Shown: in pieces, positions 1-11,728 of the stretch
How the letters are laid out: each line of letters opens with the position of its first letter
How positions within the stretch are numbered: the stretch's first letter is position 1
Origin: a virus
Taxonomy: Duplodnaviria > Heunggongvirae > Uroviricota > Caudoviricetes
Reading direction: 5' to 3' (one strand)
Length of the DNA: 11,728 bases
Virus record (IMG/VR): IMGVR_UViG_2565956624_000004
Coordinates: 1-11,728 of that record
The notes under the pieces: generated by a model
The model's database searches: none
Told to the model about the DNA's origin: nothing
The model's input: the letters and a program-made list of their open reading frames with translations, nothing else
Program-made: the position numbers and the translations under genes

Positions 1-195
1 TCTCATATCAGGGACTTGTTCGCACCTTCCTTAGCACGTTTCTGTGATGCAGCAGCGAAAGCGCAGGACGCTAACAAGCTGCGTGAAATATTTGGCAAAT
101 GCTGGAAATTACTACCGGAAGGATCGGAACATCGAATCAAGGCAAAAGATGTTTATGACATCCGGGTAGCAGAGCTTAACGGGGAGATGGGTTAA
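1..195 (+). CDS. hypothetical protein, 3' fragment (start lies upstream of window)
   Basis: Frame 1 is open from base 1 to TAA at 193-195 (...DVYDIRVAELNGEMG*). The stop overlaps the ssb ATG as TAATG, implying translational coupling. No recognisable motif in the 64 visible residues. Confidence 0.4.
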   Translation, partial: SHIRDLFAPSLARFCDAAAKAQDANKLREIFGKCWKLLPEGSEHRIKAKDVYDIRVAELNGEMG

Positions 196-656
196 TGAGT
201 TTAAATTCAATCACGCTGGGCGGGAATATCGGTAATGATATGGAGGTTCGCTACACACAAAACGGGAAAGCGATTGGTAGTTTTCCGTTAGCTGTAACGA
301 ATGGCTACGGCGATAATAAGCGGACAATGTGGGTCACTTGCCTGGTATTTGGTGAGCGTGCGGAAAAATTAGCGCCACATATCCGCAAGGGTGGAAAAAT
401 AGTGGTAAGCGGTCGCCTGGATGTTCGGCAATATGACCGGAACGACGGCACGAAGGGAACGGCGGTAGAAGTGGCGGTTAACGAATTTGAATTCATGAAC
501 GTTAACCAACAAGGCCAGCAGCAAGGCCAGCAGCAGAAAGCGCCACCGCCTCAAAATAATAACGGGAATGATGTCCCTCCTGATTTCGATGACGACATCC
601 CATTTGCTCCTATGGGGTTACAATATGGCAAAAGCAGGATCTACGCGCTATCTTGA
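195..656 (+). CDS. ssb: single-stranded DNA-binding protein (SSB, OB-fold) with an atypical C-terminal extension
   Basis: N-terminal OB-fold region closely resembles bacterial/phage SSB (ITLGGNIGNDMEVRYTQNGKAIGSFPLAV...WVTCLVFGERAEKLAPHIRKGGKIVVSGRL). Gln/Gly-rich linker (QQGQQQGQQQ) and acidic motif PPDFDDDIPF are present. The ORF reads 17 codons past DDDIPF before its TGA stop. Confidence 0.9.
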   Translation: MSLNSITLGGNIGNDMEVRYTQNGKAIGSFPLAVTNGYGDNKRTMWVTCLVFGERAEKLAPHIRKGGKIVVSGRLDVRQYDRNDGTKGTAVEVAVNEFEFMNVNQQGQQQGQQQKAPPPQNNNGNDVPPDFDDDIPFAPMGLQYGKSRIYALS

Positions 657-918
657 TGCGCCGCCGATTCCGCGAACAAAAGAGCAAGTTCTAAAAGAAG
701 CCCGTGATCAAATAGATCATGGGCTTTTTTTATGCGGCACGGCAGCGGAACGGATGGCAAAAAGATTTAGTGACCTGTACGCAAAACAAATATGGTTCGA
801 CAACTGGCAGGCAAGTTTTTATCCGCTGCAAAGAAAACCGGATATGCACTGGCCTGAATATGTCGATCCACGTATGCGCAAATATCGCGGGCGTATGGGC
901 CAGGTCATTAATGATTAA
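625..918 (+). CDS. hypothetical protein
   Basis: ORF 568-918 in the track; the first ATG is at 625 (MAKAGSTRYLD...), inside the 3' end of ssb in another frame. No motif recognised. Start is uncertain (568 by the ORF track, 625 by first ATG). Confidence 0.4.
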   Translation: MAKAGSTRYLDAPPIPRTKEQVLKEARDQIDHGLFLCGTAAERMAKRFSDLYAKQIWFDNWQASFYPLQRKPDMHWPEYVDPRMRKYRGRMGQVIND

Positions 919-930
919 TGAGGTGTTATC

Positions 931-1155
931 ATGATTGAAGAAAAAGAAGTAGACAAGGAAATTCCTGACGGTCGTGATGAGCTTATTTGTTTTGACGGCG
1001 GCCTGTATGAGTTCGAAACGTCTGCGGGGTGGCACGATAAATGGCCTAAGCCTACTCGCCAGGAATTAAGCGACCGTAAATCATTCGGCGAAGATGCCGA
1101 ACGGCTGGCTAATAACAAATGGCTTGATAAGTTAATTGCGGAGGGTGGCAAATGA
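931..1155 (+). CDS. hypothetical protein (74 aa)
   Basis: ATG preceded by GAGG-type Shine-Dalgarno; acidic N-terminus; no recognisable domain. Confidence 0.5.
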   Translation: MIEEKEVDKEIPDGRDELICFDGGLYEFETSAGWHDKWPKPTRQELSDRKSFGEDAERLANNKWLDKLIAEGGK

Positions 1156-1265
1156 GCTTTGCAAAAATTGCCGCATTGGCTGCGGCGTTGGCTGTCGCGG
1201 CGCTATATCTTAGCGTATCGCTTTATATTACGGTGGCGATCATCAAGCTGATTACTACTATGTGA
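1152..1265 (+). CDS. small hydrophobic single-pass membrane peptide (37 aa)
   Basis: Not in the ORF track (below size cut-off). Strong SD GGAGGG 6 nt upstream of ATG 1152; ATGA overlap with the preceding stop. Translation MSFAKIAALAAALAVAALYLSVSLYITVAIIKLITTM is almost entirely hydrophobic. Confidence 0.4.
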   Translation: MSFAKIAALAAALAVAALYLSVSLYITVAIIKLITTM

Positions 1266-1273
1266 GGTTAATC

Positions 1274-1393
1274 ATGAAAGTCGGTAAGGATATTGTGACG
1301 GTCGCGTTTTGCATTATTTGCTTCCTGTTTGTGGTTGTTTTTTGTGGCGCACTTGCTGCGGTGGTCAACTTTATTTTCAGTGGGTTGCTGTGA
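1274..1393 (+). CDS. small hydrophobic single-pass membrane peptide (39 aa)
   Basis: Not in the ORF track. SD GTGAGGT 5 nt upstream of ATG 1274. Translation MKVGKDIVTVAFCIICFLFVVVFCGALAAVVNFIFSGLL; its stop overlaps the next ATG (TGATG). Confidence 0.4.
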   Translation: MKVGKDIVTVAFCIICFLFVVVFCGALAAVVNFIFSGLL

Positions 1394-1665
1394 TGAAAAC
1401 GTGGGATGCAAAGGCTGGTGATCTTGTCGTATTGCCTGAATATCGTGATGACCCTGGATTGGTTGTACTGAACAAGATGTGCAACGATCTTGAGCGCCCG
1501 CTATTGGTTAAATATCTGGACGGGGAAATCATAGAGCCACGCTACTTTGATGAGATTGAACTAAAGGCCCGCAATGTTCGCGTTAAGCCGTTCCGGGATT
1601 ATGTTGAAGACCACTGGCGGAAATTGTTCGCCGGACTGAATGGGATGTTTGGCGTATGGCTATAA
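1393..1665 (+). CDS. hypothetical protein (90 aa)
   Basis: In-frame ATG at 1393 within track ORF 1309-1665, coupled to the upstream peptide gene by TGATG; the longer 1309 start would overlap two upstream genes. Confidence 0.5.
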   Translation: MKTWDAKAGDLVVLPEYRDDPGLVVLNKMCNDLERPLLVKYLDGEIIEPRYFDEIELKARNVRVKPFRDYVEDHWRKLFAGLNGMFGVWL

Positions 1666-1847
1666 AATTAGTGAAAGTTAAAGACCTGAAAGGCGGCGAA
1701 AAGATCCGCACGTGGTATGGCTATAAATTTATTGTCGCTGCCTTTTCTTTCGGGCCTGTGGGTCAAGTAACATTATTTGATGAAGAAGATGACGAGGTGG
1801 GTAAATGGCATCTTGAGCAATATGTCGAGGTGTTAAATGAAAATTAA
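1656..1847 (+). CDS. hypothetical protein (63 aa)
   Basis: ORF with a 10-nt overlap with the upstream gene; acidic stretch DEEDDE; no domain recognised. Confidence 0.5.
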   Translation: MAIKLVKVKDLKGGEKIRTWYGYKFIVAAFSFGPVGQVTLFDEEDDEVGKWHLEQYVEVLNEN

Positions 1848-2169
1848 ATTCCATAAAGCATATGATAGCGAAACAAACAAGCTATCACTATTTATTGAAT
1901 TCGAACGCCGGATCGTGGTTGTTCCCTGGGCACGGCGCTTTAATGACGCCGCCGGGCGGCGACAATTCGCGGTCGATATGCTGTTACGCGGTTGCGGCCT
2001 TATGCGCCCGCTATCTGATTTAAAACGGATGATGCCTGGATCGTTCGGTCAGATTGATGAAATAGAAATAAGCCAGGAAGAGCTAAAACGGGCGCGTGAT
2101 TTATTCCTTTCAAGTGAAGGAAACCCGTTCAACCCAGAAACTGAAATGAAATGGCATCATCCACTATAA
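1837..2169 (+). CDS. hypothetical protein (110 aa)
   Basis: ORF overlapping the upstream stop, in the same orientation as its neighbours; no domain recognised. Confidence 0.5.
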   Translation: MKIKFHKAYDSETNKLSLFIEFERRIVVVPWARRFNDAAGRRQFAVDMLLRGCGLMRPLSDLKRMMPGSFGQIDEIEISQEELKRARDLFLSSEGNPFNPETEMKWHHPL

Positions 2170-2181
2170 AGGATAAATATC

Positions 2182-2802
2182 ATGAACGACATCAAAACGG
2201 CTTATTCACTCGGCAGCGAAGGCATGTTAATCACTCGCTACACTGAAGACGCAAGTTTTCATGAAGTAGAAATTAAAGATTATCACGAAGTATTGAAAGA
2301 TATGGAAGCTGGCAAGTATGACGCTGATTTGAATCTGGCGTTACAGATTGTTGATATTGTGATGGATGCAAACATCCGCGATTATGTGTCTTTAAGTGCG
2401 GAAGAAAAAACATCGGTAGCTCGCTATGTCTTCTGTCTTGCTTTCGTAAAACGCATGGAAGAGGAATATGGGCGCGTACCAGTGCCGGAAGATATTGACC
2501 CGCTTGCGTTCGGAAGCGCTGTTATCTTCCCGCTTGATGAAAAACGTATGGGAAGCATTGCGCTGTATTCTATGCGTGGCATGATGAAAAAACTCTTTGA
2601 AGTTAAGGTGATGCAGAAATGTATTGATGAAGGCCACAAAGAGGAAGAAATAAAATTTTTCATGCCATTGCTTTACGTTGAAATGGTCGGCAATGATATG
2701 CGTGCAAATGATCTAGGTGTACAGGCGGCTATTGCGGTGCTTAATGATGCACGGAAAAACTCACAGCCAATGCCTGAACCGGAAAAACGTGTACTGCATT
2801 AA
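2182..2802 (+). CDS. hypothetical protein (206 aa)
   Basis: Long ORF with AAGGA SD upstream; acidic, likely cytoplasmic; no domain recognised. Confidence 0.6.
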   Translation: MNDIKTAYSLGSEGMLITRYTEDASFHEVEIKDYHEVLKDMEAGKYDADLNLALQIVDIVMDANIRDYVSLSAEEKTSVARYVFCLAFVKRMEEEYGRVPVPEDIDPLAFGSAVIFPLDEKRMGSIALYSMRGMMKKLFEVKVMQKCIDEGHKEEEIKFFMPLLYVEMVGNDMRANDLGVQAAIAVLNDARKNSQPMPEPEKRVLH

Positions 2803-2806
2803 CAGC

Positions 2807-2883
2807 GTGATTGCGATCACATAAATATACATTTTGTGTTGTGATCGCGTATCCGTTTTGTAAACCGAAATCAAAAGGTTTAC
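2807..2883. promoter_or_regulatory. putative operator/promoter region: inverted 9-mers GCGATCACA (2813-2821) and TGTGATCGC (2840-2848) flanking an AT-rich spacer, plus hairpin GTAAACC-N10-GGTTTAC (2860-2883)
   Basis: Read directly from the 99-bp intergenic gap between the stop at 2802 and ATG 2902. Both 9-mers contain GATC. No convincing -35/-10 pair could be fixed by eye. Confidence 0.25.
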
Positions 2884-2901
2884 GGCACGGAGGAAAACAA
2901 G

Positions 2902-3120
2902 ATGGCCCGCGAATACATGCTTTATTGCGTTGAGGGTGGCGTAGGCCATGATGCCTACGTCGCCGGGAAAGGCTATCCAGCCGATGAAGTGCTTTCTAAT
3001 ATGCACTTCCGGGAAAATGAAAGCCGGGTGTCTGTGTGGAAACGGTGCATTGATGGTATTGAGGTTGTAAGTATCGAACGGTATTTAGGCACGTTTGATT
3101 ACGGTGTTATTGAGGCTTAA
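2902..3120 (+). CDS. hypothetical protein (72 aa)
   Basis: ORF with GGAGGAAAA SD upstream; first gene after the intergenic gap; no domain recognised. Confidence 0.5.
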   Translation: MAREYMLYCVEGGVGHDAYVAGKGYPADEVLSNMHFRENESRVSVWKRCIDGIEVVSIERYLGTFDYGVIEA

Positions 3121-3218
3121 TTATGGACGACACATTGTTTTATATGTGCTGTTGCTGGGGTTTTATTGCCTTATGCCTGTTTATCAGGTGGTTTATTGAA
3201 TACCATATGAGGTAATGT

Positions 3219-3413
3219 ATGGAACAAGAAACTGATTATCGAATACCTGATAGCCTAAAATTAGTTGGCATTGGTTTCGGGTGTAGATTTGTATCTGACG
3301 CAAAAGGAGCGATTTATTTAATACGTCTTATTGATGGCGTTCAACATATAAGGCGACTAGGAATTTACATCAAAGCATTCAGAAGGGGTTATTTAAAAAC
3401 TCATGAAATTTAA
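3219..3413 (+). CDS. hypothetical protein (64 aa)
   Basis: ORF in the track; AT-rich codon usage differs from its neighbours; no domain recognised. Confidence 0.4.
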   Translation: MEQETDYRIPDSLKLVGIGFGCRFVSDAKGAIYLIRLIDGVQHIRRLGIYIKAFRRGYLKTHEI

Positions 3414-3606
3414 ACATTACATGGAATGGAAAATTCCAGAAGCAGCAACAAAGGCAGCGCCAGGAAATTATTCTGGCGTTTATTTTTATATGGATGGCAA
3501 ATGGTATTTCGGCAGCAGGCCGGATCACTATTATCAGGAAATATGCAAGCCTCACGTATGGGATATTAAAGAGCGCGTGAAAGGCGGGGTAATTGAGGAC
3601 GTTTAA
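3403..3606 (+). CDS. hypothetical protein (67 aa)
   Basis: ORF overlapping the upstream gene by 11 nt; Tyr/Trp-rich; no domain recognised. Confidence 0.45.
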   Translation: MKFKHYMEWKIPEAATKAAPGNYSGVYFYMDGKWYFGSRPDHYYQEICKPHVWDIKERVKGGVIEDV

Positions 3607-3607
3607 A

Positions 3608-3844
3608 ATGCTTAAGAGCTTTTTTAACTGGTTGGGGGCGTGGCTTTTGGCTACGCTTTTTGTTTTCCTGGCGGCCATGACTGTTATCGGTGTTATTATG
3701 CTGGGGGCTATGTTTATTACGTGGTCGCTTCCTGAATTTAACGACATTGGGAATATTCTTTTTGCAGCCCGCGCTTTATTGGCTGTTAGCGCATTCATTG
3801 GTTTTTGCTGGACTGCCGCGCCGGATTGGACTGACACATGGTGA
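3608..3844 (+). CDS. small integral membrane protein (about 2 predicted TM helices)
   Basis: ATG 3608 (track ORF begins at a TTG at 3593), GAGGA SD upstream. Two long hydrophobic segments (WLLATLFVFLAAMTVIGVIMLGAMFI and LFAARALLAVSAFIGFCW). Confidence 0.5.
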   Translation: MLKSFFNWLGAWLLATLFVFLAAMTVIGVIMLGAMFITWSLPEFNDIGNILFAARALLAVSAFIGFCWTAAPDWTDTW

Positions 3845-3848
3845 TCCT

Positions 3849-4082
3849 ATGGCCTTATTCAATATGTCAGAGCCGCAATTTAACGCCGTAAAGACTGCCG
3901 CCCGCGCCGCGCTTTCGGCCTGCAAAGCGGAGGTAGAGAAAAACGGCTACAGCGATAAAGCCACGCGGATGATATTAGATAAGCATTATCGCAAAGTCGC
4001 CCCACTAATCAGCATTGAGCGCTTTGTGTGGTTGGTGGGGTATTTAAACAACCGTTGGGGAACGAAACAGGATTATTTCTAA
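3849..4082 (+). CDS. hypothetical protein (77 aa)
   Basis: In-frame ATG 3849 within track ORF 3690-4082, directly after the upstream stop at 3844; no domain recognised. Confidence 0.45.
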   Translation: MALFNMSEPQFNAVKTAARAALSACKAEVEKNGYSDKATRMILDKHYRKVAPLISIERFVWLVGYLNNRWGTKQDYF

Positions 4083-4091
4083 GGGGGCGTA

Positions 4092-4631
4092 ATGAAAAGT
4101 GATTACGGCGGCAGCCATACGCCGAAAGAAATAAAAGACTTATGGCAAACGCCAAAACCCGTTTTTAGAGGAATGGATCGCGAGTTCGAATTTGTCGCAG
4201 ATGTGGCGGCAAACAGGGAAAACGCGCTCGTTCCTCGGTATATAACTGAAGAAATGGACGCGCTTACTTATCCGTGGGGAGCGGTGGCAATGCCTGGCGA
4301 ATATGTATGGATGAATCCACCATATTCAAACCCAGGTCCATTCGTTGATAAAGCAGCGCTCGAACATCAACGAAATCACATCGGTTGCGTAATGTTATTG
4401 CCCGCTGACGTTTCTGTTAGCTGGTTTATGAACGGCGTTGAGACGGCAAATGAGTGCCGATTAATCACGCGCGGGCGGCTGGCGTTTATCAATGCTGCGA
4501 CTGGTAAGCCAGTAAGCGGAAACAATAAAGGGAGCTTGTTTTTGATCTGGCATCCACGGTGCAGACATGAATGTATTTTCACGCAGATAACACGTAAAGA
4601 GCTATATGCAAGAGGTGCAGATAATGACTAA
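4092..4631 (+). CDS. phage-type DNA N6-adenine methyltransferase (Dam-like, NPPY motif)
   Basis: Translation has N-terminal WQTPKPVF and the catalytic motif IV NPPY (WMNPPYSN). This pattern and the ~180 aa size match the small phage Dam family (T1 Dam-like) as I recall it. Confidence 0.75.
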   Translation: MKSDYGGSHTPKEIKDLWQTPKPVFRGMDREFEFVADVAANRENALVPRYITEEMDALTYPWGAVAMPGEYVWMNPPYSNPGPFVDKAALEHQRNHIGCVMLLPADVSVSWFMNGVETANECRLITRGRLAFINAATGKPVSGNNKGSLFLIWHPRCRHECIFTQITRKELYARGADND

Positions 4632-5109
4632 TGCAGCAGATTTATTACGACTTGCAGCGGAAACAATAGAGCAAAGAGGTAAACAAAACGGTTACGACAG
4701 AAAAGAAGAAAAATCAGCGCCAAAAATAGCCACTATATACAACGCTAAGAAGGGGACAAATTTAACCCCGCTTGATGTATGGGATCTATTAATTTGTCTC
4801 AAGGAGGCGCGTTTAGAGGCCATTTTAGTTAATGAAAGCGATCCTACTGACACTTTGGTTGACTTGATTAGCTACAGCGCACTAAAAGCGGAGCAGATAT
4901 TAAACGATCAGGAGGAAGAACGGAAGAAAAAACAGTTCACTGCCGCCAATATTAATGATGGAATAATAAATGATGCAGCAATAACAAGCTGTAAGGGCTT
5001 GCCTCCTTCAATGCTTAACCCTCAATGTCGTTGTACTACTGATTCGCTTGATTTGAATTTTGACTTCAGTCGGAAGAGGGATAACCAAAATGAAAAAGGT
5101 GACAATTGA
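4624..5109 (+). CDS. hypothetical protein with low-complexity C-terminal half
   Basis: ATG 4624 with SD AGAGGTG 6 nt upstream (track ORF starts at 4606). Overlaps the methyltransferase stop. C-terminal half is N/D/K-rich low complexity. Confidence 0.5.
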   Translation: MTNAADLLRLAAETIEQRGKQNGYDRKEEKSAPKIATIYNAKKGTNLTPLDVWDLLICLKEARLEAILVNESDPTDTLVDLISYSALKAEQILNDQEEERKKKQFTAANINDGIINDAAITSCKGLPPSMLNPQCRCTTDSLDLNFDFSRKRDNQNEKGDN

Positions 5110-5593
5110 CAGGTTACTGGCCTGCGTTTATGTCGCCGTTTTCGTGATCATCAACCTTATTGTTAACCATTGCGGCCCGTGGGTAATTCCGATCACCACG
5201 GTAGCCGCAGTGTGTGTCAATATGATGATCCGCGACTTTCTGTTATATGACGGCGGCCTGAAATGGTCGGCTACAACGTGCGCAGCCGCTGGCGCAATCA
5301 CGGTGCTGATAAACTACGATGCCGGAATGGTGGCGGTCGCGTCATTCGTTGCGGTTGTTTCCGGTGCGCTTATATCTGGCGGCGTTTACCGGGTTTTACC
5401 TGGTGATTTCGATTCCAAACGCTGGCCTGCAAATATAGCTTCAGCCATTGGAGATGCGTTAATTTTTCCCACGCTATCGTTTATGGCATTTATGCCGGAA
5501 ATATCAGCTATGCAATTCATCTCAAAAATGGCAGCGGTAACGGTGATCACTATCATCATGCGCCGCTATTTTACGTTTGAGGGCAGAAAATGA
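5090..5593 (+). CDS. integral membrane protein, possibly VUT/YhhQ-family (queuosine-precursor-transporter-like)
   Basis: ATG 5090 (track ORF starts at TTG 5060). Several hydrophobic helices. The segment IASAIGDALIFPTLSFMAF resembles the conserved C-terminal segment of YhhQ/DUF165 proteins (TASTLFGNVSDTLAFFFIAF) as I recall it. The family assignment is tentative. Confidence 0.45.
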   Translation: MKKVTIDRLLACVYVAVFVIINLIVNHCGPWVIPITTVAAVCVNMMIRDFLLYDGGLKWSATTCAAAGAITVLINYDAGMVAVASFVAVVSGALISGGVYRVLPGDFDSKRWPANIASAIGDALIFPTLSFMAFMPEISAMQFISKMAAVTVITIIMRRYFTFEGRK

Positions 5594-6354
5594 GTGGGCT
5601 TAAAAATTGGGTGGTGTGGTCGCTGTACGACGGCAGCGGGTACGCCGTTAAAGATTGGGCTGACGCTGGCTATAAGTGTTATTGCTTCAACTATGACGGC
5701 GCTAACCACGGCGACTATGAAGGCGTAAAAATCATTCATCCGAATATTGAATACGTTAACGTATGGATTGACAGCCATTTCCTGGTGATGTTCTCCCCTG
5801 ATTTGTCTGTTTATCCAGATCCTGACATTATTCTGGCCTTCCCGCCATGCGACCATCTAGCCGTGTCCGGCGCTCGTTGGTTTGCCAGCAAGCGTGAAAA
5901 AGATCCTGACTTCCAGGTGAAGGCGGCATATAACGCAAAACTGGTAGAAACGCTGGCTGACATGTATCACGTCCCGTGGATGGTGGAAAATCCGGTTGGC
6001 GCACTGTCAACGTTATGGCGTAAGCCGGATTTTATCTTCAACCCGTGCGCTTACGGTGGCTACCTGCCTGAAGATGACAAACATCCTGCCTTCCCGGAAT
6101 ACATCGCCGACCGCGACGCATACACGAAGAAAACTTGTATCTGGTGCGGGAATGGATTTAATCAGCCGCTATTCCTGCCTGTGCCAATGCCTGATGAATG
6201 GGAAGACAGTAAGCAGCACGCTAAGTTAGGAGGAAAGTCGAAACGCACTAAGATGATCCGCTCACTAACGCCGCGTGGCTTTGCCCGTGCTGTATTCCTG
6301 GCTAACGACCGGGCCATCAATCGTACTACGCTCAACCGCGTTTTACCGGACTGA
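5590..6354 (+). CDS. compact DNA (cytosine-5)-methyltransferase-like protein
   Basis: Motifs in canonical C5-MTase order: motif I-like SLYDGSGYA, motif IV FPPCDHLAVSGA (Pro-Cys dipeptide, but PCD instead of PCQ), motif VI MVENPVGAL (ENV-like), motif IX-like RSLTPRGFARAVFL (RxLTPRExARLQGF pattern). At 254 aa it is short for the family. Confidence 0.6.
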   Translation: MSGLKNWVVWSLYDGSGYAVKDWADAGYKCYCFNYDGANHGDYEGVKIIHPNIEYVNVWIDSHFLVMFSPDLSVYPDPDIILAFPPCDHLAVSGARWFASKREKDPDFQVKAAYNAKLVETLADMYHVPWMVENPVGALSTLWRKPDFIFNPCAYGGYLPEDDKHPAFPEYIADRDAYTKKTCIWCGNGFNQPLFLPVPMPDEWEDSKQHAKLGGKSKRTKMIRSLTPRGFARAVFLANDRAINRTTLNRVLPD

Positions 6355-6376
6355 AGTTTACAAAATGGCGTCATTG

Positions 6377-6437
6377 TGTGATACAGGTCACATAATGGCG
6401 CTTTTCGTCTTGTTTACGTGTATCCATTTTGTATACT
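6377..6437 (+). promoter_or_regulatory. putative sigma70-type promoter (-35 TTGTTT 6410-6415, 16-bp spacer, -10 TATACT 6432-6437) with an upstream CRP-like palindrome TGTGA-N6-TCACA (6377-6392)
   Basis: Hexamers and palindrome read directly from the 160-bp gap between the stop at 6354 and ATG 6514. The palindrome matches both half-sites of the CRP consensus and is centred about 60 bp upstream of the predicted start site. Confidence 0.35.
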
Positions 6438-6513
6438 TCAAGCAAACGAAATGCTCTTTAAAAATCCGGCAGCGCTGAAATGCGTAGAAATCACCTTAAA
6501 GGGAGGGAGCATT

Positions 6514-6690
6514 ATGTCTTTTGATAATTACCAATGGCATGACGACTATGAACGAGAAAGCGTCATGCGTGCAATGTGCAATGTATGCAGCACAAAGAAA
6601 GGAGGCTGTAACGAGTGCAACGAATGCTTAGATCATTGGCTAAGGGCCGGACACACCGAAAGGCTGAACGAAACAGAGAATCAAAAATAA
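6514..6690 (+). CDS. small Cys-rich (zinc-ribbon-like) protein, NinF-like
   Basis: ATG 6514 with strong SD GGGAGGGAG upstream (the track's longer 6418 start lacks this). CxxC...CxxCxxC pattern (MCNVCSTKKGGCNECNEC). Sits immediately upstream of ninG as NinF does in lambda; the NinF resemblance is from memory. Confidence 0.45.
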   Translation: MSFDNYQWHDDYERESVMRAMCNVCSTKKGGCNECNECLDHWLRAGHTERLNETENQK

Positions 6691-6704
6691 TAGGGGTGGT
6701 TTTT

Positions 6705-7310
6705 ATGCAGAACCCTAAAAAACCAATAAGACGCCGTTGCAAGTGCTGCGGCGTTTTTTTTGAGCCTAAATATCACAATCAAACGTGGTGCAGTGATGAG
6801 TGTCTGGAAGAGCTGAAGTTTGATCAGCTATGCCGCGACCGTGAGAAGGCTATGAAGGCTATGGAACGGAAGAAACGCCGTGATAGCCAGCGGGAAGAAC
6901 GCAACCGGAAGCGGAAGCAGTTAAATCCGCGTAGTTATTGGTTGAAGCAGGCACAAGCGGTATTTAATGCCTATATCCGCGAACGTGACGCGGGTCAGCC
7001 GTGCATATCATGCGGGACTTACTATTACGAACAATGCGGAGCAGATGCCGGACACTATAGAACGGTTGCCGCCGCCGGGCACCTTCGTTTTAACGAGGAT
7101 AATTGCCACAAACAATGCAGGCACTGCAACCAGACATTAGATGGCAACATAGAAGCATATCGCCCAGCGCTGATTAGGAAAATTGGCCTTGCCAGGGTGG
7201 AAGCGCTGGAGAACAACAACGAAACTCATAAATGGGCGATCGAAGAATGCAAGGAGATCATAAAAGTCTATCAGGCTAAATTGGACGCCTTAAGGAGAAA
7301 GGCAGCATGA
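6705..7310 (+). CDS. ninG: NinG/Rap-family recombination protein (structure-specific endonuclease)
   Basis: In-frame ATG 6705 with SD GGGGTGG. Translation carries NinG hallmarks: N-terminal RRRCKCCGVFF, PRSYWLKQAQ, PCISCG, DAGHYR, LRFNEDNCHKQCRHCN, and C-terminal IEECKEI. Confidence 0.85.
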   Translation: MQNPKKPIRRRCKCCGVFFEPKYHNQTWCSDECLEELKFDQLCRDREKAMKAMERKKRRDSQREERNRKRKQLNPRSYWLKQAQAVFNAYIRERDAGQPCISCGTYYYEQCGADAGHYRTVAAAGHLRFNEDNCHKQCRHCNQTLDGNIEAYRPALIRKIGLARVEALENNNETHKWAIEECKEIIKVYQAKLDALRRKAA

Positions 7311-7708
7311 ATGAATATACTTTTAGCCTGCCTTACCCGCCATCGAACAATAAATATTACCGGCATTCGCGCGGTTTCCACTATATAAGCAAGGAAGGTA
7401 AGGAATACAGGGAGCAGGTAAAAGACATTATAAAACTGCTTAATCTGAAAATTAATCTTAAGTGTAGGCTATCAATAACGGTGTATATTGCACCGCCAGA
7501 TAACAGACGCCGCGATATTGACAATGTAGGGAAGGCATTATTTGACGCTATAACTTATTCCGGTTTTTGGGCTGATGATAGCCAGGTTGACGCAATGAAA
7601 TTTGTCCGCTGCCGGAAGGTAAAAAGAGGGCGATTGTTTATCAAGGTACGCGAACGCGGCGACCTGTTACCGGATATTAACGAATACTTGACTAATATGT
7701 GGTGGTAA
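7307..7708 (+). CDS. rusA: RusA-family Holliday junction resolvase
   Basis: Translation matches RusA along its length: YTFSLPYPPSNNKYYRH, PPDNRRRDIDNVGKALFDAITYSGFWADDSQV, RGRLFIKV. ATGA overlap with ninG. Confidence 0.85.
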   Translation: MNEYTFSLPYPPSNNKYYRHSRGFHYISKEGKEYREQVKDIIKLLNLKINLKCRLSITVYIAPPDNRRRDIDNVGKALFDAITYSGFWADDSQVDAMKFVRCRKVKRGRLFIKVRERGDLLPDINEYLTNMWW

Positions 7709-7710
7709 CA

Positions 7711-7893
7711 ATGAAAAACGAAATTAAAGATCTGCAAATAGATATTCAGCGCGACGAGCGTGATTTAGCCACAGTCCGACAAATTCAGGCTTTTCACATG
7801 CGAGAATTACTTGCACTGAAAGAGTTTGAAAGAAAGCTAGTGCAATCAATATCTGATCGCAAAAGACTGGTTGCACGTTACGGGGGTAAATAA
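7711..7893 (+). CDS. hypothetical coiled-coil protein (60 aa)
   Basis: ATG 7711 three nt after the rusA stop; charged, helical-looking sequence. Occupies the small-ORF slot often found between rusA and Q in lambdoid prophages. Confidence 0.45.
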   Translation: MKNEIKDLQIDIQRDERDLATVRQIQAFHMRELLALKEFERKLVQSISDRKRLVARYGGK

Positions 7894-8615
7894 TGAATTT
7901 GGAATCTATTCTTAAATTCCACTTCCCAAAATCACCGCGTTTGTCAGATGAAAGCCGGGGCACGTCCCCGGATGCGCTTAATACTACGGATGCGCTAACT
8001 GCCGCTGGTATGGCGCAATCGCGCGTAGAGCTTGGTTATAGCGCTTTTCTGGGAAAGATGGAACTATCACAAGCCGAAAAACATAAGGCCGTAGTTTTGC
8101 TTATAGAGCGTTTAAAGGCTATGGCAAAAGATTATGAATACGTTATGGAACTGGACGAGGCTAAACGCAATGATCTCATTATTCTTGTTGCCGTTTTCGC
8201 GTTTCGGGATTATTGCCAGAGTGCCGCGACGGAAAAAACTTGTATGGAGTGCGGCGGATATAAATTTACGTTTGACGAATACGGAGAAAAACACCTTTGC
8301 AAAAAATGCAAGGGGCATGGGAAGGTTCTCAATCATTGTAAACAATGCAAGGGCCGTGGCGAAGTACCGGATAAAGCAGCCAGCGAAGCGGCGGAAATGC
8401 CAGTGTTCAAAACGTGCCAGCATTGCGGCGGGCGCGGGTACTCGCGTTTCCCCGTAGATCTTGTGCGTCAGGCCGTTAATCAGCTTGTTTTTCCGGTAAG
8501 CCGATCAACCTGGTGGAAAAAATACCGGGTTTTCTATGAAGACGCCATAGCGGAGCTATTCAAAGAAGAGGGCCGCGCGGAAAGTGAAATCAAACGAGTG
8601 ACACGGGGTGAATAA
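7893..8615 (+). CDS. putative Q-like antitermination protein with DnaJ-type zinc finger
   Basis: Four CxxCxGxG repeats (CMECGGYK, CKKCKGHG, CKQCKGRG, CQHCGGRG), i.e. a DnaJ CR-type zinc finger. Position directly downstream of ninG-rusA is where Q sits in lambdoid phages. The Q assignment is inference from position plus zinc-binding architecture. Confidence 0.45.
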   Translation: MNLESILKFHFPKSPRLSDESRGTSPDALNTTDALTAAGMAQSRVELGYSAFLGKMELSQAEKHKAVVLLIERLKAMAKDYEYVMELDEAKRNDLIILVAVFAFRDYCQSAATEKTCMECGGYKFTFDEYGEKHLCKKCKGHGKVLNHCKQCKGRGEVPDKAASEAAEMPVFKTCQHCGGRGYSRFPVDLVRQAVNQLVFPVSRSTWWKKYRVFYEDAIAELFKEEGRAESEIKRVTRGE

Positions 8616-8815
8616 TGGATAAGCTGGAAATAAACGATCAGTTTGCCGTTATCTTATTTGAAGATAAAACAGGCGGCGCATGGTGTAAGAAAGTCACTGG
8701 CGCGGAAGCGCGTTTAATATTGGGTATGGCAAGCGCGTTAAATGAAGGCGAATTGCCAGCCATCCCTATTAAGCCTGTCAAAATTTACAAGCGGGGTGAC
8801 GATGATGAAGCCTAA
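8615..8815 (+). CDS. hypothetical protein (66 aa)
   Basis: ORF whose ATG overlaps the upstream stop (TAATG); acidic C-terminus; no domain recognised. Confidence 0.45.
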   Translation: MDKLEINDQFAVILFEDKTGGAWCKKVTGAEARLILGMASALNEGELPAIPIKPVKIYKRGDDDEA

Positions 8816-9074
8816 ACTAAAAGAACATCTATTTGCAAAGCTGGTTAATGACCTGACATTATCCGCGCGGTTGTGCCGTGATACACAACAATTGAGGGCG
8901 TGGATAGCAAGGGATTTAAAAAAATATATTGAGCCTGGCGGGCCGGGTGGCGAAATCACGATGGACGAAGCCATCAAGCGCCGTTCGGCTGAATGGTCAG
9001 TGAGTAACACCGGATTAACCGGATACATTGAAGGCTATAACGACTGTTTACAGGATCATAGCGATGGCAAGTAA
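8805..9074 (+). CDS. hypothetical protein (about 89 aa)
   Basis: In-frame ATG 8805 (alternative 8802) with SD GGGGTG 6 nt upstream, within track ORF 8742-9074; no domain recognised. Confidence 0.45.
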   Translation: MKPKLKEHLFAKLVNDLTLSARLCRDTQQLRAWIARDLKKYIEPGGPGGEITMDEAIKRRSAEWSVSNTGLTGYIEGYNDCLQDHSDGK

Positions 9075-9375
9075 AGACCTGCATTTGAATCTGAAAGGGG
9101 AATATTTCCACGCCATATGGACTGGAAAGAAGGTGGAGGAATACCGGCTTTATAATGACTATTGGCGTAAACGTCTGGAAGGGCGGGAATATGAACGCCT
9201 GATTATTAAATGGGGATACCCTGCCAACCACGAAAAACACAGGATTATTAACCTTCCTTATTTTGGGTACGAAGTAAAAACTATCACTCATCCATTATTC
9301 GGCCCTGATCCTGTTAAGGTATTCGCAATTAAATGTGACAGAAATTGGATGTTGAGAGGTGAAAATGAAAAGTAA
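9064..9375 (+). CDS. putative ASCH/PUA-like domain protein
   Basis: In-frame ATG 9064 with AGGA 8 nt upstream. N-terminal pattern LNLKGEYFHAIWTGKKVEEYR resembles the ASCH signature (hydrophobic strand, then G-K-K-x-x-E-x-R). Tentative. Confidence 0.4.
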   Translation: MASKDLHLNLKGEYFHAIWTGKKVEEYRLYNDYWRKRLEGREYERLIIKWGYPANHEKHRIINLPYFGYEVKTITHPLFGPDPVKVFAIKCDRNWMLRGENEK

Positions 9376-9580
9376 CCGCAAGCGCCTTGTAAGGGCGTAC
9401 GACAAAGCATTAAAGGCTTTTGATGATCTGCGACACAATAAACGCCAGCGCCGCAAATGGGCGCGTATGCTTGTTTATGAGTGGCATTATTCTGATGCTT
9501 TTATGGAAAGCGCACCGCTATTAACACAAGAACAAGCCGACGAAGTGGCTAACGATAACGTTTATTATATGATGTGGTGA
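9365..9580 (+). CDS. hypothetical protein, paralog A of a tandem pair
   Basis: ATG 9365 (track ORF starts at GTG 9359). MKSNRKRLVRAYDKALKAFDDL... ends ...DNVYYMMW. Clearly homologous to the next gene. Confidence 0.5.
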   Translation: MKSNRKRLVRAYDKALKAFDDLRHNKRQRRKWARMLVYEWHYSDAFMESAPLLTQEQADEVANDNVYYMMW

Positions 9581-9584
9581 CAAT

Positions 9585-9806
9585 ATGAAAAGTAACCGTA
9601 AGCGCATGATAAGAGCATATGATAAAGCGTTAATGGAATTTGACATACTACCACGCAGCAAGCGCCACCGCCGCCAATTTGCGAGATATATTTTTCATAT
9701 ATGGCACGATGCTGATTTCTTTTTTGATGCCAGATATATAACACAGGAAGATGCTGATAATATAGCTTACGATAACGTTTACTACATAATGAGTGAGTGT
9801 AATTAA
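9585..9806 (+). CDS. hypothetical protein, paralog B of a tandem pair
   Basis: MKSNRKRMIRAYDKALMEFDIL...DNVYYIMSECN; N- and C-termini conserved with paralog A, central region diverged. Confidence 0.5.
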   Translation: MKSNRKRMIRAYDKALMEFDILPRSKRHRRQFARYIFHIWHDADFFFDARYITQEDADNIAYDNVYYIMSECN

Positions 9807-9807
9807 T

Positions 9808-10173
9808 ATGCAAATAATCATTGATTACCTTTGCCACGCTGTAAATACTCTTTTTGGTTTTTATCAACAACCATTCCTCAAAGAATGGGACGAAATGCTT
9901 AATGACATCATTGATAAAGGGTTAATAGTTGAGGTTGGCAAGCTAACGATAAAATTTAATTACGAAGGCAAAGAATATGAAATATGGGTAGGTAATAGAT
10001 GGTACTCATACGGGCATATTTATTCAATTGGCGGCAAATACATTAAACGTAGCCAGGAGTTCAGGCCGCGATTCCGCACAATGCGCCGCCTGCGTGACCT
10101 GCATATGAATATATTTGAAAATCAGGAAGCGTGTGAACTATTCAAGATCTACGGGGATAAATCATGGAGCTAA
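9808..10173 (+). CDS. hypothetical protein (121 aa)
   Basis: ATG 9808 two nt after the upstream stop (track ORF starts at GTG 9793); no domain recognised. Confidence 0.5.
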   Translation: MQIIIDYLCHAVNTLFGFYQQPFLKEWDEMLNDIIDKGLIVEVGKLTIKFNYEGKEYEIWVGNRWYSYGHIYSIGGKYIKRSQEFRPRFRTMRRLRDLHMNIFENQEACELFKIYGDKSWS

Positions 10174-10394
10174 AAATCTGGCAGGCTATTGACGTGGTTG
10201 ATAATGAATTGTCTATGTTCGCCACTAACGGGAAACGCGTTGTGATCGCTACATGGACACGTAACCATGATGATATTGCTTTTCGTCGCAAGGCTGCGGA
10301 ATGGCTTTTCTCAGATGGCGGCTACACGATGAACATCGCACAGCTTGCCAGAATGAAAGATGAAAAGCTGGTGGACAGCTACACAACTGCGTAA
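10164..10394 (+). CDS. hypothetical protein (76 aa)
   Basis: ORF overlapping the upstream gene by 10 nt; no domain recognised. Confidence 0.45.
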   Translation: MELKIWQAIDVVDNELSMFATNGKRVVIATWTRNHDDIAFRRKAAEWLFSDGGYTMNIAQLARMKDEKLVDSYTTA

Positions 10395-10404
10395 TGGGGT
10401 GAAT

Positions 10405-10635
10405 ATGCGTATCTATGAACACAAGCGGGATAAAACCCGCTTTTTTGTTCGTGCTGGCGTGGCGTACCAGTATCACGAATGCGGTTACATTGAGGCGCTT
10501 GCTTACGATCTGGATTTTGAGCAAGAAAAGGCATGGTTCGATTTTAAAATTTACCGGAAGCGCAAACCAACACGCGACGAGCGCCACGCTATCCGGGACT
10601 TTTTAATCAGTATTGAGCGCTGGGGGACAGATTAA
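10405..10635 (+). CDS. hypothetical protein (76 aa)
   Basis: In-frame ATG 10405 with GGGGTG upstream, within track ORF 10360-10635; basic protein; no domain recognised. Confidence 0.4.
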   Translation: MRIYEHKRDKTRFFVRAGVAYQYHECGYIEALAYDLDFEQEKAWFDFKIYRKRKPTRDERHAIRDFLISIERWGTD

Positions 10636-10862
10636 TGAAAGTAAAATTCTTGCACGATCACGGTTATCCGTCATTGAAACAGGTTGTTGGTAAGGTGGTT
10701 GACGTCGTTCATAGTGATAATGTCACTTGCATGATTAACGGTGCTGACCTAATTGCCGCTGGCGCTGATGATCATTACATTAATCCTGCATGGTCGTATA
10801 CGTTCAGCCTGGGAGACTTCGTTGGCGACAAGGGGCGCGGGCTGGAAGTGGTCGAGGGTTAA
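10635..10862 (+). CDS. hypothetical protein (75 aa)
   Basis: TAATG overlap with the upstream gene; no domain recognised. Confidence 0.45.
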   Translation: MKVKFLHDHGYPSLKQVVGKVVDVVHSDNVTCMINGADLIAAGADDHYINPAWSYTFSLGDFVGDKGRGLEVVEG

Positions 10863-10866
10863 CATC

Positions 10867-11115
10867 ATGGACGTTTACGAAGATCTATACCTCCATACAG
10901 ACATAAACACTTTTTATTTTCTTAAAAACGGCGTCGTGTATCGCAGTGACGACGGGGTGATAATGAAAGAGTGGTTATTTAAGCGTAAAGACCTACTCGA
11001 CGATCTGGTTTTTGCCGGGATATTTCGTAAACGTCCGGCTAACCTGGAAGAAGAAATGTTGATAGAGGTATATCAAAATGAAAATCAGGGTAAGTTATTT
11101 CCGGGCGAAAGATAA
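10867..11115 (+). CDS. hypothetical protein (82 aa)
   Basis: In-frame ATG 10867 within track ORF 10753-11115, 4 nt after the upstream stop; no domain recognised. Confidence 0.45.
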   Translation: MDVYEDLYLHTDINTFYFLKNGVVYRSDDGVIMKEWLFKRKDLLDDLVFAGIFRKRPANLEEEMLIEVYQNENQGKLFPGER

Positions 11116-11329
11116 GGCAACGGGAAAGCAGATGGCGATCCTGGTTAACGAGGCGCAGTACATGTTTGTCCTTCAGCCGTGGTGTGTTGTAGACCTTAAC
11201 GACAATTGCCGCCGTCACGCTGCGCGGAGCGCTGTAGGCATGAAAGGATGGCAGCCGCGCGACATGGAAAACTATTGTGAATGGAAATTGGTGGCAAAAT
11301 ACACGGTAGACTATAAAGGGGTTTTCTGA
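11078..11329 (+). CDS. hypothetical protein (83 aa; alternative start 11132)
   Basis: ATG 11078 has GAGGT 8 nt upstream but overlaps the preceding gene by 38 nt. An internal ATG at 11132 would avoid the overlap. Two CxxC-like pairs (CVVDLNDNC, and one Cys in ENYCEWK). Confidence 0.4.
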   Translation: MKIRVSYFRAKDKATGKQMAILVNEAQYMFVLQPWCVVDLNDNCRRHAARSAVGMKGWQPRDMENYCEWKLVAKYTVDYKGVF

Positions 11330-11586
11330 TGGAACATTTATATTTTAATGTAATTCAGACTCGCGATCTCGACAAATTCAAAGACGGTAAGGTTTATTGC
11401 GGGGTTCAGATTTACGGTGCGCCTGGTGGTGATGGTGCAATGGCTATAACTGGCGATGATGGTAAGTTATATTTTGCTTATGCAAGCCATATCAATAACG
11501 CCTCTGGCTTGTATATTTATCGCATCGTGCATGATTTCCGTGAGATCGCTGTACTTCATGCTCGCGAAGGTAGTAAACCGGAATAA
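11329..11586 (+). CDS. hypothetical protein (85 aa)
   Basis: ATG overlapping the upstream stop (TGATG); Gly-rich segment GAPGGDGAMAITGDDG; no domain recognised. Confidence 0.45.
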   Translation: MEHLYFNVIQTRDLDKFKDGKVYCGVQIYGAPGGDGAMAITGDDGKLYFAYASHINNASGLYIYRIVHDFREIAVLHAREGSKPE

Positions 11587-11612
11587 ATGTGATCTACCAC
11601 ACAAAGTTTACG

Positions 11613-11640
11613 AAATGGCATTGTTTAGGCAGTGCCATTT
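11613..11640. promoter_or_regulatory. inverted repeat AAATGGCA-N12-TGCCATTT in a 96-bp intergenic gap (operator, weak terminator or RNA hairpin)
   Basis: Read directly; 8-bp perfect arms with a 12-nt loop, followed by TTGTTACATATAAG, which contains -10-like hexamers. Only a short T run follows the stem, so a strong intrinsic terminator is not supported. Confidence 0.2.
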
Positions 11641-11682
11641 TGTTACATATAAGCCACGGAAAGACGAATGGGAGGTAAGAAG

Positions 11683-11728
11683 ATGAACGCTAACGCTAAG
11701 GAAGGTGCGAATAAGCGGGGAAATTCTT
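11683..11728 (+). CDS. hypothetical protein, 5' fragment (continues beyond window)
   Basis: ATG 11683 with strong SD GGGAGGT 6 nt upstream; MNANAKEGANKRGNS... open to the window end. Confidence 0.35.
   Translation, partial: MNANAKEGANKRGNS

Follow-up and report, generated by a model that had tools for sequence, protein, structure and literature searches.

An SSB whose acidic tip lies inside the chain

What can the acidic tip of an SSB, a protein that binds single-stranded DNA, do when it is buried within the polypeptide? The SSB C-terminal tip is a textbook motif that works as a free C-terminus, and antibiotic discovery as well as models of replisome and repair recruitment rest on that. The question is raised by the ssb gene in an 11,728-nucleotide stretch of Caudoviricetes DNA (IMG/VR record IMGVR_UViG_2565956624_000004, positions 1 to 11,728; hereafter the window), whose product carries DDDIPF at residues 132-137 of 153 (nt 588-605), as the initial annotation had correctly noticed. 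PF00436 matches residues 3-101 of this protein (E 2e-23, 82.7 bits vs a cut-off of 26; Pfam), TIGR00621 reaches 90 bits vs a cut-off of 53.95, and RefSeq names the 153-aa product SSB (WP_023156546.1) in E. coli GN04592. The gene is organized as follows:

195 to 656, plus strand: ssb coding sequence, 153 aa, stop included (open reading frame list; PF00436; TIGR00621; phrog_44; WP_023156546.1)
195 to 506, plus strand: OB-fold ssDNA-binding domain, residues 1-104 (Pfam residues 3-101; AlphaFold2 pLDDT 87-97, beta-barrel topology)
507 to 587, plus strand: Q/P/N-rich linker predicted to be disordered, residues 105-131 (sequence; pLDDT <50)
588 to 605, plus strand: internal acidic tip motif DDDIPF, residues 132-137 (sequence; homologue conservation)
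606 to 650, plus strand: conserved 15-residue extension APMGLQYGKSRIYAL, residues 138-152 (conservation in divergent carriers; pN/pS; predicted disorder)
651 to 656, plus strand: extra Ser153 codon and TGA stop (deletion junction, from comparison with HNH-bearing relatives)

Phe137 is followed by the 16 residues APMGLQYGKSRIYALS (606-653) and then by TGA (654-656). The initial annotation had correctly read an in-frame extension before TGA, but its figure of 17 codons is reached only if the stop is counted. The first 15 residues (…RIYAL) fit a class of 14-15-residue extensions with hydrophobic ends, and the sixteenth is a Ser. The tail ends ...DDDIPFAPMGLQYGKSRIYAL(S); the peptide through the extension is WMDFDDDIPFAPMGLQYGKSRIYAL(S), with WMDFDDDIPF as its tip-ending counterpart. 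At the start of the extension the protein reads DFDDDIPF-APMGL, that is, a [DE]-rich stretch followed by IPF and [AS]-P-phi-G-L.

Canonical SSBs (E. coli SSB; PF00436) share the OB-fold, the disordered Q/P-rich linker and the acidic ...DFDDDIPF. Their tip is C-terminal, whereas in the window 15-16 conserved residues follow and there is no Phe alpha-carboxylate for the pockets of ExoI, chi, PriA, RecO and DnaG. Measured against the terminal Phe with free carboxylate of bacterial-type SSBs, the protein retains the linker and DDDIPF and continues for 16 residues beyond Phe137. AlphaFold2, run on a 54-sequence alignment, predicted a confident OB barrel for residues 1-104 (pLDDT >87). Residues 105-153 stayed below a pLDDT of 50 and did not dock onto the OB domain in this monomer prediction; within the tetramer, contacts may exist. 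The low pLDDT and the missing domain contact suggest that the extension behaves as part of the disordered tail. On inspection alone, two identities of the extension were dismissed: a motif that binds the beta clamp (QLxLF / QLxLxL) and a tag resembling ssrA.

The extension is not a sequencing artefact

A frame that stays open for 16 codons has a chance probability of ~0.46 and is therefore uninformative by itself; what exceeds chance is conservation. The initial annotation had considered a sequencing or assembly indel or a missed stop, such that the real protein would end ...DDDIPF. Indeed, the close relatives MagusPhagus, mEp021, P0013, P0015 and P0017-22 end with IPF-stop. These extension-less alleles, however, differ through replacement of a segment and not through a 1-nt change. 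Over nt 31-1200 the window shares 99.9-100% identity with four complete E. coli chromosomes and 91% with phage mEp013, and the junction between the ssb tail and abc2 (560-700) is 100% identical in the same four genomes, which were assembled independently. In mEp013, a cultured phage, the junction DNA and the ssb/abc2 overlap are the same, and its SSB and Abc2 proteins have the tail and the N-terminus, respectively, of those of the window. Moreover, hundreds of independent sequences in unrelated genes conserve the extension peptide with different codons. These comparative data refute the artefact reading, to which we assign a negligible probability. The nucleotide identities place the window in a mEp013 / mEp021 / MagusPhagus-type prophage of E. 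coli.

The capped tail is conserved in phages, prophages and plasmids

Alignment with related phage SSBs showed that the extension is conserved. A whole-protein homology search yielded 114 clusters, 58 of which run past IPF while 49 end at IP[FW]. In 54 extended homologues, gathered through the similarity of their OB domains (identity as low as 35%), I135, P136 and F137 do not vary, and the DDD as well as G141, L142, Q143, Y144 and G145 are at least 90% conserved. SSBs of Salmonella and E. coli phages that are only 35-40% identical in the OB domain share the ending DDDIPF-AP[FIVLM]GLQYGKSRIYA[LI]. In a Salmonella contig, in BUCT618, in Vibrio phage 455E52-1 and in PVP-SE1 (gp39), DDDIPF-AP-x-GLQYG... 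is followed by a terminator or intergenic DNA, and the codons of these four extensions differ at nearly every synonymous site. Because such DNA lies 3' of the extension in several unrelated phages, an overlapping gene cannot account for the conservation.

The capped-tip motif can be written DDDIPF-AP-phi-GL-x(8-9)-phi-COOH, with 14-16 residues beyond the tip, and occurs in hundreds of genes from phages, prophages and plasmids of Gamma- and Betaproteobacteria. Typical of the class are a fixed extension length of 14-15, AP-x-GL, an aromatic side chain at +7 and a hydrophobic last residue. Using the 26-aa tail as a tblastn query, we found 217 phage records with at least 80% query coverage, from phages infecting Escherichia, Salmonella, Klebsiella, Vibrio, Yersinia, Serratia, Cronobacter and Acinetobacter. 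A similar search with the 26-aa tail returned 124 plasmid records at or above 80% coverage, mainly non-mobilizable replicons of 40-95 kb. IMG/VR was scanned with a degenerate DNA pattern for DIPFAPxGL, which matched at least 120 contigs, and 119 of the 120 matches listed are SSB-like ORFs ending 14-15 residues past IPF. The recurrent extension classes APIGLPYPRHAIYVI, APIGLMYPRHLINVI, APVGLPFPRHAIHAV and APIGLPFPSHSIYAL were found in enteric hosts in the genome scan, and the classes APIGLQYPALLNCM, ...SCKRLLHCI and ...QEGRLFLHMI had relatives in marine hosts. A scan of bacterial contigs with one genome per species gave mostly chance matches (Poribacteria etc.), and filtering left 26 true loci. 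They lie in Providencia, Proteus, Sodalis, Trabulsiella, Tatumella, Atlantibacter, Moellerella, Vibrio, Rheinheimera, Idiomarina, Colwellia, Pseudoalteromonas, Oceanisphaera and Chromobacterium. Their surroundings are prophage-like, and none of the 26 has a UvrA-sized neighbour.

As positions +1, +2, +4 and +5 were set by the search pattern, invariance at these positions is circular in the pattern-derived sample; the homology-derived set gives them independent support, a partial correction. Across unique extension sequences (Nei-Gojobori), pS is saturated at 0.75-0.82 vs a pN of 0.29-0.31, and with a pN/pS of ~0.4 the extension evolves, by this measure, under purifying selection. MagusPhagus and mEp021, close relatives that lack the extension, are viable, so phages can do without it, at least under laboratory conditions. 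Among viable phages with near-identical SSBs, the extension has been gained and lost.

Carrier genes are already annotated, as SSB or as hypothetical protein, and the tail variant is apparently undescribed. A literature search on the extension sequences found no description, and none is given in the HK620 and Enc34 papers or in the accessible part of the DRT10 preprint. In GenBank, the SSBs mEp013_25 (L256 1057-1521) and mEp554_23 (L257 465-932) are labelled 'hypothetical protein'. A Rheinheimera MAG contig (L163) contains two capped tails ~550 nt apart, at 5719-5744 (...APMGLECRRMLHCI) and 6267-6292 (...APMGLECWRMLHCV), suggesting tandem SSB-like genes or a duplicated tail.

The tail is carried by at least six ssDNA-binding scaffolds

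The tail is modular. It occurs on at least six ssDNA-binding scaffolds, namely phrog_44 (canonical SSB), phrog_743 (a second SSB family), phrog_112 (gp2.5-like), and phrog_2544, phrog_3284 and phrog_4477, which are families of unknown or SSB-like function. Clustering the first 105 residues at 60% identity gave 22 N-terminal groups, and the same extension variants are found on different groups. A phmmer search with the 31-aa tail, a very short query, against 1.84 billion representatives returned only 4 matches, one of which, P0115, exposed the phrog_3284 scaffold.

T7 gp2.5-type SSBs (phrog_112, DUF2815; Enc34 ORF6, PMC5686142) also mediate protein contacts through an acidic disordered C-terminal tail, and some gp2.5-like proteins in IMG/VR bear the DDDIPF-APIGLQEGKFFLHMI tail of the window class. 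Gp2.5 nevertheless belongs to a different fold family from the window SSB, and classical gp2.5 has a terminal Phe.

The phrog_4477 family includes rV5 ORF214 and, from the BASEL collection, Bas50_0088 and Bas54_0087. They end in a tail of the same class (...DDIPFAPVGLQYGKSRIHAL), and an HNH gene starts from the same internal ATG. They differ from the window SSB in their scaffold, which measures ~423 aa, is reported to contain two OB folds and is unmatched by PF00436. Pfam returned no match for rV5 ORF214 or for the HNH proteins, and both were matched by PHROGs. All three proteins have D252 and Y351, the positions of DRT10 escape mutations in Bas52_0087 according to the accessible part of a recent preprint (bioRxiv 10.64898/2026.04.29.721553). 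Gene order and these two residues suggest that the three are orthologues of Bas52_0087. The same part of the preprint describes Bas52_0087 as a two-OB SSB-like DRT10 trigger with an 'FDDDIPF C-tip' possibly interfacing with ExoI, and does not mention an internal position of the motif (bioRxiv 10.64898/2026.04.29.721553). The tip of this Vequintavirus SSB-like trigger is treated there as canonical, and a cap could alter that interpretation.

The range of scaffolds bears on the idea that the extension acts in cis: bound to the OB fold of its carrier or to adjacent oligomers, it would adjust the affinity or cooperativity of ssDNA binding. The acidic tails of SSB, gp2.5 and gp32 contact their own DNA-binding surfaces; such contacts are discussed in PMC5928155 and PMC5686142. 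The occurrence of one extension on at least six different scaffolds nevertheless argues against a scaffold-specific contact, as does the undocked tail of the AlphaFold2 monomer, and we consider cis regulation quite improbable.

The abc2 start is left over from a deleted homing endonuclease gene

The second ORF seen by the initial annotation does begin at ATG 625 within the extension, in the +1 frame relative to ssb. Its relevant features are:

625 to 918, plus strand: abc2 (anti-RecBCD) coding sequence, 97 aa, 32-nt overlap with ssb (phrog_656; annotated abc2/anti-RecBCD in MagusPhagus and mEp021)
614 to 617, plus strand: GGGG, likely Shine-Dalgarno sequence for ATG 625 with 7-nt spacing, inside the ssb extension codons (sequence; putative function)
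625 to 648, plus strand: abc2 codons 1-8 (MAKAGSTR), left over from the 5' part of a homing endonuclease gene of the HNH type (comparison with relatives)

ORF 625-918 matches phrog_656 (abc2 anti-RecBCD) over residues 9-97 with an E-value of 1.6e-30 and lies 3' of the erf-ssb module, in the gene order of MagusPhagus, mEp021 and mEp013. By homology and position, it is the anti-RecBCD gene abc2. That its start derives from a deleted homing endonuclease gene had been overlooked in the initial annotation, as had the fact that the extension is a conserved module.

Four allelic states of this locus were distinguished. In MagusPhagus, L253 and L255, IPF-stop is followed by ~15 nt and an abc2 gene starting MGDYLKAPPPP. 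In mEp021, an HNH endonuclease gene lies between IPF-stop and abc2. In mEp554 and L254, the extension follows IPF, and an HNH gene (phrog_2340) begins at the ATG in caaTATGGa and precedes abc2; extension and HNH gene overlap in this way in rV5, Bas50/54 and a Sodalis prophage, too. In the window, mEp013 and the four E. coli genomes, the extension overlaps an abc2 gene starting MAKAGSTRY-LDAPPIP. The HNH starts MENIESTRCKRC (mEp554), MDDTESTLYKRC (L254) and MAKVESTHCKRC (rV5, Bas50/54) use the same ATG within the QYGK codons, and where relatives retain the HNH gene, ssb ends ...IYAL-TAA. Free-standing phage HNH genes of this kind (phrog_2340 / phrog_1035, 'endonuclease VII') lie directly 3' of ssb in mEp554, L254 and rV5. 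Unlike these HNH-bearing phages, the window has no endonuclease ORF, just a scar of the start site and 8 codons fused to abc2. Full HNH ORFs are present in mEp554 and L254, and the window, with codons 1-8 only, has neither the HNH catalytic motif nor the zinc-binding CxxC pairs.

Compared base by base, the window agrees with the HNH-bearing allele to ~nt 647 and, from nt 649 on, with the 5' region of abc2; TAT is common to both. This switch at ~647/649 between HNH-bearing flank and abc2 sequence indicates that an HNH gene was deleted here. The deletion gave abc2 the start codon, the likely ribosome-binding site (GGGG 614-617) and codons 1-8 of the HNH gene; ssb lost its original TAA and gained Ser153 and TGA from abc2 sequence.

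The history of the locus invites the explanation that the extension is a by-product of a selfish element, where an HNH gene inserts after the IPF codon, exploits the overlap for its start and ribosome-binding site or for destruction of the target site, and leaves a peptide without a role for SSB. Two features would be expected from this: the HNH ORF starts at an ATG inside the QYGK codons in mEp554, L254, rV5, Bas50/54 and the Sodalis prophage, and, compared with extension-less alleles, extension and HNH gene form a single insertion right after IPF. However, an HNH gene lies downstream in only 3 of 157 extension-bearing loci, most extension classes (e.g. GLPYPRHAIYVI) lack such an ATG, and terminators follow the extension in BUCT618, Salmonella and PVP-SE1. 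Among relatives, the SSB frame (QYGKSRIYAL / QYGRHRIYAL / QYGKHRIYAL) is also better conserved than the HNH frame (MAKAG / MDDTE / MENIE / MAKVE), and the HNH gene of mEp021 follows an SSB without extension. We therefore hold a mere by-product to be rather remote. Homing-associated co-conversion is a plausible vehicle for the spread of this tail class; given the 3 of 157 loci, homing cannot explain the class as a whole.

Free-standing HNH / 'endonuclease VII' genes (phrog_2340 / phrog_1035) recur in unrelated phages, where they lie directly 3' of ssb-type genes and often overlap the final codons: L003 1605-2129 (mEp021), L257 ~901-1434 (mEp554), L254 2922-3443, L009 3044-3667 (rV5), L261/L262 1444-2067 (Bas54/Bas50), and further ones in L146 and L032. 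It seems that homing favours the 3' end of ssb. For the endonuclease VII coding sequence of mEp554, the annotated start lies upstream of the conserved ATG.

The neighbourhood does not point to a phage-encoded partner

Shared neighbours were sought by clustering all ORFs within 6 kb either side of 157 extended genes (64 SSB groups). The families seen comprise integrase, CI-type repressor, Erf, YqaJ exonuclease, RdgC and methyltransferases. No neighbour family occurred in more than 11 of the 64 SSB groups within these 6 kb, a distance and a sensitivity at which a distant or fast-evolving partner could escape. In an all-against-all BLAST of the whole BUCT618, Vibrio 455E52-1 and mEp013 genomes, SSB alone was common to all three. 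Since these searches showed no shared phage partner and the carriers are so far confined to elements of Gamma- and Betaproteobacteria, either a host partner or a partner-free function is suggested. If there is a partner, it is probably a host protein rather than a phage-encoded one.

Tip and extension may form a composite docking motif

Known SSB-Ct pockets (DnaG, ExoI, RecO, chi, PriA) offer a hydrophobic pocket for Phe177 and a salt bridge to its carboxylate (PMC5872125, PMC6393309). As these pockets use the carboxylate of the terminal Phe, an internal Phe would be unable to offer it. The second option of the initial annotation, an SSB variant incapable of canonical tail contacts, is thus plausible. 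It is also incomplete, since the extension is a conserved module in itself.

The most economical reading is a composite docking motif, because DDDIPF is invariant, the length is fixed, and the AP-x-GL hinge, the aromatic residue at +7 and the hydrophobic C-terminus are all kept. We somewhat favour the view that tip and extension constitute a portable short linear docking motif that re-specifies the partner choice of SSB. A 'capped-tip' SSB of this kind would combine a normal OB-fold, a disordered linker, DDDIPF and AP-phi-GL-x(8-9)-phi-COOH, with the Phe no longer C-terminal. Phages would have grafted tip and extension onto many ssDNA-binding scaffolds, altering the protein that SSB recruits. 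Burial of the Phe carboxylate would weaken binding to host ExoI, chi, RecQ, PriA, RecO and DnaG, and the new stretch of hydrophobic and aromatic residues, which has a free hydrophobic C-terminus of its own, may contact a conserved partner. We infer both the docking role and the loss of canonical contacts.

HK620 provides an earlier case in which a phage-specific SSB tail selects the partner. Its SSB, too, is encoded beside an annealing protein and abc2, and the C-terminal hexapeptide NDYPPF is needed to stimulate the cognate recombinase Sak4 (PMC5928155). The phage annealing proteins Red-beta and Sak4 likewise read SSB tails (PMC5928155, PMC6393309). The HK620 tail differs in that it ends in Phe without an extension, and the neighbouring recombinase of the window is Erf, truncated by IS5.

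The burial of the Phe could also be the whole purpose of the extension. As a pure cap it would block the tip so that host ExoI, RecJ and RecQ are not recruited, or so that sensors of free tips are evaded, and no partner would be involved. Such masking agrees with the need of canonical pockets for a free Phe carboxylate (PMC5872125, PMC6393309), with the dispensability of an extension that comes and goes among near-identical SSBs, and with the link of the rV5-type carrier to ExoI and DRT10 biology in the accessible part of the preprint. Yet a pure cap needs neither a fixed length of 14-15 nor an invariant AP-x-GL, a conserved +7 aromatic or a hydrophobic C-terminus, and deletion of the tip would be simpler, while DDDIPF is invariant. 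We regard masking alone as unlikely.

The hydrophobic end itself might be a signal for degradation or turnover, read by a cytoplasmic AAA+ protease that limits phage SSB. Non-polar C-termini can destabilise E. coli proteins, and the C-terminal residues of the carriers are consistently non-polar (IYAL, IYVI, LNCM, LHMI). A degron, however, leaves the AP-x-GL beside IPF and the fixed length unexplained; in addition, the window tail ends in Ser, and the known LAA-type tag is unmatched. This makes a degron very unlikely.

Returning to the docking motif, a more specific version is conceivable, which we put forward as tentative: DDDIPF plus AP-phi-GL-x(8-9)-phi-COOH may be an unrecognised, horizontally mobile motif on at least six scaffolds that binds one specific conserved factor of Gamma- and Betaproteobacteria, for example to hijack with high affinity, or to inhibit, a single host SSB-interacting protein such as ExoI, or that is seen by a defence system. 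If so, the mobile motif would set the outcome of recombination or the triggering of DRT10-type defence during infection. In any case, the widespread capped-tip class contradicts the textbook need for a terminal tip: a large conserved class of mobile-element SSBs buries an invariant tip, which implies either an unknown partner or binding mode or a deliberate uncoupling from the host SSB interactome. The tail may also matter for recombineering, since the pairing of annealing protein and SSB tail limits portability. To test the question, two peptides and a single stop-codon mutant of mEp013, a cultured phage, would be enough.

Other features of the window

Upstream of ssb, the window begins in an insertion:

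1 to 35, no strand assigned: IS5 end, inserted into erf (IS5 ends of P1 and 434 match at 100%; the intact prophage is homologous from nt 31 on)
36 to 195, plus strand: 3' remnant of erf (single-strand annealing protein), whose stop overlaps the ssb start (ERF coding sequence upstream in GN04592, MagusPhagus and mEp013)

TTAG is found at 31-34. IS5 interrupts erf and leaves its last ~59 codons; erf is intact in the otherwise identical GN04592 prophage. Owing to this interruption, the recombination module of the prophage is probably defective in the source strain.

For the rest, the window consists of an early-gene region of the usual nin-like kind. Judged by resemblance, the ORFs 4092-4631, 5590-6354, 6615-7310 and 7307-7708 include adenine methyltransferase-like, NinG-like and RusA-like genes; the mEp013 annotation has NinG and RusA next to each other. 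ORF 5590-6354 resembles the mEp013 ORF 16937-17701, which is 63% identical to a putative cytosine-C5 methyltransferase of BUCT618. Finally, the adjacent 73-aa ORFs 9359-9580 and 9585-9806 are clearly paralogous (MKMKSNRKRLVRAYDKALKAFDDL... and MKSNRKRMIRAYDKALMEFDIL...): a small gene has been duplicated in tandem.

Follow-up and report, generated by a model that had tools for sequence, protein, structure and literature searches.

The window, by which we mean the whole 11,728-nt stretch of DNA that was analyzed, carries two tiny open reading frames, ORF1 and ORF2, packed between a gene for a 74-aa protein and a gene for a 90-aa protein. The initial annotation had placed two genes of 37 and 39 codons at 1152-1393, and re-reading the sequence gave exactly these coordinates and lengths. 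The features of the locus are as follows:

931 to 1155, + strand: upstream 74-aa gene, homologue of mEp021 gp22 (phrog_28542), with weak DUF2737 similarity
1140 to 1145, + strand: Shine-Dalgarno motif of ORF1 (GGAGGG), 6 nt ahead of the ATG
1152 to 1265, + strand: ORF1, predicted single-pass membrane peptide gene, 37 aa (ATG at 1152, TGA at 1263-1265)
1264 to 1267, + strand: Shine-Dalgarno motif of ORF2 (GAGG), 6 nt ahead of the ATG and overlapping the ORF1 stop codon
1274 to 1393, + strand: ORF2, predicted single-pass membrane peptide gene, 39 aa (ATG at 1274, TGA at 1391-1393)
1393 to 1665, + strand: downstream 90-aa gene, homologue of mEp021 gp23 (phrog_28396), whose ATG (1393) shares one base with the ORF2 stop codon

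The translation of ORF1 is MSFAKIAALAAALAVAALYLSVSLYITVAIIKLITTM (37 aa) and that of ORF2 is MKVGKDIVTVAFCIICFLFVVVFCGALAAVVNFIFSGLL (39 aa). As had been proposed, a Shine-Dalgarno motif precedes each ORF and the pair is coupled to its neighbors, through an ATGA overlap of the 74-aa gene TGA with the ORF1 ATG and through the one-base overlap at the ORF2 stop. Junctions and start contexts were tabulated for 55 sources, those caught by the first search pattern. The ATGA overlap was seen in 55/55 of them, and the GGAGG core was present in every ORF1 start context. The TGAGG context of the ORF2 Shine-Dalgarno motif was conserved (GGGGTGAG replaced it in two alleles), as was the stop/start overlap at the ORF2 end among relatives. 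Translation would proceed by coupling along the chain 74-aa gene, ORF1, ORF2 and 90-aa gene, and ORF1 and ORF2 would have no promoter of their own. A consensus scan of window positions 1-3000, which could miss weak promoters, detected no promoter-like site within 680 nt of the ORFs on either strand; the sole promoter-like site in this interval was at 1837.

Relatives of the locus were collected from 7 phage records, 11 RefSeq prophages, 39 IMG/VR contigs and 18 metagenome contigs (75 loci), with DNA identity to the window down to ~70%. There were 39 distinct DNA alleles of ORF1 and 44 of ORF2, encoding 27 and 36 distinct proteins, respectively. The initial annotation had named absence of the reading frames from related genomes as a refutation and conservation of the pair in related phages as a check; both frames were intact in all relatives, being stop-free and kept under purifying selection in 76/76 sources. 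Length varied by whole codons only (35-39 aa for ORF1 and 38-40 aa for ORF2), and substitutions were concentrated at third codon positions. None of the other frames on either strand was open in all alleles, and antisense coding was rejected because no antisense frame stayed open in all of them.

Selection was measured as pooled Nei-Gojobori dN/dS. The in-frame values were 0.18 for ORF1 and 0.32 for ORF2, and those of the upstream and downstream flanking genes were 0.18 and 0.20, respectively. The four frames without common wobble positions gave 0.77-1.87. The antisense frame with common wobble positions gave 0.28/0.40, which is the expected shadow of the coding frame, since wobble positions are shared, and is weaker than the sense signal. 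These alignments indicate that (i) ORF1 and ORF2 are under purifying selection equal or close to that of the flanking genes; and (ii) both are genuine, conserved, separately translated genes. Two 48-aa database proteins (P0049 and P0050), seen on one contig each, are frameshifted forms of ORF2, normal over the first 23-28 residues before they switch to the frame overlapping the 90-aa gene start; they are rare disrupted alleles or assembly errors.

That the pair consists of two separate small genes, as initially described, is borne out by strain STEC308 (NZ_CP091020.1; locus L058, 1158-2124), in which a 714-nt KilA-N domain gene occupies precisely the ORF1-ORF2 spacer. Despite this gene, the two ORFs and their ribosome-binding sites are intact, so that the spacer is a module boundary between two separate genes; STEC306 and STEC307 gave the same split BLAST match as STEC308. 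A tandem duplication of one ORF into the other was rejected (hhalign probability of 2%). A split remnant of one longer gene was also rejected, as no fused two-helix form was found among 1.84 billion representative proteins.

Both peptides had been described as almost entirely hydrophobic, with one transmembrane helix each, and the measured properties fit this description. The GRAVY values were 1.83 (ORF1) and 2.12 (ORF2), and the uncharged runs span 26 and 33 residues, respectively. Among the 75 ORFs of 30-60 aa in the six frames of the window, ORF1 and ORF2 are the two most hydrophobic. The best 19-residue windows of both peptides gave negative Hessa-scale sums, with scale values that are reportedly those of Hessa and colleagues from 2005. 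ORF1 is laid out as K5, 26 uncharged residues, K32 and a five-residue tail. ORF2 begins with MKVGKD (K2, K5, D6) and is uncharged from there to its end, with K or R at position 36 in most relatives. AlphaFold2, run with a 39-sequence alignment, modeled ORF2 as one helix over residues 3-38 (pLDDT of 90). Each peptide (~4 kDa) is thus predicted to be essentially one transmembrane helix with short charged ends. Charge balance among the variants weakly favors a topology of both with the N-terminus in and the C-terminus out, the call being weak because charges flank both helix ends. The variants in question are an N-terminal KK combined with a neutral C-tail in one type of ORF1, E32 in another, and an extra R9 in one type of ORF2. 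The lipobox pattern [LVI][ASTVI][GAS]C was found in 0/27 ORF1 and 3/36 ORF2 protein alleles, the latter via the F23S variant alone, and a lipoprotein of the Cor, Llp or mEpimmI Lpp type was rejected for lack of a conserved lipobox.

The C-terminal half of ORF1, YLxxSLYITVAIIKLI (with Y19, S23, Y25, T27 and K32), is nearly invariant, and its N-terminal half is Ala-rich and variable. In ORF2, no protein allele departs from F17, F19, A28, A29 or I34, and F12, C13 and G25 each occur in 35/36, giving a G25xxA28-A29 pattern. The alleles indicate that conservation goes beyond hydrophobicity, to specific polar and aromatic positions within the helix. A one-sided helical periodicity of conservation was not significant (p = 0.13 and 0.16 for the two peptides); a defined binding face is therefore not demonstrated, and the proposal of one conserved helix face was dropped.

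Alignments of the window to seven Escherichia phages (mEp021, mEp010, mEp013, mEp044, mEp515, mEp554 and MagusPhagus) covered 81-94% of it at 87-88% identity, and the window also aligned to prophages in ~35 of 5,426 complete E. coli genomes. The mEpimmI phages are Nus-dependent non-lambdoid temperate coliphages for which a new family has been proposed; most of them reportedly cannot be induced by UV (PMC11893012). These alignments place the window within the early operon of a mEp021-type (mEpimmI) E. coli prophage. It is syntenic with mEp021 gp19-gp25 and beyond, and gene order is identical in the phage records: erf, ssb, abc2 (anti-RecBCD, phrog_656), the 74-aa gene, ORF1, ORF2, the 90-aa gene and further small genes, with dam, ninG, rusA and Q farther along on the same strand. 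The pair sits between the recombination genes (erf, ssb and abc2) and a series of small accessory genes. The mEp021 counterpart of this stretch, in which the two start codons are at 14864 and 14986, is flanked by nutR1 (upstream of gp17, the N-like antiterminator gene) and nutR2 (downstream of gp32) (PMC11893012). The flanking nut sites place it in an early, antiterminated operon under repressor control, and the initial assignment of the pair to a phage early operon agrees with this gene order.

The lysis genes of an intact relative (strain GN05505), for holin, lysozyme and Rz, are located ~13 kb downstream of the pair. A holin, antiholin or spanin role was rejected, as the pair is not in the lysis cassette beside the endolysin. 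The same operon encodes, ~2.5 kb downstream of the pair, a homologue of mEp021 ORF4 'Ipe' (window 3831/3849-4082, + strand). The GenBank note on Ipe states that it 'codes for 4 peptides showing toxicity in E. coli' and that it is also involved in the hemolytic phenotype. When overexpressed, Ipe reportedly causes the release of vesicles that contain HlyE and a change in cell morphology; it is not hydrophobic.

The two ends of the window (1-35 and 11695-11728) are 100% identical to IS5 ends, and the window is an 11.7-kb prophage fragment bracketed by IS5. The left IS5 end truncates erf, which ends at 195 and of which only about the last 160 nt are left. The early operon of this genome may have been severed from both its promoter and the N-like antiterminator gene, and because the truncation lies upstream of the pair, the phage early promoter may not drive this copy any more. 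At the right edge there is an 85-aa ORF (window 11329-11586, + strand). Most relatives stop aligning at ~11331, and MagusPhagus continues to 11585; the right edge looks like the boundary of a variable region just before the IS5 end.

Sequence profiles from Pfam, PHROG, NCBIfam, PADLOC and the PDB gave no match for ORF1 or ORF2; with Pfam and NCBIfam at E <= 1, the sole match was one meaningless 11-bit hit. The PADLOC defense-system models matched neither the peptides nor five neighboring genes. A word-indexed search of 5.8 billion proteins returned just close relatives of 36-48 aa, and the close relatives from the large-scale protein searches came from E. coli and gut samples. An exhaustive ORF2 profile search of 1.84 billion representatives returned 3 clusters, all of the same family. 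With tblastn against 50,697 phage records, ORF2 matched mEp phages only and ORF1 matched nothing, the latter probably due to low-complexity masking. No relative of either peptide was found when one genome from each of 185,579 species was scanned. Every contig recovered in the scans of IMG/VR and metagenomes had the same order of genes, and the longer ones were phage-sized (~52-57 kb); the neighboring 74-aa and 90-aa proteins are equally confined to the mEpimmI group. Across these searches, both peptide families appear restricted to this phage group and present in every member found. A family confined to one phage group allows no functional transfer by homology.

The initial annotation had also claimed that the pair was missed by gene calling. 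For RefSeq this is plausible: among the genomes fetched, ORF1 is called in 0/11 and ORF2 in 1/11 (UMNK88), which leaves a gap of ~238 nt at the pair. The 2018 record of mEp021 omits both ORFs as well. The claim does not extend to GenBank, where six phage records from 2024 (mEp010, mEp013, mEp044, mEp515, mEp554 and MagusPhagus), with PHANOTATE- or Pharokka-style annotations, list both as hypothetical proteins. A literature search by peptide sequence and accession found no mention of the peptides. A further tiny ORF (29-33 aa) lies at window ~2812-2913, between a 206-aa gene and the next gene; it is a PHANOTATE call in mEp010 and mEp554 (loci L002 3213-3314 and L003 3213-3302), and RefSeq has no call there.

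We consider it probable (roughly 60%) that ORF1 and ORF2 encode coupled early-operon inner-membrane micropeptides that make helix contacts with membrane proteins and serve as host-takeover factors. After induction or infection, the peptides would be made along with the recombination and accessory proteins, and both would insert into the inner membrane. There they would engage in sequence-specific helix-helix contacts with host, and possibly phage, membrane proteins, and would act in host takeover on envelope synthesis, division, transport or proteolysis; non-specific membrane disruption would probably not be their mode of action. Specific contacts are preferred to bulk hydrophobicity because Y19, S23, Y25 and T27 of ORF1 and F12-C13, F17, F19 and G25xxA28-A29 of ORF2 are conserved. 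The analysis showed the gene structure, purifying selection, hydrophobic helix character, operon position and presence in every group member found; translation in vivo, membrane insertion, topology, a specific target and a benefit to the phage are what we infer. The initial annotation had listed membrane toxins, division inhibitors and exclusion factors as possible roles, and our results single out none of them.

It is unlikely that the peptides are non-specific membrane toxins which, like TisB, HokB, DinQ and IbsC, form inner-membrane oligomers and collapse the proton-motive force, with shut-down of host metabolism or a tuning of lysis timing as the effect. Their size, single helix and short charged ends fit the description of type I toxins (PMC12648545), and Ala-rich stretches with GxxxA-like small-residue motifs could support self-association. 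Ipe, encoded in the same operon, is an experimentally toxic small protein. However, the conserved polar and aromatic positions exceed what a generic hydrophobic pore helix needs, and early depolarization would harm phage replication. The pair also lacks a separate transcription unit, a 5' UTR, an antisense promoter and an Rfam antitoxin RNA, and no known toxin family in Pfam or NCBIfam (Hok/Gef, Ldr, TisB, Ibs, ShoB and others) was matched.

A bolder version of the takeover reading, which we regard as distinctly doubtful, is that the two peptides form a core, group-defining membrane module, either as a hetero-oligomer or jointly with the 74-aa and 90-aa proteins, that acts on a host inner-membrane machine. 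Candidate targets would be the divisome, lipid II synthesis or FtsH/HflKC. If this were true, the module would represent a class of two-peptide phage effector not described before in E. coli.

Superinfection exclusion is a known role of small inner-membrane proteins, T4 Imm and HK97 gp15 among them. ORF1 and ORF2 could block incoming phage DNA at the inner membrane in the same way, and expression early in the lytic cycle would protect the infected cell, as in T4. We find an exclusion or immunity function improbable, however, since the pair lies deep in a repressor-controlled operon with no promoter-like site, so that a lysogen would be unlikely to express it. For the mEpimmI phages, experiments have shown exclusion by Lpp lipoproteins encoded elsewhere (PMC11893012), whereas the pair has no conserved lipobox and no match to a PHROG exclusion family.

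Many homologues of the 90-aa protein carry the NCBI name 'toxin-antitoxin system toxin subunit', and the genes are always adjacent and tightly coupled by translation, which would fit a toxin-antitoxin-like module of the peptides with the downstream 90-aa gene. Such a module is very improbable. Nothing traceable backs the NCBI name, and searches with Pfam, NCBIfam and PADLOC models left the 90-aa protein without a match. AlphaFold2 gave an unreliable structure for it (pLDDT of 49), too poor for a fold search. The genes belong to one long operon of overlapping genes rather than to an autoregulated two-gene cassette.

The chance that the ORFs are not protein-coding, being fortuitous frames in a spacer or the trace of an RNA function (terminator, leader or antisense transcript), is negligible: although the window sequence by itself folds a little better than shuffles (z = -2.5 on the + strand and -2.7 on the - strand) and ORF1 contains terminator-like hairpins, one of them entered in the mEp021 GenBank record as 'TERM_2; score=85' (record 14882-14898; window 1170-1201), only translation explains the dN/dS values together with 76/76 open frames. 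GCN codons for alanine give rise to the TERM_2 hairpin; no T-run follows it on the + strand, and relatives do not conserve it. An RNA element or terminator was rejected on the weak consensus fold over 28 diverse relatives (just -8.5 kcal/mol, with almost no covariation), on free change of the hairpin bases at synonymous sites, and on the lack of a match to any Rfam family.

ORF1 and ORF2 are an orphan family within a well-known kind, the small hydrophobic early proteins of phages. Annotation systematically passes over such proteins, and targets are known for very few of them. The pair would not surprise a specialist, but it is worth a bench test. The two genes are unusually clean candidates, being universal in their group and under purifying selection about as strong as that of their neighbors, and they are open to genetics in mEp021 on E. 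coli K-12. In the human gut the phage family reportedly equals lambdoid phages in frequency. If the target were found, it might point to a new means of disturbing an inner-membrane process in E. coli; at a minimum, our results argue for adding both genes to the RefSeq annotation of these prophages.

Among known systems, the type I toxins are <60 aa in length, with one transmembrane helix and short extensions (PMC12648545). The peptides resemble TisB, HokB, IbsC, ShoB, DinQ and ZorO in being <60 aa, with one helix and very short charged ends. In contrast to these toxins, the pair has no antisense RNA, no promoter of its own and no 5' UTR, and is embedded and coupled in a long phage operon. The consensus scan of window 1-3000, from which weak promoters could escape, found no promoter-like site on the - strand that might serve an antisense antitoxin.

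Like lambda Kil, ORF1 and ORF2 are small peptide genes beside the recombination genes of a temperate coliphage, in an early operon subject to N-type antitermination. Kil itself is soluble, a helix-turn-helix peptide that acts on FtsZ (PMC3961180, PMC11762379), whereas our pair is predicted to form transmembrane helices, with no sequence similarity to Kil and no Pfam or PHROG match. A separate 'Kil-like protein' is reported in the mEpimmI phages (PMC11893012).

The bacterial small membrane proteins AcrZ, MgrB, MgtS, CydX and YohP, regulators of larger membrane proteins, share with the pair their size, a single helix, the likely insertion route and the fact that they are commonly missed by annotation (PMC12648545, PMC7549839). 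They are chromosomal and stress-regulated and have known partners, whereas ORF1 and ORF2 are phage-borne and belong to one phage group. The 'Cryptic Bacterial Microproteome' describes unannotated intergenic microprotein families of Enterobacteriaceae under purifying selection (67,297 clusters) (PMC11188072). Like these families, the pair consists of short, hydrophobic, domain-less ORFs in RefSeq gaps that are recognized by purifying selection.

PhiNM1 Gp11, a small early-gene membrane protein of a Staphylococcus aureus phage, binds MurG and DivIC (PMC11237401). It differs from the pair in host and phage lineage and has no sequence relationship to the two much shorter tandem peptides (37 and 39 aa). 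By analogy, however, it would be the closest functional precedent for ORF1 and ORF2: a small membrane protein from a phage early operon, with presumed contact to membrane proteins in the course of host takeover.

Follow-up and report, generated by a model that had tools for sequence, protein, structure and literature searches.

A conserved intergenic control region of an mEp021-like prophage and a predicted mRNA hairpin over the Shine-Dalgarno sequence of its gp26-like gene

The 99-base gap between the gp25 and gp26 homologs of an mEp021-like E. coli prophage (positions 2803-2901) is a real, conserved control region. On balance, its most likely function is to hide the ribosome-binding site of the gp26-like gene in an mRNA hairpin, within a structured intercistronic leader. 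As a Shine-Dalgarno (SD)-masking hairpin, this control region is previously undescribed. Masking of an SD by a hairpin is in itself ordinary between two small phage genes of unknown function. The value of the finding is a correction: mRNA structure is a better reading of what appeared to be a methylation-sensitive operator.

The stretch of DNA analyzed here (the window, 11,728 nucleotides) contains the early-right operon of an mEp021-like (mEpimmI) E. coli prophage, with IS5 ends on both sides. Coliphages of the mEp021 (mEpimmI) type match 81-94% of the window length at 86.6-88.5% identity, and the prophages of E. coli GN04592 and CB7286 are 100% identical to it over 1 kb around the gap. The CI-like repressor and the N-like antiterminator Gp17 lie upstream of the start of the rightward early operon, to which the gap is internal. 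The gap is flanked on one side by the mEp021 gp25 homolog (2182-2802, + strand, 206 aa, PHROG 1515), with a TAA stop at 2800-2802, and on the other by the mEp021 gp26 homolog (2902-3120, + strand, 72 aa, PHROG 28996). Neither PHROG has a known function, and searches of five flanking proteins against Pfam and PHROGs returned only families of unknown function. A search for gp25 in genome contigs of species representatives found no relatives. The comparison set comprises 40 relatives, of which 34 are distinct (labels L0xx); the intact prophage L002 (29 kb) is the reference outside the window.

The mEpimmI phages are reported as one immunity group (PMC11893012). In the mEp021 and mEp554 annotations and in PMC11893012, the gap has no annotated or described promoter, terminator or nut site, and the 2025 mEpimmI paper makes no mention of CRP, gp25, gp26 or this gap. 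The claim that this is the first non-coding gap was mistaken, as positions 1156-1392 are left non-coding by both PGAP and the mEp021 annotation. That interval (237 nt) contains a terminator-like hairpin (1179-1201) and is the same gap as that of the annotated mEp021 TERM_2, just after gp22.

The window ends, 1-35 and 11695-11728, are IS5 termini (35 and 34 bases, 100% matches), adjoined by TTAG and CTAA. Two IS5 insertions bracket an 11.66-kb prophage piece: one in the erf gene, and the other in a small gene whose start is at 11684. At the erf position, no IS5 is present in the prophage of GN04592, which is otherwise identical.

Conservation and folding of the gap

Across the 40 relatives, nucleotide diversity is 0.155 in the gap versus 0.272 at the four-fold sites of gp25, and no indel occurs at 2803-2872. 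Three blocks of the gap are invariant in this set: 2827-2830; 2852-2861, with a single G2855A exception; and 2888-2893. Two further stretches, 2833-2837 and 2875-2883, are near-invariant. The original prediction of an intergenic control region is borne out by this conservation; its proposal that a 9-nt repeat is the operator of a dimeric regulator is not. Direct reading and a repeat search place all of the sequences it named where it had located them. These are: GCGATCACA (2813-2821) and TGTGATCGC (2840-2848), perfect complements 18 nt apart; GTGAT-N4-ATCAC (2807-2820); GTAAACC-N10-GGTTTAC (2860-2883); and a GATC in each half-site, at 2815 and 2843.

The + strand of the gap folds into two hairpins with a combined energy of -35.7 kcal/mol (z -3.67), termed HP1 upstream and HP2 over the SD. 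Rfam returned no gathering-score match in the window, and the matches around the gap are at chance level (E at least 1.9).

A small open reading frame in the gap (TTG 2811; a PHANOTATE call in mEp554) was considered and rejected. It is without an SD, frame-breaking indels occur after the SD in relatives, and inspection by eye reveals no third-position pattern at variable sites. The call itself, mEp554_33, is a 30-aa frame in the homologous gap (L003 3698-3787, equivalent to window 2811-2900) and looks spurious.

A predicted hairpin over the Shine-Dalgarno sequence

HP2 spans 2852-2891 on the + strand. Its arms, 2852-2866 and 2877-2891, form 14 bp with an internal mismatch (2852-2856 with 2887-2891, and 2858-2866 with 2877-2885), closed by a 10-nt loop at 2867-2876. 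The 3' arm takes in the CGGA of the SD; the SD itself is GGAGG (2889-2893, + strand), and CGGAGG (2888-2893) is invariant. The separate hairpin that had been placed just before the SD does exist, but it is longer than described and overlaps the SD rather than standing before it.

The assignment of HP2 draws on fold energy, on relatives and on strand asymmetry. The predicted energy is -16.4 kcal/mol (z -5.0), with none of 200 shuffles as stable, and every one of the 34 distinct relatives has HP2 in its minimum-energy fold. In the relatives, 98.3% of HP2 cells are paired on the + strand versus 74.2% on the - strand, with G.U making up 24.4% of cells and A.C 0.2%. At 7 of the 14 pairs, G.U is found in some relatives, whereas A.C is confined to one singleton. 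This asymmetry is predicted by constraint at the level of the mRNA and is not predicted by a DNA palindrome. Variants that break a pair are rare (1-3 sequences), and those that keep one are frequent (up to 19 of 34). What is observed computationally is the fold, the fact that every relative has it, and its strand specificity. In the local fold, the pairing probability is ~1.0 for C2888, G2889 and G2890 and ~0.87 for A2891, and HP2 stays folded from 25 to 45 °C.

Three relatives (L037-L039) contain a different downstream gene and keep HP2. Here, the 3' arm of HP1 is replaced by TGTCCYGCT, which is complementary to a GGCGGGA located between the new SD and the AUG. One upper-stem HP2 pair is lost in these three relatives (A.A), and a new U2857-A2886 pair in L037 and L038 offsets the loss. 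The complementary replacement, together with the retained HP2, suggests that SD masking survives the module swap.

The substitution pattern in HP2 sets a limit on how far pairing accounts for the conservation. No compensatory double (both-sides) changes are present among the relatives, and the tolerated changes are all transitions, of a purine opposite U or of a pyrimidine opposite G, the kind most readily obtained by chance. By event count, 7 changes keep a pair versus 5 that break one, where ~38% keeping is estimated under neutrality; this difference is not significant alone. The four U at 2856-2859 are never replaced by C in relatives, even though C-G would pair better. Pairing alone falls short of explaining the invariance of TCCGTTTTGT.

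From this arrangement we infer both an effect on translation and a route of unmasking. The invariant UCCGUUUUGU-containing arm would pair with the segment ending in the CGGA of the SD, so that ribosomes would not be freely loaded on read-through transcripts. Translation of the gp26-like gene may therefore be held low, or may depend on the opening or removal of the 5' arm. A mask this stable (-16 kcal/mol) would need a way to be lifted, and this could be RNase III-type processing or a transcript that starts inside the hairpin. A masked SD is favored over a promoter because it is common to all relatives, while the -10-like hexamer of the candidate promoter varies. Arguing against an SD mask as the whole explanation, a 12-nt motif that contributes to both hairpins recurs at sites without an SD partner (6421-6432, and near the putative PL and PR of L002). 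Sites of this kind suggest that the motif is read at the level of DNA.

A stable helix that holds part of the ribosome-binding site and must be unmasked is likewise found in the lambda N-leader RNase III site, the E. coli adhE 5' UTR and the alternative structures of lambda cIII. In SD-sequestering leaders, the upstream arm lies tens of nucleotides 5' of the SD and the helix is conserved across relatives, as in HP2. Unlike the lambda N leader, adhE and cIII, HP2 is a plain hairpin of 14 bp with a loop of 10 nt. In the fold-back inhibition of IS10 and IS50, read-through RNA pairs with the ribosome-binding site and is untranslatable, and the element's own transcript starts inside the hairpin. 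The gap resembles this arrangement in having a -10-like hexamer in the 5' arm of HP2 and a predicted start at ~2873 in the HP2 loop. It differs in being part of a phage operon and not of a transposase gene, and in the degenerate sequence of the candidate promoter (TAAACC).

The upstream hairpin, HP1 (2805-2850, + strand), has an energy of -17.5 kcal/mol (z -3.46), and support for it is weaker than that for HP2. Two registers are available. Register A pairs the two arms of the repeat first noted in the gap (2813-2821 with 2840-2848). Register B, used by the minimum-energy fold of HP1 in the window, is longer and G.U-rich (2805-2816 with 2839-2850, 2818-2821 with 2835-2838, and 2823-2826 with 2831-2834). 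HP1 folds in register A or B in the relatives and is absent in L037-L039. Register A has one double change from A-U to G-C (L005/L006), and register B has four pairs changed on both sides, a score reached by none of 500 shuffles. Among the minority states of HP1, the G.U type and the A.C type are about equal in number. The loop core is conserved even in relatives without HP1. The best reading of the 9-nt inverted repeat is that it is the stem of HP1 and not a protein operator.

Three further RNA-level readings were tried and rejected. An RNA thermometer, proposed for the four-U run beside the anti-SD, is inconsistent with an HP2 that still has -13.4 kcal/mol at 45 °C and an SD that is paired up to 50 °C. 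A boxB-like reading of the HP2 loop (GAAAU) is contradicted by variation of the first loop base. A long-range pairing of 2784-2794 with 2849-2859 receives no support from the changes in relatives.

Alternative readings of the gap

A tentative second reading, compatible with the SD mask, makes the gap a cassette with an internal sigma-70 promoter, activated by CRP-cAMP in the class I (lac-like) manner. The palindrome GTGAT-N4-ATCAC had been taken as part of the operator of a dimeric regulator. In line with a dimeric regulator, the palindrome fits the core of host CRP, TGTGA-N6-TCACA, at 9/10; the GCGATCACA/TGTGATCGC repeat fails as a conserved palindrome. The CRP-like box, cGTGA-TTGCGA-TCACA (2806-2821), was scored by its matches to this core. 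All 34 distinct relatives reach a score of 8/10 or better, and 5 of them have 10/10; the box is also able to form a 5-bp RNA hairpin (HP0). Downstream are a -35-like hexamer, TTGTGA (2839-2844, + strand), the TTG of which is kept in 31 of 34 relatives, including relatives without HP1, and a -10-like hexamer, TAAACC (2861-2866, + strand), which is 16 nt after TTGTGA and is without a T at -7.

The spacing of these elements is that of a class I promoter. The TTG at 2839 is 17 nt after the box and 17 nt ahead of the start of a TTTTGT (14 nt between). In lac P1, 17 nt separate the CRP box from the -35, and the center of a class I CRP site precedes the start by ~61.5 bp and the -35 hexamer by ~25.5 bp. 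With the box centered at 2813.5 and the TTG at 2839, the gap has this geometry, as do the sites at 6378 and 11589. The putative promoter would have its box centered at 2813.5, TTGTGA as -35, TAAACC as -10 and a start at ~2873 in the HP2 loop. If this were correct, the promoter's own transcripts would be without the 5' arm and have the SD free, while read-through transcripts would be masked. Consistent with this proposal, most of the SD is predicted to be unpaired in a modeled transcript from 2873.

Recurrence of the layout is one argument for a promoter. The composite pattern GTGA-N7-CACA-N17-TTG-N14-TTTTGT is found three times in the window, each time on the + strand and in an intergenic position, and is found in none of 200 shuffles. 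By hand comparison, the third of these cassettes (at 11589) has only the pattern in common with the gap; as it is otherwise unlike the gap, the shared spacing is not explained by common descent. In L002, five sites match the CRP core at 9/10 or better, of which four are in the intergenic 16%. Conservation in the sister cassettes is promoter-like: the N6 and the 5' end of the spacer vary, while no change is seen in the half-sites, the TTGT of the -35 or the -10 hexamers (TATACT, TATAAA/TATATA). The putative PL also contains TTG-N14-TTTTGT, followed by TAAACT, with its box 2 bp further off. Within the gap, the relatives that carry TAAACT mostly have box scores of 9-10.

The -10-like hexamer of the gap counts against the promoter reading. 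Among the 34 relatives, the hexamer is TAAACT in 14, TAAGCC in 11, TGAACT in 4 and TAAACC in 1 (the window). Variation falls on the two most important positions of a -10: T is present at -7 in 18 of 34, the window having C, and A is present at -11 in 29 of 34, with G in the other five. These substitutions are exactly those permitted by HP2 pairing. The TAAGCC clade, in which the half-sites are weakened, seemingly has no usable -10, yet it retains HP2, the 12-nt motif and the downstream gene. A promoter scan found no match in the gap. The apparent recurrence is also reduced by the gap and the 6378 cassette, which look paralogous, so that these two sites are not independent, and the composite pattern was defined after the sites were seen. 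A promoter in the gap, if present, is likely to be weak in the window and stronger in TAAACT phages such as mEp021. Like promoters of the lac P1 type, the gap has a TGTGA-N6-TCACA-type box (9/10) 17 nt upstream of a TTG-containing -35-like hexamer, in a layout shared by all three cassettes of the window. Unlike lac P1, the predicted promoter has a 16-nt spacer, a -10 without T at -7 and half-sites that are weakened in one clade.

Sites for other host and phage regulators were also sought by eye. Words for IHF (WATCAANNNNTTR, 2870-2882), TyrR, LexA, lambda CII and 434-type proteins are imperfect or not conserved, and were rejected; ATCAA, for instance, reads GTCGA in L024.

Processing of the leader is a more specific and unlikely reading, in which HP1 and/or HP2 would be a site for RNase III (or another nuclease) or a 3'-end stabilizer of the upstream message, with cleavage unmasking the SD. 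Analogies are the lambda N leader, the T7 early intergenic sites and E. coli adhE. The dimensions of the helices agree with this: register B of HP1 is a 20-bp irregular helix, and HP2 has 14 bp with an internal mismatch. The requirement of a -16 kcal/mol mask for unmasking is a further point in its favor. Against it, HP1 is absent in L037-L039, and RNase III processing is a sub-mechanism of the masked-SD explanation and no true alternative to it.

The 12-nt motif provides the case for a DNA-level function. Copy 1, TATMCRTTTTGT (2826-2837, + strand), is the nearly invariant apical part of HP1. Copy 2, TATCCGTTTTGT (2850-2861, + strand), makes up most of the 5' arm of HP2, with 2852-2861 invariant in 39 of 40 relatives. 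It is rather improbable that TATMCRTTTTGT is a DNA site for the CI-like Rep021, a Cro-like protein or another host factor. The related view, that two direct copies at a distance of 24 bp make the gap an accessory region for binding, used for instance to silence or loop the early operon, is equally improbable. The frequency of the motif is nonetheless well above expectation. At one mismatch or fewer, it is found 4 times in the window versus 0.37 expected and 8 times in L002 (29 kb) versus 0.71 expected, and no shuffle reaches either count. The locations are also suggestive: at the -10 of the putative PL, beside the -35 of PR (TTGACT-17-TATATT), beside the putative repressor promoter, and at 6421-6432. 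The motif is invariant across relatives in the gap and at 6421-6432. Several features count against this reading. The invariant part differs by site, such that at PL the TGTAAAC is fixed and CCATTTTG varies, and in the gap the reverse is true. The motif is not palindromic, and its letters in the third cassette belong to a terminator-like hairpin, as the 3' half and U-tract. PMC11893012 does not define the operator of Rep021. A likeness of the motif to OmpR sites (TTTACATTTTG) was set aside, the spacing being off by one.

The operator first proposed for the gap is now very improbable. In that model, GCGATCACA-N18-TGTGATCGC binds a dimeric, probably phage-encoded, regulator, and Dam methylation of the two GATCs modulates binding. 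Some observations agree with it. The repeat is perfect in the window, the phage does encode the Dam-like enzyme that was claimed (gene at 4092-4631), and GATC is not avoided in the window, being somewhat over-represented (52 versus 34 expected from dinucleotide shuffles). As evidence for an operator, the 9-nt repeat is weak, since 1.6% of gap shuffles contain one (p ~0.016). Its half-site centers are ~27 bp apart, which is unusual for one dimer and counts against the model. The window contains 3 perfect 9-nt inverted repeats (loops of 3-40 nt) versus 2.2 in shuffles. The other two, TTCGTTGAT at 4341-4374 and AAAATCCGG at 5987-6033, are both inside coding regions.

Comparison with relatives is more damaging to the operator. 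The repeat is perfect (9/9) in 11 of 34 distinct relatives, despite the shared immunity group reported for these phages (PMC11893012), and in three relatives the right arm is wholly replaced while the rest of the gap is retained. The left GATC is kept in 29 of 34, the right in 22 and both in 19. The right GATC is changed to GATT, GGTC, AATT or GAAC, or is lost with the replaced arm (CCCG, CCTG). This leaves Dam-sensitive regulation unsupported. A search for other copies of the half-site, suggested as a check of the operator, found GCGATCACA at one mismatch or fewer 6 times versus 2.65 expected, a count that 6 of 200 shuffles reach; two of the six are the repeat itself, and the other 4 are no excess. 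None was seen in the two immunity-region stretches that were read. The GATCs in the gap are accounted for as part of the CRP-type words TGTGATC and GATCACA. Two GATCs in a regulatory-gap repeat, in an element with a Dam-like enzyme, bring to mind pap (GATC/Lrp), agn43 (OxyR), IS10 pIN and Mu mom; in contrast to these systems, the GATCs of the gap are not conserved and are explained by the CRP-type words.

A role of the gap as intrinsic terminator or attenuator within the early operon, with read-through provided by the N-like Gp17 system, is highly improbable: the stable HP1 upstream of a UUUU run (2856-2859) and the terminator-like hairpins in the sister cassettes are in its favor, but the U run begins 6 nt past the HP1 stem with CCG between, nothing U-rich follows HP2, a terminator scan found none in the gap, and neither the mEp021 nor the mEp554 annotation places one there. 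Likewise, the gap contains no boxA-like YGCTCTTTAAMAA. The sole exact match in the window is at 6452-6464 (the boxA of nutR2), and one 2-mismatch match is outside the gap on the - strand (3563-3575). The nut sites and terminators t1-t5 of mEp021 are those of Valencia-Toxqui et al. 2023, as summarized in PMC11893012. They belong to the same operon in the same phage group, and the cassette at 6378-6437 includes the predicted t4 and precedes nutR2. Unlike them, the gap is without boxA, boxB or terminator, and it is not among the elements described in that summary.

Related cassettes in the operon and the immunity region

The sister cassette at 6378-6437 (+ strand) contains TGTGA-TACAGG-TCACA, TTGTTT, ATCCATTTTG and TATACT. 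By hand count, it is the same as the gap at ~69% of 55 ungapped positions. Its box, a perfect CRP core, sits in the apex of the predicted terminator t4 hairpin, and the boxA of nutR2 is downstream (6452-6464). Across 6367-6464, the U-tract of the predicted t4 is not conserved in relatives and is followed by an invariant TTGT-N-ATCCRTTTTG-TATACT. Judged from its sequence, this region may act as a promoter from which transcription resumes just ahead of the third nut site.

The third cassette, 11589-11649 (+ strand), contains TGTGA-TCTACC-ACACA, TTGTTT and a terminator-like hairpin ending in GCCATTTTGT. An SD (GGGAGG) and an ATG at 11684 are downstream, and the gene that begins there is cut by IS5 at 11695. 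In the surrounding interval (11588-11686), the hairpin of the box is followed by a strong terminator-like hairpin (GAAATGGCA...TGCCATTTTGT) and then by the SD and ATG. Versions of this cassette are found between different gene pairs in different phages, and it looks portable. In IMG/VR, the composite pattern is almost exclusive to mEp-like contigs, with 1-3 per returned DNA stretch.

These sites raise the somewhat speculative possibility that mEpimmI phages carry a compact cassette family, in which a CRP site of lac geometry, a promoter and an RNA hairpin are superimposed. The wider point is the repeated layout of box, -35 and TTTTGT, found in the gap, upstream of nutR2 and at 11589, and perhaps also at PL. 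If such a family exists, one cassette would restart transcription just upstream of nutR2, giving a reason for the third nut site. The gp26-like gene would be translated only from cassette-initiated transcripts, with an IS10-type fold-back inhibition of the remainder. With one form of the box also upstream of the putative PL start and over the -35 of the putative repressor promoter, the cAMP state of the host would be connected to a phage group that is reported as not UV-inducible. If these are real CRP promoters, early expression would be tied to host carbon status, and possibly so would the lysis-lysogeny switch of these gut-prevalent, UV-non-inducible coliphages.

Other elements with similar words are present in the immunity region of L002. 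At 9476-9541, the TTTTGT motif is present twice in a 27-nt imperfect palindrome. A conserved box in this interval, TGTGA-CTTGCA-TCAAA, is one of the five L002 sites that match the CRP core at 9/10 or better; it overlaps the putative leaderless repressor promoter (TTGCAT-17-TAGGGT), over its -35, and is ~61-63 bp upstream of the putative PL start (TTGAYC-16-TAAACT). At 10325-10366, the PR (TTGACT-17-TATATT) is invariant in 33 distinct relatives. An invariant AAAAAGTATACAAAATG abuts the -35 of this promoter; part of it, when reverse-complemented, is a copy of the motif, making it a candidate operator. Within the window, GTAATTCCGATCAC (5183-5196), inside a membrane-protein ORF, equals the variant of the gap box found in other phages (e.g., L023), probably by chance.

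Follow-up and report, generated by a model that had tools for sequence, protein, structure and literature searches.

We find that the membrane protein encoded in a four-gene block of mEp021-group temperate coliphages is, by profile homology, a divergent and short member of the VUT/YhhQ transporter family, and that it belongs to a phage-specific subfamily in which the transporter gene almost always accompanies a gene for a DpdA-like transglycosylase. In the phage DNA searched here we recognise no such partner, and the transporter gene is the most strongly constrained of the four. Characterised members of the VUT/YhhQ family import preQ0, preQ1 or queuine, and the phage homologues have until now been interpreted as providing the precursor for DNA modification by DpdA systems.

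Results

A conserved four-gene block in mEp021-group phages

The window, the whole stretch of DNA analysed, is 11,728 nucleotides long, and the four-gene block occupies positions 4092-6354 (features are collected in Table 1). Its source is an mEp021-group temperate phage carried as a prophage in E. coli: the block is 100% identical across 2263 nt to an E. coli prophage, and the mEp021-group phages are 86-90% identical to the source DNA. The initial annotation described four coupled genes, and the layout bears this out. All four open reading frames lie on the plus strand, their coordinates are the same as those of the RefSeq gene calls of the identical prophage, and successive pairs overlap by 8, 20 and 4 nt, with the start of the DUF6378 gene overlapping the Dam stop (8 nt), the start of the VUT gene overlapping the DUF6378 gene (20 nt), and the start of the C5-like gene overlapping the VUT stop as ATGA.

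The block is found in seven cultured mEp021-group phages, in 35 of 5426 complete E. coli genomes, and in 45 IMG/VR contigs plus one divergent contig, L049, whose proteins are 54-65% identical. Gene order is the same in the source DNA, the cultured mEp021-group phages and L049. Since the arrangement is kept across phages, genomes and contigs, it is not due to chance. An intrinsic-terminator-like hairpin ends the block; in the mEp021 record a terminator (TERM_4) is marked at the corresponding relative position, and nutR2 has been placed downstream of the mEp021 counterpart of the C5-like gene (PMC11893012). An Rfam scan of the whole window returned no riboswitch and no other RNA family. The mEp021 coliphage group has been reported to be prevalent in the human gut.

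Table 1. Genes, sequence motifs and the putative terminator of the four-gene block, in window coordinates.
Feature	Position	Strand	Length or detail	Basis
Phage Dam-type DNA N6-adenine methyltransferase	4092-4631	+	179 aa	PF05869, TIGR01712, phrog_111, RefSeq annotation
NPPY catalytic motif of Dam	4314-4325	+	aa 75-78	Direct reading of translation
DUF6378 protein	4624-5109	+	161 aa	PF19905
Short VUT/YhhQ-family membrane transporter homologue	5090-5593	+	167 aa, six predicted helices	Profile homology
Small C5-cytosine-methyltransferase-like protein	5590-6354	+	254 aa	phrog_757, homologues matching PF00145
Motif I of C5-like protein	5623-5643	+	LYDGSGY	Invariant G15 S16
Pro-Cys motif IV of C5-like protein, presumed catalytic cysteine	5839-5856	+	FPPCDH	Invariant P86 C87
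ENV-like motif (VI) of C5-like protein	5986-6000	+	ENPVG	Invariant E133 N134 P135
Hairpin, intrinsic-terminator-like	6367-6412	+	16-bp stem, 4-nt loop, T-run	Ends four-gene block

The membrane protein is a divergent short VUT homologue

A VUT/YhhQ-like identity had been suggested for the membrane protein, along with a direct scan of its gene for that family. The scan fails, with no match in Pfam or NCBIfam at E<=0.1, and the PHROG family of the protein, phrog_4899, has no assigned function; the identity is reached through its relatives. A profile search with the protein and its orthologues over 1.84 billion representatives returns 258 relatives (E 1e-17 to 1e-7) where a word-indexed protein search gave only 12 close ones. 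Of these relatives, 93 of 96 scanned match Vut_1 (PF02592), and the six that we checked individually all clear its cutoff of 27.2 bits, with scores of 37-50 bits; the syntenic orthologue at 55% identity (P0009) reaches 20.8 bits (E 5e-4), below that cutoff. Comparing the deep alignment with E. coli YhhQ in hhalign gives a probability of 93.8% (E 1.7e-7, 140 aligned columns), and the shallow orthologue alignment gives an insignificant 0.6%. A tblastn search matches the protein at 35% identity (E 1e-19) with phage gene products that already bear a VUT family annotation, and one of its relatives is a QueF-VUT fusion. Because the relatives are Vut_1 proteins and the profile comparison with YhhQ matches, we assign the protein, on this homology, to the VUT transporters as a divergent short form.

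The predicted structure consists of six helices over residues 2-166 (AF2, at a moderate pLDDT of 66.8), in agreement with the hydropathy peaks and with the six transmembrane segments noted in the mEp021 record. A Foldseek search of the model against viral structures gave a best match of only E 0.68, and single-sequence PDB searches with three of the block proteins gave none. E. coli YhhQ (COG1738), an importer of preQ0 and preQ1, is likewise a multi-helix inner-membrane protein and shares the helix-1 Asn, the A-x-A-S-F motif and the S/A-x-x-x-D-(S/T/A)-x-x-F...AF pattern. At about 20% identity the two differ in length (221 aa against 167 aa), YhhQ having loop insertions that are missing here, and in setting, the membrane protein being phage-encoded, in an operon with methyltransferase genes, and unrecognised by the Pfam model. 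The start at 5090, as first called, agrees with the annotation and with the homologue alignments; the list of open reading frames also holds upstream alternatives at 4606 and 5060.

Relatives are paired with DpdA, and the pairing is lost here

Phage VUT homologues have been tied to 7-deazaguanine DNA modification (PMC6266253), a link that the initial annotation also drew and that gene neighbourhoods strengthen: among 79 related IMG/VR loci counted for adjacency, out of more than 536 with a short-VUT gene, 78 carry a DpdA-like gene with it, immediately upstream in 69. These counts describe a single related subclade, 80 loci that are 59-98% identical to the sequence heading the query alignment, and are not an unbiased sample. 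The partner belongs to phrog_887, 'queuine tRNA-ribosyltransferase' (E 4e-68). The same adjacency is found in at least 11 cultured phages, including Pectobacterium phage PEAT2 (gp18/gp19) and Drexlerviridae LHE71, Opt-719, RCIP0319 and Phc, whose short VUT proteins are of the same subfamily and 32-36% identical to ours (tblastn E 1e-19 to 6e-8). In T1-like coliphages the records call the DpdA-like gene of the pair just hypothetical, and often do so for its VUT neighbour as well. A 2019 survey did not find VUT/YhhQ homologues to correlate with one group or another among the phages that encode such genes (PMC6884629). The VUT-DpdA phages and the mEp021 group are alike in carrying the VUT gene in an early or DNA-metabolism region; they differ in that a DpdA-like gene overlaps or directly adjoins the transporter gene in the former, and none is recognised in the latter.

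That no DpdA/TGT or preQ0-synthesis gene is visible in the window had been noted before, and the statement extends to the further phage DNA that we read. An HMM of the DpdA-like cluster, run over six-frame open reading frames at E<=10, finds nothing in the window or 42 kb of the prophage, and nothing in mEp021 (1-50000), the 45 related contigs or L049 (besides the window, the contigs in this search were L001, L055 and L004-L049). In Pfam and PHROG scans the large unassigned open reading frames show no TGT, DUF6610 or Que family, with no match to PF01702, PF20314 or phrog_887, nor is a DpdA annotated. Genes of the preQ0 pathway (FolE, QueD, QueE, QueC) are likewise neither annotated nor present among the large unassigned frames scanned. 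The VUT homologue is itself a possible precursor source. Since DpdA subfamilies are very divergent, there is a small chance that the phage carries a cryptic one.

In a neighbour-joining tree the protein falls in an orphan clade (99% bootstrap) that is sister to the DpdA-coupled Drexlerviridae clade (joint node 96%), and from this placement we take the loss of DpdA to be derived. All four sampled members of the orphan clade are without an adjacent DpdA; their contexts differ, and no partner gene shared by those of the source DNA, L050 and L057 was found.

Flanking genes and selection on the block

The Dam-like enzyme with an NPPY motif called in the initial annotation is confirmed, with scores above cutoff for both PF05869 (E 2.1e-52, 177.7 bits; cutoff 28.1) and TIGR01712, phage_N6A_met (144.5 bits; cutoff 97); it is a full-score member of the T1/P1-type Dam group of orphan phage methyltransferases. 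The DUF6378 protein scores 32.8 bits against PF19905 (cutoff 27.1) over residues 13-96 and consists of a conserved helical N-terminal domain (about aa 1-98) and a hypervariable C-terminal tail, which the 99-aa L049 orthologue lacks. Four helices are predicted, in an AF2 model that is unusable at pLDDT 46. The PDB holds no relative, a profile search of its sequences returning chance-level matches alone. A likeness to a MazG-like-looking neighbour in L057 is not significant (BLAST E 0.39), and we do not rely on it.

The fourth gene had been called C5-methyltransferase-like. The call agrees with a match to phrog_757, 'DNA methyltransferase' (E 6e-88), and with 2612 homologues, mostly phage proteins and some of them named DNA cytosine methyltransferase; 9 of 26 homologues at 53-87% identity match PF00145 (best E 1.3e-6). 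The protein groups, as a putative enzyme, with the small phage C5 enzymes but is too divergent for a direct PF00145 score: a direct scan gives no match in Pfam at E<=0.1 and none in NCBIfam. Its motifs, with invariant columns read from a 26-sequence alignment, are listed in Table 1. Profile matches of the family in the PDB are to DNMT3B and M.HaeIII alone, weak (E ~0.13) and confined to the motif I-IV region. Around motif IV the family lines up with DNMT3B and also with E. coli Dcm; in the hhalign comparison with Dcm only the Pro-Cys motif is aligned, at 1.1%. About 85 residues separate the ENV-like segment from one resembling motif IX, which leaves little room for a target-recognition domain.

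This gene is also the variable part of the block. In about 8 of 44 loci it is disrupted, lost or displaced by an HNH gene: frameshifted in L007 and L035, internally deleted across the catalytic motifs in L041, L042 and L044, reduced to a remnant in L013, and absent in L004 and L039. In L004 and L013, both loci with open reading frames listed, an HNH-AP2 endonuclease-like gene follows the transporter gene. The VUT gene is intact in every locus where the C5 gene is damaged, missing or replaced. Dam, DUF6378 and VUT form a constant core. The bracketing of the transporter by two methyltransferases, reported earlier for the window, is therefore real in the source DNA and not obligatory.

Quantitative comparison of the four genes shows which of them is held most tightly. 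The VUT gene is intact in 46 of 46 loci with a median dN/dS of 0.046, the lowest of the four; Dam follows at 0.062 (44 related loci), then C5 at 0.080, and DUF6378, also present in 46 of 46 loci, evolves fastest at 0.27. Synonymous divergence (dS) of the VUT gene reaches 0.39 among related loci, and in L049, where synonymous sites are saturated, the protein is full length and recognisable at 55% identity. Deletions in the block do occur, since a rare variant on 7 contigs (P0010) is a chimera of the Dam N-terminus and the VUT C-terminus. The VUT gene is under strong purifying selection.

Discussion

The identities of the genes, their homology, the DpdA linkage in relatives, its absence here and the selection pattern are established. 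The substrate of the VUT homologue, its direction of transport, the timing of its expression and its beneficiary we infer from sequence. The block would be the distal part of an operon expressed early in lytic growth, in a temperate coliphage of the mEp021 group (mEpimmI). Its two outer genes would encode orphan DNA methyltransferases, one of Dam N6-adenine type and one of a small C5-cytosine type, which, judging from their families, most likely methylate replicating phage DNA against restriction. The VUT homologue comes from a phage subfamily whose genes normally adjoin that of a DpdA-like DNA-guanine transglycosylase, as a two-gene 'import base, insert into DNA' cassette. The mEp021 lineage no longer has the transglycosylase, and after the transporter comes the C5-methyltransferase gene or, among some relatives, one for an HNH endonuclease. 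On this reading the transporter would still import a 7-deazaguanine base during lytic growth, and the base would serve host enzymes, either Tgt and the queuosine-tRNA pathway or, in hosts that have it, a Dpd system. That the VUT homologue is such a still-functional importer, no longer tied to DNA modification by the phage, is the likeliest reading, with chances about even. Against it stands the host's own equipment: E. coli makes preQ1 de novo through a complete pathway and has YhhQ besides, so that one more importer would seem superfluous.

Two other accounts of the block sit poorly with its pattern of conservation. The gene could be a functionless relic of the ancestral VUT-DpdA cassette, passively carried, as the derived loss of DpdA and the deletion chimera might suggest; a gene intact in every locus, with the lowest dN/dS of the block and full length in L049, effectively refutes this, and we give it next to no credence. 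The initial annotation called the four genes a DNA-modification module, which as one integrated unit would have the transporter supply a small molecule to the flanking methyltransferases or to some undescribed chemistry. Tight overlaps and an order kept as far as L049 speak for such a unit, which we nonetheless hold to be very improbable: the C5 gene comes and goes while the transporter stays, and the methyl donor of both enzymes is S-adenosylmethionine, a product of the cell itself that no VUT member is known to carry. Dam, DUF6378 and the C5-like gene are moreover all absent from the 80 DpdA-VUT loci, which makes the linkage of VUT to methyltransferases lineage-specific.

It is less easy to set aside that the orphan-clade protein has been repurposed, either to transport another substrate or to work as an effector in the membrane (acting, for instance, on the host envelope or to exclude superinfecting phages), a reading that we regard as unlikely and still worth serious attention. 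The clade is distinct, its sampled members are without an adjacent DpdA and have no common partner family, the source protein is no longer recognised by Pfam, and several positions well conserved in most relatives are changed clade-wide, which could mean an altered substrate: in the helix-2 '..DL..RD' motif Asn stands for Asp, and TT for NA before the motif. Against this, the core family residues are kept (N22, R48-D49, the A-x-A-S motif, N115, D122, F126-P127, F131, Q142 and K146), several of the seemingly lost features are also missing in the sister Drexlerviridae clade that is still coupled to DpdA, and dN/dS is very low along the entire gene, in keeping with conservation of a transport fold. 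We also considered the Asp-to-Asn change as a signature of neofunctionalisation and give it little weight because the same column varies among DpdA-linked relatives. It is improbable, in our judgement, that the phage DNA does receive 7-deazaguanine through an unrecognised base-exchange protein, for which DUF6378 is the obvious candidate: its gene takes the place immediately before the transporter gene that DpdA fills in most relatives, shows translational coupling to the transporter gene and belongs to the constant core, its product has neither an assigned function nor a PDB relative, and new, very divergent DpdA subfamilies have repeatedly been found (PMC10516641). However, a helical domain of about 98 residues is far from the TIM-barrel TGT fold, the gene is the fastest-evolving of the four, it is absent from the 80 DpdA-VUT loci and from the orphan-clade contexts L050 and L057, and every virus known to have 7-deazaguanine modifications encodes a DpdA (PMC10516641). 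A weak further argument is that mEp021-group DNA was amenable to NdeI digestion for RFLP and to routine sequencing (PMC11893012).

Known systems offer points of comparison for the decoupled importer that we propose. Pantoea phage Vid5 carries its preQ0/preQ1 transporter in a que-tgt cluster with Que genes (PMC6266253); no Que or DpdA-like gene is recognised in the mEp021-group DNA searched. 'DpdA-only' phages such as Salmonella phage 7-11, the third group of Hutinet et al. 2019, draw on host-made or imported precursor instead of making preQ0 themselves (PMC6884629), and the 7-11 protein is itself a member of the DpdA-like family that accompanies short VUTs. That type keeps the transglycosylase and perhaps has no transporter; the mEp021 type is its mirror image. 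Taken more broadly, the orphan VUT clade might mark a DpdA-independent phage use of imported 7-deazapurines, whether by boosting queuosine in host tRNA to the benefit of phage translation or through a new DNA-modifying enzyme, for which DUF6378, encoded ahead of the transporter throughout this lineage, is the candidate, though we think this improbable.

The analysis gives a functional label to mEp021-group genes annotated 'hypothetical' or 'putative membrane protein', and flags VUT-DpdA pairs that lie behind hypothetical annotations in T1-like coliphages. In one phage-specific subfamily of short VUTs nearly every transporter gene is paired with DpdA; a sister clade has lost DpdA and yet retains the transporter, which is more constrained than any other gene of its operon. 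This raises the question of what a phage would gain from importing a queuosine precursor that it does not use in its own DNA, a question for which mEp021, with the orthologue gp32, is a tractable phage system in E. coli K-12.

Genomic setting of the four-gene block

A temperate coliphage of the mEp021 (mEpimmI) group, integrated as a prophage, is the source of the window. The block's 2263 bases recur at 100% identity in three E. coli chromosome records and at 86-90% identity in seven cultured phages (mEp010, mEp013, mEp021, mEp044, mEp515, mEp554 and MagusPhagus). On the identical chromosome, the ERF and SSB genes precede the block within the rightward early region and NinG, RusA and antiterminator Q follow it, and the mEp021 annotation has the same gene order. 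This layout confirms that the four genes at 4092-6354 are coupled, as the initial annotation had it: they overlap by 8, 20 and 4 nt, in order, and end at a hairpin and T-run that is the counterpart of a terminator annotated in mEp021. We see no prominent promoter-like site at the block; the nutR2 site of mEp021 has been placed downstream of the counterpart of the C5-like gene (PMC11893012).

Two side observations concern the region downstream. Besides its Antiterm domain, the Q homologue has a zinc-finger segment of the DnaJ type, CXXCXGXG (PF00684, E 6.5e-6). Beyond it lie two adjacent 73-aa ORFs, both starting MK(M)KSNRKR..RAYDKAL and ending ..DNVYY.M; from their sequences they are clear paralogues, a small basic protein duplicated in tandem.

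Positions of the features discussed
Feature	Sequence	Position	Strand	Remark
Dam	window	4092-4631	+	block gene 1
DUF6378 protein	window	4624-5109	+	block gene 2
Hypervariable third of DUF6378 protein	window	4921-5109		C-terminal
Membrane protein	window	5090-5593	+	block gene 3
C5-methyltransferase-like protein	window	5590-6354	+	block gene 4
Strong hairpin and T-run	window	6367-6402		end of block
Antiterminator Q homologue	window	7893-8615		
73-aa ORF	window	9359-9580		
73-aa ORF	window	9585-9806		
VUT, then DpdA-like gene	L141	5474-6301		Opt-719
VUT, then DpdA-like gene	L143	5477-6304		Tunavirus LHE71
VUT, then DpdA-like gene	L144	5474-6301		RCIP0319
VUT, then DpdA-like gene	L145	5476-6297		Enterobacter phage Phc
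C5-like homologue	L143	2172-2905	-	LHE71
C5-like homologue	L145	37-726	-	Phc
175-aa ORF	L004	6501-7028		
175-aa ORF	L013	6501-7028		
QueF-VUT fusion P0224	L060	121-957		

The first gene matches PF05869 (E 2e-52), exceeds the TIGR01712 cutoff and has the NPPY of Dam at residues 75-78, which identifies its product unambiguously as a phage Dam. For the fourth, profile searches gave no direct match to Pfam or NCBIfam models, C5-methyltransferases included. Its product falls in phrog_757 'DNA methyltransferase' (E 6e-88) and also in a family of more than 2600 proteins, mostly from phages, of which some bear the name DNA cytosine methyltransferase. Of 26 homologues sharing 53-87% identity with it, 9 match PF00145 (best E 1.3e-6). 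A PDB search with the family profile returned DNMT3B and M.HaeIII alone, weakly (E about 0.13), over motifs I to IV; Gly-Ser in motif I, Pro-Cys in motif IV and Glu-Asn-Pro in motif VI do not vary among the homologues. 'C5-methyltransferase-like' is a fair description.

The conserved part of the DUF6378 protein spans about 98 residues with four predicted helices. Its C-terminal third, which overlaps the transporter gene start, has many indels among homologues otherwise 65-90% identical, and the orthologue on the divergent syntenic contig L049 has no such tail. We found no relative in the PDB, and the structure model is poor (pLDDT 46). In the literature the DUF6378 name occurs in three papers, all on phage isolation and characterisation.

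Relationship of the membrane protein to VUT/YhhQ importers

The initial annotation saw VUT/YhhQ-like features in the membrane protein. Scanned directly, the protein hits nothing in Pfam at E<=0.1 and, in PHROGs, only the unannotated phrog_4899, but the homology stands through its relatives. A word-indexed search gave 12 close relatives; profile searching, run exhaustively over 1.84 billion representatives, gave 258 at E<=0.001. Vut_1 is matched by 93 of the 96 scanned, and the individual scores of six, 37-50 bits, exceed the cutoff of 27.2. Compared with E. coli YhhQ, the deep family alignment reaches 93.8% probability over 140 columns, tblastn finds 35% identity (E 1e-19) to phage proteins annotated 'VUT family protein', and the predicted structure has six helices. 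Because of these results we regard the protein as a divergent VUT/YhhQ homologue, on evidence that is transitive rather than direct.

Some relatives have additional domains. P0224, one of the six scored individually, has a QueF-like domain N-terminal to a short VUT, both above Pfam cutoffs, and this fusion ties the subfamily to preQ0/preQ1 metabolism. Seven relatives of about 300 aa (P0151, P0158, P0159, P0162, P0174, P0205 and P0272) have, after the VUT, a beta-rich domain with a signal-like hydrophobic stretch at its start and an aromatic residue at its end; they look like an inner-membrane importer joined to a domain resembling an outer-membrane barrel. DUF5020 is matched by 3 of the 96 scanned relatives.

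DpdA-like partners of the short VUTs

The short-VUT subfamily has more than 536 confirmed loci in viral contigs, and we clustered neighbouring ORFs in 80 of them. A protein of about 245 aa accompanies the VUT in 78 of the 79 loci with a complete VUT ORF, and in 69 of these its gene immediately precedes the VUT gene, co-oriented and no more than 20 nt away, although the 80 loci form one related subclade and the count is not an unbiased frequency. Its match to phrog_887 'queuine tRNA-ribosyltransferase' (E 4e-68) and its IDNGAFS motif, which we take to be reminiscent of the TGT active-site motif, identify it by sequence as a DpdA-like DNA-guanine transglycosylase.

Cultured phages show the same pairing. 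At least 11 of 15 non-mEp phages with a short VUT have the two genes side by side: in PEAT2 a 'VUT family protein' adjoins a 'queuine tRNA-ribosyltransferase', and in Opt-719, LHE71, RCIP0319 and Phc the 'hypothetical' gene after the transporter matches the DpdA-like HMM (E 1e-57 to 1e-64). Because of this pair, these last four T1-like and related coliphages (Drexlerviridae) may modify their own DNA with a 7-deazaguanine. The DpdA-like family also includes the protein of Salmonella phage 7-11, a 'DpdA-only' phage (PMC6884629), and the first phage-encoded preQ0/preQ1 transporter was noted in the que-tgt cluster of Pantoea phage Vid5 (PMC6266253).

Phc and LHE71 also have C5-like homologues (47-55% identity), that of LHE71 broken into two frames, about 4-5 kb from the VUT-DpdA pair; the two families thus share early regions in Drexlerviridae, non-adjacently.

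The partner gene in the mEp021 lineage

The initial annotation's remark that the window holds no DpdA/TGT-like or preQ0-synthesis gene is borne out, and the result extends well beyond the window. The DpdA-like HMM (E<=10, filters off, six-frame ORFs) finds nothing in the window, and at the same threshold nothing in the 42 kb read of the identical prophage, in mEp021 positions 1-50000, in 45 related viral contigs or in L049. Scanned with Pfam and PHROG, the large prophage ORFs that have no assignment return replication and nuclease proteins and no TGT, DUF6610 or Que family; neither the identical-prophage nor the mEp021 record annotates such genes, and an Rfam scan gave no riboswitch. That a hidden phage modification enzyme uses the imported base seems improbable to us.

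In a neighbour-joining tree the window protein groups with its 55%-identical syntenic orthologue P0009 and with P0133 and P0138 (99% bootstrap), the latter two lacking an adjacent DpdA within 14-16 kb of contig each. The sister group of this orphan clade is the DpdA-coupled Drexlerviridae clade (joint node 96%), which makes the decoupling from DpdA a derived state.

Selection, function and the integrity of the block

Could the transporter gene be a relic? It is not, because it is intact and full length in 46 of 46 related loci and has the lowest median dN/dS of the four genes (0.046; Dam has 0.062, C5 0.080 and DUF6378 0.27); we give that reading little credence. Little also speaks for an integrated four-gene module, the initial proposal in which two methyltransferases bracket a transporter. 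The C5 gene has a frameshift in two loci (L007, L035), lacks residues 46-154 with both catalytic motifs in three (L041, L042, L044), is a remnant in L013 and is absent from L004 and L039. After the transporter, at the C5 gene's ATGA overlap, L004 and L013 have a 175-aa ORF whose product looks on inspection like an HNH-AP2 homing endonuclease. Since the C5 gene is broken, deleted or replaced in these loci while the transporter is always intact, the constant core is Dam, DUF6378 and VUT, and it is the final position that varies. In the 80 DpdA-VUT loci no Dam, DUF6378 or C5-like gene lies beside VUT. The bracketing is therefore not supported as a functional unit. Separately, P0010 (115 aa, 7 contigs) has a precomputed Dam (PF05869) match, and over residues 33-114 it matches the transporter's C-terminal half; a deletion that took out DUF6378 and half of the VUT gene seems to have made this chimera.

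We give roughly even chances to the reading that the protein is a working 7-deazaguanine importer no longer tied to DNA modification by the phage. It would probably still take the base through the inner membrane while the phage grows lytically, a timing suggested by its operon position, and the base would serve host enzymes, either Tgt with the queuosine pathway or, in hosts that have one, a Dpd system; these would be its sole users because the phage transglycosylase is absent. A transporter that has been repurposed, or whose substrate has shifted, is a distinctly weaker candidate, if a likelier one than a hidden enzyme.

The gene families, the mEp021 phage group and phage-borne VUT genes were already known. 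Three points are new here: the mEp021-group 'putative membrane protein' is assigned to VUT; within the short-VUT subfamily, pairing with DpdA is near-universal; and a well-conserved sister clade of short VUTs has lost its DpdA partner. With the orphan VUT of the mEp021 group, a clear-cut question can be asked in an experimental system that is easy to handle.

Follow-up and report, generated by a model that had tools for sequence, protein, structure and literature searches.

Gene Content and Organization of the Locus

The window, by which we mean the whole stretch of 11,728 nucleotides analysed here, is by sequence the early-right region of the genome of a temperate coliphage of the mEp021-like (mEpimmI) type. 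A megablast search with positions 4000 to 7400 returned seven full-length matches at 86–90% identity, all of them to temperate coliphages of this type or to MagusPhagus, which is related to them, and the gene order of the window agrees with that of mEp021. An Rfam scan of the window gave no match. The genes and signals that surround the gene under study are the following:

195–656, SSB
4092–4631, + strand, Dam (N6-adenine methyltransferase), opening a block of four overlapping genes (PF05869, E = 2e-52; TIGR01712, E = 2e-42)
4606–5109, DUF6378 protein
5060–5593, + strand, six-TM VUT/YhhQ-like membrane protein, the coupled gene upstream and not part of the enzyme (PHROG 4899; weak Vut_1 match)
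5579–5583, + strand, Shine-Dalgarno-like GAGGG, 6 nt 5' of the ATG, read from the sequence, with an RBS annotated at the equivalent place in mEp021
5590–6354, + strand, CDS of a putative compact Dcm-like DNA C5-cytosine methyltransferase, 254 aa, orthologue of mEp021 gp33 (ORF, homology, AF2 model, dN/dS)
6367–6402, + strand, terminator-like hairpin (16-bp stem, then a run of T) that starts 13 nt 3' of the stop codon, at the position of TERM_4, which is annotated after gp33 in mEp021
Between the terminator and NinG, NinF-like ORF
6615–7310, NinG
7307–7708, RusA-like resolvase
7893–8615, antiterminator Q

As read from the sequence, the 254-aa ORF opens with an ATG at 5590 and ends with a TGA at 6352–6354. 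Its initiation codon overlaps the stop codon of the upstream membrane-protein gene (ATGA, 5590–5593), an arrangement that suggests translational coupling between the two genes. The methyltransferase gene is the last of the overlapping block (Dam, DUF6378 protein, VUT-like protein, Dcm-like protein) and is followed by the terminator. In mEpimmI phages, nutR2 has been placed downstream of the methyltransferase gene; the paper concerned touches on this gene only briefly and reports no experiments on it (PMC11893012).

The ORF is a genuine and conserved gene. Seven related phage genomes carry an annotation for it, and its closest named counterparts are gp33 of mEp021, annotated as “putative DNA cytosine methyltransferase” (about 86% amino acid identity to the window protein), and CDS0097 of MagusPhagus, annotated as “DNA methyltransferase” (94% amino acid identity); both phages share with the window the order Dam, DUF6378, membrane protein, methyltransferase, terminator, and NinG. 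The mEp021 orthologue differs from the window protein in its N-terminus and in the segment resembling a target-recognition domain (TRD). Both orthologues keep the PCD of the catalytic loop, while residue 89, which is H in the window protein, is D in mEp021 and N in MagusPhagus. The ORF is under purifying selection, with a dN/dS of 0.113 against mEp021 and 0.058 against MagusPhagus (dS 0.47–0.80).

A Large Family of Compact Phage Methyltransferases

Judging by sequence and profile searches, the window protein is a member of the large “Dcm-like” family of compact C5-methyltransferases found in phages. PHROG 757 (“DNA methyltransferase”) matches it over residues 5–247 with an E-value of 6e-88. 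A search of 5.8 billion proteins returned 2612 homologues, with E-values down to 1e-167, nearly all of them 225–260 aa long and several bearing the NCBI name DNA cytosine methyltransferase. When 1.84 billion representatives were searched with a profile, 2097 clusters (at 50% identity) reached E ≤ 1e-3, 945 of them E ≤ 1e-10; most of the clusters are 210–260 aa long. The median length is 232 aa for the 269 members that we retrieved. From these counts of homologues, clusters, and lengths, compactness is a trait of a very large family and is not peculiar to the gene in the window. By tblastn, 1517 of 50,697 phage records (about 3%) contain a member of the family. They are mainly from phages of Escherichia, Klebsiella, and Salmonella that belong to several unrelated groups, including Drexlerviridae, rV5-like phages, Kagunavirus, and phiKO2; the family is met very often among coliphages and Klebsiella phages.

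The window protein has no match at E ≤ 1 in Pfam, which places it below the gathering threshold of PF00145, and none at E ≤ 1 in NCBIfam, including the curated models for bacterial Dcm and C5-methyltransferases; a phmmer search against PDB sequences was likewise without a match. Among 30 relatives, 13 match PF00145 weakly and two exceed its gathering score (28.5 and 24.7 bits versus 22), over profile positions 4–94 of 324 only, that is, motifs I–IV. A profile built from the 30 relatives found DNMT3B (E = 0.2) and M.HaeIII (E = 0.8) in the PDB, both of them weak matches limited to motifs I–IV. Since the protein has no Pfam or NCBIfam match of its own, its motif-level membership of PF00145 rests on its relatives, on its fold, and on a characterised homologue.

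The name “Dcm-like” is a name and does not mean orthology to E. coli Dcm, a CCWGG-specific enzyme of about 470 aa, roughly twice the length of the window protein. This kind of gene is already known: it is annotated in the same phage group, and 5mC activity has been demonstrated for the family.

Predicted Fold

The AF2 model of the window protein, computed from a 30-sequence alignment, has a pLDDT of 86.6 and a pTM of 0.86, and shows the order of strands and helices of a class I methyltransferase (Rossmann-type) and not that of a TIM barrel. In a Foldseek search against the PDB, the best 50 matches are all methyltransferase domains of the DNMT3 family (DNMT3A or DNMT3B, and one DNMT3C), with a best E-value of 2.9e-7. 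DNA methyltransferases rank above DNMT2 and RsmB in the fold comparison, and a BFVD search retrieved compact (225-aa) viral homologues named DNA-cytosine methylase.

RNA m5C methyltransferases (RsmB/NSUN) carry a TC motif with the nucleophile at motif VI. The window protein reads ENP there, not Thr-Cys, and its closest fold neighbours are not RNA enzymes, which speaks against membership in either the RsmB/NSUN group or DNMT2.

The catalytic domains of DNMT3A and DNMT3B, at about 280 aa, are likewise compact and have a small recognition loop, and their motifs I–IV align by sequence with those of the window protein, at only 11–17% identity. DNMT3 enzymes work on CpG as DNMT3L-assisted oligomers and have regulatory PWWP and ADD domains.

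A Characterised Homologue in Phage K42

A characterised homologue is the Dcm protein of phage K42, described in a preprint on the retron Ec86 whose journal version is reportedly Wang et al., Cell Rep 2024. K42, a strain of KarlJaspers, shares 95.4% genome identity with Bas06; its escape mutants all disrupt a 711-bp dcm gene, whose expression is toxic only when Ec86 is present (bioRxiv 10.1101/2023.08.16.553469). By LC-MS, the wild-type K42 Dcm was found to produce a high level of 5mC on the Ec86 msDNA in vivo, whereas a C82A/E128A/K175A/K176A mutant did not; one has to keep in mind that these four mutations were assayed solely in combination (bioRxiv 10.1101/2023.08.16.553469). The authors also modelled the protein and superposed it on DNMT3A, and they assigned it a CCWGG specificity by analogy with E. 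coli Dcm and from msDNA mutants, in a dcm+ host (bioRxiv 10.1101/2023.08.16.553469). Because of this reliance on analogy and on a dcm+ host, we do not accept CCWGG here as the recognition sequence of the family, and our search of the literature found no determined recognition sequence for compact Dcm-like enzymes.

We equated the K42 gene, by its length and residue numbering, with bas06_0055 of KarlJaspers (MZ501090; Bas06, Drexlerviridae), annotated as “Dcm-like C5 cytosine methyltransferase”, which is exactly 711 bp long and codes for 236 aa. The window protein is 60% identical to the KarlJaspers protein over 234 aa (E = 5e-101), and C82, E128, K175, and K176 of K42 align exactly with its C87, E133, K180, and K181. 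The two proteins share the same DNMT3A-like predicted fold; they differ in the catalytic loop (PCTD in K42/KarlJaspers, PCDH in the window protein) and at the C-terminus, where the window protein carries about 14 additional aa that are predicted to be disordered. Their carriers differ too, as K42/KarlJaspers is a virulent T1-like phage whose dcm has no VUT neighbour, whereas the window comes from a temperate mEpimmI phage.

Conserved Motifs and a Putative Minimal Recognition Segment

The motifs and segments of the window protein lie at the following positions:

5620–5643, + strand, motif I-like predicted SAM-binding loop SLYDGSGY, aa 11–18, after strand beta1, aligned with DNMT3B SLFDGIATG in the profile search
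5839–5856, + strand, motif IV catalytic loop FPPCDH, aa 84–89, with C87 invariant (56/56) and aligned with the PC of M.HhaI and DNMT3B
5986–6000, + strand, motif VI ENPVG, aa 133–137, with E133 invariant and in register with ENV of M.HhaI
6115–6159, + strand, motif VIII-like segment DAYTKKTCIWCGNGF, aa 176–190, strand beta7, with D176, Y178, K180, T182, and W185 invariant or nearly so
6160–6240, + strand, putative minimal target-recognition region, aa 191–217, including a conserved LGGKS loop, proposed from the short W185–R224 spacing
6241–6309, + strand, motif IX/X-like C-terminal helices KRTKMIRSLTPRGFARAVFLAND, aa 218–240, with R224, S225, P228, and G230 nearly invariant

Conservation was counted over 56 diverse family members that are 31–59% identical to the window protein. 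Six residues are invariant (C87, E133, P152, Y178, W185, and P193), and all six are present in the window protein; F84, P85, N134 (52/56), P135 (55/56), R144, D176, K180 (55/56), T182 (55/56), R224, S225, P228, and G230 are nearly so. Cys87 is predicted to be the nucleophile and Glu133 the proton donor to cytosine N3. The motif I loop is more loosely conserved (G17 in 40 of the 56), with YDGSGY of the window protein aligned with FDGIATG of DNMT3B.

The initial annotation had described motifs I, IV, VI, and IX, in order, within a 254-aa ORF, and all of them are present (SLYDGSGY, FPPCDH, ENPVG, and RSLTPRGFARA, the last at aa 224–234). In the profile and structure comparison that it had proposed, the fold matches that of C5-methyltransferases, namely DNMT3, and the profile alignment with M.HhaI is weak. 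The program hhalign, run with the 56-sequence family profile against M.HhaI (a query sequence identical to 10mh_A at 327 of 327 residues) gave an E-value of 0.085 with only motifs IV–VI (PC and ENx) in register, and hmmsearch with the same profile recovered motif IV only, so that motifs VIII–X could not be mapped by sequence.

Motif VIII was placed by the order of the strands in the model and by the superposition made by the K42 authors. On this mapping, the segment at aa 176–190, in which the model places strand beta7 at 182–187, would correspond to motif VIII; its strand reads Y-T-K180-K181-T182-C-I-W, with lysines at the positions where arginines (QxRxR) are expected. The C-terminal helices are modelled at 218–225 and 229–239, and a separate GN(A/S)V motif X was not recognised in the protein.

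From W185, which closes the motif VIII-like strand, to R224 of motif IX, 38 residues intervene (family median 36, range 28–53), a gap with room for only a vestigial, putative recognition segment; the initial remark that little room is left for a target-recognition domain thus holds. The block at aa 191–217, which may serve in DNA recognition, has a pLDDT of 69–77, the lowest in the model besides the disordered C-terminal tail.

Compared with classical C5-methyltransferases (M.HhaI, M.HaeIII, and E. coli Dcm; PF00145), the window protein has PC and ENx in register and would use the same covalent-catalysis mechanism. It is shorter (254 aa versus 327–472 aa), the gap between motifs VIII and IX is about 38 residues instead of roughly 100 in M.HhaI, and it reads PCD (PCT in the family) for PCQ, ENP for ENV, and K-K-T for the R-x-R of motif VIII.

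Predicted Activity, Mechanism, and Role

Taken together, we consider it probable (at about 85%) that the ORF at 5590–6354 codes for a functional orphan methyltransferase that uses SAM to methylate DNA cytosine at C5 and belongs to the compact “Dcm-like” family of phages. Family membership, fold, and conservation of the catalytic residues come directly from the present data, and the 5mC-forming activity of this PCD variant is proposed by analogy, since the characterised homologue reads PCT and not PCD.

According to the C5-methyltransferase paradigm, SAM would bind at the motif I–III face of the seven-stranded Rossmann-type sheet and the target cytosine would be flipped out; the Cys87 thiolate would then attack C6, with Glu133 (ENP) protonating N3, and methyl transfer to C5 would be followed by beta-elimination and release of the enzyme. 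In place of a separate recognition domain, short loops would probably read the DNA, and the paradigm together with the K42 mutant points to K180/K181, the segment of about 38 residues carrying LGGKS, and the catalytic loop as candidate DNA contacts. The family raises the modest question of how a C5-methyltransferase of about 230 aa would read DNA through a putative recognition stretch of some 36 residues.

The gene would be expressed from the N-antiterminated early-right operon, and its likely role is the methylation of phage DNA (and, incidentally, of host DNA), which may protect the phage against 5mC-sensitive restriction enzymes. The family as a whole could shield phage DNA in this way. In the BASEL study, resistance to restriction was not linked in any simple manner to the presence of such genes (PMC8594841). 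A documented cost of such enzymes is that they trigger the retron Ec86/Eco1 (bioRxiv 10.1101/2023.08.16.553469).

Alternative Explanations and the PCD Variant

The readings that compete with an active 5mC-forming enzyme are given low weight here because the homologue is active, position 88 is variable, all the invariant residues are conserved, and the gene is under purifying selection. A very unlikely one is that the PCD clade is catalytically weakened or dead and is retained for some function other than catalysis (e.g., DNA binding, decoy, or regulation). An acidic residue beside the nucleophile might indeed perturb the catalytic loop, and the motif II position, occupied by D in 52 of the 56 family members (more than 90% of distant relatives), is N34 in the window protein; this same N34 is, however, found in the active K42/KarlJaspers enzyme. 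All the family-invariant residues are in place, the substitutions at positions 88 and 89 are each seen in otherwise intact family members, and the strong purifying selection also argues against a dead enzyme.

The initial annotation had described the protein as unusually compact, with PCD in place of PCQ, and suggested altered chemistry or substrate. There is indeed no Gln after the catalytic Cys of the window protein (D88), so the description is right, but both traits are those of the family (median 232 aa, mostly PCT) and not of this protein. Of 244 family members, 226 have T directly after the catalytic Cys, 12 have D, 3 have E, and one each has Q, V, or N; given this majority, the PCD of the window departs from PCT and not from PCQ. 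PCD recurs in unrelated branches of the family (e.g., P0134, P0197, and P0114), and within the clade of the window D88 is kept while the next residue drifts (PCDH, PCDD, and PCDN). DNMT3 enzymes lack the Gln of motif IV as well: DNMT3B, which the family profile matches best among PDB sequences, reads SPCNDLS where the window protein reads FPPCDHLAVS, which means that Gln after the Cys is not obligatory even in well-studied C5-methyltransferases. Across these alignments, the residue after the catalytic Cys appears free to vary.

We accordingly regard as very unlikely the proposal of a C5-methyltransferase scaffold with altered chemistry or substrate, be it the transfer of another group (e.g., carboxymethyl from Cx-SAM) or the modification of RNA, tRNA, or a free nucleotide. 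It would find some support in the retention of D88 throughout the clade and in the coupling of the gene to that of a VUT/YhhQ-like transporter for which no DpdA partner could be detected, and our literature search found no direct assay of the window protein or of any PCD-type member. Against it, the homologue that is 60% identical makes 5mC on DNA, position 88 varies both in the family (T/D/E/Q/V/N) and in the superfamily (Q in M.HhaI, N in DNMT3B), D88 occurs in unrelated branches, DNA methyltransferases rank above DNMT2 and RsmB in the fold comparison, and motif VI reads ENP, where RNA m5C methyltransferases have TC. The VUT homologue, for its part, is found in 20 phage records versus 1517 for the methyltransferase family, which is about 75 times commoner and therefore does not depend on VUT. 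The suggestion of another transferred group or of an RNA or nucleotide substrate is thus unsupported. The initial annotation had also named, as an outcome that would count against its reading, clear orthology to a characterised orphan Dcm-type enzyme with the same motif variants; the K42/KarlJaspers Dcm is essentially such an enzyme, with the exception of its PCT.

Still less probable, in our view, is a change of target specificity or cofactor use in the PCD subclade of mEpimmI phages relative to the PCT majority, perhaps with the Dam-DUF6378-VUT-Dcm-like genes acting as a small DNA-modification module whose products go beyond plain 5mC. Lastly, a chance resemblance of the motifs in a non-coding or mis-called ORF, for which only the absence of Pfam and NCBIfam matches could be invoked, can be dismissed in view of the thousands of full-length homologues (E down to 1e-167), the confident structure model, a dN/dS of about 0.1, and the annotation of the gene in seven related phage genomes.

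The Upstream VUT-like Gene

The product of the gene at 5060–5593 appears, from its sequence, to be a remote homologue of the VUT/YhhQ family: its Vut_1 match is weak (E = 0.23) but extends over the whole profile, and its homologues at 33–35% identity are annotated as VUT family proteins. A tblastn search with two DpdA proteins, which covered the window, the part of mEp021 that was sampled, and 52 of the 54.4 kb of MagusPhagus, detected no DpdA. We also considered that the VUT gene might mark a 7-deazaguanine system, with the window protein as its transferase, and rejected this reading, as the DpdA proteins of PEAT2 and Opt-719 are unrelated to the window protein, which has a Rossmann fold and not a TIM barrel and whose family is about 75 times commoner than VUT. 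In PEAT2 and Opt-719, the VUT homologue is directly followed by a DpdA-type transglycosylase, and in the window the Dcm-like gene occupies that slot.

Gene Organization around the Dcm-like Methyltransferase

The Dam, DUF6378, VUT-like, and Dcm-like genes, the last of which codes for the compact C5-cytosine methyltransferase under study, overlap head to tail and form a block of four genes closed by a terminator-like hairpin (4092–6402, +):

4092–4631, +, Dam, first in the overlapping block
4606–5109, +, DUF6378 protein, second in the block
5060–5593, +, VUT/YhhQ-like protein with six TM segments, remote family homologue
5590–6354, +, Dcm-like methyltransferase, last in the block, before the terminator-like hairpin

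Because of these overlaps and of the hairpin at their end, the four genes look like a single translationally coupled module; the Dcm-like gene and the 5060–5593 gene are translationally coupled. Two DNA methyltransferases differing in base specificity are found within the same module.

The 5060–5593 product is a remote homologue of the VUT/YhhQ family (queuosine-precursor transporter). Two other phages, PEAT2 of Pectobacterium and Opt-719 of Escherichia, have a homologous gene directly followed by a DpdA-type transglycosylase. Here, it is the Dcm-like gene that occupies the DpdA position; no DpdA was detectable in the window, nor in the related phage MagusPhagus over 52 of its 54.4 kb.

The DUF6378 protein (167 aa) matches PF19905 (E = 9e-8) as well as PHROGs 474 and 1167, both labelled “phosphofructokinase”, which, for a phage protein of 167 aa, looks like an annotation artefact.

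Recognition Sequence and Domain Fusions in the Family

For the Dcm of phage K42, a characterised family member, the CCWGG specificity was assigned by analogy to the E. coli enzyme and from mutants of the msDNA, in experiments whose host, MG1655, has its own Dcm (bioRxiv 10.1101/2023.08.16.553469); CCWGG, therefore, seems to be a putative recognition sequence for the family.

At the family level, some phages carry the compact methyltransferase domain joined to much larger proteins, with members of 563 aa (P0250), 453 aa (P0264), and 414 aa (P0232); the structural match A0A6J5SE15_1 from BFVD (1397 aa) is named “Helicase/UvrB, N-terminal”.

Other ORFs

Further along the window, we found:

7893–8615, +, Q-type antiterminator (PF03589, E = 2e-28)
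9359–9580, +, 73-aa ORF, first of a pair, MKMKSNRKRLVRAYDKALKAFDDL...
9585–9806, +, 73-aa ORF, second of the pair, MKSNRKRMIRAYDKALMEFDIL...

The antiterminator has an additional match to the DnaJ-type CXXCXGXG zinc finger (E = 6.5e-6, under the gathering score), and the two adjoining 73-aa ORFs are clearly tandem paralogues.

Follow-up and report, generated by a model that had tools for sequence, protein, structure and literature searches.

A terminator-like hairpin topped by a CRP-type palindrome, a candidate pL-like promoter, and the antitermination site nutR2 in a single intergenic interval of an mEp021-type Escherichia coli prophage

The interval described here occupies positions 6355–6513 of a viral DNA stretch of 11,728 nucleotides (IMGVR_UViG_2565956624_000004:1-11728; hereafter, the window), whose sequence is that of an mEp021-type (mEpimmI) prophage of E. 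coli. The mEpimmI phages are temperate coliphages that were recently defined as a group and are reported to be prevalent in the human gut (PMC11893012). The interval is exactly the gap between two genes: the last base of the upstream open reading frame (ORF) is 6354, and the first base of the ninF-like ORF is 6514. The coding features on either side are the following:

5590–6354, plus strand: upstream gene, a 254-aa ORF taken from the ORF list, with its stop codon at 6352–6354
6500–6516, plus strand: ribosome-binding site AGGGAGGGAG and start codon (6514–6516) of the ninF-like ORF
6705–7310: NinG, confirmed by Pfam
7307–7708: RusA, confirmed by Pfam
7893–8615: Q-type antiterminator, confirmed by Pfam

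Homologues of the upstream ORF are annotated as DNA cytosine methyltransferases in the relatives (RefSeq, GenBank), and a Pfam search with the window's own copy of this 254-aa ORF returned no match. Downstream, the initial annotation had named an operon of ninF-like, ninG, rusA, and Q-like genes. NinG, RusA, and the Q-type antiterminator were borne out by Pfam, but the 58-aa ORF at 6514–6690, which starts at 6514 and not at 6515, had no Pfam match and takes the name NinF from the mEp021 record only. A 37-aa ORF spanning the interval (phanotate; mEp010 and MagusPhagus) was rejected as a coding sequence because two relatives (L011 and L027) carry one-base deletions inside it.

Seven phage records matched the region at 85–94% identity (mEp010, mEp013, mEp021, mEp044, mEp515, mEp554, and MagusPhagus), all of them members of the mEp021 group, and E. 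coli prophages matching the region were found in 35 of 5,426 complete genomes. The prophage adjoining ogt in strain GN04592 (locus L016) is 97.5% identical to the window. When remoter copies were sought among phages by blastn with distant settings, only the seven mEp-group records were returned, and a scan of genome contigs with the 14-mer TCCATTTTGTATAC gave only chance matches in unrelated taxa. Forty-two distinct versions of the interval (hereafter, the 42 relatives) were assembled from phages in GenBank, prophages of E. coli, and contigs of IMG/VR. The features distinguished in the interval, and one in the gene beyond ninF, are as follows:

6355–6368, minus strand: inverted motif X, CCATTTTG-TAAACT, which matches the −10 region of pL over 15 bases and is conserved in the relatives
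6367–6402, plus strand: stem-loop of 16 bp with a 4-nt loop, found in a scan for terminator-like structures and equivalent to the predicted terminator TERM_4 (t4) of mEp021
6377–6392, no strand: CRP-type palindrome TGTGA-TACAGG-TCACA, centered at 6384.5, with the 22-bp site at 6374–6395
6403–6411, plus strand: T-rich tract TTTCGTCTT, which follows the stem and is variable in the relatives
6410–6415, plus strand: putative −35 element TTGTTT, at the same position as TTGATC/TTGACC of pL
6424–6437, plus strand: motif X CCATTTTG and putative −10 element TATACT (6432–6437), invariant in the 42 relatives
6444–6445, plus strand: predicted transcription start, placed 7–8 nt after the −10 element
6452–6464, plus strand: boxA of nutR2, TGCTCTTTAAAAA, an exact match that is unique in the window and invariant in the relatives
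6470–6487, plus strand: boxB hairpin of nutR2, CAG-CGC-UGAAAU-GCG-UAG, predicted in the fold
6735–6761, plus strand: strong terminator-like hairpin followed by T8, inside the 5′ end of ninG, −15.3 kcal/mol

The sole published function in the interval is that of the nut site. The initial annotation had correctly reported the palindrome and the promoter hexamers but had not recognized nutR2, and it had also missed both the hairpin that the palindrome tops and the recurrence of the whole module at 2806 and 11588. In what follows, the copies are labeled M1 (6377), M2 (2806), M3w (11588), and M3, the last lying outside the window at position 25974 of L016. The sequence at 6452–6464 is of the boxA consensus type (CGCTCTTTA/TGCTCTTTAACA), and the 17-mer around it, GCTCTTTAAAAATCCGG, recurs without change at the nutL boxA, which lies on the opposite strand of the immunity region. 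The boxB hairpin lies a few nucleotides 3′ of boxA and has a purine-rich loop, as expected of a nut site. It also covaries, with two stem pairs changing on both sides among the 42 relatives, one from G-U to C-G or A-U and the other from C-G to U-A. A predicted pairing between boxA and the ribosome-binding site of ninF did no better than in shuffled sequences (z = −1.3). Like nutR2 of mEp021 as summarized in PMC11893012, the site lies between the cytosine methyltransferase gene and ninF in near-identical sequence, with the boxA TGCTCTTTAAAAA, an A-rich boxB loop, identity of boxA to that of nutL, and the predicted t4 just upstream; by this match, the nut site at 6452–6487 is the published nutR2. 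The same source states that the N-like protein Gp17 of mEp021 acts on three nut sites, places nutR2 downstream of the methyltransferase gene, and reports Gp17- and Nus-dependent read-through of a downstream terminator at nutR2 (PMC11893012).

The stem of the hairpin starts 13 nt 3′ of the methyltransferase stop codon. As RNA, positions 6367–6402 fold at about −24 kcal/mol (z = −5.1), and the CRP-type palindrome makes up the apex of the 16-bp hairpin, that is, its upper six pairs and loop. In the GenBank record of mEp021 (MH706966), the stretch homologous to 6367–6400 is annotated, between a putative cytosine methyltransferase and NinF, as terminator TERM_4 with a score of 79, an annotation in the style of TransTermHP; terminators t3 and t4 are described as predictions only (PMC11893012). 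The interval might hold a terminator and nothing more than the nut site: the palindrome would be the upper part of t4, its likeness to a CRP site would be coincidental, there would be no internal promoter, and nutR2 would re-load Gp17 onto polymerase arriving from pR, approximately 8 kb upstream. We regard this explanation as unlikely. The long, stable stem, its T-rich run, its place so soon after a stop codon, and the TERM_4 annotation all speak for it, as does the stability of the hairpin in 42 of 42 relatives (median, −19.7 kcal/mol). However, no compensatory double change was found in any of the 16 stem pairs (0/16) across the 42 relatives, a null result that is not decisive because the relatives are too alike (~93% column identity) and the power is low, and the pair 6377–6392 is broken to a C-A mismatch in 27 of the 42 because T6377 is C there. 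Most of the non-Watson-Crick stem positions are G-U on the plus strand, with the plus-strand RNA folding at −23.6 kcal/mol versus −14.6 kcal/mol for the minus strand; because these positions favor the plus-strand fold, a constraint at the RNA level is indicated in M1, which agrees with termination.

The T-tract is mediocre and varies, which counts against an interval with a terminator only. Directly 3′ of the stem, the window reads TTTTCGTCTT (given by the scanner as TTTCGTCTTG), and the relatives have three to six T residues in the first 8 nt, some of them with ATTCACC or CATTCACC in its place. ARNold made no terminator call at the t4 hairpin in the four sister phages mEp010, mEp013, mEp044, and mEp515, even though it annotates the ninG hairpin as a terminator in all four. 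On the other hand, the published model (PMC11893012, and reportedly also the 2023 abstract) has nutR2 read by polymerase from upstream, and the promoter hexamers of the interval are weak, both of which fit an interval with a terminator only. On balance, the structure at 6367–6402 is plausible as a moderate intrinsic terminator. The hairpin inside ninG, with its T8, is a much better terminator candidate than the t4 hairpin. Because this strong terminator-like hairpin lies inside ninG, nutR2 has a terminator to overcome, and the ninG hairpin is the likely target of nutR2 antitermination. The layout resembles that of the nin-region terminators tR2–tR4 of lambda, in that terminators placed before ninG, rusA, and Q (here, t4 and the ninG hairpin) tie Q to N-type antitermination. 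Lambda is not known to have a second nutR or a promoter at this position.

The hairpin could also be read in terms of RNA processing. The hairpin, possibly together with an outer pairing of 6356–6368 with 6424–6436, might be a processing or stability element of the pR transcript, in the form of an RNase III site or a 3′-end protector that splits the methyltransferase message from the nutR2-ninF-Q message. We consider this improbable. The stem, with 16 bp that are largely A-U/G-U, has the length that RNase III requires, its folding energy is asymmetric between the strands, 13-nt inverted repeats flank it, and wobble pairs are retained where CC(A/G)TTTTG has G in place of A; nevertheless, compensatory changes are absent from both the inner and the outer stem, and an Rfam scan of the whole window found no family match at the gathering score.

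The palindrome itself, TGTGA-N6-TCACA at 6377–6392 (TGTGATACAGGTCACA), is an exact match to both CRP half-sites, just as the initial annotation had read it. The 11.7-kb window contains no second exact match, and 200 shuffles that preserve the dinucleotides contained none at all. We scored it with an approximate, symmetrised CRP matrix built from 16 classical sites; on this matrix, M1 reached 19.3 bits, compared with 18.1 bits for the best training site and 17.4 bits for the best of 200 shuffles. Across the 42 relatives, GTGAT and TCACA are near-invariant and the GTGA/TCAC cores are kept. The exact core is present in 15 of the 42, and CGTGA replaces TGTGA in the other 27. Most of the variation falls on two places, the T that begins TGTGA and the hypervariable central tetranucleotide, for which the 42 relatives show 13 different sequences. 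In CRP sites, these are the positions of low information. The conserved stretch at M1 spans approximately 40 bp (6363–6402), wider than the 22-bp CRP site or the CRP footprint, which counts against CRP. A CRP site at the palindrome is credible, and control of the phage by carbon status through it is plausible.

Downstream of the hairpin, the hexamers TTGTTT and TATACT were confirmed where the initial annotation had placed them, with a spacer of 16 nt. They match the consensus at 8 of 12 positions, which is below the threshold of the consensus scanner, and no promoter was called. In terms of column entropy among 41–42 distinct relatives, TTGT(T/C) and GTATCCATTTTGTATACTTCAA stand out as conserved islands, and the most variable columns are those of the 4-nt loop, of 6404–6408 after the T-tract, and of 6415–6419 at the start of the spacer. 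Because the hexamers are conserved while their flanks vary, nutR2 probably has a pL-like promoter of its own at 6410–6437, and we put the chance that M1 is an active promoter somewhat above even. A distance of 52.5 bp separates the center of the palindrome from the final base of the −10 element, which places the center at −59.5 to −60.5 from the predicted start. The centers of class I CRP sites lie at −61.5 (or at −71.5, −82.5, or −92.5) from the start, and the lac site is centered 54.5 bp from the last −10 base, at −61.5. The class I position initially claimed for the palindrome is thus correct as to the distance of about 60 bp upstream, but the site lies 1–2 bp nearer than the classical −61.5 when measured from a start that is itself predicted.

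The arrangement seen at M1 is repeated elsewhere. Its plan consists of the palindrome, 17–18 nt, TTGNNN, 16 nt ending in CC(A/G)TTTTG, and TAWACT, with a distance from the start of the CC to the center of the palindrome of 39.5 bp in M1, M2, M3, and M3w and of 40.5 bp in the copy at pL. Two further copies lie in the window:

2806–2866, plus strand: module M2, with CGTGATTGCGATCACA (2806–2821), TTGTGA (2839–2844), and CCGTTTTG-TAAACC (2853–2866)
11588–11649, plus strand: module M3w, with TGTGATCTACCACACA (11588–11603), TTGTTT (11621–11626), CCATTTTG (11635–11642), and TTACAT/TACATA

The near-palindrome of M2 is followed by the same downstream elements as M1 at exactly the distances of M1. M2 is conserved in 23 distinct relatives and forms a hairpin of −4.5 kcal/mol; its −10 element is poorly conserved (TAAACC, TAAGCC, TGAACT), and its palindrome varies at several positions. 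M3-type copies are present in the relatives with a degenerate right half (TCGCA, CCGCA, ACACA) and occur in at least four upstream and at least three downstream gene contexts. The genes flanking M1 also vary, upstream in two relatives (L080 and L010) and downstream in three (L009, L010, and L024). On the minus strand, a copy located between nutL and the repressor gene reads TTTGATGCAAGTCACA, 18 nt, TTGATC, 16 nt ending in CCATTTTG, and TAAACT, and the boxA of nutL follows approximately 65 nt downstream. This copy is the probable early leftward promoter pL, for which it is the only sensible candidate. In the relatives, pL has TTGATC or TTGACC as its −35 element, TAAACT as its −10 element, and a freely varying spacer, and in one of them (L018), the scanner calls it as TTGACC-16-TAAACT. 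In L016, five palindromes have no more than one mismatch, and in four of them CC(A/G)TTTTG starts 47 or 48 nt after the start of the palindrome. The series pL, M2, M1, and M3 was found in every long relative at conserved map positions, four copies per genome.

Only M1 among these copies has a strong stem. At M2, M3, and pL, the palindrome folds weakly (−2.4 to −8.9 kcal/mol) and has no T-run, so the feature common to the copies is not termination. A terminator alone at M1 would leave unexplained why the palindrome recurs at fixed spacing at pL, M2, and M3 without a long stem or T-run, and why TTGT and TATACT form conserved islands; likewise, a processing element at M1 has no counterpart in the three other modules, which lack comparable structures. 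When the window and the 40-kb prophage locus were scored together, the five modules took the first five ranks on the CRP matrix, and each of them is intergenic; on this approximate matrix, the copies other than M1 scored 17.3 bits (pL), 16.8 bits (M3w), 15.8 bits (M3), and 13.7 bits (M2). Several variants of M2 and M3 keep a G-U-compatible pairing and weaken the match to CRP, a further point against CRP. The predicted center of the palindrome is at −60.5/−61.5 in pL and at −59.5/−60.5 in M1, M2, and M3. M1 with nutR2 and pL with nutL share the palindrome, the −35 position, 16 of 19 bases around the −10 element, and an identical boxA, and the sequence between these shared parts has diverged. 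The pattern suggests that a unit of promoter and nut site was duplicated long ago and that its functional parts have been preserved.

The module contains a second recurring element. Motif X (CCATTTTGTAWAC) is enriched, with four matches versus 0.4 expected, and it also occurs inverted inside M1 (6368 to 6355) and M3. In the opposite orientation, it adjoins the −35 element of the strong rightward promoter pR (TTGACT-17-TATATT), where it is conserved even in the most divergent relative. Because it is conserved at pR, where a −10 role is impossible, motif X is possibly not a promoter element, and it may be a candidate protein-binding site overlapping these promoters. In a comparison by eye, it showed no convincing match to the consensus sequences of IHF, DnaA, Fis, or FNR.

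Motif X brings up the possibility that the palindrome, perhaps together with CCATTTTGTAWAC, is an operator through which a regulator of the phage itself co-regulates pL and the three internal promoters. Candidates for such a regulator are the MarR-like product of the first gene of the pL operon, an Lrp/AsnC-like protein, and a CI-like repressor. We rate this as rather unlikely. Four near-invariant copies per genome in a group with a single immunity, one of them in the control region of pL and the repressor gene, are what such an operator would look like; the breadth of conservation at M1 beyond a CRP footprint, the resemblance of the half-sites to motif X, and the conservation of motif X next to the −35 element of pR point the same way. 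However, a site placed approximately 60 bp upstream leaves the core promoter free, the degenerate right half of M3 and the variability of M2 fit better with a degenerate global regulator, and a palindrome that fits the CRP consensus so closely would be an unusual coincidence. The palindrome was also considered as an operator of the immunity repressor and rejected in that role: when it was sought in the immunity regions of mEp021 and L016, it was found at pL and was absent at pR. A CI-like immunity repressor is an unlikely partner because pR, which such a repressor must control, lacks the palindrome. The literature accessible to us does not define the operators of the group, which leaves room for a phage regulator, and PMC11893012 gives neither promoters nor operators in its supplement.

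Taken together, we tentatively read the interval, at a probability that falls somewhat short of even, as a composite cassette comprising the stem-loop t4 with a CRP-type palindrome at its apex, a weak sigma-70 promoter paralogous to pL, and nutR2, to which an activator, for which cAMP-CRP is a candidate, would bind. Promoter activity, termination, CRP binding, and CRP activation are all features that we infer from the sequence. In such a cassette, the long stem-loop after the methyltransferase gene would act as a moderate terminator for unmodified RNA polymerase, so that polymerase from pR would pass the hairpin only if it had already been modified by Gp17. Extra transcripts would begin at the internal promoter and acquire Gp17 and the Nus factors at nutR2, which starts approximately 8 nt after the predicted transcription start, and the polymerase modified in this way would read through the ninG terminator to rusA and Q. 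The palindrome approximately 60 bp upstream would bind a dimeric activator, for which host cAMP-CRP is the best candidate, and this activator would work from a class I-like position at M1 and at the three sister promoters pL, M2, and M3. The reading of the interval as a CRP-dependent promoter, with which the initial annotation began, has gained from the top matrix score, the conserved hexamers, and the paralogy with pL; it has been weakened by the terminator hairpin, by the CGTGA present in 27 of 42 relatives, and by the offset of 1–2 bp. A bolder form of the proposal, in which cAMP-CRP directly drives all four paralogous early-type promoters, the pL site overlaps the control region of the repressor gene, and the internal promoter launches nutR2-modified transcripts toward Q, would go further than the composite cassette, and we consider it unlikely.

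Compared with known systems, the modules resemble class I promoters of the lac P1 type, with a consensus site approximately 60 bp upstream, a weak −35 element, and a fair −10 element, and the same geometry is found at four candidate promoters. They differ from lac P1 in that the site is centered at −59.5/−60.5 (−60.5/−61.5 in pL) from a predicted start, versus −61.5 in lac, and in that the site of M1 lies inside a terminator-like hairpin. They also recall the PeSL cassettes of T4-like phages (PMC2839356, PMC4122927), in which a stem-loop and an early-type promoter are repeated between genes and the flanking genes vary. Unlike PeSL cassettes, the modules described here belong to a temperate siphovirus, have another sequence, number four at conserved map positions, include one nut site, and have a convincing stem in M1 only. 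Direct control of lysogeny genes by cAMP-CRP, tied to sugar uptake, has been described for the pir, dam, and recE promoters of phage T1 (PMC6737242). In T1, however, CRP represses, as was shown experimentally (PMC6737242), whereas here the position of the site suggests activation. With respect to nutR2 of mEp021 as described in the literature accessible to us (PMC11893012), the interval differs in having, in addition, a candidate promoter between t4 and nutR2, a CRP-type site, and a module that is present fourfold.

Of the components of the cassette, nutR2 is already known and published, and t4 has been published as a prediction only. Relative to the literature accessible to us, the new elements are the candidate internal pL-like promoter feeding nutR2, the fourfold module, and the CRP-type palindrome. 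In the 2023 study by Valencia-Toxqui et al., nutR2 is reportedly read by polymerase from upstream, and the primary data on nutR2 might already contradict a Gp17-independent start at M1.

Antitermination in the mEpimmI phages uses three nut sites instead of two. If nutR2 has a pL-like promoter of its own, the third nut site would serve as the loading site for a transcription unit in its own right, one delivering Q. Should the four CRP-type sites prove to be real targets, catabolite signaling would act directly on early transcription and on the expression of Q, which would provide a simple molecular link from carbon supply to the developmental decision of the phage. If neither holds, the interval consists of an ordinary terminator and a published nut site. 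If cAMP-CRP does act at all four promoters, the carbon status of the host would gate both the lysis-lysogeny switch and the entry into late gene expression.

The features below lie in the window, around the cassette upstream of the ninF-like, ninG, rusA, and Q genes, and in the related prophage locus of E. coli GN04592 (L016), which includes the putative early leftward and rightward promoters, pL and pR. The -10 region of the putative cassette promoter is covered by an asymmetric motif of 13–15 nt, (T/G)CCATTTTGTA(A/T)AC(T), designated motif X, which occurs in both orientations in regulatory regions and was observed four times in the window, against 0.4 expected. The copies were located as follows:

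Window 6355–6368 (-), motif X
Window 6424–6437 (+), motif X
Window 2853–2866 (+), motif X
Window 11635–11642 (+), motif X
Window 11618 (-), motif X
L016 11593 (-), motif X
L016 12436 (-), motif X
L016 7619 (-), motif X

Copies overlap the -10 element of pL and adjoin the -35 element of pR. Motif X has no obvious dyad symmetry and, when compared by eye with the consensus sequences of the host factors IHF, DnaA, Fis, and FNR, showed no convincing match.

A 37-aa "hypothetical protein" annotated in the mEp010 and MagusPhagus records (window 6365–6478, +) spans the hairpin, promoter, and boxA of the cassette. Because the relatives L011 and L027 carry one-base deletions inside this ORF, it was rejected as coding sequence and very probably reflects a gene-calling error. 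Many RefSeq records, as well as that of mEp021, annotate the gene 5' of the cassette (5590–6354, +) as a DNA cytosine methyltransferase. The window's product matched no Pfam family at E ≤ 0.01. The assignment of the gene at 4092–4631 as a Dam-type adenine methyltransferase is clear.

Downstream, within the first 20 codons of ninG and approximately 250 nt 3' of the nutR2 site of the cassette, the following feature was found:

Window 6735–6761 (+), strong intrinsic-terminator-like hairpin with T8 (8 pairs, -15.3 kcal/mol)

This hairpin is annotated as a terminator by ARNold in four sister phages (mEp010, 013, 044, and 515), and is likely a barrier for nutR2-modified polymerase on its way to rusA and Q. 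Residues 136–183 of the Q-type antiterminator (7893–8615, +) also matched the DnaJ CXXCXGXG zinc-finger domain, although below the threshold, which is consistent with a zinc-binding Q protein. Within a series of small ORFs 3' of Q (9359–10173), a 53-nt direct repeat with 75% identity (9522–9574 and 9739–9791, spacing 217 nt) suggests tandem duplication of small genes. Near the window ends, the arms of a 21-nt inverted repeat with 95% complementarity (CTTGTTCGCACCTTCCTTAGC at 15–35 and GCTAAGGAAGGTGCGAATAAG at 11695–11715) lie 11.7 kb apart, each apparently in coding sequence.

In L016, the pL leader contains palindromes of the CTTGC-N6-GCAAG type and ACCTTG-N4-CAAGTT (11543–11580, both strands), which are conserved directly 3' of the putative pL start, with centre positions that differ between relatives; these are candidate operators of the CI-like repressor. 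A further candidate operator is the perfect 8-bp inverted repeat TTGACTCG ... CGAGTCAA (12438–12475) flanking the putative pR (TTGACT-17-TATATT), whose arms, 20 nt apart, extend from the -35 element to slightly beyond the -10 element. The CRP-type palindrome associated with pL (11626–11641) lies 26 nt 5' of the repressor gene start codon. This palindrome and the probable start region of a candidate rightward promoter (TTAACA-17-TACATT in the relative L018) overlap. Judging from this arrangement, a single protein bound there could have opposite effects on pL and the repressor gene.

Follow-up and report, generated by a model that had tools for sequence, protein, structure and literature searches.

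The Q antiterminator gene of mEp021-like coliphages: no adjacent late promoter unit and a candidate target before the holin gene

The antiterminator gene Q and the adjacent PR'/pause/terminator unit are treated in textbooks as a single cassette, and this adjacency is used to locate late promoters, such as those driving Shiga toxin genes. The locus described here raises the question of where the late promoter can lie when no DNA is left for it behind the Q gene. The sequence under study (the window) is a stretch of 11,728 nt, positions 1–11,728 of the IMG/VR virus record IMGVR_UViG_2565956624_000004. Its initial annotation had pointed to a 240-aa ORF located 3' of rusA, in the position expected for Q, and had considered that the late promoter might be embedded in coding sequence or lie further downstream, or that the protein might be something other than a canonical Q. 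The ORF is present as described, and its coordinates and those of the surrounding features are collected in Table 1.

The window is a prophage variant of the mEp021-like (mEpimmI) coliphage group (PMC11893012; mEp021 record MH706966), as seen from both nucleotide similarity and gene order. Positions 7000–11,728 show 86–90% identity over 80–94% of their length with MagusPhagus, mEp044, mEp554, mEp013 and mEp010, while mEp021 and mEp515 align over 59% of the same stretch, and the gene order matches that of mEp021, mEp554 and MagusPhagus. Among complete Escherichia coli genomes, the best match to the window is about 90% identical, and identities of at least 99% were found for IS5 only. A part of this element forms the right end of the window (nt 11,695–11,728 are 100% identical to the IS5 copy of phage P1). 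The insertion point was set by comparison with the uninterrupted mEp554 sequence, and an IS5 end at the CTAA position was found in none of 48 relatives. The searchable text of PMC11893012 characterises the N-like protein Gp17 and the nut sites of mEp021, mentions a 'Q-lambda-like' protein and reports a terminator, 't5', that was demonstrated by experiment; neither a late promoter nor a separation of Q from its late promoter is described in that text.

Table 1. Features of the Q region in the window.
Feature	Position (nt)	Strand	Details
ninG	6615–7310		Upstream of the Q gene; Pfam NinG, 3e-67
rusA	7307–7708		Upstream of the Q gene; Pfam RusA, 1e-16
64-aa ORF	7699–7893		Between rusA and the Q gene
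Q gene, ortholog of mEp021 gp37	7893–8615	+	240-aa Q-lambda-family transcription antiterminator
N-terminal residues 1–44 of Q	7893–8024	+	Equivalent of the Q-lambda RNA-exit-channel torus segment; gap-free alignment with lambda
33-residue insertion relative to lambda Q (residues 115–147)	8235–8333	+	Start of the arm; carries CxxC motifs 1 and 2
Cysteine-rich region	8241–8438	+	CxxC pairs C117/120, C136/139, C149/152, C175/178
Promoter-/pause-like string across the Q stop	8598–8638	+	GTGACA-16-TAAGCT-N7-AACGAT; motif scan
TAATG, Q stop overlapping the next start	8613–8617	+	Sequence reads gaaTAATGgat
66-aa gene	8615–8815	+	PHROG 35000 at 5e-40; start overlaps the Q stop
About 13 small same-strand ORFs	8615–11,586	+	ORF list; between Q and the lysis cassette in the mEp021-like lineage
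Intrinsic-terminator-like hairpin and T-run inside an ORF	10,423–10,450	+	AAGCGGGATAAAACCCGCTT then TTTTGTTCGT
Palindrome and terminator-like hairpin in the 11,587–11,682 gap	11,588–11,644	+	Palindrome TGTGATCTACCACACA, then hairpin
First five codons of the mEp554_60 homolog	11,683–11,728	+	Cut at CTAA by the IS5 end (11,700–11,728)

Sequence, fold and conserved functional residues agree that the protein is a canonical antiterminator of the Q-lambda family, and the suggestion that it might not be one is rejected. The profile search against Q families that the initial annotation had proposed gave a match above the cutoff to Pfam PF03589 (1.6e-28, 99.1 bits, cutoff 26.7), which is the Q-lambda family (PMC9388147), and the Pfam scan of the protein gave no match to the Q21 (PF06530) or Q82 (PF06323) families. 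PHROG 127 ('anti-termination protein Q-like') covers residues 1–238 at 4.8e-78, and lambda Q (PDB 7UBM chain Q) is matched at 1.1e-37 in a full-length colinear arrangement, in which HMMER aligns residues 1–114 with lambda 1–114 (gap-free) and residues 148–238 with lambda 117–207. An AlphaFold (AF2) model, built from 25 homologs and with a mean pLDDT of 81, has the Q-lambda fold, that is, a four-helix body with HTH and a zinc-ribbon arm. A Foldseek search of the model against the PDB returned eight significant matches, all of them Q-lambda structures, and the best (7UBN_Q, E 2e-14, TM 0.75) was from the NusA-containing engaged loading complex. In Q-lambda, residues 1–44 refold into a torus at the RNA exit channel, residues 61–113 and 153–207 form the body, and the arm (114–152) is a zinc ribbon contacting the DNA site (PMC9388147). 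The pLDDT of the model is low at residues 11–30, as expected for a segment that is disordered off RNA polymerase (RNAP). Residues G39 and T237 are invariant and correspond to lambda G39 and T206, both of them sites of antitermination-defective mutants (G39 from PMC9388147). The protein itself is ordinary and has previously been annotated as Q: the mEp021 ortholog gp37, a 'putative late gene regulator Q', is 97% identical, and dN/dS values of 0.05–0.08 among relatives indicate strong purifying selection on the gene.

The initial annotation had also drawn attention to four CxxCxGxG repeats, resembling a DnaJ-type zinc finger. Four CxxC motifs are present (C117MECGGYK, C136KKCKGHG, C149KQCKGRG and C175QHCGGRG), of which motifs 2–4 are exact CxxCxGxG and motif 1 is only partial, with K in place of the final G. 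Across 25 homologs none of the eight cysteines varies, so the pattern is not due to chance. The two CxxC motifs of lambda Q align (HMMER, MAFFT) with C149/C152 and C175/C178, and the four zinc ligands of the Q-lambda arm, whose zinc site is termed a shuffled zinc ribbon (PMC9388147), are conserved in these invariant residues. Motifs 1 and 2 lie in the insertion listed in Table 1, opposite which MAFFT places the lambda gap at the same position as HMMER, and the DnaJ-like look is due to this lengthening of the zinc-ribbon arm by 33 residues and two CxxC motifs. Insertions of 33–75 residues with the same two motifs occur at the same place in Citrobacter, Serratia, Xenorhabdus and other homologs. 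Most of the 80 family members from other genera, a sample biased towards query-like sequences, have four CxxC motifs; four-CxxC arms also occur in Q proteins of Enterobacter and Kluyvera prophages, and the Pfam architecture PF27659 + PF03589 + PF00684 is already on record for such proteins. Within the mEp021-like group the arm insert is the most variable part of Q and occurs as two alleles, in proteins of 240 and 242 aa. Since motifs 3 and 4 are the counterparts of the single zinc site of lambda, the extra knuckle pair formed by motifs 1 and 2 probably represents a second, neighbouring zinc site. By analogy with lambda, the cysteines would then probably pair as 1+2 and 3+4, unlike those of the DnaJ cysteine-rich domain, in which motifs are paired in nested fashion (1+4 and 2+3).

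A DnaJ-like chaperone, or some other zinc-finger regulator in the Q position, would have to be considered if the matches to DnaJ_CXXCXGXG (PF00684, 6.5e-6) and to the DnaJ NCBIfam models were taken at face value, but none of them reaches its curated cut-off (DnaJ_CXXCXGXG scores 26.8 bits where the gathering threshold is 32.7, and the NCBIfam models 15–24 bits where the cutoffs exceed 300). The Pfam scan detected neither a J domain nor a G/F region nor a DnaJ C-terminal domain, the entire length of the protein aligns to Q-lambda, and its fold matches Q-lambda only. The DnaJ resemblance thus holds at the level of motifs within a Q-lambda zinc-ribbon arm and does not extend to a DnaJ domain. Identity as a DnaJ-like chaperone is refuted by the Pfam scores, the full-length alignment and the Foldseek matches, and a non-Q protein of any zinc-finger kind is hardly conceivable at this locus.

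Directly behind Q the sequence is exactly as the initial annotation had read it. The TAA stop codon (nt 8613–8615) shares its last A with the ATG (nt 8615–8617) of the next ORF, so there is zero intergenic DNA after Q. The same arrangement (T[AG]ATG at the Q stop) was found in 50/50 mEp021-like loci, comprising 44 IMG/VR contigs, mEp021, mEp554, MagusPhagus, two divergent contigs and the window, although at least four different genes follow Q in these genomes. In a member of a third lineage (L137, Q 45% identical), the overlap at the Q stop is 4 nt. The absence of intergenic space after Q is, then, a trait of the lineage. The gene that follows in the window (MDKLEINDQF...) is probably translationally coupled to Q; it is kept in most relatives, and other genes are found there in mEp021, in the L110 type and in the divergent contig L005. 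Beyond the Q stop extends an accessory block of 1.9 kb (mEp021) to 6.7 kb in relatives, the genes of which are annotated as hypothetical proteins in mEp554, mEp021 and MagusPhagus.

The arrangement in the rest of the Q-lambda family was assessed using 80 loci from other Enterobacterales (30–40% identity). A hairpin with a T-run ends no more than 250 nt after the Q stop in 73 of the 74 loci that have at least 250 nt beyond it, with offsets clustering at about 100–160 nt, and in none of these 74 does the following gene overlap the Q stop. A -10-like hexamer followed by N5-7 and AAYRAT is present 21–65 nt after the Q stop in 60/77 loci (chance expectation, 0.014 per such interval), and the remaining loci show variant hexamers in the same layout. 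The AAYRAT element is mostly AACGAT, as in lambda (TTGACT-17-TAAATT-N6-AACGAT), and close counterparts are seen in Serratia (TTTACT-16-TAATTT-N6-AACGAT), Xenorhabdus (TTGACA-17-CATCAT-N6-AACGAT) and Citrobacter (TTTACA-17-TAATCT-N6-AATGAT). These counts indicate that a PR'/pause/terminator cassette next to Q is close to universal in the family; it adjoins Q in 73/74 other loci and in 0/50 mEp021-like loci. The window likewise does not show the Q-dependent cassette as it has been defined, with the Q gene adjoining PR', a sigma-dependent pause element and a terminator (PMC9388147, Fig. 1 legend). The difference concerns how the genome is organised, not the protein.

A site of comparable layout is found much further downstream. 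Each sufficiently long relative carries exactly one TAWAAT-N6-7-AAYAAT site after Q, at a distance of 1.9 kb (mEp021) to 6.7 kb, and behind it there is invariably a GC-rich hairpin with a T-run, then a Shine-Dalgarno sequence and the holin gene. In mEp021, TAAAAT lies near genome position 24,270. The window itself ends in IS5, before the lysis region, and for this reason the module is not visible in it. The general form is AAACAA..GAT-TAAAAT-N7-AACAATGCGAAA-hairpin-TTTTT, and the spelled-out fixed bases of the consensus (AAACAAAYRGAT-TAAAAT-AYTNYCT-AACAATGCGAAANTGTA...CCCGGC...GCCGGGTTTTT) are invariant or nearly so among 30 unique variants. The module keeps its place while the flanking genes vary on both sides. 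Divergence between genomes is 5.9% in a 47-nt core, compared with 19% at synonymous sites of the adjacent holin gene and 40% in the 30 nt upstream; as it diverges less than the synonymous sites, the non-coding core must be under constraint. In the divergent contig L005 (Q 49% identical), the region before the holin gene reads AAACAA...TATAAT-N6-AATAATGGCAAAG...hairpin-T9, which is the same layout in a different sequence. This spacing variant (TATAAT-N6-AATAAT plus terminator) is aligned by MAFFT hexamer-for-hexamer with lambda PR' and the canonical relatives. The strict motif is expected by chance 0.012 times per 110-nt intergenic region, and a search of IMG/VR (2.9 million viral contigs) found the module in mEp021-like contigs only, plus one unrelated coding match; the same database gave no instance of it directly after a Q gene in other phages.

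The module also departs from the family norm. Its pause-like hexamer is AACAAT, 7 nt past the -10, where AACGAT at 6 nt is the rule, and there is no conserved -35 (TTGTRG in one variant, TCGCGC in another and AAGCGC in L005). A generic sigma70 promoter scan called no promoter at the module. The two Q arm alleles do not co-vary with the two upstream module variants, so this comparison lends no extra support to a pairing of Q and module. On the strength of the single conserved site, its layout, its constraint and the likeness seen in L005, the module is proposed to be the PR'/sigma-pause/tR' unit of this group; it is probably the late promoter and would then be the target of Q.

The reading we prefer, with a probability of roughly 0.6, is that the mEp021-like prophage encodes a functional Q-lambda-type antiterminator which acts in trans on a distant PR'/pause/terminator module before the holin gene. 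By homology with Q-lambda, the protein would recognise its DNA site at the late promoter, load onto an RNA polymerase that has stopped at a sigma70-dependent promoter-proximal pause, and thread the nascent RNA through a nozzle made from the N-terminus of Q, so that terminators are read through. The Q gene itself is fused, by its stop/start overlap, to the variable block of small accessory genes. If Q does act in trans at the distant module, the genes in between would be part of the early transcript, antiterminated by the N-like Gp17. A protein found in mEp021 virions (PMC11893012), a homolog of which is encoded at nt 11,078–11,329 of the window, has its gene upstream of the module; this placement speaks against the pre-holin proposal and would suit late transcription starting nearer Q better.

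One such start could be embedded in coding sequence at the Q stop itself, as the initial annotation had allowed, making all the small genes after Q Q-dependent late genes and reducing the pre-holin module to a terminator or a further loading site. A single candidate exists, the string at nt 8598–8638. It matches the -35 consensus at 5/6 positions and has, 18 nt beyond the Q stop, AACGAT, which is identical to the pause hexamer of the lambda type; about 0.006 such strings are expected by chance in 60 nt. The virion-associated protein gene between Q and the holin gene (PMC11893012) would fall within the resulting transcript. The string is found in about 27/50 relatives, but is missing from mEp021, the L110 type, L005 and L137, all of which keep the overlap. 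The -10-like hexamer is a weak one (3/6), which synonymous drift has turned into CAAGTT in seven genomes; conserved codons (Val-Thr and Asn-Asp) account for GTGACA and AACGAT; and the sequence upstream has no counterpart to the module's AAACAA element. The string may be a coincidence or a vestigial PR', and it is unlikely to be a functional late promoter, so that late transcription beginning here is improbable. The other possibility raised, a promoter further downstream, is supported in principle, with the best candidate directly 5' of the holin gene, but not in the gap at nt 11,587–11,682 where it had been suspected. No other non-coding stretch of any size follows Q in the window, and the gap is conserved in 35/49 relatives. 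Its content, however, is a TGTGA...CACA palindrome and a terminator-like hairpin followed by TTTTGTT (RNA fold -26.9 kcal/mol, z -3.9), annotated as terminator T10 in mEp554, and scans found no promoter-like or pause-like site in it. It is missing, together with its downstream gene, from 14/49 relatives (the viable phage mEp021 and 13 others), and a late promoter at this position is very improbable. A second terminator-like hairpin (nt 10,423–10,450; T9 in mEp554) is kept in 48/49 relatives, and inspection by eye and a motif scan of nt 10,164–10,423 gave no convincing promoter/pause layout before it. In nt 7300–11,728 and in mEp021, the number of sites called by the generic sigma70 scan did not exceed that in shuffled controls, and no candidate was among them; Rfam gave no hit in the window or at the mEp021 locus, and the QBE-like string AAACAAAYRGATTAAAAT is absent from the window even when 3 mismatches are allowed.

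The early rightward transcript, modified by Gp17, might instead simply read through to the late genes, with Q assisting elsewhere or being dispensable and no dedicated Q-dependent late promoter at all. The region from Q to the lysis genes is on one strand and tightly packed, and only terminators interrupt it; Gp17/nut antitermination is documented for mEp021 (PMC11893012), and the pre-holin module is without a good -35. Set against this are the strong purifying selection on Q (dN/dS about 0.05) and its retention of the RNAP-exit-channel torus residues and the zinc ligands. Ahead of the terminator, the non-coding module is better conserved than neighbouring synonymous sites, and it shows the family-specific -10/pause layout in two diverged lineages. 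We regard such a read-through as improbable. Two bolder versions of the arrangement are also conceivable, and taken together still appear unlikely: either a truly split cassette, in which Q made early acts purely in trans over 2–7 kb on a target with a -10 and a pause-like element and no -35, or a Q that loads additionally at a cryptic site at nt 8598–8638. If the cryptic loading were true, Q would load at two sites in succession, and the accessory block, including the virion-associated gene, would form a Q-dependent 'pre-late' operon; in either case the textbook rule of an adjacent Q and qut unit would be relaxed.

In the mEp021-like lineage the Q gene no longer has a target next to it, and a conserved module resembling promoter, pause and terminator lies before the holin gene instead. 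What is new here is this likely variant of a known regulatory cassette, deduced from comparative sequence evidence and involving a module that lies beyond the end of the window. The adjacency is broken in all 50 sampled genomes of a common gut coliphage lineage, and annotation rules of the type 'promoter follows Q' fail for mEp021-like phages. For the variable accessory genes behind Q, early rather than late expression is predicted, and the pre-holin module offers a precise, testable candidate location for the late promoter of the mEpimmI group. As regards the protein, the four-CxxC, two-knuckle arm is the common state in the sampled members of the Q-lambda family, and lambda Q represents a short form.

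Compared with lambda Q (PDB 4MO1 and 7UBJ–7UBN), the window Q protein is colinear over its full length and has the same fold, and its gene likewise follows ninG and rusA, while the sequence identity is only about 35–39% and lambda Q is without the arm insertion and its two CxxC motifs. PR'/qut/tR' come after Q in lambda, and none comes after Q in the window. The candidate pre-holin target also differs in detail, with AACAAT at N7 and a weak -35 as against AACGAT at N6, and a terminator about 20 nt past the pause-like element, whereas that of lambda is about 190 nt past the start. The likeness to the DnaJ cysteine-rich domain PF00684 is confined to the repeated CxxCxGxG, in three exact copies and one partial copy. 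The four-CxxC Q proteins of Citrobacter, Serratia, Xenorhabdus, Enterobacter and Kluyvera prophages have the same arm with a variable insert, but their Q genes, unlike that of the window, have a promoter, a pause-like hexamer and a terminator within about 130 nt. The Q21 (PF06530) and Q82 (PF06323) proteins share the biological role and the genome position in lambdoid phages (PMC9388147). The closest system is mEp021 itself, which has the same succession of NinG, RusA, small ORF, Q and overlapping next gene, and from which the window differs by its longer accessory block and the IS5 insertion at nt 11,700.

In phage mEp021, the homolog of the ORF at 10164–10394 lies directly after the Q antiterminator gene, at the common TAATGGA junction (position 7616 of locus L002), and the block corresponding to 8615–10163 is therefore missing from that genome. 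The absence of this block points to a putative module exchange, which would have occurred precisely at the overlapping stop and start codons. The accessory block between Q and the lysis genes contains a tandem duplication, represented by two neighbouring 73-aa ORFs, as well as a homolog of mEp021_41, a protein found in mEp021 virions by mass spectrometry (PMC11893012). Of 49 E. coli-type relatives, 48 retain the terminator-like hairpin, and its mEp021 counterpart is only ~260 nt downstream of Q.

[quoted passage not shown]
Feature	Position	Remarks
73-aa ORFs	9359–9580 and 9585–9806	neighbouring paralogs, 57% identity
Hairpin and T-run, AAGCGGGATAAAACCCGCTTTTTTGTT	10423–10450	strong, intrinsic-terminator-like; inside coding sequence of ORF 10360–10635
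mEp021_41 homolog	11078–11329	between Q and putative late promoter
Palindrome, TGTGATCTACCACACA	11588–11603; locus L001 10055–10070	immediately ahead of gap hairpin
IS5 element end	11700–11728	inserted at CTAA, within feature 11683–11728

The zinc-knuckle insert of Q (8235–8333) occurs as two very different alleles among the loci of mEp021-like relatives (L093–L136), giving proteins of 240 and 242 aa that are otherwise 85–98% identical. The two insert alleles were not associated with either upstream variant of the pre-holin module.

The end of the IS5 element interrupts a small phage gene, the mEp554_60 homolog, after five codons. This insertion is absent from related phage genomes (0/48), and the stretch from Q to the lysis genes is thus interrupted in this prophage. 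The palindrome ahead of the gap hairpin is a perfect TGTGA-N6-TCACA in mEp554, a sequence resembling the binding site of CRP or an operator.

Follow-up and report, generated by a model that had tools for sequence, protein, structure and literature searches.

Twelve small genes downstream of a lambda-Q-family antiterminator gene in a coliphage-derived prophage fragment: a probable early accessory block

The nin region of lambda and the lambdoid phages (ninA-ninI, between P and Q) is a run of roughly ten small genes in about 3 kb. Its genes have overlapping stop and start codons, belong to the pR delayed-early operon, include internal terminators that need N-type antitermination, and are mosaic among relatives. 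The nin5 deletion of lambda shows that the region is largely dispensable. Mu-like phages, in the semi-essential early (SEE) region, and P2-like phages, in an accessory stretch of the early operon, have small, mostly uncharacterised early genes that are unneeded for basic growth. Phage accessory regions enriched in counter-defence genes (Silas et al., 10.1101/2023.04.06.535777) are a third kind of system; in these, small genes lie between conserved core genes and vary by presence and absence, duplication, and horizontal spread of single families. Here we describe twelve small genes, g1 to g12, that share features with all of these. We suggest, with a probability of about 0.6, that the early rightward operon of the mEpimmI coliphages carries many small accessory genes in one long block, and that g1-g12 are the Q-proximal part of it.

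The window, the whole stretch of 11,728 nucleotides that we analysed, belongs to the mEpimmI (mEp021-like) temperate coliphages (87-92% nucleotide identity). Phage mEp021 is viable and has been grown on W3110, the group has a described Gp17/nut antitermination system, and its structural genes are non-lambdoid (PMC11893012). Gene order in the group is Dam, cytosine methyltransferase, NinG, RusA, Q, an array of 8-29 small ORFs spanning 2.0-7.3 kb, and a candidate late promoter with a terminator, followed by holin, lysozyme and the rest of the lysis cassette. In the window, the neighbours of the array are likewise NinG, RusA and a lambda-Q homologue. IS5 truncates the phage fragment at each of its two ends, and the IS5 end at 11695-11728 forms the right edge of the window. 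This copy is a prophage fragment between IS5 elements that lacks the native promoter region, the late promoter and the lysis genes. Because its upstream promoter region was lost to IS5, it may not be expressed in the way that we propose below.

The gene before the array (7893..8615, plus strand) had been called Q-like in an earlier note on this DNA, and it is a genuine member of the lambda-Q antiterminator family. Its product matched PF03589 (1.6e-28, 99 bits, cut-off 26.7) and phrog_127 (4.8e-78), and shared 34% identity with lambda Q (E 2e-46), relative to which it has 31 additional residues, a zinc-knuckle insert. The Q stop codon overlaps the g1 start (TAATG).

We found that the twelve ORFs at 8615-11586, all on the plus strand and encoding 66-121 aa (ORF list and gene model), are as tightly coupled as the earlier note had described. 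Seven of the 11 internal junctions overlap, the largest gap is 10 nt, and non-coding DNA totals 19 nt. From Q/g1 on, the junction offsets are -1, -14, -11, -17, +4, +1, -10, +10, -1, +4, -38 and -1 nt. Using orthologues from 10 relatives, we calculated pN/pS of 0.07-0.45 for the twelve genes, compared with 0.16 for the Q gene. All twelve are real genes under purifying selection and not chance ORFs. None of the products, all small, has a hydrophobic transmembrane-like segment, and those of g1, g9 and g10 are acidic. A single tentative ASCH/PUA-like assignment had been made among otherwise unnameable families, and this still holds, g3 being the probable ASCH protein. No product matched an annotated lysis or structural family, and a literature search found no functional test of array genes in the papers searched.

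The first six genes are the ones that mEp021 lacks. g1 (8615..8815; 66 aa, pI 4.8) belongs to phrog_35000, annotated as unknown function. It has a pN/pS of 0.13, occurs in eight of the ten annotated relatives and in all 25 IMG/VR loci, and gave no match in a PDB sequence search. g2 (8802..9074; 90 aa, phrog_29262; pN/pS 0.29) occurs as two allelic types, with about 65-72% and 85-100% identity. It shares an N-terminal motif with Proteus PM135-like phages, and a PDB search returned nothing meaningful.

The product of g3 (9064..9375; 103 aa) probably belongs to the ASCH superfamily. ASCH proteins (PF04266), which include the E. coli YqfB-type N4-acylcytidine amidohydrolases and fall in the PUA-like clan, carry a GxKxxExR signature, and single-domain members have about 100 aa. 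In g3 the motif is G21-K23-E26-R28, with K23, E26 and R28 invariant in 36 homologues. Source databases name these homologues 'ASCH domain-containing', 'RNA-binding protein' or 'DUF3850'. However, g3 itself scored 13.9 bits against the Pfam ASCH profile (E 0.091), below the gathering threshold of 21.2 bits. The same profile matched 5/36 homologues at E<0.01, and in profile searches the solved ASCH-like structures 2z0t and 1xne were matched at an E of only about 1. The function of characterised ASCH members has been described (PMC9599836, PMC7641849). As an ASCH/PUA-like protein, g3 would probably bind nucleic acid or modified nucleosides. The gene is sporadically missing and was present in 7/10 annotated relatives and 19/25 IMG/VR loci (26/35).

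g4 (9365..9580; 71 aa, or 73 aa from a GTG start at 9359) and g5 (9585..9806; 73 aa) are the diverged tandem pair that the earlier note had recognised. The proteins are 57% identical (2e-26), and the DNA repeats with a period of 217 nt. Both have basic, arginine-rich helices, at the N terminus in g4. g4 aligns to the C-terminal half of phrog_8758. Its family has only 9 representatives in 1.84 billion clusters, and its homologues include some in Sasha-like siphoviruses, where they stand within runs of small genes. The second copy is rare, found only in UMNK88, Ecol_244 and three IMG/VR loci. g6 (9808..10173; 121 aa) has the invariant motifs DYLCHxxNT, NRWYSYG and RPRFRTMRRL, and its predicted structure (pLDDT 81) had no fold match in the PDB. 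Relatives of g6 lie between GemA and Mor in Mu-like phages. In P2-like phages they precede the GPA replication gene and have a Dam methyltransferase as a neighbour, and in one prophage the g6-family gene adjoins a DUF3850/ASCH-clan gene.

Genes g7 to g11 were present in every relative checked (10/10 annotated and 19/19 IMG/VR loci spanning them). g7 (10164..10394; 76 aa, phrog_38280) was also present in all IMG/VR loci reaching its position, and has a paralogue in the window at 1837-2169 (34% identity, E 4e-11). g8 (10405..10635; 76 aa, phrog_30442) has the lowest pN/pS of the array, 0.07; its PDB match to the UHRF1 tandem Tudor domain (E 0.006) is borderline and unconfirmed. g9 (10635..10862; 75 aa, phrog_5009) had no match in a PDB sequence search. 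Homologues about 41% identical to it occur in 119 records of rV5-like virulent myoviruses, also within runs of small genes. The mEp021 orthologue of g10 (10867..11115; 82 aa) is gp41, with the annotation 'virion structural protein'; the g10 family was seen only in E. coli-derived sequences of the mEpimmI group, all at least 66% identical. g11 (11078..11329; 83 aa, basic, phrog_38609; pN/pS 0.16) overlaps g10 by 38 nt.

This constancy might indicate that g7-g11 serve a step that all members of the group need, such as late-expression control, DNA maturation or, for g10, a virion-associated role, rather than optional host manipulation. We consider this a tentative alternative. The five genes are kept right after Q in the minimal array of mEp021, their pN/pS is low (0.07-0.18), and g8 contains a conserved terminator (below). 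In addition, a published study detected the g10 orthologue in CsCl-purified virions and found it conserved in 48/48 genomes. A purely early, non-structural gene would not normally be expected to leave its product in purified virions, and this detection counts against an early assignment. However, that experiment also placed SSB in the virions, and abundant DNA-binding proteins may therefore have been carried over. Several prophages have a C-terminally shortened g10 and a split g11, and the g9 homologues in unrelated virulent phages lie among small accessory genes.

g12 (11329..11586; 85 aa) is sporadic, present in 4/10 annotated relatives and 9/24 IMG/VR loci (13/34). It had no PHROG, Pfam or PDB match, and is a remote paralogue of families F16 and F19 of the wider array that extends to holin (hhalign probability 81-95%).

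We found two terminator-like elements on the plus strand. The first, at 10423..10451 in the 5' end of g8, is an intrinsic terminator consisting of a hairpin and U-run (AAGCGGGATAAAACCCGCTT TTTTGTTCG). After detection in a terminator scan, its RNA folded at -23.3 kcal/mol (z -4.45). It was conserved in 10/10 relatives, with the exact 32-mer in 39 IMG/VR contigs, and corresponds to T9 in the mEp554 depositors' annotation. In mEp010, a G:C pair has become C:G through two synonymous, compensatory substitutions. At the g7 start, about 220 nt 5' of this terminator, there is a weak promoter-like site (CTGGCA-16-GATAAT). In mEp021, where g7 directly follows Q, the promoter-like site and terminator stand right after Q, much as pR' and tR' do in lambda. 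With this arrangement, g8 and everything 3' of it might belong to the late class.

The second, at 11587..11683, is a non-coding punctuation element made up of a palindrome (TGTGA-N6-ACACA), a 15-bp hairpin and a U-rich tail (-20.6 kcal/mol, z -4.9). Almost every relative has kept it, even those that lack g12, and the depositors of mEp554, mEp044 and mEp010 marked a terminator at the corresponding place. The methyltransferase gene is followed by an element of similar build (6356-6410). Beyond the punctuation element, at 11684..11694 (plus strand), is the start of a thirteenth array gene (MNA...), which is interrupted by the IS5 insertion and intact in relatives (orthologues MNANAKYPAWVF...).

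The array might instead consist of lysogenic-conversion (moron) genes, expressed from the prophage to the advantage of its host, for instance through superinfection exclusion. All twelve ORFs are intact within the IS5-bounded remnant, and under this explanation the fragment was retained between two IS5 copies because its genes were beneficial. Relatives also carry a conserved TGTGA-N6-TCACA palindrome element and a possible weak promoter after g12. We regard this explanation as very improbable. From Q to g12 there is no intergenic gap to give space for a promoter, and promoter-like sites are not in excess (9 found, 9.1 expected). The array runs in the same direction as Q, with translational coupling to it, and strictly virulent phages carry homologues. 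PADLOC matched no defence family in the ten genes scanned (g1-g4, g6-g9, g11 and g12), and the products lack the hydrophobic membrane-like segment usual in exclusion proteins.

The assignment to an early operon depends on what lies at the far end of the array. In relatives, the DNA directly 5' of holin consists of a 43-nt block, GATTAAAATATTTCCTAACAATGCGAAATTGTAATTACCCGGC, and then a hairpin and T-run. With four positions left free, it matched exactly in 27 loci. Its TAAAAT-7 nt-AACAAT has the same layout as TAAATT-6 nt-AACGAT of lambda pR'. This resemblance and the conservation make the block a candidate lambda-pR'-like late promoter. Because the array runs up to this promoter/terminator block, we provisionally place it in the delayed-early pR operon, and its timing would be early.

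The earlier note had likened the array to host-takeover or anti-defence islands, to be checked by whether homologues cluster in variable hotspots. Host takeover by early accessory genes fits our results. The operon lies 5' of the putative late promoter, the viable phage mEp021 lacks g1-g6, relatives of g4, g6 and g9 occur in runs of small early genes, and no product is transmembrane-like. The hotspot part is not supported. Besides the universal g7-g11, each of g1, g2, g4 and g6 occurs in at least 90% of relatives, and the whole Q-to-holin array has only 29 families across 11 genomes. The gene content is only moderately variable, and is not ever-changing cargo.

The anti-defence part, in which part or the majority of the twelve products would block host immunity (for example restriction-modification, CBASS, retrons or Gabija) and the array would be a counter-defence hotspot, is unproven and in our judgement doubtful. 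It would account for small, soluble, partly acidic proteins (g1, g9, g10) packed tightly in an early operon, for the absence of g1-g6 from mEp021, and for the presence/absence polymorphism, allelic replacement and duplication in the array. Silas et al. (10.1101/2023.04.06.535777) describe enrichment of counter-defence genes in accessory regions of similar appearance, and g6 relatives adjoin DNA methyltransferases in P2-like prophages. However, no PHROG, Pfam or NCBIfam match is annotated as anti-restriction, anti-CRISPR or similar, and comparisons of the array (for PADLOC, the ten genes named above) and of the wider array with PHROG, Pfam, NCBIfam and PADLOC gave no family annotated for defence or anti-defence. 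The wider array has no known anti-defence gene for guilt by association. The nine genes searched against the PDB (g1-g4, g6, g8-g10 and g12) had no sequence match to a solved anti-defence protein. The pN/pS values give no gross sign of diversifying selection, and the content is far less variable than in typical hotspots.

We therefore return to the early accessory block as the preferred explanation. In this model the array would be transcribed within a delayed-early polycistronic mRNA. Gp17, the N-like antiterminator, would modify RNA polymerase so that it passes the g8 terminator and the hairpin after g12, and coupled translation would proceed from one gene to the next where stop and start codons overlap. 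The small products would most likely bind host or phage macromolecules during lytic growth, with g3 as a putative ASCH-type binder of RNA or modified nucleosides. Genes g7-g11 would behave as lineage-wide, near-core genes. Genes g1-g6, dispensable because viable mEp021 lacks them, would together with g12 be accessory: phages of the group acquire, lose and duplicate them, and swap them at gene boundaries. Duplications in the region comprise g4/g5, g7 and the ORF at 1837, and g12 with F16/F19.

The array would then be, in kind, a lambda nin region or a Mu semi-essential early region extended past Q. It shares with the nin region its length, gene number, overlapping codons, internal terminators, mosaicism and apparent dispensability, and probably its operon. 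In addition, NinG and RusA, a functional analogue of the lambda NinH/Rap-type junction enzymes, are encoded directly 5' of Q and the array. The array differs in lying downstream of Q, where nin lies upstream, and none of its twelve proteins is homologous to a lambda nin protein. The group also differs from lambda in that its candidate late promoter is 2-7 kb from Q, directly before holin. The likeness to the Mu-like and P2-like stretches goes beyond small early genes, as g6-family genes actually occur in both phage types. However, these are other types of phage with other regulatory circuits, and what they have in common with the array is limited to the g6 family and the ASCH-clan theme; the other eleven families are not shared. 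Like the counter-defence accessory regions, the array places small genes between conserved core genes, here Q and holin, and has single families that come and go, duplicate and spread. It differs from those regions in its modest variability, its lack of a known counter-defence anchor gene, and its universal five-gene sub-block.

In the best-supported picture, the twelve plus-strand genes at 8615-11586 (g1-g12, in order) are a nin-like block of small delayed-early genes that extends past Q. Within it, g7-g11 form a core shared across the lineage, and around this core lie the dispensable genes g1-g6 and g12.

We found that the gene structure was as the earlier note had described it. There are twelve small ORFs (66-121 aa) that are tightly coupled: seven of the eleven internal junctions overlap and the widest gap is 10 nt. 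The start of g1 overlaps the stop of Q (TAATG). g4 and g5 are diverged tandem copies that are 57% identical and repeat with a period of 217 nt. The twelve ORFs are real genes, because pN/pS, calculated with orthologues in ten relatives, was 0.07-0.45 in every one (0.16 for Q). On the minus strand, the array region also has ORFs of 96-112 aa, which we judged spurious because they overlap plus-strand genes under purifying selection. No hydrophobic segment in the twelve proteins is of sufficient length to span a membrane, and their pI values range from 4.7 to 9.6. The heptamer GGGGTGA occurs four times (window 8605, 8793, 10396 and 10954; 0.9 expected). Three copies are at gene junctions, serving as the Shine-Dalgarno sequence. 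The Q/g1 and g1/g2 copies are within the last part of the preceding gene, and the g7/g8 copy falls in the 10-nt gap. These repeats may help recombination at gene boundaries.

The window is a fragment of a prophage related to known temperate coliphages. In megablast searches, phages of the mEpimmI (mEp021-like) group (mEp021, mEp010, mEp013, mEp044, mEp515, mEp554 and MagusPhagus) matched the whole window at 87-92% identity over 81-94% of its length. The first 35 bases (1-35) and the last 34 (11695-11728) are IS5 ends. The two termini are opposite ends of the element (flanking tetranucleotides TTAG and CTAA), so the two IS5 copies are in direct orientation. The prophage fragment in the window is thus enclosed by two IS5 copies. 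The phage fragment (11.66 kb) begins in a truncated gene upstream of ssb and ends in a thirteenth array gene (MNANAK...), itself truncated by the IS5 at the window end. It is without an immunity region, late promoter, lysis genes or structural genes. No identical copy of the window was present among complete E. coli RefSeq genomes (best, UMNK88, 91%), and GTDB species representatives had no exact match to the right-hand IS5 junction or to the terminator in g8 described below.

Upstream of the array, the fragment encodes SSB, a Dam methyltransferase (PF05869), a DUF6378 protein, a membrane protein, a cytosine-methyltransferase-like gene, NinG and RusA. The Q antiterminator gene (7893-8615; 240 aa) is directly upstream of g1. 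The array has the same orientation as NinG, RusA and Q, with coupling to Q. Scans for Rfam families and tRNAs in the window gave no match. A second dense run of small genes without recognized function is present at approximately 656-4090. Between ssb and dam, a 110-aa ORF (1837-2169) is paralogous to g7 (34% identity, E 4e-11). The mEp021 GenBank fragment JQ072023 (1,450 bp) aligns to 3206-4650, overlapping the upstream small-gene array.

By sequence, the protein encoded next to the array is a lambda-Q-family antiterminator. It matched PF03589 with 99.1 bits (threshold 26.7) and aligned with lambda Q over the full length at 34% identity (E 2e-46). Lambda Q has one pair of knuckles, whereas the window Q has four CxxCxGxG-type knuckles, the second pair of CxxC knuckles being supplied by a 31-aa insertion. 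The match of the window Q to DnaJ_CXXCXGXG was below threshold (E 6.5e-06; 26.8 bits, cut-off 32.7). Between g1 and g2, some relatives encode a separate small protein with a zinc knuckle (family F18, ~115 aa).

We found a candidate late promoter well downstream of Q. In relatives, a non-coding block directly before the holin gene consists of GATTAAAATATTTCCTAACAATGCGAAATTGTAATTACCCGGC followed by a hairpin rich in GC and a run of T. When four positions were allowed to vary, the 43-nt block had exact matches in 27 loci, all outside the window (L001 5938-5992, L004 10462-10520 and 25 others). The block contains TAAAAT (the -10 hexamer), 7 nt and AACAAT; the lambda late promoter pR' has TAAATT, 6 nt and AACGAT. 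At lambda pR', the second -10-like element induces a sigma-dependent pause where Q loads. The GC-rich terminator is within about 25 nt downstream of the pR'-like block. This block is likely the Q-dependent late promoter of mEpimmI phages, 2-7 kb from the Q gene. Because it is conserved and resembles pR', a late promoter and terminator would lie just before the holin gene, and the array would then be upstream of them, in the delayed-early operon. The absence of intergenic room inside the array agrees with this placement, as does a number of promoter-like sites no higher than expected. We infer that the array is a nin-type block that belongs to the early rightward operon and precedes the late promoter, with its timing deduced from position.

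Two other arrangements were considered. The array could be a moron, a self-contained cassette expressed in the lysogen. This is not supported: the genes are not flanked by a promoter and terminator of their own, the gaps are at most 10 nt, and the array contains 9 promoter-like sites where 9.1 are expected, with no excess. Alternatively, the pR'/tR' (late promoter and terminator) pair could be a weak promoter-like site where g7 begins together with the terminator after it in g8, and in mEp021 the two are directly after Q. We favor the pre-holin block as the late promoter.

The terminator in g8 (10405-10635) is at 10423-10451, 18 nt after the start codon. It is an intrinsic terminator (AAGCGGG-ATAAAA-CCCGCTT, then TTTTGTT) with a predicted fold of -23.3 kcal/mol (z -4.45). 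It is kept in 10/10 relatives, though neighboring codons vary at synonymous sites. In mEp010, two synonymous substitutions make a compensatory G:C to C:G change. An exact 32-mer of this terminator was found in 39 IMG/VR contigs of ~54 kb each.

A second element follows g12 (11329-11586). This non-coding element (11587-11683) contains the palindrome TGTGA-N6-ACACA and a 15-bp hairpin (-20.6 kcal/mol, z -4.9). It is kept in nearly all relatives, with or without g12, and in three mEp phages the corresponding position bears a terminator annotation by the depositors. A comparable element is found after the methyltransferase gene (6356-6410). Both have AGTTTAC(A/G)AAATGGC, a TGTGA-N6-(T/A)CACA palindrome, a hairpin and a T-run, and they occupy the only sizeable gaps in the operon. 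In about 13 relatives the palindrome consists of CRP consensus half-sites. We set aside a CRP site at the TGTGA-N6-TCACA palindrome after g12. It may more simply be an RNA stem, because a similar palindrome is in the terminator hairpin after the methyltransferase gene. The internal terminators are consistent with an operon read by antiterminated polymerase. An N-like antiterminator of the mEpimmI group, Gp17, and nut sites have been documented (PMC11893012).

The array is less variable than the island reading of the earlier note would imply. We counted each gene in ten annotated relatives and in the IMG/VR loci spanning its position. g7-g11 were present in 10/10 annotated relatives; g8-g11 were in 19/19 IMG/VR loci and g7 in every locus reaching it. 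g1 was in 8/10 relatives and 25/25 loci, g2 in 8/10 and 23/25, and both g4-type genes and g6 in 9/10 and 25/25. The sporadic genes were only g3 (7/10 and 19/25; together 26/35), g12 (4/10 and 9/24; together 13/34) and g5, the second copy of the duplicate (2/10 and 1/25; three IMG/VR loci in all). g1, g2, g4 and g6 were in at least 90% of relatives, with two or three allelic types each for g1, g2 and g4.

In intact relatives the small-gene run continues to the holin gene, with 8 ORFs over 2.0 kb in mEp021 and 29 ORFs over 7.2 kb in Ecol_244 and KKa019. Across 11 genomes (the window and the ten relatives) the array comprises 29 protein families. An anti-defense island would be expected to differ strongly in gene content between closely related genomes; the array, with 8-29 ORFs, a universal g7-g11 and few sporadic genes, may do so in part. 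The wider array has, by profile comparisons, grown partly by duplication: families F14, F20 and F24 are mutually related, as are F16, F19 and g12. An hhalign match between g2 and F18 was an artefact, produced where an ORF had been extended into upstream DNA that is shared.

The outlier is mEp021, in which g7 is directly after Q and both g1-g6 and g12 are absent. This phage is viable and was propagated on E. coli W3110 (PMC11893012). g1-g6 are dispensable because they are naturally deleted in viable mEp021. Dispensability on a permissive host applies to g1-g6 and g12 only, through their absence in this phage, and would suit an anti-defense role for these genes.

As the earlier note had claimed, no array protein belongs to a family that can be named, except an ASCH-like one. 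Pfam, NCBIfam and PADLOC gave no significant match (the NCBIfam and PADLOC scans each covered 10/12 array genes). Ten array genes matched PHROG families, all of unknown function; g10 and g12 matched none. The other 17 array families were equally unannotated, apart from one DnaJ-like zinc-knuckle protein. Lysis or structural functions for the array are not supported. Sequence and profile searches of the PDB with g1, g2, g3, g4, g6, g8, g9, g10 and g12 found nothing but a borderline match of g8 (residues 12-62) to the human UHRF1 tandem Tudor domain (E 0.006, 20 bits), with Pfam support absent. g8 may be a small Tudor- or SH3-like barrel, or the match may be due to chance.

g3 is probably an ASCH-superfamily (PUA-like clan) protein. 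Its family is broad (>218 clusters), and sources name its members 'ASCH domain-containing', 'RNA-binding protein' or 'DUF3850'. The ASCH motif GxKxxExR is present as G21-x-K23-x-x-E26-x-R28, with K23, E26 and R28 invariant in a 36-sequence alignment. Against Pfam PF04266, g3 scored 13.9 bits (threshold 21.2, E 0.091), with only residues 8-32 aligned, and it had no NCBIfam match. Five of the 36 homologues matched ASCH at E<0.01 and two matched DUF3850. The g3 profile found only the ASCH-like proteins PH0355 (2z0t) and PF0469 (1xne) among PDB sequences, at E ~1. In hhalign against an approximate E. coli YqfB sequence, the motif alone aligned.

Several other families also occur outside this phage group. 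The predicted model of g6 is confident and has no fold match in the PDB; the protein contains an invariant RPRFRTMRRL motif. Three unrelated types of temperate phage have g6-family genes in their early accessory regions: mEpimmI phages, P2-like phages, where they adjoin DNA methyltransferases, and Mu-like phages, where they lie between GemA and Mor. On a P2-like prophage contig (L055 4001-4614), a Dam-type methyltransferase gene is followed by a g6-family gene and then directly by a DUF3850 (ASCH-clan) gene. In the window, too, methyltransferases occur together with g3 and g6. The g4 family had nine representatives among 1.84 billion clusters (exhaustive HMMER), no informative domain architecture, and homologues in Sasha-like siphoviruses. 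Homologues of g9 (41% identical) are in rV5-like virulent myoviruses, in a small-gene run near a methyltransferase gene. This spread of single families into the early accessory regions of other phages (Mu-like, P2-like, rV5-like and Sasha-like) supports the class of 'accessory early function'. g10, an orthologue of mEp021 gp41, is found only in E. coli-derived sequences of this group. Along with SSB, the orthologue has been reported from virions purified on CsCl, and a RegA-like function has been suggested. The predicted model of g10, a poor one (pLDDT 62), did not match RegA.

These results do not bear out the anti-defense island that the earlier note had proposed. None of the twelve genes belongs to an annotated anti-defense PHROG, Pfam or NCBIfam family, and neither do the 17 other array families. 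PDB sequence searches, which covered nine of the twelve genes, were likewise negative. A known anti-defense gene that could anchor an island was looked for in the array and not found, and the same was true of signs of diversifying selection. A counter-defense role is possible for individual genes, and we consider it rather unlikely that at least one array gene is a counter-defense factor. Only tentatively do we suggest that at least one array protein is a new kind of host-takeover or counter-defense effector (g6 being the best candidate), or that the universally conserved g7-g11, with the embedded terminator, make up a regulatory module of a type not yet described, placed between Q and the late promoter.

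Runs of small early genes are familiar in temperate phages. The mEpimmI group and these ORFs are already in GenBank, the ORFs as 'hypothetical proteins', and the biology of the group has been published. These phages are reported to be as common as lambdoid phages in human gut isolates (PMC11893012), and 29 gene families without assigned function fill the 2-7 kb that separates their Q gene from the lysis genes. The present analysis would place the array in the early operon and sets a universal five-gene core (g7-g11) apart from the dispensable g1-g6 and g12. It also cautions against labelling any run of small phage genes an anti-defense island by default. Three features are modestly interesting: a conserved terminator embedded in coding sequence, an apparent late promoter displaced kilobases from Q, and the g6 family, with no solved-structure fold match, recurring in early regions of three phage types. 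The most tractable candidates are g6 and g3, and the natural deletion variants (mEp021 compared with mEp554 or MagusPhagus) offer a cheap experimental comparison.

If the array is a nin-like block, its expression would be polycistronic and would rely on antitermination, and translation would continue from each gene to the next through coupling. The products would bind host or phage macromolecules and in this way act in lytic development. The likeness to lambda nin is not one of protein families. None of the twelve array proteins matches any Nin family, and NinG (PF05766) and RusA (PF05866) are upstream neighbors, outside the twelve array genes.

What the first reader, a model, noticed from the sequence alone, without database searches (positions are those of the whole stretch)
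9359..9806. Diverged tandem gene duplication inside the small-gene array
Two adjacent 71- and 73-codon genes share near-identical first 7 codons (MKSNRKR) and a conserved C-terminal DNVYY motif, with nucleotide-level identity at both ends of each unit, but their central regions have diverged (for example RRKWARMLVYEWHYSDAF vs RRQFARYIFHIWHDADFF). Duplication followed by rapid divergence is typical of genes in conflict with a host target.
Basis: seen in the sequence. Interest (0 to 1): 0.5.

Follow-up and report, generated by a model that had tools for sequence, protein, structure and literature searches.

The report
Old tandem paralogs of small phage protein
Two neighbouring 71- and 73-codon genes in an E. 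coli prophage are true but ancient copies of one small helical phage protein of unknown function, both kept by purifying selection, so this is an ordinary shuffled accessory-gene pair, not a fast-evolving arms-race duplication.

Summary
Gene A (9365-9580) and gene B (9585-9806) are homologous over their whole length: 57% identity over 70 aa, E=2e-26, 67.6% nucleotide identity. Both have Shine-Dalgarno sites and the same confident predicted three-helix fold.

The "rapid divergence" reading is not supported:
- A vs B has dS=1.32 (near saturation) and dN/dS=0.24.
- No segment exceeds 1.
- Within allele types dN/dS is 0.06-0.31.

The window is the post-Q small-gene region of an mEpimmI (mEp021-like) E. 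coli prophage. The family is PHROG 8758. It has no known function, no Pfam, NCBIfam or PADLOC match, and no informative fold match.

Of 56 related loci, 45 carry one copy and 11 carry two. A is the ortholog of the usual single copy. B is a separate conserved lineage (100% bootstrap) that always sits second. It follows four different A allele types, is never alone, and is never paired with type A2, whose variable segment it most resembles.

B is nucleotide-identical in prophages whose downstream gene differs by 13-15%. The pair was therefore assembled and spread by recombination at a conserved gene junction. mEp021 and mEp515 lack the family, so it is dispensable.

Function is inferred only: a small basic/acidic dipole protein that probably binds nucleic acid or a host factor.

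The parts
9365..9580 (+). Gene A, 71 codons plus TGA. It is allele type A1 of the PHROG 8758 family and the ortholog of the single copy found in most related phages.
   Evidence: ORF and sequence. PHROG 8758 E=7.1e-27. Identical or near-identical single-copy proteins occur in mEp044, CB7286, GN04592 and IMG/VR loci. RefSeq annotates the same ATG start in UMNK88. AF2 gives pLDDT 88 with helices 4-23, 26-41, 44-49 and 55-70.
9585..9806 (+). Gene B, 73 codons plus TAA. It is a distinct conserved paralog lineage that is always the second copy.
   Evidence: ORF. PHROG 8758 E=2.7e-21. 57% identical to A. The B clade has 100% bootstrap. B is second in 36 of 36 B-bearing loci. AF2 gives pLDDT 87 with the same helices. 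GC is 36.9% against 44.4% for A.
9354..9364 (+). Shine-Dalgarno-like GAGAGG plus a 5-nt spacer ahead of gene A. It lies inside the 3' end of the upstream ASCH-like gene.
   Evidence: Read directly from the sequence.
9566..9587 (+). Conserved module junction TATATGATGTGGTGAcaatATG. It holds the last codons of A (Y-M-M-W-stop), which contain the GGTGA Shine-Dalgarno site for whatever gene follows, then the next ATG.
   Evidence: In 13 loci the same junction precedes either another family copy (ATGAAAAGTAAC) or the downstream gene (ATGCAAATAATC).
9467..9550 (+). Variable segment of A (codons 35-62): the end of helix 2, the short helix and connector, and the start of helix 3. This segment defines the allele type.
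   Evidence: Alignments. Lowest model confidence falls in residues 41-50. Synonymous sites between types are saturated here while the N-terminal half is nearly identical.
9687..9767 (+). Variable segment of B (codons 35-61). It is most similar to allele type A2.
   Evidence: 15-16 of 29 identical to A2 against 12 of 29 to A1.
9582..9854 (+). Tract with no nucleotide difference from E. coli UMNK88. It covers all of B and the first 47 nt of the next gene and is flanked by diverged DNA, so it is a recently exchanged module.
   Evidence: Mismatch positions run ...9547, 9581 | 9855, 9891... B shows 0/222 differences in 7 further loci whose downstream gene differs at 46-55 of 366 sites.
9064..9375 (+). 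Upstream neighbour, 103 aa, PHROG 625. RefSeq names homologs 'ASCH domain-containing' or 'RNA-binding protein'. It overlaps the start of gene A by 11 nt. This is context only and is not always present.
   Evidence: It is absent in mEp554 and mEp010.
9808..10173 (+). Downstream neighbour, 121 aa, PHROG 16975, unknown function (context).
7893..8615 (+). Q-like antiterminator gene. The small-gene array that contains A and B begins at its stop codon (context).
   Evidence: Pfam Antiterm E=1.6e-28 and PHROG 127 E=4.8e-78.

Best explanation
SHOWN. A and B are two intact, translatable members of one small phage protein family, PHROG 8758. Members are about 66-73 aa and form a three-helix bundle. The N-terminal half carries net charge +9 to +12 and the C-terminal half -7 to -10.

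The genes sit in the dispensable small-gene array downstream of the Q-like gene of an mEpimmI (mEp021-like) E. coli prophage. They are old paralogs. Synonymous sites are near saturation and both copies are under purifying selection.

The family exists as discrete, long-lived allele types that differ mainly in residues about 35-54 and share a nearly identical N-terminal half. Most phages carry one type. Some carry two in tandem.

B is a separate lineage seen only as a second copy. The array is built and reshuffled by recombination at a conserved junction (…ATGATGTGGTGAyAAyATG). This junction is both the C-terminus of the family gene and the ribosome-binding site of the next gene. The B module in this window has spread recently between prophages that are otherwise 13-15% diverged.

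INFERRED. The genes are delayed-early accessory genes. Each product uses its invariant basic face (K2, K6, R10, K14, K26, R27, R29, R30, R34) to bind a polyanionic partner. I think nucleic acid (RNA or DNA) is most likely, at about 0.3, and an acidic host protein is the alternative. The variable helix-2/connector segment sets which partner or variant is recognised. On this reading, a phage with A1+B carries two specificities, B supplying an A2-like one.

The confidence of 0.75 refers to the SHOWN part. The mechanism is rated separately at about 0.3.
For: - **Homology and fold:**
- **Age and selection:** A vs B has dS 1.32 and dN/dS 0.24. No segment has pN/pS above 1. Within-type dN/dS is 0.06-0.31. 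In the NJ tree the B clade has 100% bootstrap and the A1/A1b/A2/A4/A5 clade has 100%.
- **Copy-number survey:** of 56 loci, 45 are single and 11 double. Arrangements seen are A1+B, A1b+B, A3+B, A4+B, A3+A5 and type6+A2. B is second in 36 of 36 loci.
- **B and A2:** B is never found with A2 (0/23 against 9/33, Fisher p=0.007).
- **Mosaicism:** between A types the N-terminal 34 codons are almost identical even at synonymous sites, while the middle is saturated. For example, window A vs mEp554 gives Sd 3/21 against 9.5/10.7.
- **Junction:** the conserved junction is shown.
- **Recent spread of B:** B shows 0/222 differences where the next gene shows 46-55/366.
- **Dispensable:** there is no family gene in mEp021 or mEp515, and mEp021 goes from Q straight to the homolog of window 10164-10391.
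- **Lytic-cycle association:** the family also occurs as a single copy in Sashavirus and Kagunavirus phages, which I take from general knowledge to be virulent, so a lytic-cycle role is more likely than a lysogeny role.
- **Charge dipole:** conserved in all 14 diverse members examined.
- **Timing:** mEp021 annotates a terminator just upstream of the holin and none between Q and the array. This fits the late promoter lying after the array.
Against: No experiment, annotation or informative homolog bears on function.
- The basic face could simply be neutralised by the acidic helix 3 within the bundle.
- The B/A2 exclusion statistic is not corrected for shared ancestry, and 26 of the 36 B loci were fetched through B itself.
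- NG86 estimates on about 70 codons with saturated dS are rough, and recombination violates the tree model.
- Expression timing is inferred from gene order only.
Confidence: 0.75

Rival explanations
1. One reading: a recent in-place duplication of A, followed by fast, positively selected divergence of the central region driven by conflict with a host target.
For: The central region is the most divergent part. The family shows several very different central segments and indels. Copy number varies between phages.
Against: - dS between A and B is 1.32, so the split is old.
- dN/dS is 0.24 overall and at most 0.63 in any segment.
- Each allele type is strongly conserved, including its 'variable' half (dN/dS 0.02-0.09 for A1-A3).
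- B orthologs occur next to four different A types.
- B's middle is closer to A2 than to its neighbour A1.
Confidence: 0.07
2. A and B work only together, for example as a heterodimer or a two-component pair. The tandem arrangement would then reflect functional coupling, not two independent specificities.
For: B is never found without an A-type copy immediately upstream (36/36 loci). There are 4 nt between A's stop and B's start, and B's SD lies inside A's last codons, which allows translational coupling.
Against: A-type genes are alone in 45 of 56 loci, and the distant homologs in Sashavirus and Kagunavirus are single, so A does not need B. B is paired with four very different A types. No multimer prediction could be run.
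Confidence: 0.2
3. B is a redundant copy drifting towards loss. The pair has no special meaning beyond a leftover of unequal recombination.
For: - B has the highest within-type dN/dS (0.31, and 0.58 in its C-terminal half).
- One locus has B interrupted by an in-frame stop (L045).
- A common B variant has an altered, extended C-terminus that runs into the next gene (P0014).
- B has low GC.
Against: - B keeps every residue that is invariant in the family.
- dN/dS remains below 1.
- B folds confidently.
- The exact window B protein is indexed in 152 blocks of the public collection, and it is nucleotide-identical across diverged prophages. This looks like spread, not decay.
Confidence: 0.15
4. 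The ORFs are not real genes. The repeat would be a DNA- or RNA-level element.
For: None found beyond the presence of antisense ORFs in the mechanical list.
Against: Substitutions are concentrated at synonymous sites. The reading frame is conserved with in-frame indels across 80+ loci. Both genes have SD sites. There is no Rfam match. The AF2 models are confident.
Confidence: 0.01

Closest known systems
PHROG 8758 (phage protein family, function unknown), e.g. Salmonella phage vB_SenS_Sasha gp14 (APU92770.1) and Escherichia phage vB_VIPECOTH07_00006
   Same: Both window proteins match the profile over their full length (E 7e-27 and 3e-21). Identity to Sasha gp14 and the Kagunavirus protein is 44-51%. 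Size, conserved residues and charge dipole are the same.
   Different: Those phages carry one copy, with unrelated neighbouring genes. From general knowledge they are virulent siphoviruses. The PHROG profile is 151 columns long and the window proteins match only columns 71-150, so some members are longer.
Single-copy orthologs in mEpimmI phages (mEp044, mEp010, mEp013, mEp554, MagusPhagus) described in PMC11893012
   Same: They occupy the same genomic slot after the Q-like gene and have the same junction sequences. mEp044's protein is 94% identical to A.
   Different: Only one copy is present and there is no B lineage. The paper does not mention this family. mEp021 and mEp515 lack it altogether.
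Small accessory genes of lambdoid nin/post-Q regions, and phage mosaicism with breakpoints at gene boundaries (general knowledge of lambdoid phage genomics; the introduction of PMC11893012 notes functional clusters of conserved genes with interspersed accessory genes)
   Same: Short, tightly packed, dispensable genes. Their presence varies between relatives and they are exchanged as modules at conserved junctions.
   Different: No sequence relationship to any named nin gene. Here one family is stacked in tandem as distinct alleles.
Arginine-rich-motif RNA-binding peptides of lambda N / HK022 Nun (resemblance recalled from memory; a lead only)
   Same: Helix 2 carries an arginine-rich run (NKRQRRKWAR, or RRRIAR in some alleles), often with an aromatic residue, inside a small phage protein.
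   Different: No detectable homology (no Pfam family). The genomic position is different, after Q and not next to an early promoter and nut site. The run is part of a folded three-helix bundle, not a disordered N-terminal peptide. The aromatic position is not conserved (W/F/I/L/V/Q).
Generic three-helix bundles, e.g. Set2 SRI domain 2a7o
   Different: 12% identity, a low Z typical of any small helical bundle, and no functional inference is possible. Foldseek against the PDB found nothing with E<=0.001.

Membership tests
PHROG 8758 | Significant full-length match to the family profile HMM | tested here: met
   A: E=7.1e-27, residues 1-70. B: E=2.7e-21, residues 1-69. Both match profile columns 71-150 of 151.
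PHROG 8758 | Homology to a protein that a deposited record labels phrog_8758 | tested here: met
   VIPECOTH07_00006 is annotated phrog_8758. BLASTP to A gives 47% and E=4e-18, and to B 44% and E=4e-12.
True tandem paralogs (gene duplication) | Homology over the whole length, not only at the termini | tested here: met
   57% identity over 70 of 71 residues, E=2e-26.
True tandem paralogs (gene duplication) | Both copies intact, with translation signals and the same fold | tested here: met
   Both ORFs are intact with SD sites. AF2 pLDDT is 88 and 87 with the same four helices.
Recent duplication under positive selection (arms-race paralogs) | Low synonymous divergence between the copies | tested here: not met
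   pS=0.62, dS=1.32.
Recent duplication under positive selection (arms-race paralogs) | dN/dS above 1 overall or in the divergent segment | tested here: not met
   0.24 overall. Segment pN/pS is 0.09, 0.59, 0.63 and 0.32. Within types it is 0.06-0.31.
Recent duplication under positive selection (arms-race paralogs) | Individual codons with omega>1 in likelihood models that allow for recombination | not tested
   PAML and HyPhy are not available. Sequences are about 70 codons long and alleles are mosaic.
Arginine-rich-motif antiterminators (lambda N, HK022 Nun) | Sequence membership in the curated family | tested here: not met
   No Pfam family at E<=10. NCBIfam gave only a 15.9-bit chance match to GapS1.
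Arginine-rich-motif antiterminators (lambda N, HK022 Nun) | Binding of a boxB-type RNA hairpin | not testable with these tools
   Needs an RNA-binding assay.
Known anti-phage defence proteins (PADLOC-DB) | Match to any defence-system model | tested here: not met
   0 families at E<=1 for A and B.
Known phage anti-defence proteins | Homology to a characterised inhibitor, or inhibition of a defence system | not testable with these tools
   No anti-defence library is offered. PDB sequence and fold searches found no such relative.

The most novel reading that the evidence does not exclude
The family is a polymorphic series of discrete 'specificity alleles' of a small phage host-takeover or counter-defence factor. 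Each allele type recognises a different variant of a host or competing-element target. Phages widen their range by stacking two types in tandem. B would be an A2-like specificity that is mobilised as a cassette and has recently swept through diverged prophages.
Probability: 0.15. Interest if true: 0.6.

Novelty: new member of a known kind. Interest (0 to 1): 0.28.

Why it matters
As it stands, this is a well-documented example of how temperate coliphages of the mEpimmI group shuffle and stack small accessory genes at conserved junctions. It also corrects an attractive but unsupported 'arms race' reading.

It would matter more if the discrete allele classes prove to be specificity variants of a host-directed factor. 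Supporting hints are the rule that B is only ever a second copy, the absence of B+A2 pairs, and the recent spread of an identical B module. The family would then be a compact, easily swapped system for studying how phages diversify target recognition. It would also give a function to a family (PHROG 8758) present in both temperate and, to my knowledge, virulent enterobacterial phages.

Tried and rejected
- **Curated protein families:** Pfam found nothing at E<=10. NCBIfam gave only a 15.9-bit chance hit to GapS1, whose cutoff is 320. PADLOC found nothing.
- **Solved structures by sequence:** only a 15-bit match to an arginine-rich stretch of Prp8, which is noise.
- **Exhaustive HMMER search of 1.84 billion representatives:** only 13 hits, none annotated.
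- **GTDB species-representative genomes:** no locus found.
- **Conserved-neighbour analysis** between mEpimmI, Sashavirus and Kagunavirus loci: no shared neighbours, so no guilt-by-association.
- **Promoter scan of 7800-11728:** no more sites than in shuffles.
- **Rfam:** no match.
- **Literature:** the only paper on these phages (PMC11893012) does not mention the family, and accession and PHROG-id searches returned nothing.
- **Gene conversion homogenising the gene ends:** rejected, because synonymous sites there are not significantly more conserved.
- **A heterodimer model:** could not be run.

Full report
**1. The observation**

The region holds two adjacent ORFs on the + strand. Gene A runs from ATG 9365 to TGA 9580 (71 codons). 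Gene B runs from ATG 9585 to TAA 9806 (73 codons).

BLASTP of A against B gives 40/70 identities, 52/70 positives, one single-residue gap and E=2e-26. Nucleotide identity over aligned codons is 142/210.

Each gene has a Shine-Dalgarno-like site. For A it is GAGAGG, 5 nt upstream. For B it is GGTGA, formed by A's last codons TGG-TGA, 4 nt upstream.

AlphaFold2 with a 23-sequence family alignment gives confident and equivalent models. A has pLDDT 88.1 and pTM 0.78 with helices 4-23, 26-41, 44-49 and 55-70. B has pLDDT 87.2 with helices 4-18, 26-40, 43-48 and 54-72. No other pair of proteins in the window's small-gene array is related.

**2. Where this is**

The window is about 87-88% identical over 81-94% of its length to the mEpimmI phages (mEp010, 013, 021, 044, 515, 554) and to phage MagusPhagus. 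This group was described in PMC11893012.

The window covers ssb, two DNA methyltransferases, NinG and RusA. It also covers a Q-like antiterminator at 7893-8615 (Pfam Antiterm E=1.6e-28) and then a run of small genes of unknown function.

Both ends of the window are IS5 termini. Two E. coli assemblies (L075, L084) are 100% identical to window 3585-11699 and read on without IS5 to the holin, lysozyme and spanin genes. The window is therefore a prophage segment bounded by IS5 copies. The right-hand copy is a simple insertion, and the left-hand end could not be compared.

In mEp021 the record annotates no terminator between Q and the array and a strong one just before the holin. I infer that the array is transcribed with the delayed-early genes. 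This is inference from gene order only.

**3. The family**

Both proteins match PHROG 8758 (unknown function) with E=7e-27 and 3e-21. Nothing matched in Pfam, NCBIfam or PADLOC.

- A profile search of 5.8 billion proteins found only 40 clusters, and every named one is an E. coli 'hypothetical protein'.
- An exhaustive HMMER scan of 1.84 billion representatives found 13 hits.
- GTDB species representatives gave no locus.
- tblastn against phage genomes found the family in five mEpimmI-type phages. It also found single copies at 47-51% identity in Salmonella phages Sasha, Sergei and Solent, in E. coli phages PJ16 and PDP46, and in a Kagunavirus. Their neighbouring genes are unrelated to those in the window.
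- mEp021 and mEp515 have no copy. mEp021 passes from Q directly to the homolog of window 10164-10391, so the whole block 8615-10163 is dispensable for a plaque-forming phage.

**4. Copy number and allele types**

I scanned 56 loci with a family HMM: the window, 4 phage loci, 9 complete E. coli genome loci and 42 IMG/VR contigs. Of these, 45 have one copy and 11 have two. One of the 11 has its second copy broken by an in-frame stop.

The copies fall into discrete types that share an almost identical N-terminal half and differ in residues about 35-54, including indels:
- A1: YSDAFMESAPLL (the window's A)
- A1b
- A2: EDFFLEARHM
- A3: a 66-aa form, EDDATIDCQ
- A4
- A5
- a divergent type 6
- B

Arrangements seen are A1+B, A1b+B, A3+B, A4+B, A3+A5 and type6+A2. 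I also fetched 26 loci through exact B-type proteins. Counting these, B is the second copy after an A-type gene in 36 of 36 cases and is never alone.

In the unbiased 56 loci, B accompanies 9 of 33 non-A2 first copies and 0 of 23 A2 copies (Fisher p=0.007, not corrected for relatedness). B's variable segment is closest to A2, at 15-16/29 identical against 12/29 for A1.

**5. Age and selection**

Nei-Gojobori estimates for window A vs B are pS=0.62, dS=1.32, dN=0.315 and dN/dS=0.24. By segment, pN/pS is 0.09 (codons 1-16), 0.59 (17-34), 0.63 (35-54) and 0.32 (55-70). Other tandem pairs give the same picture.

Within types, mean pairwise dN/dS is 0.06 (A1, 15 sequences), 0.11 (A2, 17), 0.09 (A3, 5) and 0.31 (B, 5). 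The 'variable' half of A1-A3 scores 0.02-0.09.

A neighbour-joining tree puts the three B sequences in a 100%-bootstrap clade, outside a 100%-bootstrap clade of A1, A1b, A2, A4 and A5. It places B as sister to all A types, though that deeper node is weak. B is 53-63% identical to A types, comparable to A3 vs the Sasha homolog at 64%.

The A/B split is therefore old and predates diversification of most A alleles. Both copies are maintained by purifying selection. B is somewhat more relaxed.

The apparent nucleotide identity at the gene ends is explained by amino-acid conservation. Synonymous differences occur in 3/11 end codons against 14/26 elsewhere (p=0.17). In addition, the last codons double as the ribosome-binding site of the next gene.

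**6. How the pair was built**

In every locus the sequence TATATGATGTGGTGA(c/t)AA(t/c)ATG ends a family gene. It is followed either by another family copy or by the 121-aa downstream gene.

Between A types, the first 34 codons are nearly identical even at synonymous sites, while the middle is saturated. For window A vs mEp554, Sd is 3 of 21 sites against 9.5 of 10.7. This is the signature of recombination inside and at the edges of the gene.

Between the window and UMNK88 there is no mismatch from 9582 to 9854. The flanks differ by about 10-20%. In seven further A1+B loci, B differs at 0/222 positions, A at 4-7/216 and the downstream gene at 46-55/366. The B module has therefore moved recently between diverged prophages.

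Public data also contain deletion fusions at the short repeats RKRL and RRKW (P0021, P0034, P0036). B's GC content is 36.9% against 44.4% for A.

Together these results favour assembly of the tandem pair by unequal or illegitimate recombination between phages carrying different family members, followed by modular exchange. They do not fit an in-place copy of A that then diverged.

**7. Function (inferred)**

Nothing here measures function. The following are shown or read directly:
- a small, confidently folded helical bundle
- an invariant set of basic residues on helices 1 and 2
- an acidic helix 3
- a type-defining segment at the helix-2 end and connector
- dispensability
- presence in the temperate mEpimmI phages and in Sashavirus/Kagunavirus phages (virulent, from general knowledge)
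- placement among other small accessory genes

My best guess, at about 0.3, is a nucleic-acid-binding accessory protein whose variable segment tunes partner recognition. Binding of an acidic host protein is the main alternative. The arginine-rich helix 2 recalls the RNA-binding motifs of lambda N and HK022 Nun, but this is a resemblance from memory. There is no detectable homology and the genomic position is wrong for such a role.

**8. Verdict**

The duplication is real, but the pair is old, conserved, polymorphic in the population and recombinationally shuffled. The arms-race interpretation fails the tests proposed for it.

The family is catalogued (PHROG 8758) but uncharacterised, and I found no paper that mentions it. 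Three points are mildly interesting and not followed to a conclusion: B occurs only as a second copy, B is never paired with A2, and an identical B cassette has spread recently.

Noticed in passing
window 1-31 and 11699-11728: Both window ends are IS5 termini. The left end is …CTTGTTCGCACCTTCC followed by TTAG. The right end is CTAA followed by GGAAGGTGCGAATAAG…, and the two elements are in direct orientation. Two assemblies that are 100% identical over 3585-11699 (L075, L084) lack the right-hand IS5 and continue to the lysis genes. Another (L080) has an IS5-type transposase at a different site (about window 6647).
   Followed up: partly
window 8615-10163; L058 (mEp021) 2335: The whole block of five or six small genes that includes the ASCH-like gene, A, B and the 121-aa gene is absent from phage mEp021. 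There the Q-like gene is followed directly by the homolog of window 10164-10391.
   Followed up: yes
window 10867-11115: This 82-aa ORF is 91% identical to mEp021_41. That record annotates mEp021_41 as a virion structural protein, although it lies in the small-gene array far from the structural genes. PMC11893012 mentions a 'mislocated' virion protein with distant similarity to the RB69 translational repressor.
   Followed up: partly
window 10423-10442 (+): A good intrinsic-terminator-like hairpin with a T run (AAGCGGGATAAAACCCGCTTTTTTG) lies inside ORF 10405-10635. The mEp554 record annotates a predicted terminator at the equivalent place.
   Followed up: no
L006, L007, L009-L013 about 1870-2085 (between the ASCH-like gene and the family gene): Many related prophages carry an extra, unrelated 69-71-aa gene (MKKAGLSISRVLCGDENEIRIEIKF…) inserted just upstream of the family gene. 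It ends with the same GGTGAAAA-ATG ribosome-binding context. The window lacks it.
   Followed up: partly
proteins P0021, P0034, P0036, P0037 (public data): These look like in-frame deletion fusions. P0021 and P0034 join the ASCH-like gene's N-terminus to the family gene at short repeated motifs (RKRL, RRKW), and P0036 joins the family gene to the homolog of window 10164-10394 at RRKW. P0037 starts with an unrelated N-terminal stretch whose origin I did not check. They show frequent illegitimate recombination in this array.
   Followed up: partly
L036 1300-1485: One IMG/VR contig has a further, much more divergent family member (62 aa, MKSNLKRLVRAYDKCLCYFDDLKNNKRKRRRIARKLAKEW…). It lies upstream of an A2 copy and is the only case of an extra copy in the first slot.
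   Followed up: no
window 9585-9806 vs 9365-9580: Gene B and the following gene are markedly AT-richer (36.9% and 38.5% GC) than gene A (44.4%) and the window as a whole (45.3%).
   Followed up: no
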